A stretch of 64,000 bases of DNA from Octopus sinensis. Taxonomy: Eukaryota. This document shows, in pieces, positions 1 through 64,000 of this stretch (positions are counted from its first letter, which is position 1; every line of letters starts with the position of its first letter). The notes under the pieces were generated by a model that was not told the DNA's origin, ran no database searches, and saw only the letters and a program-made list of their open reading frames with translations. The translations under genes and the position numbers were made by a program. The DNA is taken from positions 74,462,001-74,526,000 of the forward strand of contig NC_043002.1 in the NCBI RefSeq assembly GCF_006345805.1, given 5' to 3'.

Positions 1-265
1 AATAAAATTTTGGATTTATGGAGGGCCAATGTTAGGAACAAAAACAGGACAGTGGAGACGTACAGGAAAACCGAACGAAAACAAACATGGTGAGTCGTTA
101 GACCTGGATGGGGGGAAAATAGTGAACGCTGAGAGAAATATTTTCTTTGAAAAGAGAAAAGATAGAAGAGAAATGGGAGACGTCTAGTCCTCTTAAACTT
201 TTTGATGCAATCTACTCTATTCTGTTTTCTCTCCTATCCTCTCTAATCCCTTTTTTCCCTTTCAC

Positions 266-303
<38 letters not shown>

Positions 304-563
304 GCTCACACGTGACCATTGTCCATCTTTCTTTTCCTCCCGTGGCCATTTTTCCTGTACGGACGTTCTAAGGACTGGATGTCTCCCATCTCTCTCTTCT
401 ATCTTTTCTCTTTTCAAAGAAAATATTTCTCTCAGCGTTCACTATTTTCCCCTCGTTCAGATGTAACGGCCTTCCATGTTTGTTTTCGTTCGGTTTCCCT
501 GTACATCTCCACTGTCCTATTTTTGTTCCTAACTTTGACCCTCCATAAATCCAAAATTTTATT
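1..563. repeat. Long inverted repeat (arms ~1-192 and ~371-563) in a repeat element that probably continues to ~765
   Basis: 1-90 (aataaaattttggatttatggagggcc...aaacatgg) is the reverse complement of ~475-563; the match continues inward to ~192/371. Confidence 0.85.
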
Positions 564-852
564 TTGGTATTTATGGGAGCAACTGTCTTCGAAGACTCAT
601 ATTGTCATTGATTGTTCGAAATGGGGAGTCGGTAGACAGCTGACAACTGATGAAGGGTCATTCTTTGTATTACTTGTCCGTTTTTTTCTCTCTCGATATT
701 TGCGTATTTAATTCATTTGTTTTCGTATTTCATATTGTTTACTGTTGGTGACGTCCTGTACTCATATATGCATATATACATACATACATATATATTATTT
801 ATATATTATTTATATTATTTATATTATATATATATTTATTATTTATATTATA

Positions 853-1120
853 TCACCGTGATCACCGAGACCGACCAGGCTATCAGATGCTGTTTTAGCC
901 TTCAAATGACGCCACCCCGCGAACAGGCCAACAGTAGAAAGAGTCAGAGAAAGTTGTGGCGAAAGAGTACAGTAGGGATCGCCACCACCACCCTGCCGGA
1001 GACTCGTGGAGCTTTAGGTGTTTTCGCTCAATAAACACTCACAACGCCCGGTCGGGGAATCGAAACCGCGATCCTACGACCGCGAGTCCGCTGCCCTAAC
1101 CACTAGGCCATTGCGCCTCC
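853..1120 (-). mobile_element. tRNA-derived SINE, family A
   Basis: Reverse complement of the head GGAGGCGCAATGGCC.AGTGGTTAGGGCAGCGGACTCGCGGTCGTAGGATCGCGGTTTCGATTCCC with Pol III A/B boxes; matches 11914-12218. Confidence 0.85.
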
Positions 1121-1215
1121 ACATTTATATTATATATATATATGCATATATATGTGTATGTGTGTGTATATATATATATATATATATCTATATATATATA
1201 TATATATATATATAA

Positions 1216-1252
<37 letters not shown>

Positions 1253-1278
1253 GAGAACAGACAGACAGACAGACAGAC

Positions 1279-1327
<49 letters not shown>

Positions 1328-1391
1328 TAGATAGATAGATAGATAGATAGATATAAATATAAAATCCAGGGATCGAAATGTATATATGTTG

Positions 1392-1460
<69 letters not shown>

Positions 1461-1462
1461 AT

Positions 1463-1525
<63 letters not shown>

Positions 1526-1599
1526 AAGAGAGAACTCTTAGCTAGAGTAAGTTATGTTTGTGTGTGTGTGTGTGTATGTCTTCAAAGGAAAATAAATTC

Positions 1600-1965
1600 T
1601 ATACAGATGAATATTAAACATTATAATCTAGTTTTGGTGAAGGGAGACGCGGAATATTTTAAAATCCACAAGCTACGAAAGGTCTTTCTTTCTCTATCTA
1701 CTACGAAGAAAATACGTCCAGCTCTACGAAAAAGGTTCTACTGGAAGGGAGAAACGATATGACAAAGCTAAAACTATAAAAATCACAGAGGAACGAAGAC
1801 TGGAATTCTATATTCTTCAGGGAAGAAAGGCAATTCTGCAGCAACTGTCAAATGAGTTTTAAACTGTTGAGAACCATACGGTCTCCAAAAGGACAATTAC
1901 AAGATGATTAATAAATTTTGGGTTTTACCTCTAAAAGATGTGCTCAGAAGGCCTTTGCAAACTAA
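1600..1965 (+). pseudogene. Decayed Tc1-like transposase N-terminal fragment
   Basis: Frame reads EKGSTGREKRYDKAKTIKITEERRLEFYILQGRKAILQQLSNEF*..NHTVSKRTITR*LINFGF, resembling the Tc1 DNA-binding region. Confidence 0.45.
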
Positions 1966-2026
1966 GAACAAATGTATTAGCACTTTGCGCGCGCGTGTGT
2001 ATATATCTAGCTACGTATCTATCAGC

Positions 2027-2107
<81 letters not shown>

Positions 2108-2199
2108 AAATGGGACGAACGCAAAACATCCGGACAGTTAGAGGATATATATAACGTGAAGGTTTTATAGAAATATATATATAATATATATTATATATA

Positions 2200-2244
<45 letters not shown>

Positions 2245-2259
2245 TGTATATATATACAC

Positions 2260-2296
<37 letters not shown>

Positions 2297-2459
2297 AAAA
2301 ATATATACACACACACACACACATATACATGTTTCAGGAGAGGGAAGATGAAAAATGAGGAGACGGAGAAGTGTGTATGCGTGTATGTGTTTGCATGTAC
2401 GTGTGTACGTATGCGTGTGTGTATGTGTATGTGCATGTGTATGTGTGTTTGTGTGTGTA

Positions 2460-2510
<51 letters not shown>

Positions 2511-3009
2511 TGTGCGTGCGCCGCGTGTGTGTGTGCAACGGGTGAGAAATGGGAACAAAAATAATTAGCATTACAGAGATTTCACCGACGCGAAGGTCAT
2601 GGTATCCATCGACGACTCAATATGGCTTTGGTGTTTGTCAACAGGATACATTTCTGGAAGGTAATTAACTTGTGAAGTGACGCTTTAATTCAATCAGCGG
2701 GTTACTAAATATCACAGAGGGAAGGCCACTATGATACACCTTACAACACTGCCCGACACCGCGGACAGGTAATTAGATAGGCATTACGCTGATTTAATTA
2801 CAAATGTCTAGATCTTTAACAGACTAGTATCGCTATCACACACACACACACACACACACACCACACACACACACAACACACACACACATGCACACACATA
2901 CACACACACATACACACACACACACAACACACTCACATATGTATATATACACATACATAATTATGTTTATATATATATGCATATATATGTATGCACACAC
3001 ATATAGATG

Positions 3010-3046
<37 letters not shown>

Positions 3047-3134
3047 CGTATATATATGTATGTAAACATATATATATATGTGCGTCTTTAAATATGTATA
3101 TATACATATATATGCATATATATATGTATGTATC

Positions 3135-3204
<70 letters not shown>

Positions 3205-3809
3205 CATACATACGCTATACATATAGCCACAGGTATAAATATGCATATACACACGGACATATACATGTATATATTTTTGTGAGTGTGTGTGTGTATAAAT
3301 AAATATATTGTATATGTCGTGCACATGCACAAAGTGTATATTATATATATATGCATATATATTGTAAATATGGTGTACATACATATAGTGTATATGTTTG
3401 TGCTTATGTGCGTGCATTTACGCATTTTCGTTTGTATCGTTTTTACCCCCCTTTTTTTTCTTTTCTTTTCTTCATCTCAATCAAAATTACAGCCTTATCA
3501 AAGGAAGAGTCTGTGACAAAACGGAAACGTCTCGCTGCCAACGCTTCACGCATGCAGCACGAAGTCAGACTGCAGCAAAAACAATTACACGCCTGTAATA
3601 TTAACAATTGGTGAAACAAAACTGTACAATGGTTTCAAAGCCTCAACCACAGCCACAGCCACAAGAGGAACAAAAATTCTACTGACCAATGGCAGCTGAA
3701 AGAGATTTTTAATTAGCATACGACCATAACTAATTTACGGTTTGAGACACGCTAAAAAGATTACTGTAGTAATGAGTCAATGACAAACTCTCTGTTCGTT
3801 TCTATCTGC

Positions 3810-3995
3810 CAGAAATAATGACTAAATTACACCCTCATTCGTTCGTCTTATTAAAAATAATAGGGAAAGACACATTGGATATGGTAACTCTAGATATATT
3901 ATGTTTCAAAGAAAAGATGGAATAGCCTGGTTAGAACGCTTTTGATCATCACTCTGCTGGATAAGAGCTGACTTAGGAACTAAATACCAACAGCA
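3810..3995 (+). repeat. Dispersed repeat family F (SINE-tail-like); other copies ~7290-7400, 22660-22850, 34120-34520, 35560-35800 and 47800-47980(-)
   Basis: Shared degenerate motifs tagaaatagcagccaaat...ggacacattggat...ctttgatcatagg...gctgacctggggctaaacaacaac. Confidence 0.55.
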
Positions 3996-4280
3996 ATTGT
4001 TTGAGGTATTCATAGGCAAACTGCGGTCTGTAGGTCTTTCTGAATGGCACACCAAGAAAAGTTTACCTTTTTTTAAAAATTTTTATTTGTCTAGCCCGCT
4101 GATGATGAGTGATGTTTCAAGCAGCCCGTTTCTCAGAAAAGTTAGCCCATGGATGTGGAAGATGAGTACAAAGATTGGTAAAAATAAAAAAAAAGGTGAG
4201 GTAAACGAATTATCATATTTGAATTTTTTTTCAATGTACGTTTAAAATTTTTATAACTTATCCAACACTAATAACTGACT

Positions 4281-4609
4281 GGCACTCCGTCGGTCACGAC
4301 GACGAGGCTTCCATTTGATCCAACCAATGGAACAACATGCACGTGAAATTAACATGCAAGTGGTTGAGCATGTCACAGACACGCGTATCCTTAATGTAGT
4401 TCTCAAGGAGATACAGCGTGACATAGAATGTAACAAGGCTACAAGGCTGACCCTTTGAAACACAGGTACTACACATCTTTGCTGGCTGAGTGGACTGGAG
4501 TAACATGAAATAAAGTGCCTTGCTCAAGGACACAACGTGCCGCCGGGAATCGAACTCACGACCTTATAATCGTGAACCGAATCACCTAAACACTAAGCCA
4601 CGCGCCTTC
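4281..4609 (-). mobile_element. tRNA-derived SINE, family D
   Basis: Head GAAGGCGCGTGGCTTAG...GTGAGTTCGATTCCCGGC, CORE-like ccttgagcaaggcacttt and a tail shared with 46680-46978. Confidence 0.85.
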
Positions 4610-4692
4610 AGAACATTATTATGTCCAACAACATGATGAAGTAAAAAAAAATTATACAGGTATAAACTTCATTTAGCCTTTCCGTCAATAAT

Positions 4693-4810
4693 GAAGGCGC
4701 GTGGCCTCGTGGTTAAAGTGTTGCACCCACGATCGTAAGATCATGGTTTCGATACTTGATCAAAGCACTTTATTTCATGTTGCCCCAGTCCAGTTGGCTG
4801 TAATAAGTGC
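4693..4810 (+). mobile_element. Family D SINE, head only
   Basis: gaaggcgcgtggcctcgtggttaaagtg...ggtttcgatac; inverted relative to the 4281-4609 copy. Confidence 0.7.
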
Positions 4811-5339
4811 CATGATTAGCTAGTCAGGAGGTGAGTGTTGTAATCTCAATCCCATAAGCGCCCTAAAAAACTGGGTTAAGCTCCTGCCTTAAGTGTGTCC
4901 TAGGGTCCATAACAGATCTAAGAAATTAATAGACCGTTTAAACATTTCCCTAATAGTTTGAGTGCTGAAAAGAATTGTATATGTCAATGTAAAAACAACA
5001 CGCAATTAGGTATGTACCATATTTTAATGTAGTCCGGGTTATAAAAAGACTTTTCATCCATATTTTCCATAAAGTTCTTTTCCCTTGGGATGAAATTGTC
5101 CCAATATGTCGGCATACTACTTTCAACTCGTCACACGCAATCTGATTGGCTATTTTCCAAATCGGTTCTATCTATGCGGTGCTAGAATTGAATGTGTGTC
5201 ACTAGCATTTGGAGTAATTTTTCATCGTTCTGTCTTACTTTAGAACTATGGAACTAATACTACTTCATCAACAACACCGGACACCAATCCAGATTTTCCA
5301 AGTCCCCGTTCTATGGCTAGAGACTTGCTCACCCTACAC

Positions 5340-5970
5340 TGGCTTCAAACTAGCATGGTTTGAGCATCAGTTTACTCACTGACAATCCGACGGATTACAG
5401 TGGACTACGTGTTACTAGTAGCGCTTGGAAGCGACGACCAGACAGAGTGATTTGGGACAGAGAGGAGAAACTATATACAATAGTGAAAATCAGCGGATCA
5501 ACGAAAAAGAAAAAGATCCAAGCGAAACTACTAAGAAATTTACAGCTATTCCACCTAGATTATGGAGTTCAGATTTATACCCGTATTATTGAATAGGATA
5601 TATAACAAACTGCTTCGGCACCAATTTTGAGAAATTAGGGCTCTCAAAAGGAGAAAAGAGAAAGCTAAGTCGAAGACCTTAGATACAAGTCATCAAAAAA
5701 CCTGTCAAGATATGCAAAACTTCCCCAAAATTTAGCATATTAGTACGTATGTACATGCATGTCTGGACATGCAACTATATGTATTAGTAAAAATGCATAA
5801 AACAAAACATACAGATCTGCAAATGCACTGACACCAGATACTGTACATATTCGTACATATATACGCAACTATTCTGTTGGTGTTGCAATCCTAATGAAGG
5901 AGCCTTGGAGCTAGGTTAGAAACCGGGACTTTCTTCATAGGCAAGAAATCTTGAAATAAAACGAAATAAC
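5340..5970 (+). mobile_element. 3' fragment of a non-LTR retrotransposon with a restriction-like endonuclease (R4/Dong/NeSL-like)
   Basis: KRRPDRVIWDREEKLYTIVKIS resembles the RPD..E REL motif; later FEKLGLSK...VKICKT; ends with aataaa before an (ATAC)n tract. Confidence 0.6.
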
Positions 5971-5984
5971 ATACACACATACAT

Positions 5985-5993
5985 GCACATACA

Positions 5994-6027
<34 letters not shown>

Positions 6028-6264
6028 CATACATACATACATACATACATACATACATACATACATACATACATACATACATACATGCGCATACTCTTCA
6101 TATCTATCACATACAACCAGCGCCATATATATATAAACATACCCTCAAAATGATACAAGCAGACCAATCTCCACATAATTCCACTACCGTTCAATAAGAC
6201 TGTGGCTAAGGTAACCAACGTTGTAAGATGTCAATCTATCATACGCACGCGCACACGCACGCAA

Positions 6265-6306
<42 letters not shown>

Positions 6307-6392
6307 ACACTGAATTAAACTTCATTGTATAATTTCTGCCAACATAGACCAACACCAGTGTGCTCGGGTTTTACACATTAGTATACATACAT

Positions 6393-6429
<37 letters not shown>

Positions 6430-6438
6430 TACATACAT

Positions 6439-6473
<35 letters not shown>

Positions 6474-6521
6474 TACATACATACATACATACATACATAC
6501 ATACATACATACATACATACA

Positions 6522-6550
<29 letters not shown>
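5985..6550. repeat. (ATAC)n/(AC)n microsatellite cluster, representative of many in the window
   Basis: Direct reading. Confidence 0.95.
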
Positions 6551-6552
<2 letters not shown>

Positions 6553-6770
6553 GTGAGTGGGCGCATAAACATATACGCGTGTGTACATATACATGTGCAT
6601 GTGTATATATATGTATATGCGTGTGTATATACATATGCGTGTGTGAGTGAGTGAGTGTTTGTGTGTATGGGTGGATGAAATGGATGGATGGATTGGTAGA
6701 TAGATTATTTATCCATGAACGTGTATAAGTGTGCGCGAGAAAAAAAGCAAGTGAGGAGAAAAAGAAAGAG

Positions 6771-6806
<36 letters not shown>

Positions 6807-8085
6807 CTGTTCCAGTTTCCATGTCGTAATATACAAATAATATTTAAAGGCATCCACATTTCAAAACAAATGATTTTTTTTTCTTTTCTCATCACCAGCT
6901 AATCGGTATATCTATAAATCAATCAAACAGATCATGACAGACAGCCATGACAATAGCAACTATAACTGCTGTAAAAGTAGGTTTTAATAGAGAATCGTGT
7001 CATTCTGCTCTCCACTGCTACCACCACTACCACTACTGCTGTCAACGCCGCCATAACTATTACCATTGACATCATCATCATCATCATCATCATTGACATC
7101 ATCATCACAACTATTATCAACAGCAACAGTACTCGTTTCCGCAATCTTGTACCTACTGCCATTTCCACCATAACTAAGAAACAACAGAACCTCACACGAG
7201 CCAACGGTCGTTTTATTTACTGGAATCATATCTAACTCCATTTCAAATAACGCTTTACCATCTTTTAAAACAAAAGTAGATAGGGGACTTGTGCTTGTGC
7301 TTGAAAACATTTGCTAGTTGTTCGTTGCTGAAGCAGCTTTGATAATTATAGGGTCTGCTGAATCGCAGAACTGACCTGGGGCTAAGCAACAACAACAACC
7401 ACAGGGTCTCACAATACAAACTCCACTCGATATGACAGAAAATTAAAACTCTTTAGCTGAGAACCCTACTGGCTACTTCCCTACAATCGTGAAATACAAC
7501 CCCTTCATACACGCACGCACACCTATCCAACCATACACGGTTTTAGTCATTCAGTAAGTCAGTCAGTTTGTATTATGCCATTGTGTTTCCTCTTCTGATT
7601 GACATGTTTTTTATCGGATTTGCTTGTATTCCCCACATTCTGTTAGTGCTGGCCACAATGCTGAACATATCTCAAGTCAAGTCATAGTCTCGAATGTAGG
7701 CAAAACCCTTTCGTCCAACATGTCTGCACAAGTCCTTTACAAAATATTTCTATTTGAGGAAGTTGCTGTAAACGATTTCAGCGTTCAATGGGCAATCCAT
7801 TATGAATATATGGAATCTAGCTTGTATAATCGATGCAGAGCTTGAGTCATATTGGTGAAGACTTATATTGCCGGTTATATTCGTGAATTGCAATAAATCG
7901 ATTGAGTCTCCTAGAGAACAGATATATTGATTTTCGCTTCTTGGGGTAAAGATGGTGTCTTTCAGAAAAGATTTTCTTTCTAAACGACGTTACCGTTGGT
8001 CTAGAAGCTGATATCCACATTATAATACTCGTGGAAATAGAACTTAGAATATATATATATATATGTATATATATGTATGTATATG

Positions 8086-8117
<32 letters not shown>

Positions 8118-8909
8118 TGTATGTATGTATGTATGTATGTATGTATGTATGTATATATATATATGTATGTATGTATATATATATATATATGTATATATAT
8201 GGCGCCATCGACCTAAATAAGATAAACAGCATAAAATGAACTTCCGTAAAACAAGCCTGGACATGTTAAATTTTGTCTTCCATTTTTATGAAAATCTTCA
8301 ATCATTCATGTGTAATAATATAACGCTAGGATGTCCATCAGTGTAACTCCGGAGTGAAGTATCTAACATTTTATGTGACGTGTAGGAAAAGAGTTTTCGA
8401 TATCTCTGAAGTGCTTACTTCGAGATCAACATGTACTACTGTAGCCTGTTTTATTCATTTCTTTCTTAGGTACGGGATTATTTTGTAGGAGAGAATAATA
8501 GGGAATTCGATCGACTGCGATATAACAGGCATTTATAATATCGACCTCGAGCTGGTGAAAAGTAAAGTCGATTTCGACAGAATTTGAATTCAGAACATGG
8601 AAAGGCAAGAATGATCATCGTCAGTTCTCTGGATTTTTTTTATGGGTCTGTTTCTTATTCACTACTTTACACACCTTATTGCAGCCTACACACATCGGTT
8701 GCTAGATCACCACAAAAGACATCCTGTTTAAGTTGTGTATCAAAAACATTTTAGACTAATAAACCCAACACTCCCTAGGTTATGCCCTGTCTACGTATTG
8801 AAATCAACACTGTAATTTAACGACAACCACCTCTTATATAAAGTGTATGTTGTGTAACTAACAGATAACCATGAACCACCACCACCACCACCACCACCAT
8901 CACCATCAC

Positions 8910-8934
<25 letters not shown>

Positions 8935-8942
<8 letters not shown>

Positions 8943-9150
8943 TTAACATCTATTTTTTATGCTGGCACGAATTGGACGGTTTAATAGGATCCCACGGGCC
9001 CAAGGACTGCATCGTACTCCAGTGTCTGATTTTGCACAGTTTCTACAGCTGGATGCCCTCTCTAAGACCAACCCTTTACAGAGTATACTAGGTGTATTTT
9101 TCGTGCCACTGGTACTAGCGAGGTCGCCAGGCAGCTCGCAAGACTACAGA
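8935..9150 (-). mobile_element. Family E repeat (SINE/RTE-tail type ending in (GAT)n)
   Basis: (CAT)n followed by tttaac...gtttctacagctggatgccct, the reverse complement of 62050-62318. Confidence 0.65.
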
Positions 9151-9414
9151 CCCCAAACTGATTCAAAAAGAGTTAAGTGTTTGGGCTTGTGACATTTGGA
9201 AACTTCTCACTACCAGCGACTTGATATCAGTACACTCTGTTTTATGTTTTGTCGACTAGATAGGCTGTGGCTTCCAAGTAACACGGAGGGGATATGAACC
9301 TAGAATCGGTAAAACAGATATGCAGTTACAACTACATCCATACTTCGATTGATTTTTCTGTTGGGAAAATAACAAAATCGAATTGTAGCAATTTAAGGAA
9401 ACAATTTATGTTCA

Positions 9415-10920
9415 GTTGATAAAAATTGATAAATTGATAAACAAGAAATAAACATCTGATAAAGAACTGGTAAATAAGAATTAATTAATTAAAAAAACAA
9501 CTGTTATGTAATTGATAATCAAGTGTTAAATAACAGATAAATAACTGAAGTATAACTTTAAAAAACTGATAAATAATTGCGAAATACCTGAATGGTTACT
9601 AACAAAAGAGAAACTGATAAATAACCGATAAAGAGAAGGTAATCTCCAGCATGTACTGAATGGGTTCATTGCCAAATGCTGCAAGGCAAGGACAAGAATA
9701 AGTGTTGCGAAGACAGAGGTATTAGTCTTCTCAAGAATGTTTCCCCAGGGCATTCTACATGTTAGTGGAACATCACTGAGACAAGTGAAAAAGTTTAAGA
9801 ATCTCGGAGCCATAATCGCATGCGGTGGAAAGCAGGAGGTTGAGTTGGGTGCTAGAATTGTGGGTGCTACCTCACTAATGTATCAGCTTCAGCATTCGAT
9901 CCTCTGAAGAGAAAAGTTTGGTAAAAAAAAAAAGCCAAACTTGCTATTTTCAGTTCGGTTTTCGTGCCTATTCTTACCTATGGTCATGAATGTTGAGTGA
10001 CGGCCGAAAGAGTACAATCGCGAATAGAAACAGTTGAAATAGGGTTCCTCCGAAGAATCGCCGTAGTAATGTTATCCGATAAGGTGCGTAGCTCGGAGAT
10101 GAGATCAGAGTATCTCATCTCTCTGGGTCGAGCCGCTACTTCTCTGCACTGAAAAATTACAGCTCCGATACTGCGGACGTTTGATTAGAATGTCGCAGGA
10201 AAGGTTTGCAAGACAGATTCTTCAAACCGAGCTAGCTGGCAGGAGACCCAGGGGTAGATCAAGATGACAGGATAACTTTGTTTTATTCATTAGGGCATAT
10301 TTTTCGTTCATTTTACTCCACTAATACAAGATGGTTTCACTGAAAACACAAACACATGCACAAAAGGAATAAGCACCACCATGCGATATTAGTTTGGTCA
10401 GTTAGTTTGTTAGTTTCAGTAGGTCATACTTGAAAATCCAGCAGGCAAGTTTAATCATGGTTCATCCTTTTAGGACCCTATGGAAGAAGTGCCGGAGGAC
10501 GTGACGACCACGACCCTCCCAGGAATAGAGGACGGAGAAAATGGATAGATGGATAACTGATAAATTGCTGATTAAAAACTGATAACCAACTGATAACTAA
10601 TAAACAACATAAACGACTGATAAATAACTGATAAACAACATATAAGTACTTAATAAATAACCGATAACTACTTAATAAATAACTGACAAAAACCTCGCAA
10701 GCAAGTGATAATTGACTAATAAATTAACCTATAACTGATAAACAGTTCATTTTAAAGCAAAACTCAAAAACTGATAGGCAATTGATAACTTATCAAAAAC
10801 TGATATGTAACATATAAAAAAAACTGATAAGCAATTGATAAACAAGAGATAGGTAACAAATGACTGATGAGCAAGTGATAAGTGATAAATATCTGAAAAA
10901 TATACGATAAGCAAGAATTA
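9415..10920. repeat. Degenerate ~11-bp tandem array (aactgataaat/c), split by an RTE LINE
   Basis: Many actgataa/ttgataa units at 9415-9630 and 10555-10920. Confidence 0.75.
9635..10555 (+). mobile_element. 5'-truncated RTE-clade LINE (Rex3/Expander-like), decayed
   Basis: ISVAKTEVLVFSR..LHVSGTSLRQVKKFKNLGAII..EVELGARI, PILTYGHEC and GRRPRGRSR motifs; (GGAT)-type tail. Confidence 0.8.
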
Positions 10921-11656
10921 TACCATCAGTTTGATACAGAGAAGTGAATCATTCTGATGAATCCATCTTTTTCTGTCTCTAATTTGGCGCTTACAACTGG
11001 TACTTATTTTATCGAAAGCAAAATGGATGAAAAGCAGATTCGACCAGGGCGGAATTTGAACTCAAAACATAAAATCGGAAGAAATGCCCTCTAAGTATTT
11101 TTGGCCTGAGCGGAAACGATTCTTCCAATATTGATTACTGTCATAGACACAAGGGATAAAATTTTGGGATGTGATAAAATCGATTAAATCATGCCTCTCT
11201 CATACACGATTGATACATTTTATCGGTTTCATAGAAATAAAAATTCTAAGTCGACTGCGGTATGGTTTGAAAGCAGAAGGTGTCACGGCTCTAAATTAAT
11301 TTCATTTCTTCATATTATATAATAAATATAATAAAATGAAATGGTTGACGGCAGTTAGGAAACTTAACAAAAATCACGCCCAAATTTAGAAATTACTTCC
11401 TTTGATTTGTAACAAATTGTAAATTTCTGATACAAGGAAGAATAAATAATTCCCTTAACTTCTGTCACTGAACAGCGGCCATGCTTAGGCGCTGCCTTCG
11501 GAAGGGTTTTGGTCTTTTATCGAACTCTGTCTATCGAATAGCTATGTCGACTTTCTGACACAGAGGAACGGAAATCGACATAGGGGTAACCGAAAATAGA
11601 TATACGCACATAATGTGTGTGTGTGTGTGTTTCAGTTATATATATATATATATAAA

Positions 11657-11880
11657 GTTAATCCAAACAAGAAAAACAAAAACAAAAAAGACAATAACGC
11701 AAAAGGTGGAACAATTAAAGTATTATTAGGCGCTCAGGAAAAAAGGGAAGAAGGAGGGTATGACGTTTCGAGCGGAGCTCTTCGTCGGAAACATAAGAGA
11801 AAGAAAGATCCCGAGGTGGGAGGACAGAGGGAAAAAAACGCGAGTGGTCTTCACGAGGTAAACATACTGAGAGGCGGAAG
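11657..11880 (-). mobile_element. (TA)n-anchored short element with a hammerhead motif (Penelope-like terminus)
   Basis: Homologous to 52713-52925; flanked by (TA)n. Confidence 0.7.
11758..11792 (-). ncRNA. Minimal type I hammerhead ribozyme motif (U4C variant)
   Basis: Minus strand GTTT-CCGACGA-A-GAGC-tcc-GCTC-GAAA-CG-TC-ATAC. Confidence 0.6.
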
Positions 11881-11913
11881 TCTATATATATATATAGAGA
11901 GAGAGAGAGGGGG

Positions 11914-12218
11914 GGAGGCGCAATGGCCCAGTGGTTAGGGCAGCGGACTCGCGGTCGTAGGATCGCGTTTTCGATTCCCATACCGGGCGTTGTGAGTGTT
12001 TATTGAGCGAAAACACCTAAAGCTCCACGAGGCTCCGGCAGGTGGGGGGGGGGTCGATCCATGCTATACTCTTTCGCCGCAACTTTCTCTCACTCTTTCT
12101 TCTGTTGGCCTGCTCGCTTAACCAGCGGCGTGGCGTCATTTGAAGGGTAAAACAATGCGAAGCGCATTGTGACCAGCGATGTGTAGCAACATCTGATAGC
12201 CTGGTCGGTCACGGTGAT
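11914..12218 (+). mobile_element. tRNA-derived SINE, family A
   Basis: A box TGGCCCAGTGG, B-box-like TTTCGATTCCC, tail ending ggtcacggtgat(TA)n. Confidence 0.88.
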
Positions 12219-12579
12219 ATATATATATATATATATATAATGGGCTTCCGCACAGTTTTCGTCAGCAAAATTTCACGAGTCATTTCTCAACCGGTTGATT
12301 ATTCGTGCACTTAATGTTTACAACACAGTTGTGACTAGATATTTATTAGGACCAACAAAATAAATAGATAATGTTCTCTGAACAGAAAATGCTCTGTTCG
12401 TGGCTAAGGGTTGCTTTGACTCGTATTTCTAGCAATGCTGGTGATGACTTGCACCCTTACTCACTTTCAGCGACGATTGTACTTGTGCCATTTGGTTTTA
12501 AATTGCGACTAGTCACTTTAATAAGCTATATATATATATATATATATATATGCATATGTGGGCATAGGACGTCACGAAA

Positions 12580-12848
12580 CGTGTACAACAAAAAAAAATA
12601 TGAAGTACGAGTACATAGAATATGAACTATTTTTTTGAACAACGAAAGACACAAATGGAAAACAAGACAAACGACATAAAGAACGACCCGTCATCAGTTG
12701 TTGGCTGTTTTTCTACTCTCGTATTTCGAAACAACTGATGAAGAATCGTTCTTATGTTTTTTGTCTTGTTTTTCATTTGCGTCTTTCGTTGTTCGAAATA
12801 GTTCATATTCCATATAGTCGTACTTCGTATTTTTTGTTGTATAGATGT
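12580..12848. repeat. Inverted repeat with ~120-bp arms and ~27-bp spacer
   Basis: tacaacaaaaaa..gaagtacga...tcatcagttgtt pairs with aacaactgatga...tcgtacttcgtattttttgttgta. Confidence 0.85.
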
Positions 12849-12871
12849 AAGTACATATACGTATCTATATA

Positions 12872-12957
<86 letters not shown>

Positions 12958-13724
12958 TGTTATGTTTTCTAAACGTCAGTTTCTGAAATTCTGCCCACAT
13001 TCTTTTCCTACAATCATTGTCTACCCTTGTCCTCTAGTCATTTTTCTAATGATATTTTTTAAACACGTAGGAATTCATTAGCATCCATATATATCAACAT
13101 ATTTAAAAAAATATCAGCCACTTAAAGATTTAAAGATGACTAATTTTGGATTTATAGATTACGCTTATGAAGCGAGATTAAATTATAACTGCTTACATAT
13201 CGAATCCAAGAATAAAAATGTGTAATTTGAAACAGATTGTCATTTGAAAATGTAACTGCGAACTTAAAAATTAATCAGACGTCTTTTGAGAAAAGAATCG
13301 ATTTTCTTGTCGCCAATACACTTCTTGAAATGAAATAACTAACAAACTAACTGACCTAGCTGATATTGTATCGTGATGCTTATTCCTTTTGTGCATGTGT
13401 TTGTGTTTTCAATTAAACCATCTTGTATTACTGGAGTAGATGAACGAAAAAGATGCTCGAACAGATAAAACAAAACTGACAGAGATAAATTTCATAAATA
13501 TTAAAATAAGAGGAGATCGTTACCCCGAGTCAATACACTAGCAGATAAGCAACCAACATACCTTGTCACTGGCGCTTCGCTGTCTCTAGCTAAGACACAC
13601 TGAACACTCAATGGCCCATTACAGCATGTAGTGGGGACCATAGGGTGTGATGGTCCACCGTTGTAAACAGCAAGAGCTGTGTGATAAATGACGGATGTTT
13701 CATTAGCTAACGGTGCTGAGCTTG

Positions 13725-14085
13725 ATCAACTCTAGCTGGACAGGGTTGCTGCTGGAAGATTATGCGTGTGTGGCAGCCGGATTCGGCTCCTTGCTATGCT
13801 TTCGGAAACAGTCAGAAATGGTTGTCAGACAATTTCTACAACTTGACCGGCCTCAATTTCTGGCTAATCATCCTCGACTGTAACCCCATGAATTACAATA
13901 TGTGGGCGCAGTTGAGAAAAACACCAACCACTCTGCCTGTAACAACCAAGACTGAACTGAGCTGATGGCCAAGATCAAGGAGTTGTTCGAAGATCTTCCA
14001 AGAGATATAATGAGGAACGCATGCACCAGATTCCGGAGCCGTCTTGAGGCTGTGATGTAAGTTGAGGATGGCTACTTTGAATAAA
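13725..14085 (+). pseudogene. DD37D (maT)-type mariner transposase C-terminal fragment
   Basis: WQPDSAPCY..SQKWLSDNF...DCNPMNYNMW; related to 63610-64000. Confidence 0.7.
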
Positions 14086-14208
14086 CTGTTATCTCCCAAC
14101 CATAATCTAGTTGATACTTTTTGATTTTGAAAAATACTTTTGTCTATGAATGGGATATTGTTTCCTTTTATGCATAACAGTCAAATTTAGCTCGGGTACT
14201 CAGTGTGT

Positions 14209-14244
<36 letters not shown>

Positions 14245-14431
14245 TGTACTAGCAAATTATGATAAGCACGTGTTTTATATCATCTGTTCCCCACGTACGT
14301 TTCCCCATTGTGAGTATTTTCAACCTCTGCATTTCTTGTTCTAAGAGCAATTTGATAGTGGACTACAATAAACAATAGGAGCTGTATATCGAAGTGTACA
14401 TACAAGAGTTACTCTGTGTGTGTGTGTGTGT

Positions 14432-14494
<63 letters not shown>

Positions 14495-14837
14495 AGTCCT
14501 CCGATAAACGTGAAATTATCGCTGCATTAAGTTGTACTCCGTTATAATGGCGCTCTGAAGAAAAGCGGATTTAAAGAGAATTGGGAGATATATTATAGCG
14601 ATATCCAGAAAAGAAAAAGAAATCATGGCTGTCCTACGACGAAACAACAAACACAGGTCGAACAATACTATTGAAGAAGATAAAATATATGACTGGTGTC
14701 CCTGTTAAGAATTCAAACCCTACAACAATTGCTCTTGAACATTCGAGGAACGAGAAACCAGAAACAGTTACGGAGGGAAAATTTAGCTTCGAAAAAGAAT
14801 CAATAAACACAAAATGTAAATAAAATGAAAAATAATT

Positions 14838-15103
14838 GTTTCTAATTTAGGCACAAGGCCAACAATTTTGAGTAGAAGGGTTAAGTCGATACCTTCTACC
14901 TTAGTATTTGACTTAAATCCTTAAATCCTTAAAAATGTTTTAGCCCGGAGGCCGCGGCCATGCTGATAATTTATTTTATCGATCCTGGAAGGATGAAAGA
15001 GAAAGTTAACTTTGGTGGTTTTCGAACTCGAAATGTGAAGAGCCGGAAGAAATACCACAAAGTATTTTGTGTGACGCTAACTATACTGTACATTCACCAC
15101 CCT
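14838..15103 (-). mobile_element. Family C SINE, diverged; further diverged copies ~8480-8600, 10995-11130 and 11140-11280
   Basis: ggcacaaggcc...tttatcgatcctggaaggatgaaag...gaactc. Confidence 0.65.
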
Positions 15104-16527
15104 TAAAAAGACTTATAATAAATTTCTGTTTTTCTCTTCACAAACACAAACAAACAAACACACACACACACACACGTATACTCATACACAAACGCGCGTA
15201 ATATGTTCCAATGTTGCTTTTGTCGGCGAATGAAGAGAGTATTTAAGATTATGTTGTAAAGTCCATTTTTTATTTATACTTCAATTCCTTTCTCATAGCT
15301 CAAATTTCACGCCTGGCGATTGGTGTGGCGTGAAACTCAAGTCGAGTTAGAAAGTAATTCAGTTTAAATAATATATACATACATACAGTGAGTGTATGTG
15401 TGTGAGTGTGTGTGGAGAGAGAGAGAGAAGAGATGAACAAGTAGAGAGATAGATGCAGACATTCACACAAACACATACATATACACACACGCGCACACAA
15501 ATACACACACACACACACGAAGTGAATGCTTTCGATAGAGTCTCTCCTGCACTCAGCCTACAAGAGAAACATTCTCCATAAAATCATTATAAAAAAAAGC
15601 GTTTCACTTACCGAGTGTGGGATTTATTACAAAATATTTTCTCATTTTGGGGTAGTAGCTTAGGCAATTTGCTATATGTAGAACCAGATTGAATATTCGG
15701 ACCCACTCCTGTGCAGTAACGACAATCCGTCTTGTGTTATTTATAATTATAGCTGATTTATTCTGAACTGTCAGTTAACTATAAACCAAAAGTTTAGTAC
15801 CTTCTAACAGTTTAACTATCACAGCTTGAATTTTTTCTCTCTCTCTCTTCTCTCAAAGTAATCTCACGTAACAATGAAACAAGTTCGACTGCATTCTACT
15901 TGCTAGCTGATATCTCAACGTTTATGTTATAAATTATCTCAAGGAAATTAAACGTAAGGCTTTTTTTTTCTTCTTTTTCTTGTCTTTTTTTTTTTACAAA
16001 TGAACTGATTGAAGAAGAAAATATAGAATTAGCTAAGTAGGTTTTTTTTTCTCCCCTGGTGTCATCCGTTTTATAATGGTGACGTTTGCAAAAGTATTGG
16101 ATACATACTGCATTAGTCGGATATGAAGACCGCTAGTAAGAGGATTGAATACATATTCAATTAATGAGAGTATAGGTAACTATCTCCATTATTGCTTACA
16201 GAAACAATTTAATAAGAGTATTGCATACAGTCGCATTAGTGAAACTACTGGAAACAGTCACGTTAGTAAGAATGTTGCATATAGAGGCCAACAGTAAGAT
16301 ATTGGATATACATTTTACTGGTAAAAAGTACGGGATGCAGTTATCATTAATAAGAGTATTTGCATACGATCACATCAGTAAGAGTATTGGTTGTAACACT
16401 GTTAGTAAGAGTATTTGATACAAAGTCAATTAGTACGAGTACTGGATAAATATTCCATTAGTTCGAGAACTGGATGTATATTCCATTGGTAAGAGTTATA
16501 AACAAATGCCATGGGTAAAAAAATATT

Positions 16528-16924
16528 TATTTCTTTATTGCCCACAAGGGGTTAAACATAGAGGGAACAAACAAGGACAGACAAGGGGATTAAGTCGATT
16601 ACATCGACCCCAGTGATTAACTGGTACTTATTTAATCGACCCCGAAAGGATGAAAGGAATTTGAACTCAAAACGTAGCGACAGATGAAATACCTATTTCT
16701 TTACTACTCACAAGGGGCTAAACACAGAATGGACAAACAAGGACAGATAAACGGATTAAGTCGATTACATCGACTCCAGTGCATAACTGGTACTTATTTA
16801 ATCAACCCCGAAAGGATGAAAGGCAAAGTCGACCTCGGCAGAATTTGAACTCAGAACGTAGCGCCAGACGAAATACCGCTAATCATTTCGCCCGGCGTGC
16901 TAACGATTCTGCCAGTTCGCCGCC
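16528..16924 (-). mobile_element. Family C SINE (Nin/Deu-like domain), tandem full plus partial dimer with TSD
   Basis: Contains the reverse complement of GCCTTTCATCCTTTCGGGGTCGAT..TAAGTACCAG; TSD atgggtaaaaaa(a)tatt at 16511 and 16926. Confidence 0.85.
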
Positions 16925-17047
16925 TATGGGTAAAAAATATTAGGATGAAATTACCATTGGTAAGGGTATTGCATACAGTCACCGTTAGTAAGCATGTTGG
17001 ACACATAAACATTAGTAAGTTTTGGATAACACTTTAGTAAGAATATT

Positions 17048-17259
17048 CTTTTCTGCTCTAGGCACAAGGCCCGAAACTTTTGGGAGAGGGGACCACTCGA
17101 TTAGATCGACTTCAGTATGCAACTGGTACTTAATTTATCGACTCCGAAAGGATAAAAGGCAAAGTCGATCTCGGCGAAATTTGAACTCAGAACGTAAAGA
17201 CACGAAATACTGCTAAGTATTTCGTCCGGCGTTCTAACGTTTCTGCCAGCTCGCCGTCT
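17048..17259 (-). mobile_element. Family C SINE
   Basis: Same head (ggcgagctggcagaaacgttag) and core on the minus strand. Confidence 0.85.
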
Positions 17260-17665
17260 TAATATTAGTTAGAATATTGGATTTGTACACCACTAGTAAG
17301 AATATCTTACCCTTACCTGTTCCTAAGCAACATGAATAGAACAATAACACTGCTTACATGATGGTGACGTTTGTTTACAGTTAACACGATGTCTAACCAA
17401 AGACACACACACACATACACAAGATATAATAATATAATAATATAATATAATTTGATTAATAATAGTAATAATAATTAATAAAAGTAATTGTGCAGTTGCT
17501 TTTTACAATATTTTCTACATCTTGTGATTTGTGTACGATATTTTTAATTTGATACATGTATTTATGCACAATCACACGCACAAATATTTATATACAGATA
17601 CACAAACACATTTATAAGACGGCTTTCTTTCATCTTTGATCTACCAAATCCACTCACCAAGGCCT

Positions 17666-18235
17666 CTTCAGTTACAGCATACATTAAATGAGTGCTAACA
17701 TCTAGTGAGACAATCATTGACAATATACGTTACAATGATTGTCTTCGATTAAAAGTGAAACCGGTAGGCAATATTGTATTTTGATATAATTCGATTTATA
17801 ATAATATAAACTTAATGCAACTTGTCCAAGTTGTTGCACATTTGGGTTGACACCGAAACCCAGTGGTTGACAGGCGAACTTCTTTACCATTCAAGTTACA
17901 AATACCCCACACAAGTCACAAGATATAGAAAATATACTAAAAAGAAACTGCACAATTACTTTTGTATATTATTAATCAAATTATACACAAAATATATTAT
18001 TTCACTCTTAATATTATATATAATCATTGTAATGTATATGAGTAATTTGTTAGCTGTTAGCCTTCAGTTACAGCATACATTAACTGAAGGCTAACAGCTA
18101 GTTAGACAATCATTGACAATATACGTTACAATGATTACCTTCGATGAAAAACGAAACCGGTAAGGAATATTTATTTTGATATACTTCGATTTATAACAAT
18201 ATAAACGTAATTATGCAGTTTCTTTTCTATTTGTA
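17666..18235 (+). repeat. Structured direct repeat (~150 bp x2: 17666-17815 and 18051-18235) with hairpins and a hammerhead-like GAAACCGGTA
   Basis: Both copies share cttcagttacagcatacatta...agacaatcattgacaatatacgttacaatgatt...gaaaccggta. Confidence 0.75.
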
Positions 18236-18241
18236 CATATA

Positions 18242-19510
18242 CAGGAGTTGGACAAAATAATGGAAACATCTAGCATCATAGCATCATAATTTTGAAATAT
18301 CTATAAAACAGTCAAAAGCGTGTTTGTTTTTATGTTTTTATTTATTATTAGTGTTGCTTAATATGTTTTGCTAAAATTGCTATTTCTTTTCAGATATCAT
18401 CTGAGAAAGGTAATTAAAATTCATTAAAATGACAGATCTGTCGGACTTTCAAAGAGGTCAAATTGTTGGTGCTCGTATGGCAGGCGCTAGCGTAACGAGA
18501 ACAGCCAAAATGTTTGGTGTATCAAGAAGTACTGTCTCGAAAGTAATGACAGCCTTTGAGAAAGAGGGAAAAACCTGCTCGTCGAAACAAAACTCTGGAA
18601 GTAAACCAAAGCTTTCAGATAGGGACTGTCGGATTCTTACGCGAATTGTTAGAAAGGATCGCAAAATTACAGCTCCCAAAGTTACTGCAGAGCTTAATGA
18701 CCACCTCGACAACCCAGTTTTCACAAAAACTGTTCGCTGGGAGCTGCACCAAACCGGATTTCACGGGAGGGCTGCAATCAGAAAACCACTACTTTCAAAA
18801 TCAAACACTGCAAAGTGTTTAGAATGGAGTAAACACCTACAGAATTGGTCTCTAGAGCAGTGAAGAATGTAATTTTCTCGGAGAGTCATCCTTTACCTTA
18901 TTTCCGACCACCGACCGAGTATACGTGTGGAGACAGCCAAAAGAAGCATTTGACCCAGACTACCTTCTACCAACTGTTAAACATGGAGGAAGATCTGTGA
19001 TGATCTGCGGGGCTAAATCTTGGAAATCCGCCGACCCAATGGTTTCCATTCATGGCAGAATTAATAGTAAAGACTATTTAAGCATTTTATCTGATCAAAT
19101 TCATCCTATGGTTGTGGAACTGTTTCCAGAGGGAAACTCAATCTTTCAGGATGATAATGCACCAATTCACACAGCTAAAATTGCTACTGAATGGCACGAG
19201 GAACATTCCTGTGAAATTAAACATCTTATCTGGCCACAACAGTCCCCAGATCTCAATATTATTGAATATTTATGGTGCATTTTAGAAAAACAAGTAAGGA
19301 GTCGATATCCTCCACCATCATCACTACAAGAACAGGAGACTGTTTCAGCTGAAGAATGGACAAATCTTCCTTTGGAAACAATTCAAACTTTGTACGAGTC
19401 CATACCTCGTAGAATTCATGCTGTAATTACTGCCAAAGGCGGTCCTACACTATATTAAAATAAATTTGTTTGAAATTTTTAGGTGTTTCCATTATTTTGT
19501 CCAACCTCTG
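18242..19510 (+). mobile_element. Full-length Tc1 DNA transposon
   Basis: TIRs caggagttggacaaaataatggaaaca / tgtttccattattttgtccaacctctg, flanked by TA on both sides. Confidence 0.95.
18429..19458 (+). pseudogene. Tc1 (DD34E) transposase with a stop and frameshift near 18863-18885
   Basis: MTDLSDFQRGQIVGAR..., TVKHGG, FQDDNAPIH, WPQQSPDLNIIE. Confidence 0.93.
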
Positions 19511-19830
19511 TATAATAGATGTTTGTGTGACTTCTATTATATTTATATAACAGAATTCGAGCCGACCAAACCTTTGTCAACGAATTTGGTAGGCGGAAAT
19601 TGTGAGGAAGCCCGTTGAATATGTATGTGCTGTGCATGCCATTGTCTTGCATGTGCCCACTACAATGCAGCCTCGTCACACTGTATGTCACGTTGATTCT
19701 TCCTGAGATTTACAACAAGGGTACACGTGTCTATGGAGTGTGCAGCCTCTTACACGATTATCCAGTAAACGCGTAGTTCTTTTGATCGAACAACCGAATC
19801 TTCATCGTCGAAAGTGACGCAGTTTCAACA

Positions 19831-19914
<84 letters not shown>

Positions 19915-20087
19915 ATGAAAGTGGCTTAGGCGCAATATAAAACCAAAAAGGAAAAATTTAATTGTCACCAATAGAGACTGAGGGCATATGTCAGTATCTG
20001 TGTATGTGTGTGTGTGAATAAATATGTATATTTGTATACGCAAATATGTATATATATATATATTACATAATTATGCTATACATATGT

Positions 20088-20392
20088 GGAGCCACATGTC
20101 CTAGTGGTTAGAGCAGTGGACTCTCGGTCAAGGGATCGCGAATTCGAATCTCAGACCGGGCGATGTGTGTGTTTATGAGCAAAACACCTAAGCTCCACGC
20201 GGCTCCGGCAGAAGGTAATGGCGAACTTCTGCTGACTCTTTCGCCACAACTTTCTCTCATTCTTTCCTCCTACATCTTGCGGATCACCTGCGACGGACCG
20301 GCGTCTCGTCCAGGCGGGGAACCTATACGCCAAGGAAACCGGGAAACCGGCACTTATGAACGAGGCGTGGCTCGAGAAGGAACAAACAACAA
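20088..20392 (+). mobile_element. Family A SINE variant
   Basis: tRNA-like head, gagcaaaacacctaagctccacg, cctgcgacggaccggcgtctcgtccagg domain and (AAC) tail. Confidence 0.8.
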
Positions 20393-20551
20393 TGTTATAC
20401 ATATATGTACGTGTGTGTGCATGTGAGTAGATGTGCACACATATACGAATGTGTATACATGTATAAATATGTATATGTATAAGGGTACATATTTTATACA
20501 TGTATACACATGTATATATATATCTTATACATGTACATATCTATCTATACA

Positions 20552-21702
20552 TTCTTTTACTTTTATTCTTGTTTCAGTCATTTGACTGCGGCCATACTGG
20601 AGCACCAACTTTAGTCGAACAAATTGACCTCAGGACTTATTCTTTGTAAGCCTAATACTTATTCTATTGGTCTCTTTTGCCGAACCACTTAGTTACGGGA
20701 ACATAAACACACCAACATCAGTTTTCAAGCGATGGTTGGGTGCCAAACTTAGATACACAAATACATGCATATATACACGACGGGCTTCTTTCAGTTTCCG
20801 TCAACCAAATCTACTCACAAGGCTTTGGTCGGCCCGAGGCTATAGTAGAAGACACTCGACCAAGGTGTCACGTAGTGGGACTGAACCCGGAACCATGTGG
20901 TTGTGAAGCAAGCTTCTTTTATTCATTCAATCGGCCGCAAGGGCCTTACAAAGAAAGGAAGCTGCGGGCTGGACACGGACATAATGAGATGAAATGATTA
21001 ACGATATGATAATAATGAGGGCAACAGCAACGCCTGCCGATTGCTGTTTACCCGAGCCACATTGTTCTTTATAAATGCATATTGAGGCAACAAACTTCTT
21101 ATATCACAGAACATAAAGGAGGCAATTAACCTCTTACAAGAAAGCCATTGTGAGGCAGTAACCTCTTACAAAAGTCAAAACACAGTAAATACAATAAAAC
21201 AATACAAATGAGGCACCAAGCCTCTTACTTTAATTCATTATAAGTCTTCCAGCCCGACTAGACTTCTCGCCTTGGTCAAACACCTGGATGATGTCAAGTC
21301 GGTCCGCTTTAATACAAAATTGAAAGTGTCCGCCGGGAAGGAGTTCATTATCCTGCACAGATCCGTTTCCCATATGACCTTCGCAGCCACCTGCGAAGGC
21401 CAGTTAGGGTCCTCTGTGCAGGACAGAATCCCCTCCCTTCGGCCTTTCCTTTTAAACTTCTTGGAGTTTTCTATTGTTCCTCCCTTGTGGAAGAGGACCA
21501 CAAACTCCTCCTCCACAGCATGGGAGGGATCTGCAGTTTCTACCCACGGTGGCACAATTCCCACGGAAGGTTCTTCGGGACACGCCGGCAATGTCCCGTT
21601 TTTCTTTTTTTTTTTTCTTTGAGCCACGGGAAGGTGGTGTTCCTCTGCTTTGTCCAGCAGATCCTCCCTCGGTAGCGAGCTTCTTACCACACAGCCACTC
21701 CT

Positions 21703-21705
<3 letters not shown>
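20552..21705 (-). mobile_element. Family B SINE interrupted by an insertion at 20919-21673
   Basis: Body at 20552-20918; head resumes at 21674 (agcgagcttcttaccacacagccactcctgcgc). Confidence 0.85.
20919..21673 (-). mobile_element. Unclassified retroposed insertion with a 12-bp TSD and an ORF remnant
   Basis: TSD agcaagcttctt/agcgagcttctt; minus-strand end ..ggccgattgaatgAATAAA; open frame 21238-21670. Confidence 0.65.
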
Positions 21706-21787
<82 letters not shown>

Positions 21788-23184
21788 TTATATTGCTATA
21801 TATGTATGTATATGTGTGTTGGTGAACACACACACACGCACACAAAATTACAATTAACAGCTTTTTTTAGATGTTTTGTACACTACATGACTCGTACCAA
21901 GGCTGTTTCAGTTTCGTTTTTACGAATTTCTCTTCATTTTCGTATGCGTTCCTCACAGTTTGTTTGAAACAGTAAACCTTCTAATTCCACCATCAAAGTT
22001 TTCGACACGTTCGTGAGTTGAAGTCACTGCATATGTTGGCATATGTTGCAGTCCCTTTATAGAAGTTAGATCTATGTGATTGATCCAATAGACGTTACCG
22101 GAATTTAAATTTTTACGTATGGATGTATACGTCGTCACATGTTTGTTCTTGTTTGTGACTAGAATATGCTGTTTGTGCGTTTATTTTATACACTGCACTG
22201 TGGTGTAAGCACTGCTTCGATAATTAACAGTCAACCAACACTAGATCGAATTGGTTCAAATGTTTACAGCAGGCTGAACTCCGTTAAAAGCATTCAAAGG
22301 CTATACGGGGTGGTATCGAACCAGCTCTACAACCATATCGTTGCATCCCTAAGCTCCATATTCCATTTTCTTATTTTTATTGTTTTTTCACTTGCATTAG
22401 AGAATTCAATTTCATGGATTTTTTATTTATTTTAGTCTTTAGTTTTCTCATATATTCACTTCATCGTTTGAATATAAGCGCTTGCGTCACAGCTCAGACA
22501 GCTGCATAACATAAACGTAGATAAAGCGAGAGAAATGAGGAAAGGCACGCACACAAACAGACAGACAGATTTTTTTTTTTCTTTCCTTCAGATTTCTCAA
22601 GTCCTCTCGCCATCTCCAACAGACAACTAAAACAACTCGAGCTAACGATGGACCCTCCACATAGACGCTTGCCTTGCTAGGAATAGCAACCAAATCACCT
22701 TCAAATTACATGCTACCATCTTAAAAAACATACAAGGACACATTCGATATACCTAACAAAAAAATGCGAGATGGTGGAAGGTTAGAGCGATTTTGGACAT
22801 AAATCTATTTGAAGTGGGCTGGCCTGAGGCTAAGCAGCAACAACTACAGAAACTTGTCGAGCTTTAAATGACACTCTTTCTCAATGGTTTGCACTGTCGG
22901 GATGCACCTTCAGTTTGCCGACCCATCTACGAAAAAGCACGTCGTAATACACATCAAAAGTGCTGCACTATAAAAATGCTAAGGGTGGTAGTGGGGACGA
23001 GGCAACAAGCAACACCATTACACACACACATACACACACGCCACCTTTTGGCTACATTTGTGTTTGTCTCCGTGCGTATCTATCTGACATACGTTCTTTT
23101 ATGACAGCATCTACCTTTAGGTAATTTAACAGATTTTCAAACAGAATATCTTATCTACTACAATTCAATGATTCCACAGCCACA

Positions 23185-23360
23185 AAATGCTTAGCGGCAT
23201 TTCGTTCGTCTTTACGTTCTGAGTTCAAATTCCACCGAGGTCGAATTTGCCTTTCATCCTTTCGTAGTCGATAAGTTAAGTACCAGTGAAACAATAGGGT
23301 CGATGTAATCGACGAGTCCCCTCTCTCAAAAGTTCAGGCCTTGTGCCTTTAGTAAAAAGG

Positions 23361-23405
<45 letters not shown>

Positions 23406-24112
23406 GTGGAGGCGCAATGGCCCAGTGGTTAGGGCAGCGGACTCGCAGTTGGAGGATCGCGGTTTCGATTCCCAGACCGGGCGTAGTGTGTATTTATTGA
23501 GTGAAAACACCTAAAGTTCCACGAGGTGGTGATGACCCCTGTTGTACTTTTTCGCCCCAACTTTCTCTCACTCTTTCTTCCTGTCTCTTGAGTAACGCTG
23601 CGATGGACTGGCGTCCCATTCAGCTGGGAGGAACATACGCCTGGCTAGGCATGAAAAGGGCACATAAATAAGTAAATAAATTATTATTATAAGGCGGAGA
23701 ACTGCCAGACTCGTTAGCACACCGAGCAACATGTTTAGCGGCATTTCGTCGGTCTTTACGTTCTGAGTTCAAATTCTGCAAAGGTCGACTTTACCTTTCA
23801 TCCTTGCAGGGTCGATAAAAATAAGTACCAGTCGTACACTGAGGTCGATATCATATATTTACACCCTCCTCCGAACTTGCTGGCCTTGTGCCGAAAATTT
23901 GAAACCGTTATTATACATCTATTATACGCCGGATAAAATGTTTAGCAGCATTTCTTCTGGATTTACGTTCTAAGTTCAAGTGCTGCCGAATTCAATTCTG
24001 CCTTTCATCCTTTCGGAGTTGATAAAATAAGTACCAGTGAAGCACTGAGGCCGATGTAATCAATTAGATCCCTCTCCCAAAATTTTCGGTCTTGTGCCTA
24101 TAGTAGAAAGAA
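23185..24112 (+). mobile_element. SINE cluster: family C (23185-23361, 23692-23907, 23925-24112) and family A (23408-23670)
   Basis: Three gcctttcatcctttcg cores and one GGAGGCGCAATGGCCCAGTGG head. Confidence 0.85.
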
Positions 24113-24246
24113 GTATTCTTAACTGAAGTGTGGTGATGTTCGCTTGGTTCTTACTTGATGGATATTCTGGTGATGGAACTGTGCGTTTTCAAAATACGAG
24201 TGTAAATACAGTGTCTGTATTAAATAGTTTAATATATTATATATCT

Positions 24247-24557
24247 AGTTAGAGCGTCGAGCTTACGATCGCGAGGTTGTGAGTTCGAATCTCGGACCGG
24301 GTTGCCTGTTGTGTTCTTAAGCAAGACACTTTATTTCACGTTGCGCCAGTTCACTCAGCTGTAGAAATGAGTTGCAACGTCACAGGTGCCAAGCTGTATC
24401 TGCTTTTTCCCTTGGATAACACTGGTGGCATGAAGAGGGGAGGCCGGTATGCATGGGCGACTACTGGTCTTCCATAAACAACCTTGCCCGGACTTGTGCC
24501 TGGGAGGGTAACTTTCTAGTGGCAATCCTATGGTCAGTCATGACCGAAGGGGTTCTC
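24247..24557 (+). mobile_element. tRNA-derived SINE, family D-related head with a different tail
   Basis: gtgagttcgaatctcgg B box and gcaagacactttatttcacgttgc. Confidence 0.7.
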
Positions 24558-24578
24558 AGCATTATATATCTAATGTAA

Positions 24579-24805
24579 GGGCGGCGAGCTGGCAGAAACG
24601 TTAGCGAGCCGGGCGAAATGCTTAGCGGTATTTCGTCTGTCGTTACGTTCTGAGTTCAAATTCTGCCGAGGTCGACTTTGCCTTTCATCCTTTCGGGGTC
24701 GATAAATAAAGTACCAGTTTCGCACTGGGATCGATGTAATCGACTTAATCCGTTTGTCTGTCCTTGTTTGTCCCCTCTATGTTTAGCCCCTTGTGGGTAG
24801 TAAAG

Positions 24806-24810
<5 letters not shown>
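24579..24810 (+). mobile_element. Family C SINE, near full length
   Basis: ggcggcgagctggcagaaacgttagc...gtaaagaaata(TA)n. Confidence 0.9.
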
Positions 24811-24850
<40 letters not shown>

Positions 24851-25134
24851 GTAAAAGAAGACGGGAAAATATTTAAGTATCGCATTCAGGATTCGAACAA
24901 CGTTTCTGTTTACTCTGGAGTTTCGTGCAGTCGCTTCATCAGGTAAGTCAAACTGAGGCCTACACTGACTTCTCTGAATAAGTGGGGCACATGATGTGGG
25001 AACTCCAGAGTAACAAGGACACTGGACCAATCTTAATACACTGCTGCACTCTACGCTTATATGTCTACATTGAGTACTTCTCCAGATCATTACTTAACAA
25101 CGGATATGTGTGCGTATGTGTGTGTGTGAACTGA

Positions 25135-25333
25135 CCTCGCTTGTGTTGGTGCCACGTAAAAAGCACACTCAGTTCACTCTACGGGGTGATTGGTGTTAGG
25201 AAGGGCATCCAGCCATAAAAACCATGCCAAAACAGACACAGTAGCCTGGTGTAGTTTTCCACCTGGCCGGCTCCTGTCAGAGCGTCTAACTTATACCAGC
25301 ATGGAAGGCGGACGACGATGATGATGATGATGA
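25135..25333 (+). mobile_element. Family E repeat; other copies 26965-27326(+), 29400-29610(-), 33065-33635(-) and 62050-62318(+)
   Basis: gtgccacgtaaaaagcac...gttaggaagggcatccagcc...cagcatggaag.cggacg followed by a (GAT)n tail. Confidence 0.8.
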
Positions 25334-25888
25334 TATAAGTGAACAATTGATGGACAAGTGTCAATTCATTACAGCCGTTTCTAACGAATTTTTTTAATTG
25401 ATTAATGAGTATATTATGTCAGTATAAAAAACCACTTTCTTCAGATGAATACATGAATTTTACAGTCAGGGACATTTTCAAAAATAATTCAAAATCCACG
25501 GCACATACATTTTTAGTGATTCTACTACTGGCCCTTGTCGCAGAATGAGATTAACCAAAACAATGAACATTCAAGTGCTTTAGTAGGAGGGGAACAACAC
25601 CACGTTATATAAGGGAGGGGTATATTTTAGAAATAGAAATATTATTATTTCTAGGTTTCTCTAAAGGTTCGTGTGTCACATAGCTAGCTAGAGGGGATGG
25701 CCTCTTGGAGCTAATCAACGGCAGCATTTGTCCTATATTTCGGGACTGTCATATTAGCTTGGCGATAACTATTAATATATTTTAGAAATTATAGCCTTAA
25801 TAGGGGTTAGTTGGCTTTGTAGCGAGAGGGAAGTTGTCTCACTCTTAAGTACTTCATTCAACTAAATATATATATATATATATTCAGT

Positions 25889-25966
<78 letters not shown>

Positions 25967-25967
25967 A

Positions 25968-26369
25968 GGCGCAGGATTGGCTGTGTGATAAGTAGCTTGC
26001 TTACCAACCACATGGTTCCGGGTTCAGTCCCACTGCGTGGCACCTTGGGCAAGTGTCTTCTACTATAGCCTCGGGCGACCAAAGCCTTGTGAGTGGATTT
26101 GGTAGATGGAAACTGAAAGACGCCCGTCATATATATGTATGTGTGTGTGTGTGTGTGTGTCTTTGTGTGTCTGTGTTTGCCCCTCCCTCCAACATCGCTT
26201 GACAACCGATACTGGTGAGTTTACGTCCCCGTAACTTAGCGGTTCGGCAAAAGAGTCCGATAGAATAAGTACTAGGCTTACAAAGAATAAATCCTGGGGT
26301 CGATTTCCTCAACTAAAGGCGGTGCTCCAGCATGGCCGCAGTCAAATGACTGAAACAAGTAAAAGAGTA
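25968..26369 (+). mobile_element. Family B SINE (tRNA head, CORE-like ccttgggcaagtg, internal microsatellite)
   Basis: ggcgcagga.tggctgtg...ggttcagtcccactg...gactgaaacaagtaaaagagta. Confidence 0.9.
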
Positions 26370-27186
26370 TATATATATATATATATATAACACATTGCTA
26401 ACACAAAGTAGGACACAGTATTGACTTACAAACCTTGAAAATACTCGATAGTTTATTATAGCTGCAAAACGAAATACAGTGTCCTTATCAGCAATTGATA
26501 TGTAAGTACCAGTTGCAATATGTAAATTGTTGTATCCAATAGCATTACACCACTAATCTTCATGGCTAGTTAACCAATATATGCATGCACGGTTAATGGG
26601 TTGTATGTGATACTGATGTAGGAGCAATAACTCCTAAAATATGCATATACACTCATTACCTATTTATCTATATTCGATCGCATTGTTTACATAGACATAT
26701 TCGTATACGAAGCGTCGTAACTTTCAGTGCTGGCTCTAATTTCTGTAGAGAATCTGTAGAGACCCACTTGAAAATGAAAACAACGCACTAGCACAAAGCA
26801 GGACTCATTATTGACTTATAAACCTTTAATATACTTGGTAGTATATTATGATTGCAAAACAAAATAGTATCCATCCCCCCTCTCACTCTTTCTTTCACTC
26901 TCTCTTCCTCTCTCTTTTTTCACTCTCTCTTCCTCTCTCTTTTTTTTCGCTCTCTCTTCCTCTCAAAATTACTTGTCTTGCGAGTTACTTGGTGCTAGTG
27001 CCACGTAAAAAGCACCGAGTTCACTCTGCAGAGAGGTTGGTGTTAGGAATGGCATCAAACCGTTAAAACAAAACCCTGCCAAAACAGACACAGTAGCCTG
27101 GGGCAGTCTTCTACCTGGCCAGCTCCTGTCAACCGTCTAACTGATACATGGATGGAAGACGGACGTTAAACGACAACGACCACAAC

Positions 27187-27233
<47 letters not shown>

Positions 27234-27737
27234 CGATGATGATGATGACGACGACGACGACGACGATGATGATGATGACGATGATGACAGCGATGGCGAT
27301 GATGATGATGATGATGATGATGATGATATATCCTCACACACTCAGGCATACGCCAGATAGCCTCACACACATAAACACGCAGAGGACGTACGTAATGCTT
27401 CATACACACACACACGTAGTTGTTAGCACGCGCGCGCGCGCCCGTGCAAGCGCACACATTAGCTTCATACACACACACACACGCTTACTTTCCCACCTAT
27501 GCCAGGTCTCTGCCGTCTCACCTGTCACCCACACCTCAAACCCATTTCTTCATCTTTCAGTCATTTAAGCATGCAGTACCGTTTAATTCAGACACGTTTG
27601 CTTATTTCTCTCTTCATCCATCTTTTCTGTGGAAGATTATAAACATGAAACGTTAAAAACTTCATCCAGTTTTCTTTAGCGTTACCCTAATACACCTTGT
27701 TTGTTTTTTGCCTCGTCTTCATGTTTTTCTTTGTATC

Positions 27738-27784
<47 letters not shown>

Positions 27785-27787
27785 CGT

Positions 27788-27930
27788 GGAAACGCAACAG
27801 CCCAGTGGTTAGGGAAGCGGACTCGCGATCGGAGGATTGCGGTTTCGATTCCCAGACCGGGCGTTCCATACATCATAGAAACCAGGAGACTGGGCCCACG
27901 AACCTAGCTAGATTTGAAAAGGGTGCATAA

Positions 27931-27931
<1 letters not shown>
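27788..27931 (+). mobile_element. Family A SINE, internally deleted
   Basis: tRNA head joined directly to the tail gaaaagggtgcataaataaa. Confidence 0.7.
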
Positions 27932-27975
<44 letters not shown>

Positions 27976-27981
27976 TACATA

Positions 27982-29273
27982 CGAGGTGCGTTCATTAAGT
28001 AATGCCCCTGACCCACTTCCCATAGCAGTAGAGCAACGAAACTTGGCACAGTTATTAGTCTTTTTCTACATAGGAACCACCCATAGTTACGCATTTCTCC
28101 CATCGTTTGGTGCAGCTCTGGAAATCGTTTTTGTAGAAGACCCCAGCTTGGTCCTCCAATCACGACGTGACTTCAGAAATCAAGGCTGCATCATCTGCGA
28201 AACGCTTTCCTTTCAAAAACAACTTCAGGGGGAAGAGGTGAAAATCAGAGGGTCCAAGGTCAGGAGAGTAGGGAGGATGGAGGAGGAGTTCATAGCCGCA
28301 CGCCTGTGCTTCTGATCTGGTGACACGCGAGTTGTGGACCGGAGCGTTGTCCTACAGGAGGAGGATGCCTTTGCTGATCTTGCCCCGCCTCTTGATTTTG
28401 ATAGCTTCTCTTAATTTCCTCAAAAGTGAAGCATAATAGGCTCCTGTAATTATGATAACCCTTTGCCAGGAAATCTGTCATCACTACTCCGTCCTGGTCC
28501 CAGAAGCCTGTGAGCGTGACCTTGCCAGCGGAGGGCTGCACCCTTGCCTTCTTTGGAGGAGGTGAGTCACGGTGCTTCCACTGCATTGACTGGGCTTTGG
28601 TCTCTGGATCATAGTGATGGACCCAGGTTTCATCCTGTGTAATCAGTCTTTTGAAAAACTTTGACTCATCTTCCTGGCACATCTCCAAATTCATCCTCGA
28701 GCACTCGAAGCGTTCTTGCTTCTGGAAAGGTGTAAGCAACCTGGGAATCCATCTGGCAGACACCTTTTGCATATGCAAATCGCCATGAATGATAGTTTCC
28801 ACTAAACCCGGTACTAATCTTGACCTCATGGGCTATTTGGCGAATAGTTATGCGTCGATCTTCCAAAATGGCAGCCTCAACTTGACAGACAGATGCCTCA
28901 TCAATGGCAGAAGGGGGGCGACCAGATCTGGGAGCTGTTTCCACAGAGTTCCGACAATGTTTGAATTCACAGTGCCACCGTTTTACAAGGTCATATGATG
29001 GGGCATCATCACCATAAGTTACTTTCATTTCATCAAAAGTCTCCCGTAGTGTGCGTCCTTTCAAATACAAAACCCGGATCACTGCTCGACACTCAACAGG
29101 CTCCATTTCACACTTGACTCAGTTCAAACACTTGTAAATCAGAAACCACAATTAGTTCAGAGCTGTAATTTTCCACTTAATCTATAGAGATATAAATAAT
29201 TGCACATGCAAAATTTCAGCTAGATCAAACAAATACAAGTGGGTCAGAGGCATTACTTATTGAACATCCCTCG
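27982..29273 (-). mobile_element. Full-length mariner DNA transposon
   Basis: TIRs cgaggtgcgttcattaagtaatgcccctgacccac / gtgggtcagaggcattacttattgaacatccctcg with TA TSD. Confidence 0.95.
28055..29106 (-). pseudogene. Mariner (DD34D) transposase, frameshifted
   Basis: WIPRLL, ITQDETWVHHYDPETK, PPYSPDLGPSDFHLF. Confidence 0.93.
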
Positions 29274-29350
29274 TACATATATACATAGATATACACATAC
29301 ATATATAAACATATATGTGTGTGTATATACATATATATATTTACGCACAT

Positions 29351-29384
<34 letters not shown>

Positions 29385-30699
29385 GCGCACACACACACAC
29401 AATCATTGTTTAGCGTGTCTTACACACTCACACGGGTTGGTCGATTCAACCAGAACTAACGAGCCAGAGGGCTTCACCGAACTTTGCCATGGTTTCTACA
29501 GCTGGACGCCCTTCCTAATGCCAATCACTTTGAAGAGTGCACTGGAACGTTTTTCCTGGCACTAGCACTGGCGGGGTCACCAAGTATTCACAAGACAAGA
29601 CTCCTTCAACTGAGTCGCGTATAGTAGTGAAACATGTGGTAGTATGATAGGAGGACAAGAGCAGGTGTTTTGCCAAAGAGGAGAGTACATAGCTTCCCCA
29701 GCTGGAAAGGGAGCGCGAGAGAAAAAGAGATAGAGTTAGTGAAAGCGTACACTCAAGGTTCAAGGTAATAGAGATAAAGAAACAGAAAAAGTGGGTGGGT
29801 AAATATCGCTCATTCATTAAGTAAAACCTCATAAATCTCATCTTCAAAGTGAGAAGAGTGTAGTTGGAAAAATTAAGTGGTGCTGTCGGACGAAACATCA
29901 CGTGATATTTGTCCCGCCAATGTTGCCGTATAAATGATTGGACGTGGTAACAATCTCTGAGTAACGCCGGAGTAAATCATTATATTCGAACGAATAAGCT
30001 CTAATTATTTAGTTATACTGGTGACGGTGGTACGTTTTAAAAGACTCGATTTGTGAAAGTGTAAAATATGGGCGTATGTTTTTGAAAAGTAACGGAATAA
30101 TTTAGCAATTCGCTTGACAATCATGTTCGACCCCACAACTCGGCACATTGTGCAAATGTATTGTGTATTCTACCGTGGTCCTGAATTGCATTATCTGATG
30201 AGTGAAATCAGGTGGACAGAACATGTGTGACAGTCGATCAGCTGAACTGCGTAAATGAAATTTAAACGGTTAGCTTTGTCACACACGGTGTCAAACTGGG
30301 TTTTGCTTCGGTATTACATTAAAGCTATAAGGGTATGTAGAATACTCAGTCAATTTCTATAATAATTCATGAATAGGTAGTCTCATTGACTGACAAACTG
30401 GAATACGCGTCATGGAAACCAACGGAAGATCTTTTTTTTTTTTTTACATGACGTTTGAAGATCATAAGATTTATGAAATATGTATTGAAATGAAAGCTGC
30501 GAGTAGAGTGTAGACATAGAGCAATCATACATAGACAGAATATTTGTTTGACCAACAAATAGAAATAGCGTAAGATGTCCACAGTTCAAACTGGTCGGCT
30601 AATACAGACCACAAAGTTATGATCTGATCGGTCGACTTATATTGGACCCATAGACAGGGTCTCAGTTAATGGAAGTTGAACATGTTCTTATTAGCACAC

Positions 30700-32830
30700 A
30701 AAGACAATAAGTACTTGTTGAACTTGTTGAGCGGCAGTTGACGTAAGCAATCGTCAACAACCGGTAGTGGGGCACTCTGAAGAGGGCGATTAGAACAGAA
30801 TCGATTGCGTTTAGCAAAGAGCTAGCAATAGAGAGAAACAGATTAGAGGGAGAATTAGACGGTACTCAAGAAGAGACATTTAGTAAGGCATAACAACCGA
30901 CCTGTTAGTGGCGAGAAGGTCTTTGACCATTTCTTCGAAGTGAAACACAAAGGCTGCGCTATCAGAGCCCGTGTTGTCTGATGGTTTCGAGAGCGAGAGG
31001 CGCGACGTGGCAACAAAGCCACAATCAGTTCTTTGACAGTTCGGGACGGGCGCGTGCTACTGATCGGCTTTCAAGCAGATGTGTACGGCTTTCCAGAAGA
31101 ACTTTGCCCGACTGGACGGGGAAGGCGATGGGTCAGAGACGGTAACAAGCTTTAGTTCTTAACTCGAGGACCTACTGCAGAATATGTAATGTCCAATGAA
31201 AAACTGACAACAGCTGCTAAAATTCACGATGCGATGGTGCAAATAACCCGGTTTGGATGATCTACTCTACGAATTATATAAGTTCATGCCGGATTTGTTT
31301 GGCAACTAGGCAGCAGAATGGAACAATTCTTAGAACTGAGCCGGGAAGTGGTAACGCTGCTTAAAAAGGATACCAACAAAGGGGATGTGGTAGGTAATCT
31401 TCAGCTCATAATTTTGCTAATCACAGAGTTAGCACTTGTTGTCGATGATTTGGTCGGGGAAGTGCAAATCCATCCACAACAATTTCCACCTTATGCAATA
31501 CATCATACAGAGGGCTGGAATCAAGCTGGATTTGGTGGAACCCTAATCAATTTGGATCAGTCCAAAGCTCGTTTTCAGAGGCTGGATCCCTACAATGCAC
31601 AGCGGTATCCGCTTGGTGGTCAAAGTAAATCGCGACCACTCGGAACCATTTCGCACTAGGAACCGTCTCAAACTAGGGCCCGAAAGGGCTGTGTCGGCGT
31701 ACGCGGAAAACATAACCATCATGGTGTTGGATACCACCAAAATGAAGACGGTTGGCACCATTCTAAGGAAATACGAGATGGTGACAGAGTCCATGATCAA
31801 CGCGCACTAGTCGGTGGACTTGAGGTTGGGCACCTGGAGTAAGACAAGCCGTGCTCTTAGACGGCATCGTAGAACGCTGGACTGACAGATCACGACGGCT
31901 GGTTCGATCCCAACATCCAGATGGATAGGAACTGGGACGAAGAGACGAATATGGCCAAGTCTTGGTTAGAAATTAACTGACAGGAAGTAGTTCCTGGAAG
32001 AGCAAGCGGAGGTGGGGAATACCTGCATTTTTCCCGTTAACGTTTGCCGCCTGACCGTCGTGCCAGTTATTATCTGATCAGATTGGAGCGTTTGCTATTC
32101 AATTTCTTGTGGAAAGGACGCTTTCTGCTGGTTAGGAGGTCCATCTGCTGCCAGCAAATGTGTGCTCCGCGGGACTTTCTGATCGAGGACTTCTATGGAT
32201 AATTTCCAGGAATCATTGGCCTGGCAGTGCTACCGAGGAGCGCAACCGAAGTTTAACATGAATTCTGCAGTCATTACTTACTTACAGAGTCATGTCGAAC
32301 AGCTGTTGTCACGAGTAGGATGGGTGCGGTTATCAGCTGAACCCTTGGTGATGTTTACTCTGCCACCTACCTTTAATCGTGTGATGGGCGAGGCTGAGAG
32401 GTATGAGGACAGACTTTCCTCTTAGATAAAACCCTCGCCGATTTTTTTTTTTCAAGTTTCACTAGAAACGGAAGGTGAGAGTGAAGAGTGAGATGCTGTC
32501 CTCGAGTGAATTTATTGAAAAATAGGTGAAAGTAGCAAAAATGGCAAGAGTGAATGGCACCACTCTTGAGTATAAGTCTCTAAGTCGGAGAGAAAAAAAT
32601 TGGAGAGGTCGCGTGCCTCTGATGTTCAGGGAGATCTTGGTGAGCTTCCTTGATTACCCTAGAAGTCCTTCTGTATCAAGAGGACTGTATTATCGTCATC
32701 TTTGTTTTTCTGATAATGCATACCAATATACACTTGCATTCAATGCTTTTTGTTACTTTTATATACCCTGAAAACATTTTCTAAGAAATCATTCCCTTCT
32801 GTGTAAATTGTCTGTCTTTGTATCGTTCTC
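30700..32830 (+). mobile_element. Decayed L1/Tx1-clade LINE ORF2 fragment
   Basis: VVTLLKKD, LINLDQSKA.F.R, VSAYAENIT (YADD equivalent) and FNFLWKG motifs with many stops. Confidence 0.7.
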
Positions 32831-33037
32831 CTTGTCAGTTACTCTGGTTGACATATTGGGGTATCACCTTAAAGAGTTAAGTTGAATAAATCGACCTAGT
32901 ACTTATCTTATTTTTCAAAGTATGGAGCTTAGTGTATCATACTATGTTGCTGAACCGCTATGTTAAGAGGTACAAATATACAAACACAAAGACACACACA
33001 AACATGTGTGTGTATGTGTGTGTAAATATATATATAT

Positions 33038-33072
<35 letters not shown>

Positions 33073-33138
33073 TTAACAACTAGAACTGGCAATCCGGAGA
33101 CTGCACCAGGCTCCGATTGTCTGTTTTGGCAAGGTTTC

Positions 33139-33571
33139 GGATCTTTTCGGTTTGAATGGCAGTTTTTTCTAGCGGTGTCATATGAAATTGTCACCCATAA
33201 CTATGGCCCTAGTATCGATCTATTGCATTTCAATCTCTTTTAGGGTTAGGGTTAGTTAGGGTTAGGGTTAGGAGTGGGGGGAAGGGTATCTTCTTTTCTT
33301 CACAAATGTAAATAAATCCAATATGTTTCTTAAACGAGGGACATATTCATAAGGCACAGAATGTTTTTTTAATTCAAAAGACGTCAGTGATTGGTTGAAA
33401 TTGCAGAAATTGAAGAAAAAAACAACAAATATCTTACAAACTATAGAATTTTCTCAATAAAGCCAAGAGAAAAAGATGTTTTATAAACACATTCTACCAG
33501 TATACGAAGTTTAAAATTTTTTAGTTACCTAGAAATTATGTTAAAAACTGCCGTTCAAACCGAATAGATCC
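33139..33571. mobile_element. MITE with ~30-bp TIRs, 8-bp TSD and internal (TTAGGG)n
   Basis: ggatcttttcggtttgaatggcagttttt / aaaaactgccgttcaaaccgaatagatcc; aaggtttc duplicated on both sides. Confidence 0.9.
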
Positions 33572-33649
33572 AAGGTTTCTAAGGTGGATGCCCCTCCTAA
33601 CGCCAAACACTTTACAGAGTATACTGAGTGCTTTTCACATAAACATGTA

Positions 33650-33820
33650 CACACGACGGACTTCCACACAGTTTCTGTCAACCAAATTACACTCATAAAG
33701 CAGTCGTCACCCCGGGGCTATAGTAGCAGATACTTGCCCAAGGTGCCGTGCAGTATAACTGAACCCGAAACTATGGAGTTACAGCGCGAACGCCTTAATC
33801 ACAAGGTCATTCCTGTGCCC
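33650..33820 (-). mobile_element. Family B SINE head, diverged
   Basis: ggctatagtagcagatacttgcccaaggtgcc...actgaacccgaaac. Confidence 0.7.
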
Positions 33821-34241
33821 TGGCAACAAAAAAAGGGAGAAAAGTTACAATTCTCAGAAACCCCACATCACAATTCGTCTTCACTTCCAGACACTCAACT
33901 AAGCCAATTTATTTTTTGCCGACTCGTTTTGATTCATTGGCATCTTTCAACTTACACCACTGCTAGTTCATATGGTCTTAGACATTTTTTTCTTTTTTAT
34001 CAGACTCTTTTCGATTCGTGACCGTCCCAATTCCAGTTAGGGCAGTGTTAGGAATCTGATGGGTTTGCAAGTAAACATTGACACTTAACAAGTAATACAA
34101 ACCAACGCTGAAGAAGCCTCTCCGTGGTCGTTCGACCTACCTTCAAGAAATAGCCAACACCCACCCCCTCCCCTCCCCAATCAAGACGCATCATAACACA
34201 GGGGCGTGGTGGGTTCTTTTTAGATAATGCATTCAGTCCAC

Positions 34242-34269
34242 AGAAGAAGAAGAAGAAGAAGAAGAAGAA

Positions 34270-34301
<32 letters not shown>

Positions 34302-34440
34302 AGCAAAAGAAGAAGAAGCAAAAGAAGAAGAAGAAGAGAAGAAGAAGAAGAAGAAGAAGAAGAAGAAGAAGAAGAAGAAGAAGAAGAAGAAGAAGAAGAA
34401 GAAGCAAAAGAAGAAGCAGAAGAAGAAGAAGAAGAAGAAA
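34242..34440. repeat. (GAA)n trinucleotide tract
   Basis: Direct reading. Confidence 0.95.
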
Positions 34441-34688
34441 TGATGACAGATGGAACGTATTTGATCATAGGTGTGTTGCTCAATAAGGTTTGCCTTCGGA
34501 GTTAAACAATAACAACAACAGTTTGGTTAATAATGTCCTTTTTATACCGTACGGTTTGGTTTATTATGACAGATATCAAGGAGCCCAACACTATAAACAA
34601 AAACATTTCATGTGTGCGTGTGTGTGTACGAAACTCTCGGCCTTCGAGTCACTCAGTAATATTCTGCCGATTAAATAATACATACATA

Positions 34689-35310
34689 GGCGCAGGAGTG
34701 GCTGTGCGGTAAGTAGCTTGCTTACCAACCGGATGGTTCCGGGTTCAGTCCCACTGCGTGGCACCTTGGGCAAGTGTCTTCTACTATAGCCTCGGGCCGA
34801 CCAAAGCCTTGCGAGTGGATTTGGTAGACGGAAACTGAAAGAAGCCCGTCGTATATATATATATATATATGAATGTATGTATGTATGTAGACATATTTAA
34901 GAAGAGTGGTCCCGGTACGCGCACTCGCGTACTCGCGTATCCGCGTTAGCTAGTCGTGACTAGTCGATCCTACAACGACTACCTAACAAAGTAAATAAAA
35001 ACAAAAACACAAAGTAAGGATCGACTAGTCACGACTAGTTAACGCGGATGCGCGAGTACGCGAGTGCGCGCACCGGGACCACTCTTCTTAAGTACCATAT
35101 ATATATATATGCGTGTGCGTATTTGTTTGTGTATCTGTGTTTGTTCGCCCACCATCGCTCGACAATCGATGTTGATGTGTTTACTTTAGCGGTTCGGCAA
35201 AAGAGACCGATAGAATAAGTACTAGACTTAGAAAAGAATAAGTCTTGGGGTCGATTTGTTCGACTGGGGGGGGGGATGCTCAAGCATGGCCGCAGTCAAA
35301 ATGACTGGAG
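34689..35310 (+). mobile_element. Family B SINE carrying a palindromic MITE in its central microsatellite
   Basis: Head at 34689-34851 and tail at 35125-35310. Confidence 0.88.
34901..35087. mobile_element. TTAA-flanked CpG-rich palindromic MITE (Kolobok-like termini)
   Basis: ~71-bp arms gaagagtggtcccgg...gatcct / aggatc...ccgggaccactcttc, with TTAA on both sides. Confidence 0.8.
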
Positions 35311-36719
35311 GAAATAAAAAAAAACATACATACATATAGATATAAAATTATATGCCCGTTTTGAGTTCTGTTTTCCTGTATCACCACAGACACACACACA
35401 CACAATTTCACACTCTTTGTACTTGTTGCGTACCATTAATTTATTTCCCGATTCAATCAGCACTGGACGTTTGACATTTAATAAACAAACGCGCAACCAA
35501 CATAACCAGCATCGATGCGAGCCGACCATGCAAGCATTATATATCGGTCGGTCGGCGTGCTAGATGTAGCAGCTAAATTTTTCTCAAATCAGTCTGTAAA
35601 CAAGAGACAGACAGACAGACAGACTGACAGTTAGACAGACAAAGACATGGACGCGTTGGATGATACAATCTTAAATATACTGTGCCTGAAAAAAAAAACA
35701 TTTTGAAAAAAGACGAGTTGGCTATGGTTGGAATATTTTTATCATAGATCTACCGGTGACGTCTGACTTAGGTTTAAATAACAGTAACAGCATCAACAGA
35801 CTTATAATATTATTCTGCTTGTTAATATTAATAGTAATGGTCGTACTTACGTGTGATCCACCAAAAAGTTTTTAAAATGCAGAGATATGGTAAGGACTTC
35901 TTATTGTGGCAAAAAGCCAGCTTTTTGTTTCTCTGTCTTTTCTTTTTGTTTTGTTTTTTGGTAATAAAAGGGGCGTTTATTACAAGTCAACTAAAACGAC
36001 TGCATTATCTTGTTGGTATTTATTATTTTGTTTTGTTTCATTCACTACAACAGGATTTGAACTCAAAACATAAGAAAAGCAACCAAAATGGTCAGCTGTC
36101 TGTCGTTGCATTTAAAGTTTGTTGCTGTTGCTTTCTAGTTGATATTTTTCTTTTTTCTCAGTTAAACACTCGATAATATTACTTTATATTTATAAAGGAT
36201 CGTTTGAAAGAAAAGCCAACACCCACCGTCTGGATTATTTGTTCAATTACATATAATAATATATCATTACCCAGGTAAAATAAATTGACGTAAATGTATG
36301 GATTGCAAATCTTGATTTTGTAGGTGGATGGTTTTCATTTTAACTTTACCTTCTATATATAGCTGTTTCTTAGAGACTGGTGCAAAAAGTAGTGTTCTGT
36401 GTTCGGATAATAATTTCACAGAGGTAAATAATAATTTTTTTTTTAAATTAAAACAAAATGATGTCTTTTTGAAAATAGACAATTATAAAGATTAAAATCC
36501 CCTGAGATATCCACGCGTTTTAATCCGTTGATGTTTTGAGTTGATATTCACAATATACAATTTCCGAAATGTTTCCAGTTCCTCGAAGTTCTTACGGCTG
36601 TTAAAAGTTCCTTATATCTTAATATACATAAATGATATATGTTATAGATATATTTAGATATACATACATATACATATAGGTACTTATGTTAATATATCAA
36701 CATACGCATATGTGTATGT

Positions 36720-36808
<89 letters not shown>

Positions 36809-37472
36809 GACAGATACTGTAAATGTTTGTATGTGTGCGTGTGTTTGAATTGTACGTATATGAATTATGTATTTATTAACACGAGGTATTATGTATGTAG
36901 GTACGTAAGTATAAATATGTTTGTGTGTATAAGGGGCTAGTTATTATTAACTATATATATTTTCTCAGGTCTACGTACATACACACATACATAAATATAT
37001 ATATATATACACACACACACAGTCAAGTATGTATATATATATGTATTTATATTTATATATACTTGGATTGATCTTCGATTGATTGATTGATATAAGTTAG
37101 GAAGAATGACTTTTCATTGATAAAATGTAAAATGCATATATAGGTGGAGGGAGCAGATAAAAAGAGATGGAAAGGAAATTGAGACACAGACAGACAGACA
37201 GGCAGGCAGGCAGATTTGAAATTCCAACAAGTACACGAGTGTGTCTGCTTCCTTTCACTCAGAGTTTGTTTTGATTTCTATCCTTTAAATTTTCCATTCG
37301 GGGGTTGCCTACAGAAGTTATTGATAATATTATTATTGTAACTTTCATCAGACTTTCTGCGTCGTCGTCGTTGTTGTTGTTGTTGTTGTTGCTGTTGTTG
37401 TTATTGTTGTTTCCGTCGTCGTCGCTGCTGCTGCTGCTGATACTTGTGATAATAGTAATGATTATAAATATG

Positions 37473-37508
<36 letters not shown>

Positions 37509-38395
37509 GTAACAACGGTGACTACAGAAATGGGTGATGATTTTGATATTGATGATGTTTGATGGATGATATAGGCAGAGAAGTTGATGGCTAGTTAGTA
37601 ATAAGGTTGATAGTCAGTGGTAATACTTTTGTGATGAAGATCTTAGAGGTTGTGTTTGGAAAGAGTCCATAACTCTTGTCTTTCACACCTTTCCAAAAAC
37701 AAAAAAAAAATACCCGACGACGACGCCCGATCTTTTGAATGTAACGGGAATCAATAGAAACGCCGGCTTAATGGATCTGAGCGAGAGAGAAAGAATGATA
37801 AACAGAGAGAGAGGGAGAGGGAGCGGAAGAAGGGAGTGAGTGAGGGTAGGAGGAGAAGAAGAATTGGAAGAGGAAAGGAGGAGCGGGAGGAGGAGGAGAG
37901 GAACAGAGAACGAGAGGGTTGTGACAGAAAGATGTGGATGGACAAATGCACACACACACACACATGCACGCACGCAAACACACGCGCTCACGCAACCGTA
38001 CACAGAAAGTGAAACAGGTAGATGGACAGTAAGAGAAGGAGAGAGAGAGAGAGAGGCGGGTAGAGGAAGCAGTGTCTCCTACTGCTGCTGCACTTGTTGC
38101 TGCAATAGAGAAGTAACCATCCTCCTCCTCTTTCTTTCCCCTCTCTCTCTCTATTTTTTCTCTCTCTATTTTCTCTCTCTCTCTCTCTCTCTCTCATCGT
38201 CATCAGCCCGTCTCTGTCTCTTCTCTCCATCAACTCATCTTGTCTGTAACAATTGGCCGATAACATGTTTACAACTAGTGTTTACATTTTTACGTTCACA
38301 CGTTATGCAAACATCTGTCTTCAACTTGTTGCTAATATATTGTGAACACAGAAATGTGTGACCTGTTATAAGCTTTATATATATATATATATATC

Positions 38396-38518
38396 CTTTC
38401 GGGGTCGATAAATTAAGTACCAGTTGCGCACTGCGATCGATATAATCGACTTAATCCGTTTGTCTGTCCTTGTTTGTCCCCTCTGTGTATAGCCCCTTGC
38501 GGGCAGTAAAAGAAATAA
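38396..38518 (+). mobile_element. Family C SINE, 5'-truncated
   Basis: tcctttcggggtcgataaattaagtaccag...gtaaaagaaata. Confidence 0.85.
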
Positions 38519-38680
38519 GAGACACCCGGCGTTGCCCGGGAACGAAATTTTTTCTTTATGTATTGGAAGAAAAAAGCAAAATATGTCGTATAGGAATTTG
38601 TTATTCTAAATTCAATTTATTCTTTAATTGGGAAATCAATTCTGAATTCAAAATACGAAATAATAATAATAATAATAATA

Positions 38681-38721
<41 letters not shown>

Positions 38722-38722
38722 T

Positions 38723-39500
38723 AACAAGAGCACTCAGAGAGCGCAAACCTCCGCCAACGCAACATCAAAGTCCTCTCAACGATTAATCGGAGATGATTTT
38801 TAAAATGAGAATATTTGGAATAAAATCTGCTCTCACAAACGAGAATACAAAAAATGAACCCGATCGCTCTCAAACGGAAAAGTAATCCATTCATTTATAT
38901 ATTGAATGAGAGGTGAAAAGAGAGGAGATGAAATACTAATACAGTGAAGGAAACGTTGTGAGAGTAATAGCCATGATTGGAAAGGTGTGAGAGAAAGTAA
39001 TAACAGTGAGAAAGAAGAAACGAAGTGGCAAATAAAGCGTCGTTTGAATGAGAAAGGAAGGCGTGATAGATGAATAACGAAGGAAAGGGTGAAAAAGCCA
39101 ATAAACGGCGTTTGAAGCCTGAGTATATGTATGTGTAAAAGAGAGGTATGTTTGCGTGTATGTGTGCGTGTGTGTACGTGTGTGTGTGTGTGTGTAGAAT
39201 GGAAATGGGATGGTAATGTTTAACGCTGAAAATGTGTGAGTATATGTGTGTATTCGTGTGCATGTACAAGAGAACTATGTGAAACTTTACATATACAAAT
39301 AAAATAAAGAAAATATAAAAAATAATCCAGAACCCTTGTCCGGTATCGGATTGATCCCAAAATCTAATGAGACCATGCCAGTCACAGGGCTAAACATCAC
39401 TGAAAGTTTCATCCGAATCCACCCAACAGTTCTTGAGATATCTTGTCCACGGACAAACAAACAAACAAACACGACTGAAAACAATACCTGGAGGTAATAA
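38723..39500 (-). mobile_element. Helentron-associated non-autonomous element (DINE/HINE-like)
   Basis: Minus strand starts ttattacctcc, has (GTTT)n, and ends ggcggaggt-ttgcgctctctgagtgctcttgtt (subTIR plus hairpin). Confidence 0.7.
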
Positions 39501-40136
39501 ACGAAAATACAAAATTTACCACTTTTATGCTGAAAGAAATTACGTAAGAGCTTCTGAGTAAACAACATTCTTTGTTTTCTGGTTTGGAGCATAGACAAAT
39601 AGGTCTTGCAAACTACCTACCCTGGAGCAACCAACATAAAGTTGACCACGAGAAAAGCAAGCCAGTAGATTTCAATGTCTGATCTTGAGCTTTATTAATA
39701 GATATTGCAAAGCAAAGTCACACTGGAAATTGTGTTCGTTTGATCTCAAATGGCATGTCTGTTGGTTTGATTGGAATTCTTGGAATGAAAACCTCTTCTC
39801 CCGCAACACATCCAGTGATGATGGTAGCTTCTGTCATTGTACCATTGCATAATTTAGGAGGATCTAACTTTCTTAGAAGCAGTATTGGGACTCCTACCTT
39901 CAGAAAAGGTTTATGTGGAGGTGTTCCAGGTGGATCAAGGCAACTAGGGAATTCTGTTGGGTAATGGACAGCTTCATTTTCATCAAGGACTGAATCAACT
40001 GATTTGTACTTCTTAATGACTGTTGGAATCTTATTCATTAATTCATAGTTAATCCTTGCTACTGTATCACTTTTTGGAGCAAGAGTTTCCAGAAAAGAAA
40101 GAAACATTATAAAATGCTTATGTAATATTGTATTAT

Positions 40137-40598
40137 TTACTCTCTCTTTTACTCTTTTACTTGTTTCGGTCATGTGACTGTGGCCATGCTGGAGCACTGC
40201 CTTTTGTCGAGGAAATCGACCCCAGGACTTATTATTTGTAAGCCTAGTACTTATTGTATCGGTCTGTTTTGCCGAACCGCTAAGTTACGGGGACGTAAAC
40301 ACACCAGCATCGGTTGTCAAGCGATGTTGGGGGGACAAACACAGACACACAAACATATACACACACGTACATATACATAAATATATATACAGATACATAC
40401 ATATATACATATATATACATATACATACATATATACGACGGGCTTCTTTCAGTTTCCGTCTACCAAATCCACTCATAAGGCTTTGGTCGGCCCGAGGCTA
40501 TAGTAGAAGATACTTGCCCAAGGTGCCACGCAGTGGGACTGAACCCAGAGCCATGTGGTTGGTAAGCAAGCTACTTACCACACAGCCACTCCTACGCC
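40137..40598 (-). mobile_element. Family B SINE inserted in the Helitron
   Basis: Reverse complement of 25968-26369. Confidence 0.9.
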
Positions 40599-41622
40599 CA
40601 TTGTTTACAAAATAAATACAAGATAAAAAATTGTCAACTTTTATTATATTCATTATATATATTGTTTCCTGTATAAATTAATATTACTAAGAAATATTGC
40701 CGGGCCCTGGCACATTGGAAAAAAAGCTGCCTGTACGCCACATCAGATAGTTTGAGAATCACTGCTTTAAGGTCTTAGTTTCCATTGTATCTCTATGTGA
40801 CATGGTGCATTCAACCCAAATGATAAGGTGGCACTGGCACAACACTTCTGCTGAACTTGAATCTTTGCTTGTGTTATAAATTGGACTGTCATTTGTGACC
40901 AGGTTTAGTGGTAATTTAAAAGCAGAATGAGCTGTTTCGTCCTCATGAGAGAATGGTGACAGCAAAGCCAGACAATGGTACAGCAACTGCTATTCATTTT
41001 TGTTGCCTTACCTCGGAGAGAAGTAATGTTACAAATGTTTTGCCTGTGCCACCAGGAGCATCAACAAAGAAAATTCCTCTGCTTTTTTTCTGATGATTGT
41101 GGAACGGCCGCACGCACGCATACACACACAGATACATATACATACAGTATCAAACATCAGATGAACTGGATGGTGAAGTGTATGTGTGTGTAAGAGAGAG
41201 AGAGAGAGACAGAGAGCGAGTGAAGAGGTGTGTTGTCATGTATACGTACAGGCATAAATAAATAGGCTTACATCTTTCTAGTGCGTATGTGAGAGAGAGA
41301 GGGGGGAGAGCACACATACATACAAAAAAGATGGATGCATATGTATGTACGTATACATGACAACACCCCCTTCACTCACTCACACACATACAGACACATA
41401 CACATGCATAAATATATATAAACGTACATACAAAAACACACGTGTGCGTGTGTGGCTGACTACAAATACGTAGAGCTGAACAGAAAATATATTTAAAAAA
41501 TTTTACGGAAATTAACGAAGTGAGTGAGTTCAAGCAAAATAATGTTCATATTTTTTGAACGCACCATGCTGATTTGCAAAATTTTAATGTGATACTTGTG
41601 TAATAACGAAATCAAATCCGGA

Positions 41623-41678
<56 letters not shown>

Positions 41679-42045
41679 TTTGCAAACAATTAATGAAATA
41701 AACATGTAATGAAAGAATAATCAAAATAAAGGCACGTTAAAAACTTGAACCGAAACTCAGTAAATATTTCTTTCAGTAATTTATCGTAGTTGTTTACAAA
41801 TAGCAAATTAAAACTTGAAATGAAAACATTAAAATAGAGTGAGAGACTTCGCCGTTTTTACGTCATTACGGAAGTTGACATTGAGAAACCATTTTAAAGA
41901 AGTGAATCACAAATATCAAGCAATATTTTTAATTTTAATTTTAAAAATTCTAACATCTGTCCGAGGTCAAATTTTTCATGCATCACAAGTATGGAAGCAA
42001 TTGGTAAAGCCGTTTTTGCGTGAAAAGCGAATGCACACACAACTC

Positions 42046-42099
<54 letters not shown>

Positions 42100-42179
42100 C
42101 ATCAAGTACAGAACGTCACCAACGAGTGAAAAATACGTAGACACACGAGTGATAGGTACAGGACAAATTACCAAAAAAT

Positions 42180-42570
42180 AGGAGCGGTTGTGTAGTAAGA
42201 TGCTTCCTTCCCAACCTGTGGTTCCGGGTTCAGTCCCACTGCGTGGTACCTTGGGCAAATATCTTTTACTATAGCCTCGAGTCGACCAAAGCCTTGTGAG
42301 TGGATTTGGTAGACGGAAGCTGAAAAAGCCCGCCTTATATATATGTGTGTGTGTGTGTGTTTGCTGTTTGTGTCTGTGTTTGTCCCCCCTCCATCACTTG
42401 ACAACCAATGTTGGTGTGTTTACGTCCCCGTAACTTAGCGGTTCTGCAAAAAGAGACCGATAGATAAGTACTAGGCCTACAAAGAATAAGTTCTGGGGTC
42501 GATTTATTCGACTAAAGGTGGTGCTCCAGCATGGCTGCAGTCAAATGACTGAAACAAGTAAAAGAGTGAA
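42180..42570 (+). mobile_element. Family B SINE
   Basis: Same head, body and tail as 25968-26369. Confidence 0.9.
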
Positions 42571-42655
42571 AGAGAATAAGAACAGGACATCGCCAACGAG
42601 TGAAAAATCTGCAAATATAATGAGAGATGAGTACGGGACAAAATACCACGTTGTG

Positions 42656-42696
<41 letters not shown>

Positions 42697-42854
42697 TGTG
42701 TGTGTGTGTGTAAAGGGGTAAAAAATTGATATCAATTTGATTAATATCAATTTAAATCAGTGGCCTTGCATATTGAAAAAATCTGAAGATTCAGAAAAAT
42801 TATATTACAAACATATAAAAGGGATGACCACTAAGTGGAAATCCAATATATATA

Positions 42855-43509
<655 letters not shown>

Positions 43510-43791
43510 TGCGTGCGTGCGTGCGTATTCTTAAATATATCTCTTTAGATTTTTGCAATTAAATACTATTAGGAATTCAATAAAAAAATTAAGTTATTTT
43601 ATGTATTGTAGAAGTACAACCAATTTACCGCCGATAAATTTTAATAACAAGATCATATATAAACCTCCAAGAGCCATGTGGACCTTGGTTGAGAACAACT
43701 GGTCTAAAACGAAGTTAAATTTCAAAAGAAATTAAGCAAAACAAATCATAGTGTTATCTTTGAAAAGTCTAAAGACAAGAATGCATGAGAA

Positions 43792-44384
43792 CAGTGATTC
43801 CCAACGTAGGGCATATGCCCCATCGGTGGTACTTGGGAAAATTCTGATGGGGAGTGGAGTCCAAAATTTTCTTTCTTTTTCCTCGGTGGAACATGGAATT
43901 GTGAAAATCTTTTTTTCACAGCAAACATACCACACCTATACTGAGCCTAGCCAAACGAATCCTTCCATCCAAGCGTATTGTGTGAAGACCGCCTGCTACA
44001 GTATAGCGCTATTCTAATTTCCATTGAAGTAAAGTATGTTTGCTGTAGTGAGCCAAACGGCTAGCTTCAGAACCTATTCTTTCGAACAAATCGTTGACAA
44101 AACTGTTCATGATGGACATAGCTTTGCTGGAAATACCATTGTCAGGGTGGACTTGCTTCATTACTTTGTAGATGTAGATGGAATAACTTTCCTTTCTCTT
44201 CCTCTTACATTTCTTGTCCCCAGCAGGGCGAGAGGCCTTAGCCTTGGAAGCCTTCTTGGCTCTTAATATTTAAGAAATATTAAAAATAAAGTGGGGTTTT
44301 TTTCTAACCACCAGTCGAACATATATTTTTCAGGAAAGTTATAGTGGAGCTTGGAGTAGGGGAAATAGTTTGGGAAAAACACTG
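43792..44384. mobile_element. Non-autonomous hAT (Charlie-like) element containing a histone H2B fragment
   Basis: Termini cagtgattcccaa / ttgggaaaaacactg; 8-bp flanks catgagaa / cattagaa (7 of 8 identical). Confidence 0.75.
44036..44260 (-). pseudogene. H2B: Histone H2B fragment, truncated at both ends
   Basis: [74 protein letters not shown]; no ATG and no C-terminal part. Confidence 0.95.
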
Positions 44385-45399
44385 CATTAGAAAATATAAA
44401 TGTAGATGCACTCTGGTTGGAAAAATTCTTGGCTGAGCACAGGCAGATTATATTTGTTTCTCGTATTAGTGCCTAACAAGACCTGGTATATTTTCAGTTT
44501 TACAAAATTTGGGGAGAAATTGAGAATTACCATAAACACCGACAAAATAAACCCAACACGAGTCATGGCACAGTGCCTGGGTTAACAATTCTGCCAACCC
44601 ACCACCTTCATTGTGAATAAAGTAATGACGATTTCTTTTGACTAAAATACAAAGCCAGCATTTGAAAAGCAAGAAAGATGCCAAATCGATTAAACAGATT
44701 CCTGACCAAATATAATAGGTCAGGCATGGGTAAACTTTTTCGAAAAACAGACCGTATGAGAGAAATTGGCACATCACCAGACGGGCCGCACTAAAAAACA
44801 ATTCAAGGAATTTTTTCTTTGCTGTAACATTCAGAAAGTCCCGCGAGCCGCAATTTGTCCATGGCTGATACGGATCCTTAGTACCAATCCCTTCTACTTT
44901 TATTTTTATTTTTTTGTTTATTTATTTTATTCTTCTTTAGTCAAACCTGCTACGATTTGAACTCGGAATGTTAAGAGGTGAAACTCAATACTGAATTTCT
45001 TTTTTTTTGTTTTGTTTATTTGTTTGTTTGTTTGTTTCTACATCGATCACTGTGCAATTTCTGCCAACTCGTCAACCAACCCTGTGAACAACTGATGAAA
45101 TAATAAAATACCCGAGAAACAAAGCATTACCATGGCAACAACATCCTGAAAGATAAGATGAAGTGTGTGCGTGTGTGTGTGTGAGTGTTTTTCGTTGTAA
45201 GTGTTTTCCTAAATCTTTCTTTAAAGTCAAAGAGAAAGAAAAGAATGTCCTCTACACCGCTTACTGTTTCTTCCTTTTCCTTTTCCTTTCCCTCTACCTG
45301 CAGACCAAGACGTTAACAGATGTAATTGGTTCGATATTAGATAACCGTACTAATTGAGGCGATGTTGGCGGGGAGAACAGTGACCGGATAATGGAGACG

Positions 45400-46010
45400 G
45401 TAGGGTTGATGGTGGTGGTGGTGGTGGTAGCGGTGGTAGCGGTCGTCGTCGTTGTCGTCAACGTGATGACGATGATGGTGATGGCAGTAGTTGTGCTGAG
45501 ATTGGTAGTAGTAGTGGTGGTGGTGATACTGGTGGCGCTACTGAGGATACAGGCAGTGGTAGTGGCGGTGGTGGCGGTGGTGGCGGTGGTGGTGGCGGCG
45601 GCGGCGGCGGCGCGGCGGCGGCGGCGGCGGTGGTGGTGGTGGTGGTGGTGATGGTGGTGGTAGTGGTGGTAGAAATGGTGGTGGTGGTGGTGGTAATAGT
45701 GATGATAGAAATGGTGGTGGTGGTAGTGGTGGTACAGGTGGTACAGGTGGTACAGGTGGTAATTTGATAATGGAGCTATGAATTGACTTTATAAGGTGAT
45801 GGTGGCGATGGTAGCTGGGATGATGGTGGTGGTGATGCTGCTGCTACTACTGGTGCTGGTAATTTGATAATTGACTGATGTATTAGGGTTTATTTTTTTT
45901 ATTATTGTGGTGGTGGTGGTGGTGGTGGTGGTGGTGGCGGCGGTGGTAGTGGCGTTGGTGGCGGTGGCGGTGGTGTTGGGTGGGTGGGAGTAGCAGCAGA
46001 TAATAGAAGT
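45400..46010. repeat. (GGT)n/(GGC)n low-complexity tract
   Basis: Direct reading. Confidence 0.9.
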
Positions 46011-46612
46011 GATGATACTTAATGTGACATTGACTGCGTTGGTGGTAGGGCATTGATGGAGTGTGGTGGGGGATAGAATTGTGGTGATAATGCGAATAGT
46101 AATGGGGGAGGGGTTGGTATTAGGGGACAGGGTTTGGAGTGGCAGCTTATGTTTATTCATATTTAGGATAAACGTAGAATCTCTCTAATTTGGTTTCAGT
46201 CTCATATGACGGGACTTCTTTTTTTTTTTTTTTGTTTTTGTAAAATAAAGCAACACATACACCTCTCCTCCGCTTCCTCCTCCTCGTTTTTTCCTCCTTC
46301 TTTTCCTCTTCCTCCTTTTTCACTTTTTCTTCCTTCTCCTTCTCCTCCTCCTCATCTTTTCATCCTCTTCCTCCTTATCCACCTCTTCCTTCTCTTCCTT
46401 CTTTCCTCTGTTTTCCTCCTTTTCCTCTTCTCCGCCTCTTCCTGCTTTTCCACTTTTCTTCCTTCTCCTCCACATCCTCATCTTTTCTTTTCCTTCCTCC
46501 TCTTCTTTCTTCTAGACCTTTTCTTCCTTCTCCCCTTTCACCTGTTCCTCTTCCTCTACCTCCTCCTCTCCCTCTTCTTCCCCCGCTTCCTTTTCTCCCA
46601 CTCCACTTCCTC

Positions 46613-46646
<34 letters not shown>

Positions 46647-46679
46647 TTCTTTTCAACATCAGTTTATTAAAAAAAAGGA

Positions 46680-46978
46680 GCACGCCGTCGGTTACGACGA
46701 CGAGGGTCCCAGCTGATACGATCAACGGAACAGCTTCCTTGTGAAATTAACGTGCAAGTGACTGAGCAATACGCAAACACGTGTACCCCTAACGTAGTTC
46801 TCAGGGAGATTCAGCGTGATACAGAGCGTGACAATGCCGGCCCTTTTTTGTCAGCTGAGTGGACTGGAGCAACGTAAAATAAAGTGTCTTGCTCAAGGAC
46901 ACAACGCGTCGCCGGGAATTGAACTCACGATCTTATAATCGTGAGTCGAATGCCCTAACCACTAAGCCACGCACCTTC
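46680..46978 (-). mobile_element. Family D SINE with probable TSD
   Basis: Matches 4281-4609; flanks caacatcagtttat / caacctcagtttat. Confidence 0.88.
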
Positions 46979-48260
46979 ACAACCTCAGTTTATAGTAAGT
47001 ATACAAATATAGAACAACACAAGCTGTAAAATTTTACTTGAGAGACCCCGAAGAGACTTTCGTGTTAAAAGAAAAACTCAGAGTTTCACTCAGGAGGTCG
47101 GAGGATTGTCAAACCTGATGTTTCGACCTGATTTGGTTTCCTCAGTGACGAATATCCCGCAAGTCCTGAGCTAGACCGAAAATACTTGTCCTCGAGAAAC
47201 ATTTACTGAGTTGTGTGAAAGCTAACAGGGCTAGAATTAAATCAATGTAGGGATATGAAACAGCCTTAGATTAAAATTCTGGTATGTATAACGTTTATAA
47301 TATGTATACAAATGTGGAAAGGCAGTAGCTGTAACACTTTGTCTTAGGAAAACATCTCACTGATTCGGTTTCAAGCCAAAATGAAAAATTAATTTGTAGA
47401 CCATAATTCGCAAGGACAAATATTTATCTCTAACAATATTTATCTATTATAATATTTATCTAGAAATAAATATTTATTTATAAAACGTATACTTTTACTC
47501 CTAAAAGAGCATTTTATTTTGCTCGAAGCATTGCAAATGTGCAAGATAAATGTTTGCAAATAATGCAGGTGAGGTATTATGAAAATGAATTAAAACAAAG
47601 AAAAAAAATAGACCTGTTGCCTTACAAAGGGAGTTAAATGATCCTGTGATATTTCGAGGGAAAATTCCTTTCAAATAGAAGCAAAATAATCTAAGAGTTT
47701 GGAGAAATGTGTTGTTACCTGCAAGCCATTCTAAGGTGTAGGGATGAAAAGCATTGCTTTTTACTCAATAATCAGTTTGATACCGTATAGTGATAATTCA
47801 CTACTTAGCCCCACCCTAGCCAACTACGATCAAAGGCATTTCAGCCATGACCATCCTGTCTTTTTATGTATCAAGGACTATTTCGCTAGGCATTTTCTCT
47901 ATTTAAGACCGTAGGTTGTGATTTGGGGGAACTTAACTGTTATTTCTAACTGATTGAACGACTGCATAGAGTACACTCTCGTTATATTATTCGTTTACAT
48001 GATAGCAGACGATAAGTTTTCGGTCGAATGAGTCTGTTTCTCGCTTTTTATCCACCATTTCTAACAGCTTTACTTAATTACTCACTATTTCTGATGAAAA
48101 AGCATGAATTCACAATTTTCCATTTAATATATTTTTGCAAAGAGAAGGAAGCTTTAAGTTCTAAGCAAAACCCCAACAAATAACGGTGTTTTCAAACAGC
48201 ATTTTTAAAAGGAGTTTTACAAATAATGACGAATTTCAAAAATAAAGGTTTGCTCTTGAC

Positions 48261-48590
48261 CAATGGTTCTCAACAAGTGTCCATAAGACCCCGGGGGCGG
48301 AGTCTATGTAAGATTTTCGGGTGTCTACGCAAGCAGATTGGGTATATACAGTGGTGTTTTAAGGGTCCATGAAAAAATTTTGCTATAGATATATTTATTG
48401 CAAGAAACAGCTAGGTTCTAAGAGAGTGATGTTGCAATCATACACAAGTGAACATGTGAAAAACAAAATAGGAAATTTCAAAGAAGTATCCATAACACTA
48501 GATTTTAAACATCGAAAGGCTATGCGAGTCCACTAGAATAAAATAGTAATCAAAGGGGTCCATATGTAAAAGAATGGTTGAGAACCACTA
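48261..48590. mobile_element. hAT (Charlie-like) MITE
   Basis: caatggttctcaac / gttgagaaccacta; degenerate TSD ctcttgac / ttccagac. Confidence 0.75.
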
Positions 48591-49498
48591 TTCCAGACAA
48601 ATAAAGATTTCGATTTCCAATTTCAACCATTTTATGTTTTTACCCCACTAGTTTCTTTCCTTTAAATATTTTTATGGCTTAATCACAAGAAGAGCCCACA
48701 CACACACACGCACACACAGAAAGTTACCTTCAAACCAAAGACTTGGCGCGAATGCTTCCATCAGAGTGAGCTCTGCTAAAGGAACTAATGGGCCAGGTAA
48801 TGATATTAAACCAGGTGATGAATTAAATTCTTCTAGTCTACCTGCTGGTTACTTAACACAACCTACGTGTTTCGCATTGAAGAACTTACTGATGGGCTGC
48901 CTTTCATAAACGCCTCTTCTAAATTTCTAACTAAGCCTTCCTCTAATCTAGTTTTTTCTATGGCTACTTCTTTACAAAACCTCATGAATCATATTTTAAT
49001 CGCATTTTTTCTTTTTTATTCTAGACAGACGAAGCACAACAACGCCTAAAATCATCATAGTATGTCCTCCGAGATTGGGAGAGGAGGGAGGAAATGGAAC
49101 CTCGATTCCATGGTTTGCTACCTTATGTAGCAAGACTTAAAAAATTGAGTAGTCATCAAACAAAAGTTTAGCTTGAATGTTTACAACAAAATGTATGTGT
49201 GTATCTATACACAAATATGTATGTATGCATGTATGTCTCTATCTATACACACACGCGCATGCAGAGAGAGAATAAGAGAGAGCAGCGCCTGGTACTTCAG
49301 TCAAAGCATGAAATTTAAATATCAAAGCTATATATAATTGAACTTTAGAGTATATAGCACAAATGTACGTTCGCTGTTAAAAATCACAAAAATAAATCAG
49401 TAGTAGACGAAAATCGTCCAGCATCGGTTCTGGTATTGCTGAATCCGGATTTCTCCTTCTTTGAGCTTCATCAATAACATATATATGCCGATGTACGA

Positions 49499-49555
<57 letters not shown>

Positions 49556-50094
49556 ATGTAAATCAATACTTCTGCACCTTATTGAACTTGAGCATGTTGC
49601 TTGAGATCAGGTAGATTTTTACAATCGTAGTGTCCGCCATTTTGCATTTTGCATTGAATTTGAATGTCCTAGATTGCCAGGCTAAATCCACAAACGGCTG
49701 ACGAACGTGTGTGTACACGGATTCTATATTAAAGTCATCTTTTAAGCTTTTCAGAACAAGAAATACGAAACAATGGCAGATAATGGCAGAAAGTAATCTG
49801 TTTAAATCATTGTTCTGCCGTCATTTGGCAATTAACCGATCACATATTATATGAAAGCATGTGTGTGTGCGTGTGTGTGTGTTCGTCTGTGTGTGTGTGT
49901 GTGTGCGTCTGTGTGTGTGTGATTTTGTGTGCATGAGTATTAATGTATATATGCTCAGTAAATATGTATATATTGTATATACGTCTGTGTCTGTATAAAT
50001 AGAGAGGGAGAAAGAGAGAGATATTGAGATTCAGATTGTAAGGAAGCGGGAAATCTATAAATATTTTGAACAGTCAAGTATGTGGGTGTGTGTC

Positions 50095-50164
<70 letters not shown>

Positions 50165-50189
50165 TGTGTATGTGTGTGTGTGTGTATCC

Positions 50190-50368
50190 TTTATTCTTTT
50201 ATTTGTTTCAGTCATCTGACTGCGGCCATGCTGGGGCACCACCTTTAGTCGAACAAATCGACCCCAGGACTTATTCTTTGTAAGCCTAGTACTTATTTTA
50301 ACGGTCCGTTTTGCCAAACGACTAATTATGAGGACGTGAACACACCAACATCGGTTGTCAAGCGATGT
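50190..50368 (-). mobile_element. Family B SINE tail; a matching head lies at 52223-52383
   Basis: tttcagtcatctgactgcggccatgctgg...catcggttgtcaagcgatg. Confidence 0.8.
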
Positions 50369-50429
50369 TTTATATTATAATATATATATATATATATAGA
50401 TATATATATATATATATTATATTATATAT

Positions 50430-50460
<31 letters not shown>

Positions 50461-50469
50461 ATATAATAT

Positions 50470-50511
<42 letters not shown>

Positions 50512-50539
50512 TATATAATATATATATATATACACACAC

Positions 50540-50576
<37 letters not shown>

Positions 50577-50592
50577 CAGTTTGGGGATATAT

Positions 50593-50639
<47 letters not shown>

Positions 50640-50960
50640 CAGTTTGGGGATTAAGAGATATGGGGGTATTCTATTTCAAATAATAACATTACGAGTTTAC
50701 CTTTAGATATACTGGTTATGCTATTTTTTGCATACAAGACCCACATATCTATTAATGGCAAAAACTGAATTATTATTAATTTCTATTATATATTTTGTAT
50801 ATTTCTAGATAAATATATATAAATATTTTATAATCAACACCCCCACTGCACGATATGCAAGGTGCATGTAATGCTGATGGGTTGCACCGGATTGATTTGG
50901 AAATTCGATTTCCCACATTATTCAAATTAATATATATAATATATATATATATATATATAA

Positions 50961-52100
50961 AAATGTGGAAGACCCAATTGCGGGATATGCGACTATCTAA
51001 TTGAGGGATCAGAGTTCTCCTTCAAACAGGGACAACGGTTTACAGTGAAAAGCAACTTCACATGTGCTTCGGAGAACCTAATATACTCACTAACCTGCTC
51101 CGGGTGTCAAGAGCAGTACATAGGCCAAACAAAAAATGGTTTGCGTAAACGAATGGCCCTGCACAGATAAAAATTCCCCAAAACAGAAAAATAGCTTTTA
51201 GCCAACACATAGATACTTGCGCCAACAAAAAAACACCAAACTTCAGAATTTTCCCCCTCTACCAATTTAGGGACGATACAACCTCGAGACAACGAATAAG
51301 TAAAGAAAATCTCTTTATTACAAAATACAAGCCACTTCTTAACGGGTCTACGACAAACAATTAATATACCTCAACTTTAGAATAAAAGAAATATATACAC
51401 ACACAAATATTACACTCCATAGAATCCATTACTAATCAGCCCCATCAAAGCTATACTTACACCCATTCATATTCTCCCTTCTCTGTTTTTTTCTTCCTCT
51501 TCTTCTTCATCATCATCATTATCATCATCATCGTCGTCATCATCATCACCACCATCATCACCACCATCATCACCACCATCTTCTCCTTCTCCTTCTTCTT
51601 CTTCTTCTTCTTCTTCTTCTTCTTCTTCTTCATCATCATCATCATCATCAACATCGTCATCTTCTTCTTCTACTTCTCCACCTTCCACCCCTTAACCTTG
51701 TCACTAATGTCTTTCAGTATAACGCCTACGCAAATTCCATAAACAATTCCTGAATTGAACTGCGACTACTGTCAGCCACTGTCAGCCACTGACCATCAAA
51801 TACGACCATTAAGGCATTCCCAGATTTCCCCACCCTCTCCACATCACCTCATTATTCTTCACCTATCCTACCAAGAACTCAAAACGACCTCGAACACACA
51901 AGTGCAAACAAGGGAGTCAGAGAAAGGCAGAATGCTACTTATATCTGAACACTACAGACAAATATTCTTTTAAAAAAACTTTTCTTCTAATTTTTTCTAA
52001 ATTTAATTATTTAATCGTTACAGTTGAAAGGTCTCAAAATGACCGAAACCGGTACTGAAAGATTCACTATAAAATCATCTTAGCATTTTCTATTTTTGAC
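50961..52100 (+). mobile_element. Penelope-like element 3' part: GIY-YIG endonuclease remnant (50961-51345) and downstream hammerhead-like motif
   Basis: KCGRPNCGICDYL...FTCASENLIYSLTCSGCQEQYIGQTKNGLRKRMALHR*...KENLFITKYKPLLN. Confidence 0.88.
52021..52057 (+). ncRNA. Degenerate minimal hammerhead motif of the Penelope-like element
   Basis: CAG-TTGAAA-GGTC-tcaaaat-GACC-GAAA-CCGG-TA-CTG; stems intact, CUGANGA core damaged. Confidence 0.55.
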
Positions 52101-52144
52101 TTGTTTTTTCATATATATCAACTCGTGTGTTCCTTTCCACCCTT

Positions 52145-52212
<68 letters not shown>

Positions 52213-52438
52213 ATATATATATACGACGGGCTTCTTTCAGTTTCCGTCTACCAAATCCACTCGCAAAGCTTTGGTCAGCCCGAGGCTATAGTAGGAGACA
52301 CTTGCCCAAGGTGCCATGCAGTGGGAATGAACCCCGAACCATGTTGGTAAGCAAGCTACTTACCACACAGCCACTCCTGCGCCTATATAACATACACACA
52401 CACATGCATACATACATACATATATTAATATATATATG

Positions 52439-52497
<59 letters not shown>

Positions 52498-52562
52498 TGT
52501 GTGTGTGTGTGTGTATATAAACAATAATAAATCTCTGAGCGAGATATAAACAGTAACTGCTC

Positions 52563-52700
52563 TATAACATAAGGGGGATCAGCCATCTGAATGTGGCTAG
52601 GGACAGGGCGGGGTGGTGGGTGTGTTACTGATCAGTAACACACCCACCACCCCGCCCTGTCCCTAGCCACATTCAGATGGCTGATCCCCCTTATGTTATA
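52563..52700. repeat. 138-bp perfect palindrome with no spacer
   Basis: 69-bp arms centred on ctga|tcag. Confidence 0.95.
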
Positions 52701-52712
52701 TATATATATATA

Positions 52713-52925
52713 GTTAATCCAAACATGAAAACACAAAGAGAAAACACAACAACGCGAGGACGTGGAACAAGTATAGTATTATTGGACACTCAGGAAAGAA
52801 GGAAAGAAGGAGGGTTTAACGTTTCGAGCGAAGCTCTTCGTCAGAAACATAGGAAAAGGGAAGATCCAAAGAAGGGAAGACGGAAGAAAAAAAATCGCCA
52901 ACGGTACACACGCGGTCACATTTTG
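52713..52925 (-). mobile_element. (TA)n-anchored short element with a hammerhead motif (Penelope-like terminus)
   Basis: Homologous to 11657-11880. Confidence 0.75.
52814..52848 (-). ncRNA. Minimal type I hammerhead ribozyme motif with an apparently intact core
   Basis: GTTT-CTGACGA-A-GAGC-ttc-GCTC-GAAA-CG-TT-AAAC: stem I 4 bp, stem II 4 bp, palindromic stem III ACGT, GUU cleavage triplet. Confidence 0.8.
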
Positions 52926-53544
52926 AATATATATATATATGTATGCATGTATGTATTTGTGTGTAGGTGTACGTATCTTTCAACAGTCAACAAGTGTGTG
53001 CATAGAAATACATATTTGTACGTATTCCTATGTGTGTGAGTATCATTGTATTCAAGTACATCATTATGAAGGAATACATAACATATCTATCTAGCTAATG
53101 CGTGTGTGTGTGTCTGAGTGTGCTCACGGGATTTTTGCTCATATGTACTCAAATGCATTTATTTTCTCTGTATTTTTACCCATTAATACAATGTATGCCT
53201 GACTATCTATACATTATATGTTCGTGCATATTAATCTGTATGTGTATATATGTCTGCGCGCACGCGTGTGTGTGCATGCGCGCGTGCACGTGTGCAAGTG
53301 GTCATTCTCTACCGATGAAGAATATATTGATGTATATAAATTGATAGTGTCTTCAAATATTTGTTTATTCATAAGCTACTTTTCATTAATTTTGATCTAC
53401 AACAATGACAACGCGTGTTTTACAGTAAACAGATATATACATATGCATACATAAATATATATACGCATATTTGTACACACACACACGCGCGCGCACACAG
53501 TTATGTTTACATATAGAAATACACATAAACGTATAATATATATA

Positions 53545-53745
53545 ATTCAAATTACAGAAAATAAAGACGAAGATAGGTGAAGGAACAACAAGCAGGTGTA
53601 TTAGTTTGACGCTCGGGAAGAATGGAAAAGCCTTTGACGCTTCGAGCCTACACTCATCGACAGAAAGAATTAAGAGGACAAAACGGAGAGAATGAAAAAC
53701 AACGGAGGGAGAAAAAATGTCTAGTGATTAACGGTTGAACATGAT
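53545..53745 (-). mobile_element. Diverged relative of the hammerhead-bearing element (motif at 53632-53667)
   Basis: CTTT-CTGTCGA-T-GAGT-gtag-GCTC-GAAG-CG-TC-AAAG. Confidence 0.6.
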
Positions 53746-53974
53746 GATAATGATGATGATGATAATATATATGATAAATCTCTGAACGAGGTATAGACAG
53801 TAACTGCACGACAATGTGAAGTATATTTGCAATCTAAATATGGCTAACCACTAAGGGTGGATGTTACTGTAGCTTGTAACCCCAGGAGAACATCTTCTCC
53901 AGCTGGCTATTGACACACTTTCTGTGCCCTATCGGTATTTGCAAAGGAAAGTCATCCTTCCCTCGTCAACCTAA

Positions 53975-54700
53975 GTGATACGCACGGACTGCAGTTTCTG
54001 GGTATTGACCCATCATCAGCGCACGAGTGCAGACGGCTGGCTGGCTGGCTGGATCCTGAAAACCTTGAGAACCAGAGAGCAGGAAACTATGATGATCCTC
54101 TGGAGGTCATTCGTCCTCAGCCATCTTGACATTCTGCTCCCAAATATGGTCACCCCACAGTGTAAAATTAACAGTGGACCTTGAAGCAGTCCAGCGAAGC
54201 TTCGCAAAGAAGATTCTCTCATCACAACAGTTCAGCTATTGGGAATGGCTGAAACAGTTAAGATTCTACTCCCTGGAACGAAGGCGGGAGAGATATGCAG
54301 TAATATACACCTGGAAGATCCTGGAAGGGATTGTGCCAAATTTTGGCATTGAAAGCTACACAAATGCTGGGACGGGTCACCACTACAGAGTGCCAAAGAT
54401 CCCAACAATGCCGTAGCGCTTCATACCAGTTATGGCAACGGCCTGGGTTTCAAGGACCCACAGCCTTTTTATATTGTGCCAAAGGGACTGAGGGTCCTAC
54501 ACAAAGAGGATGTAGGTGTTTTCAAAACAAAACTGGACCTCTTCCTGTCGAGAGTCTCAGATGAACCTACCTAGCGGCAGGAGGCGCAAATGAGGGCAGT
54601 GACATCAAACTCACTTACTCACCAAATGCCACATATCTGAGAACGCTCTCAATATTAACAGTGTAGCAAAACGGCTGTGCCCTAGCATGGCTACAGCTTC
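53975..54700 (+). mobile_element. CR1/L2-group LINE 3' fragment
   Basis: CSQIWSPH...LEAVQRSF...SYWEWLKQLRFYSLERRRERY..IYTWKILEG; later FKTKLDLFL. Confidence 0.85.
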
Positions 54701-54993
54701 GAGCTGAAACTGATTTTATGTGTGTGTGTGTGCGTGCGCGCGCGTGTGTGTGCGTGTGTGTGTGCGTGTGTATGTGTGTGTGTGTGTACATATACAAAGA
54801 AACTTAAAACACATTTTAAAAAAAATCTATATTGAAATTTTAAAAGACGTTTCGTTTTAAGTATGGCTAGTTTCAAATTTGTGCCAGTTGATTTCCCGAC
54901 ACATGACGTCATTTTCAGCAGTTTATGGAAAATTTTACTTAGTTTTTATATATTTGTGTGTTAAGATATAAATGTTTGTGTGTGTATACATAT

Positions 54994-55035
<42 letters not shown>

Positions 55036-55037
<2 letters not shown>

Positions 55038-55573
55038 TTGTACTCTTTTGTTTCAGGCATTTAACTGCGGCCATGCTGGAGCACCGCCTTTAGTCGAGCA
55101 AATCGACCGCAAAGTTTATTCTTTGTAAGTCGAACAGCTAAGTTACGGGGACGTAAACACTCCAGCATCGGTTGTCAAGTGTTGTTGGTGGGGGCAACAA
55201 ACACACACACATACATCATACATACATACATACATACATACATATACATATATATATATACATATACATACATACATACATACATACATACATACATACA
55301 TACATACATACACATACATACGCATACATATATACATACACATATATATATATACGACGAGCTTCTTTCAGATTCCGTCTACCAAATCCACTGACAAGGC
55401 TACACACAGAGAGGACAAACAAGGACAGACAAACGGATTAAGTCGATTATATCGATCCCAGTGCGTAACTGGTCCTTATTTAATCGACCCCGAAAGGATG
55501 AAAGGCAAAGTCCACCTCGGTGGAATTTGAACTCAGAACGTTGCGGCAGACGAAATACCGCTAAGCATTTCGC
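55036..55573 (-). mobile_element. Chimeric SINE: family B body (55036-55400) fused to family C (55401-55573)
   Basis: Junction ccaaatccactgacaaggct|acacacagagaggacaaac. Confidence 0.8.
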
Positions 55574-55639
55574 ATGAGTTAAGCGTACCTTAATAGTTTA
55601 AAGCATGGGGTATTCGTTTGCTATCTACACCGGGACTTC

Positions 55640-55896
55640 AGCGCAATCACCGTGGGAGCAGGGACAGCCGAGGAGGGACGGATTCGGTCAGCGGAGCAGA
55701 AACGTCAGATGCGTAAAGCCAGAGCCGCCTGCACCAGTAGCACGGCCCCTACCCACTTCTGCCCCACCTGTGGGAGGGGCTTCCTTGCCCGGATTGGCCT
55801 CATCAGCCACCTCAGGTCTCATGGCGGCAGTTCCATCAGATGGTGTCAGTTGGTCATCTTCGAACCGAAGGACGAACATTATTATTATTATTATTA
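55640..55896 (+). mobile_element. RTE (BovB-like) LINE 3' end
   Basis: AEQKRQMRKARA...FCPTCGRGFLARIGLISHLRSH C2H2 terminus and (ATT)n tail. Confidence 0.85.
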
Positions 55897-56316
55897 CACC
55901 GGGACTTAATTTTTTTTTTCGGATTAATTCATCTTATACGTCATGGGAGACGAATGCATTTGCTAAAAGTTTGTATAATGCAGGCTGCCTAATCGAATGA
56001 AGACTTTTGCAAATCTTGTACCTAAGATACACTTTCAGTTTCATGCTTATTTATTATTAAGGCAACAGGATACATACCAGGCCTGGAGCAAAGTGAGGCT
56101 GAACATGGGTTCTTAGGGGGGACCATTCAGGACAAATGATTGCAGTATGTGAGACTATAAAAATGTGCAAGAGCCTCTTAAGGTTTAAAGGAAGATGAAC
56201 AAAACAAAATGCTTTCCTTCACAACCTTGCAACCAAGTAGGTGGCCAATAAAGATTTATTCTAAATTAAAACGAGAAAGAGAAAAACATGCATACATACA
56301 TATATGCGTGTACGCG

Positions 56317-56450
<134 letters not shown>

Positions 56451-56455
56451 TTATC

Positions 56456-56486
<31 letters not shown>

Positions 56487-56530
56487 CTATCTATTTATGT
56501 GTGTGTGAGTGTGTGTGAGTGAGTGAGTGT

Positions 56531-56619
<89 letters not shown>

Positions 56620-56920
56620 TTAGTGTACACTTAAACACCTCTTATGTGTTTAAATGTACACTAATTTTATATGAATAATATATAGTTTATTGACTATTTT
56701 CTGTATGCTAGTGAACTGATAGAAAAATTTCCATAATTTTCCTACCCTGTATATTTTCCTAATATATGTATATATAGAGAGAGGGGGGAGAAAAAGTACA
56801 TACATACATACATACATACGTACGTACATACATACATACATACATACATACATACATACATACATACATACATACATACATCTACATACATACATACATA
56901 TACACATACATATATACATA

Positions 56921-56985
56921 GATGAGCTGGGAGGATATACAATACACCACAGCGAGCGCATCACAGATTAAAAGCCACAGTCATT

Positions 56986-57028
<43 letters not shown>

Positions 57029-57095
57029 ATATACATACTTACGTACGTACTTACGTACGCTCGCTGTGGTGCATTGTATATCCTCCCAGCTCATC
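56921..57095. mobile_element. TA-flanked MITE-like inverted repeat (38-bp arms) around a (TG)n tract
   Basis: gatgagctgggaggatatacaatacaccacagcgagcg / cgctcgctgtggtgcattgtatatcctcccagctcatc. Confidence 0.8.
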
Positions 57096-58449
57096 TATTA
57101 TTCCAACTTTTCCTAGCGGATGATTCAGTTATAGTTTAAATCATTACAGTGAAATCAGTGTATTAATGTAGGATGATTATGTAAAAACACACAACGCAAT
57201 TACAACTTGTTTTTTTTTCTTCGTTATTTTAACACTATTGTAGAAATCAGTACAGCAAACATTACATGAATACATCTTGTTGGAGGAATTAATTAGTCCT
57301 CCATTACTGATTATATTACCGATACACTATATTTGTTATAATCTTTCTTGCTGTCATTACACATATTTATTATAAGATTGCTTAGATACTTAAATGACCC
57401 TAGTGAGTGAGGAAGCCGACTTCAATATTTTGCTATTAGTTGAATTCCCCTCGGAGTCGATTTAACCTTTCAAACTTACTGATATTGTTGAATTGTCTGC
57501 TTATATTTATCGTCTGCAAGAAAAATTGTCCTTGAGGTCATTATTGTGGTTGTGGGGTATTGTGATGTGGTGGTGGTGGTGGTGGTGGTGGTGGTGGTGG
57601 TGGTTGTGGTGGGGTGGTGGTGGTGGTGGTGGTGGTGGTGGTCGGGGATTAACAAATTCGCTTCACAAAATAAAAACACGGTTCCACGTTCAATCACTCT
57701 GTGTCACATTGGGCGCGTATTTCTCTCCGACTATAGCCTCGGGTTTACTGAAGACTTGTGAGTGCAGCTTCATCTGCAAAAAACCATTAGAACATTCATC
57801 CATCCATTCATCCATCCATTCATCCATCCATCGATCCATCCATCCATCCATCCATCCATCCATCCATCCATCCATACATACATACATACATACATACATA
57901 CATTCATGCATGGATACATACATGCACACATACACACAAACATGCATACCTATGTACATGCATACAAACGTACATATATGTACATACATACATACAGACA
58001 GACAGACAGTTTTACAAACATACTTGCATACATAACATAGTACATACAAACGTACATACACACATACATGCATACGCGCGTACATACATACGAAAGTACC
58101 TATGGACGTATGTTTGCATGTCTGTATGTTTTCATGCATGTATATAGGGGGTTGTAAATAATTGATTGGAACCTTTCCATCAATTATTTCCCTAGCAATC
58201 AATTAATTTTAATTGGAATACAAGCCAATTAAATATTGCAATTAATTGTCAATTATTTTGTCGAACTTAAAAACACCATATATTTTGAAGTGTTAGCTTC
58301 GATTTAGATAAGAGCCAAAATGATAGGAAAATAAAAGGCACGTCTTATAGTTTCAAAAAATGTTATCAGAAAACGTTCGATGTTCAATTTTATTGATTTA
58401 GATAGGGAACAAACAACATGTATACTCTACATTGTACAGAAGTTCAAAA

Positions 58450-60001
58450 AACAAATAAATTGAAGGTCTTAATTGAAAGAGTTTCTCAAACTAGTAGCAC
58501 AATTAAAATGTTCTAATATAGCAAAAGGTCATGAACGATTGCAGATTTCTGAAACTAGGTCTTCATCACAGAAAGCGCGATTGACTTTTAGAAATAATTG
58601 CATTTCTAAATTCATTGGTGAAAATCATTAAATACATAACCTGCTGAGCTGAAGAAATGTTCCAAGATGTTGACGTTGATGAGAAAAATCTACAGTTCAG
58701 ATATTGCTGAGGTGAAATTTTATCTTTTTTGTGATTTTTGAAACAAATTGAGGCAAAATCATCATCTTCTACAGGTAAATCAGACTGTTGTGACGTGTCC
58801 GTCACCACTTTAACCACTTCATCCGCAGTTAGCTCTGCTTCTGCATGTTGTAAAATTTTCACAGCTCCAATTTCAAAATCTGGGCTATGCACAATGGCAG
58901 CTTATAGAAGCAAATATTTTCTAAACTCTTCGTAAGGATACAATGCGAGAATTTCGTCAAAAAGAATTCGAGCATTTCCCAAATCTATTTCTGTGCTTTG
59001 CAAGGCAACTATTACTGAGCGTAACTTTCCTAAATTGTCTTTTAGAGTGTGCAGATCATTATGATCGCGTGGAGGAGATAATCAACCAGCTTTGGATCGC
59101 TTTGAAAAGAGTGTAAAAACGGCTTGAGTTGGATGTCATAAGTACTGGACCAACGGGTTTTACTTCTTTGTATAGGTTGCAAAGACGTTTTCCCCTGAGT
59201 TTACCCGTAAGTTTTAATGATTTTAACTTGCCCATCAACATATTAATTTTATCAAGCAGAAGTTCTTGCTTCTCGAGATAAGTAGAAACAGCTAGATTGA
59301 ATTTATGAGAGGCACACCCAATCAATGATACTCTACACAAATTCGCTATAGATTTGTTCACTTCAGTATTATCTCCGGTAATAGCTACATTTTCTAAATT
59401 TTTGTTATAGACACTTAACACATACTCTATAAATTCGACATAATAAGAAGTAGTGATTGATTTTTCACTTACCATTGGCGAAAATGCCAGCAAAACAGTA
59501 CAATAGTAATTTTGATATTTGCGCGAATAAGATGCAAAAAGTCCAATGAAATGCGTCGAACCCTTAGTCCAATCGTCGATTACCAACGAAAATTTACTTG
59601 GAAGTTCATCAGATATTTTCTTTCCGCTTCTTGAGTAAGTTTCTCCATGTATTTCTTTAAGATCACATTTGTCATACTTCCCAAGTTCGTGTACTTACGA
59701 GTCAGTGGGTCTTCACTAAAGGAAAACGGTTTTAAACCAACACATACCCACTCAATCCAACCATAAGTATTTATAGCCGAGCGACTGACCAAACTACTTC
59801 TTGGTGAAAGAAAACTCGATAAAGATGGTTGTCCAGTTGTTTGTGTAGTAGAATACTCTGGATGCTGGTCTTTTATATGATTCATAAGATTTGTGCATCC
59901 AGTTCCTTTCTTCTGGGTCAACTTTTTTCCACACTTGTATTTCTATACATGTTCCCTGTCTGTTTGGCTAAAATATTTTCTGATGATTTGCTCGTTTTCA
60001 T
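58450..60001 (-). pseudogene. hAT-like transposase, multiply frameshifted
   Basis: BED-like KCGKKLTQKKGTGCTNLMNHIKDQH, IDDWT, ITGDN, IGCASHKFNLAV and a dimerisation-domain remnant. Confidence 0.8.
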
Positions 60002-60156
60002 GCAACATGGATTAGTTTAAAATAAAAGATATTTCGCCACAGTTTAAAATAGAAGATATTTCGCCACTCCACTGATGAAAGTCTGATTCGGTTAATATGT
60101 TGGAGCGGAATTCAAGGTACAACCGCATTGCAGGCAAAGTTACGATTTAATGACTT

Positions 60157-60450
60157 AATCATTCTCGGCAGTTAGAACTAAGACTCACTCGACAGGGATT
60201 ATTTGACAACATACACAATAGCCAATTTCCAAACACGACAGATTGTGTGAATCATTCTCAGCAGTCTTAACCAAGCATCAACACTCGACAGCGGTTATTT
60301 AACAACATATACAATAACCAAATCCCAAGCATGATAGAATGTGTATCATTCTCAGCAGTCCAAATCAAGCATCAACGCTTGACAACAGTCAATTCCTAAG
60401 TACGACCGAATGTGTGAATCATTCTCAGCAGTAAGAACAAAGCGTCAACA
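60157..60450. repeat. Subterminal tandem repeat of the hAT element (~75-95-bp unit, ~4 copies)
   Basis: Repeated atcattctc(a/g)gcagt...caacactcgacag units. Confidence 0.8.
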
Positions 60451-60466
60451 CAATACCTCAAATAAT

Positions 60467-60620
60467 CTTCTTTTCTACTCTAGGCACAAGGCCCGAAACT
60501 TTTGGGGAGGGGGCCAATCTATTAGATCGACCCCAGTACTTAATTTATCGACCCCGAAAGGATGAAAGGTAAAGTCGACCTCGGCGGAATTTGAACTCAG
60601 ACTGTAAAGACAGACGAAAA
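60467..60620 (-). mobile_element. Family C SINE inserted in the hAT element with a 15-bp TSD
   Basis: aatacctcaaataat at 60452-60466 and 60623-60637. Confidence 0.9.
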
Positions 60621-61975
60621 TAAATACCTCAAATAATAACAAAACGCTGTATTTGCCAATTGAAAGTTGAACGAAGTATAAGCTATTTGAAAAACTTTCG
60701 CTGACAATATTGCAATTAACTGCAATTAATTGCTATTAATTGATATGATAGCAATCAATTATTTAATTGGCAGTACGACTCTAATCAATTAATTGGACCA
60801 ATATATTGCAATTAATTTTTCATCAATTAATTTTTTTACAACCCCTGATGTATACATATGAGAAAAGCAGAATCGATATGTCGAACTGGCATATCTTCTA
60901 GTACTTGACTACGACCTGGATCTTTCCTTTGCACATTAGCTGACTCTGTCGCTCGTCAAACAAGGTCAATAGATTAAGTAACAGACGAAGTACCGAAATC
61001 AATACAATCGATTATAAGCCTTGGTGATATTCCAGTATGGTCGTAGTTCAATGACTGGAACCAGCAAAAGAATAAAAGCCGATATTGAGTCCTAGTAACG
61101 GCTGAGATAATACAGAACTCTAAATGCTTTATTATGCTATATAAAGTTCGTTTCTTTGTCATTCTTACCTCATACAACAGATTATTTTTTTTAATTTTTC
61201 ATTCTACTTGAGTCAATATCAAAAGTGTCAATAATATACCAGGTTTGATTCCAATCGACACCACAGGCTAACAAAGTTTCTGCCTCAGCAAAAGAAATCA
61301 TTATAAAATAACATGTGCTAGAAAAGAAATAGCTGATACGATAGAGCGATGGTCAAAACGCACTACATTTTTAAATCGGATTTCATTTTTTCTCATTCCA
61401 AATATCAGCAAGTCATACGTTCTCGTTCGACCCACCGAGTTCAATAAAATTAGTATCAATAAAACGACATTTTCGATTTAATCATATATCATTATGTGGT
61501 TTACACAAAGAAAGAAATGACAGTATTCATTACTTTTTTACAGAACCTCTTAGAATGGCAAGGAAATTGAAAAAAAAATTGTGATAGTTAAGTGACTGGT
61601 GGAATTTTTGAAGGTATTAATATGGTCTTTCCTAAATGTATGTAATAGAGAATAGCTTACCCGTCATCTCTATAGAAGCCAATATCTATTGAGGTAAATA
61701 TCTTATGACGTGCATGTAGTACATATAAGCCATGATCATATATCTCTGCATTAGCAAGCAAGCCCTTATTGACGTCAAATGAATATGTTGGATCCAACGT
61801 TTTAAACCAATCTTTAATGTTATTTTAATGCATTCTTTATGTTTTCAACCCTTTAACATACCATACACTTTTCCAGATAGCAGAATTTATGCATTGTACC
61901 TTCCATGTGTTTTTCGCCTTCACCTTAGATATTTCTAGCCCTTCAAAGAAAATAACCAACTCATAACCATATATA

Positions 61976-62021
<46 letters not shown>

Positions 62022-62315
62022 CGAGATCGGAAAAAACATTCGAGCGAGGTCGTTGCCAGTGCTGCTGGACTGGCTCCTGCGCAGGTGGCACGTAGAAAAC
62101 ACCATTTGAGCGTGGCCGTGGCCAGTACCGCCTGACTGGCCCTCGTGCCGCTGGCGTTAGGAAGGGCATACAGCTGTAGAAACTCTGCCAGATCAGATTG
62201 GAGCCTGGTGCAGCCATCTGGTTCGCCAGGCCTCAGTCAAATCGTCCAACCCATGCTAGCATGGAAAGCGGACGTTAAACGATGATGATGCTGATGATGA
62301 TGATGCTGATGATGA

Positions 62316-62359
<44 letters not shown>

Positions 62360-63182
62360 TGTGTGTGTGAGGGAGAGAGAGGGAGGGAGAGACAGACAGA
62401 CAGACAAACAGAGACACAATAACAAACATGCACGGACACATAAACACCCACTCATAGATACATGCACACACATGCGCGCTCAAAGATACACACAAACCAG
62501 TAAACACAAAGTCAATGCTATTTACGTAAATCAACCTTATTGCATCATGAAAGCTGAGAAAAATGAAGGTAAAAATACCTTCGAAATAGTTCCGTGACAG
62601 GATGTGAGAAAATCATTCAAGTGTAGTGTTGGCAGAACAGCAAAATATGGTCAGTTGTTGTCACGTATGGCTGTGTATAGTCCAAATGGACTACTTTTAC
62701 ATGTAAAGTTTCTAGGAAGTTCCATCTAAAACAATAACTTTCCAGAACAAAAGACTATCTCCAAGGAAATTGCATCAGGTTTTGAAAGCACAATTTGCGT
62801 GTGTGTGTACGTGTTCGTGTGTGTACTTGCACACGCACACACATATATGTTCATATTTAAATATGTATATGTGTGTATGAATGTGTGTATGTATGTAAAC
62901 ATACATACATACATACATACATGTTTAAACAGTAGTTAACGCCCTTTCTGCCAGCCACCCCTCATACAGTCTGAATGAATGTATTTAGAAGTTCTATTTA
63001 CGGAATACTAATTGTTTATCGTGTCAACTTCTTTTGGTCCCACGCCTGCAAACAACTCACCGCTAACTTTAAAGATATTTGCCCGCACTCTCCTACGTAC
63101 AAATGCGCATGATTGCATGCATACATGTACACACACACACCATATGTATTTTATCTGGTAATATAAATATTAAACAAATTAA

Positions 63183-63360
63183 GACGGCGAGCTGGCAGAA
63201 TCGTTAGCACGCTGGGCAAAATGCTTAGCAGCATTTCATCCGTTCTGAGTTCAAATCCTGTCGATGTCGGCTGTGCCGTTCATCCTTCGAGCTCGATAAA
63301 ATGAGTTTCAGTTTAGTACTGGGCTCGATTGCTGTCCTTTTGCCAAAATTTGAAACCAAT
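63183..63360 (+). mobile_element. Family C SINE, diverged
   Basis: gacggcgagctggcagaatcgttagcacg...ttctgagttcaaat. Confidence 0.75.
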
Positions 63361-63486
63361 ATTATGCACCAAGATAAGTTTATTAAGTCTATTTAAATAC
63401 CTTGGCGACACCTGCACTCGTTCACCTAAGTTTTAATTTTCATATTATCTCGATTATAAAAAATCAAAATGCAATAAAGTCATAAA

Positions 63487-64000
63487 CAGGGTGCGGAGAA
63501 TAAACTGTCATCTAAATTACGCAAGAATGAAAAGAACACTGATATCTCATTTTAACAGATATATTTACCAAAATTACATAAAAATATCTTGAAATACTAA
63601 AGAGTAAATTTATTCAATAATATCGCCATTGGCTTCAACCACGGTCTCCAGTCGACTTCGGAATCTCCTGCAACTCTTCTGGACGGTCTCCTTGTTTAAG
63701 TTGATGAATGCTGCCATAATCCTTGCCTTCAGTTCATCTTTGGTGTAACAAGGAGTTCTGTTGGCCACTCGCTCAACTGCGCCCCACACATAATAATCAA
63801 AGGGATTGCAGTTTGGGGAGTTAGGGAGGTGATGTAGTCTCAGAAATTGTCTGATAGCCATGACAGGGTTCTCCTGCTTGTATGGCATAGTGCAGAGTCC
63901 TATTCTCAGACATAGTGTCTTCCAGCGGCCTTTTGACCCAGGGCAGCACTACATCCTCCTGGCGCTTGATGTAGACCTACGAGTTCAGTTTGAGGCCGTG
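63487..64000 (-). mobile_element. DD37D (maT)-type mariner 3' end, running off the window
   Basis: PNSPNCNPFDYYVWGAVER...CRRFRSRLETVVEANGDIIE; terminus cagggtg at 63487. Confidence 0.8.

What the first reader, a model, noticed from the sequence alone, without database searches (positions are those of the whole stretch)
43792..44384. hAT-type element carrying a histone H2B coding fragment (candidate Pack-hAT)
Seen: imperfect CAGTG..TTCCCAA inverted termini and an 8-bp near-duplication (catgagaa/cattagaa) enclose 75 stop-free codons of H2B on the minus strand. The supplied ORF track missed it because it has no ATG. The fragment stops after HYSK with no poly(A) and no histone stem-loop. Known: hAT elements make 8-bp TSDs, and Pack-type DNA transposons that capture gene pieces are well described in plants and less so in animals. 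Inference: this element captured an H2B piece and may spread it, possibly giving antisense or small RNAs against histone mRNA or inflating histone gene counts.
Basis: partly seen in the sequence, partly recalled or inferred. Interest (0 to 1): 0.75.

Follow-up and report, generated by a model that had tools for sequence, protein, structure and literature searches.

The report
Histone scrap patched into dead transposon
A single old copy of a small DNA transposon holds a 225-base scrap of a histone H2B gene that was found in no other copy of the family, most likely patched in later during repair of a DNA break, which makes it an ordinary example of a known kind of gene-fragment capture rather than a mobile histone-carrying element.

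Summary
43792-44384 is a copy of a ~369-bp Charlie-like hAT element family (8-bp target duplication 7/8 here). It holds 225 bp of H2B coding DNA (44038-44262, minus strand), 92% like intact genes on other contigs. No second H2B-bearing copy was found: 0 of 58 other family loci carry H2B, 0 of 37 other H2B loci have element arms, and neither junction recurs. The piece looks younger than the element: 7 amino-acid changes against about 19 expected at the family's age (P=0.002), though raw distance to today's genes does not separate the ages. It has no poly(A) and no duplication of its own. A perfect 13-bp inverted repeat spans the left junction (2 of 6000 simulated insertions reach this). It suggests that the broken end folded back, copied 9 bases of the element, and so primed on an H2B template. 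This fits single-copy animal Pack-TIRs formed without transposition (Tan 2021), which include a human Charlie1b holding H2B-locus DNA. Spread and small-RNA function are unsupported. An empty site in relatives could not be recovered. The scan noted a similar ASF1 fragment beside a hAT end in another genome.

The parts
43784..43791 (+). Left copy of the 8-bp target-site duplication (catgagaa)
   Evidence: 7/8 to the right copy
43792..44037 (+). Left arm of a non-autonomous Charlie-like hAT element (terminal repeat about 43792-43805); lacks about 14-16 bp of family sequence just before the junction, near 44019-44022
   Evidence: 88% to the family majority over 1-225; 76-82% to individual copies; deletion seen in alignments
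43918..43930 (+). 13-bp stretch of normal element sequence that is the exact reverse complement of the left junction; likely template of a fold-back step
   Evidence: pair I15; exact in 18 of 37 other copies examined
44034..44046 (+). Left junction: 4 element bases plus 9 bases at the H2B end; includes the change at 44043 (Asn84 to Ser) that none of 24 intact genes has
44038..44262 (-). 225-bp H2B coding fragment (CDS nt 32-256; codons 11-86), cut at both ends, no start codon, no 3' stem-loop, no poly(A), no indels
   Evidence: 17 differences to the nearest intact gene, 8 not seen in any of 24
44263..44384 (+). Right junction (2-3 ambiguous bases) and right arm of the hAT element; terminal repeat about 44369-44384 with a 2-base A-run expansion
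   Evidence: 82% to the family majority
44385..44392 (+). Right copy of the 8-bp target-site duplication (cattagaa)

Best explanation
This is a lone copy of a small hAT element family that holds an H2B fragment, which was likely patched in long after the element had inserted, during repair of a break in its AT-rich middle and without any transposition. SHOWN: element identity, single copy among what was scored, exact breakpoints, no poly(A), no duplication around the piece, and a perfect 13-bp inverted repeat across the left junction. INFERRED steps: (1) a double-strand break in the middle of the already resident element; (2) the left 3' end folded back on its own strand, paired by 4-5 bases about 105 nt upstream and was extended by 9 bases; (3) those 9 new bases match H2B sequence at 8 of 9 positions and primed synthesis on an H2B sense-strand template, which would explain the Asn84-to-Ser change as a copied base, not a later mutation; (4) synthesis ran 225 nt toward the gene's 5' end and was joined to the right end with little or no homology; (5) the piece has since decayed like neutral DNA and has no function. 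The template could be H2B mRNA (the polarity fits) or DNA; about even odds, because the gene has no introns.
For: Single copy. Younger than the element: arms differ from the subfamily majority at 33/301 non-CpG sites away from the junction (11%, like the other 15 copies, 7-18%); the piece has 8/225 changes absent from 24 intact genes (Fisher p=0.0016); 7 amino-acid differences against 18.7 expected under the family's own substitution spectrum (Poisson P=0.0018); an H2B gene contig of another organism (run X13) differs at only 6/157 sites (p=0.008 against the arms). No close sister element: best relatives are 82% alike. Junction repeat: 13 bp observed; 2 of 6000 simulated insertions reach 13 or more at either junction, and none of 4620 breakpoint choices at the real site exceeds 10; the upstream arm is ordinary family sequence. 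An 8-bp inner stem shortens the loop in both the best and the centroid fold. Private changes are 5 non-synonymous to 3 synonymous against 178:44 sites, no clear sign of constraint. Small internal gap in the middle of the element, as in Tan et al. (PMC8277862, section 8).
Against: Raw DNA distance does not separate the ages: 17/225 to the nearest gene (p=0.23) and 22/225 to the majority gene (p=0.77). I attribute this to synonymous drift among genes (haplotypes differ at 11.3/225 on average), and the 'private' count is biased low. The direct test, an orthologous element without H2B, was not obtained. The fold-back template lies about 105 nt from the break, while the Drosophila SD-MMEJ paper places such structures within about 30 nt (PMC5728401 passages). 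The unextended strand folds no better than shuffles (z=-0.07), and its 3' end pairs at the proposed site with only about 2% probability (0.3% for the family majority). The repeat was noticed first and tested afterwards. The right junction shows no significant repeat (6 bp). The donor genes found lie on other contigs, whereas 59.8% of Tan's cases are on the same chromosome. Genome searches score only the best candidates.
Confidence: 0.7

Rival explanations
1. Retro-insertion by a LINE-type reverse transcriptase: an H2B mRNA, which has no poly(A) tail to prime on, was primed internally at a nick in the AT-rich middle of the resident element and copied part-way.
For: Polarity fits copying of the sense strand from its 3' part toward the 5' end, stopping 31 nt short of the ATG. 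Other family copies carry repeat insertions in the same AT-rich zone (L038, L047, L051, L078). Near full-length decayed H2B copies are scattered in the genome.
Against: No duplication around the piece (longest 3 bp), no A-tail, cut at both ends; a 14-16 bp loss beside the junction; the junction repeat copied from the element itself is not expected of simple target-primed reverse transcription (my knowledge, not tested).
Confidence: 0.13
2. Capture tied to transposition: the piece was taken up by abortive gap repair or template switching while the family was active, and this is the only copy that survived.
For: Both termini and the 8-bp duplication enclose the piece; the family has several internal variants of about 220-590 bp; distance to present-day genes (7.6-9.8%) is not significantly below the arms' 11%.
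Against: Protein-level clock and the X13 gene contig put the piece at about a third of the element's age; the gap is small and central; no sister copy.
Confidence: 0.09
3. One reading: a mobile Pack-hAT that spreads an H2B piece and yields antisense or small RNAs against histone mRNA.
For: The piece shares an exact run of 58 nt with an intact gene, enough in principle for RNA cross-talk; the composite is shared with organism D.
Against: 0 of 58 family loci and 0 of 37 H2B loci show a second composite; junctions unique; termini and duplication have decayed; no transposase with these ends in 30 hAT-domain loci (limited to 1.5 kb each side).
Confidence: 0.03

Closest known systems
Single-copy animal Pack-TIRs formed by transposition-independent gap filling (Tan et al. 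2021, PMC8277862), including a human Charlie1b hAT element holding a 184-bp piece of the H2BC15 locus (Supplementary Data 4 row)
   Same: Short, decayed TIR element; host piece of more than 100 bp and over 90% identity between two arms of one element; single copy; small, central gap; capture after insertion (91 of 97 primate cases had the bare element in outgroups).
   Different: Coding, antisense-oriented H2B piece from an apparently unlinked donor rather than nearby DNA; left junction has a templated fold-back step rather than plain 1-2 bp microhomology; an invertebrate group not named in that paper's main text (0 hits for 'octopus' or 'mollus').
Non-autonomous Charlie-related hAT elements such as hAT-HT3N1_AC of Anolis (PMC3014272, Table 1: 326 bp, terminal repeat CAGTGRTTCCCAAA, target NTCTAGAN)
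   Same: Near-identical terminal motif, similar size, 8-bp duplication with the same target preference across 40 copies.
   Different: Only ends and target were compared; internal homology and a shared transposase were not tested, so no family identity is claimed.
Synthesis-dependent microhomology-mediated end joining, snap-back type (PMC5728401), and break repair by capture of mRNA or genomic pieces (PMC4516963; Pol theta reverse transcription, PMC8195485 abstract)
   Same: Inverted primer repeat, short templated extension that creates new microhomology; captured piece cut at both ends, no duplication, mismatch-tolerant microhomology at one end.
   Different: Template about 105 nt from the break, not within 30 nt; the new microhomology pairs with a foreign template, not the other break end; enzyme and template type cannot be read from sequence.
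Multicopy Pack elements (Pack-hAT-N8_XT of frog, Ssk-FB4 of Drosophila; plant Pack-MULEs)
   Same: Gene piece between TIRs with a target duplication.
   Different: No second copy, hence no evidence of transposition after capture.

Membership tests
Non-autonomous hAT (Charlie-like) element | 8-bp target-site duplication | tested here: met
   7/8 here; 18 of 40 other copies with both ends found have 7/8 or 8/8 (some low scores reflect misplaced ends)
Non-autonomous hAT (Charlie-like) element | Target preference NTCTAGAN | tested here: met
   Family positions 2-7 most often T,C,T,A,G,A over 80 duplication halves; motif from PMC3014272 and PMC2836564 passages. This copy fits only partly.
Non-autonomous hAT (Charlie-like) element | Short terminal inverted repeats starting YARNG, recurring as ends of dispersed copies | tested here: met
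   Family ends 13/14 complementary; dispersed copies end at the same points
Non-autonomous hAT (Charlie-like) element | Autonomous partner with hAT transposase and the same ends | tested here: inconclusive
   30 of 150 scored hAT-domain loci fetched (1.5 kb each side); one weak 37-bp hit, E=0.008
Single-copy Pack-TIR (Tan et al. 2021) | Internal host piece of 100-5000 bp between both ends of one TIR element, 90% or more like its parent | tested here: met
   225 bp, 92%
Single-copy Pack-TIR (Tan et al. 2021) | Parent not flanked by the same element (not a segmental duplication) | tested here: met
   0 of 37 H2B loci have element arms; two show only a 19-bp low-complexity hit about 800 bp away
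Single-copy Pack-TIR (Tan et al. 2021) | Not a retroduplicate; single unambiguous parent (filters of that paper's pipeline) | tested here: inconclusive
   H2B has no introns, so RNA or DNA origin cannot be told; at least 7 loci tie as best hit, so the pipeline would have dropped this case
Single-copy Pack-TIR (Tan et al. 2021) | Bare element at the orthologous site of outgroups | tested here: inconclusive
   No orthologous element recovered in organisms E and F; organism D has the composite
Multicopy, mobile Pack element | Two or more copies with the same breakpoints and independent duplications | tested here: not met
   (searches score best candidates only)
Processed pseudogene (LINE-made) | Intact mRNA 3' end or A-tail, and a duplication of its own | tested here: not met
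   Ends at codon 86 of 125; longest flanking direct repeat 3 bp
SD-MMEJ snap-back junction | Junction is part of a longer inverted repeat made of a primer repeat plus templated bases | tested here: met
   13 bp, 2 of 6000 simulated insertions
SD-MMEJ snap-back junction | Template within about 30 nt of the break | tested here: not met
   103 nt between the arms; 30-nt range from PMC5728401
SD-MMEJ snap-back junction | Dependence on polymerase theta | not testable with these tools
   ancient event; sequence only

The most novel reading that the evidence does not exclude
The junction is a natural fossil of RNA-templated break repair in an invertebrate germline: a repair polymerase made its own 9-base primer by folding back on the transposon, then reverse-transcribed an abundant, tail-less histone mRNA into the break.
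Probability: 0.3. Interest if true: 0.45.

Novelty: new member of a known kind. Interest (0 to 1): 0.2.

Why it matters
As it stands it matters little: one more single-copy gene scrap inside a dead DNA transposon, a kind catalogued 370 times in 100 animal genomes (PMC8277862). It is a useful caution that a gene piece between transposon ends is not evidence that the transposon moved it. The one feature of some value is the left junction, which reads as a two-step template switch. If many such junctions with histone or other abundant-mRNA pieces showed the same polarity, they would give a genome-scale test of RNA-templated break repair in an animal germline.

Tried and rejected
Second composite copy: four searches (whole element, both junctions, junction pattern) found none; the one 2-mismatch pattern hit (L152) is neither element nor H2B. 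Family as a habitual gene carrier: of 30 other copies with a middle of 60 bp or more, most middles are shared internal element sequence or repeats seen in 3 or more loci; the 140-bp stretch in L051 that looked unique is another repeat (42 matches); unique-looking stretches in L033 (285 bp) and L072 (541 bp) were not followed. Empty site in relatives: 8 of 24 listed runs were laid. In organisms E and F (5 runs) flank homology stops at 44451 with 23-51 unlike letters beyond and there is no cover next to the element; this proves nothing either way. X2 reaches only 30 letters into H2B, one short of the tool's 31-letter rule for bridging; X7 gave flanks only. Expression: no RNA holder listed; no RNA run was laid. 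Selection on the reading frame: rejected as unnecessary. Hairpin or palindrome at the right junction: a short AT-rich hairpin exists (pair I6) but it does not span the junction significantly (6 bp). Host gene around the site: 60 of 72 stop-free stretches of 110 codons or more were scanned; only transposon-type domains and a few weak sub-threshold hits; short exons would be missed. Paper searches for a histone-capturing hAT, RNA-templated histone insertions and cephalopod gene capture (8 of 45 listed, none mentioning cephalopods) gave no direct precedent other than Tan et al.; the library lacks most subscription journals. One paper on human templated insertions was not held.

Full report
Observation. 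The sequence shows the left terminus at 43792, the right at 44384, and flanking 8-mers catgagaa and cattagaa. The minus strand reads as H2B (Pfam Histone E=3.7e-14; solved H2B chains). The window lies on contig C6 of a 2.72-Gb genome; from size and repeat style I guess an octopus-type genome, which no call tested.

What the element is. The left arm has 331 first-look candidates and the right arm 114, 40 scored each, 76-82% alike. Copies end at the same termini. The commonest short form is about 369 bp, and longer or shorter forms differ in the middle. In 40 other copies with both ends found, 18 have a 7/8 or 8/8 duplication and the target preference is NTCTAGAN. Published tables give this target for Charlie-related hATs, with a near-identical terminal repeat for Anolis hAT-HT3 elements (PMC3014272 and PMC2836564, passages). 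No transposase with these ends was found in 30 fetched of 150 scored hAT-domain loci. The closest relative of this copy is 82% alike, so it has no recent sister.

What the insert is. It is 225 bp (44038-44262), CDS nt 32-256, without indels. All 36 H2B-type hits of the whole-element search align within query 247-471 only. Of 29 fetched, 24 are intact 125-codon genes, mostly beside H2A. None of the listed hits is on C6. Relative to the family majority, the piece sits at one point of the AT-rich middle, with about 14-16 bp of element lost just left of it. It has no A-tail and no duplication longer than 3 bp.

Copy number. 0 of 58 other family loci contain H2B and 0 of 37 H2B loci have element arms. 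Junction queries had all candidates scored (29 of 29, 15 of 15) and none spans a junction. A 22-base junction pattern with 2 mismatches gave one other hit against two in the control, and it is unrelated. These searches give lower bounds, but a second composite should have ranked with the 48-bp H2B hits that were found.

Relative age. The arms differ from the subfamily majority at 33/301 non-CpG sites (11%), typical of the 15 other copies (7-18%). The insert has 8/225 changes absent from all 24 intact genes (p=0.0016), of which 5 are non-synonymous. Under the family's own substitution spectrum 18.7 amino-acid changes are expected at the family's age; 7 are seen against the majority protein (P=0.0018). 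An H2B contig of organism E differs from the insert at only 6/157 sites. Against this: distance to the nearest own gene (17/225) and to the majority gene (22/225) is not significantly below the arms (p=0.23 and 0.77). Gene haplotypes themselves differ at 11.3/225 on average, so these figures include drift in the genes. I conclude, by inference, that the insert is about a third as old as the element.

Other organisms. Run X8 (organism D) has one contig over 44165-44879 with 7 differences and 3 gaps, bridging the right junction, so the composite is shared and is no assembly artefact. X2 (organism B) matches 44233-44880 without differences but falls one letter short of the bridging rule. In organisms E and F, about 5% divergent in the flank for F, the site was not recovered. 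The decisive bare-element test is therefore open.

Junction anatomy. 44034-44046 is the exact reverse complement of 43918-43930, 103 nt away. The upstream arm is normal element sequence (exact in 18 of 37 copies; 17 extend the match by one more base). The junction arm is 4 element bases plus 9 bases that match the H2B gene at 8 of 9; the mismatch is the Asn84-to-Ser change that no intact gene has. Only 2 of 6000 simulated insertions give such a repeat of 13 or more at either junction, and none of 4620 breakpoint choices at the real site exceeds 10. The finished strand folds into this hairpin (z=-3.9). The unextended strand has an inner 8-bp stem but is not unusual overall (z=-0.07), and its end pairs at the site with about 2% probability. 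The test was made after the repeat was noticed. The right junction shows nothing significant.

Mechanism. Most likely a break in the resident element was repaired by fold-back priming, a 9-base extension, a switch to an H2B sense-strand template, copying of 225 nt and end joining. This works like snap-back SD-MMEJ (PMC5728401, passages), except that the template is further away than the 30 nt reported there and the new microhomology paired with a foreign molecule. Capture of mRNA and genomic pieces at breaks, cut at both ends and without duplications, is reported in mouse zygotes (PMC4516963, abstract and passages), and human Pol theta can copy RNA (PMC8195485, abstract only). Whether the template was RNA or DNA cannot be told for an intronless gene. 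The polarity fits mRNA, which shifts the odds only about twofold.

Comparison. Tan et al. (PMC8277862; abstract, sections 8 and 14 in full, passages, and a term search of 12 supplementary files) found 370 Pack-TIRs, only four of them multicopy. They explain the single copies by gap filling in dead elements, and list a human Charlie1b holding a piece of the H2BC15 locus. This finding is a new member of that kind; it fails the test for a mobile multicopy Pack element and for a processed pseudogene.

Verdict. Real, well defined, most likely inert. Interest 0.2; the RNA-templated reading (probability 0.3) would deserve about 0.45.

Noticed in passing
window 43000-43255: Inverted repeat with 60-nt arms, 90% complementary, 136 nt apart: looks like another miniature inverted-repeat element.
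   Followed up: no
window about 43580-43702 and about 44720-44870: Two further high-copy stretches (very deep contig cover) whose ends resemble hAT-type termini (resemblance recalled, not tested); the neighbourhood is dense in small DNA elements.
   Followed up: no
window 44451: In 5 of 5 runs of organisms E and F, flank homology stops at 44451 with 23-51 unlike letters beyond: a lineage-specific insertion or deletion next to the element.
   Followed up: partly
window 44019-44033: Beside the left junction about 14-16 bp of family sequence are missing and the remaining bases carry clustered changes; may belong to the same repair event; no template found by eye.
   Followed up: partly
window 18414-19458, 28290-29118, 39718-40284, 59580-59942: Tc1-type transposase pieces, mariner-type transposase pieces, a Pif1 helicase 2B domain and a weak BED finger.
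   Followed up: no
L145:997-1169 (G000:C2) and L025:1468-1765 (G000:C9): Other partial H2B copies outside this element family: one aligned only over CDS 157-329 (81%), one lacking the 3' end (87%). H2B scraps are scattered without hAT help.
   Followed up: partly
L038, L047, L051, L078: Other family copies carry repeat insertions in the same AT-rich middle zone: a hotspot for secondary insertions.
   Followed up: partly
L033:1136-1420 and L072 middle: 285-bp and 541-bp stretches inside family copies not seen in other fetched loci; possible further cargo or rarer repeats.
   Followed up: no
G000 C27, C9, C30 (L005-L030): Intact H2B genes occur as divergent H2A-H2B pairs repeated every 8-19 kb in several clusters; 11 haplotypes over the 225-bp stretch among 24 genes.
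   Followed up: no
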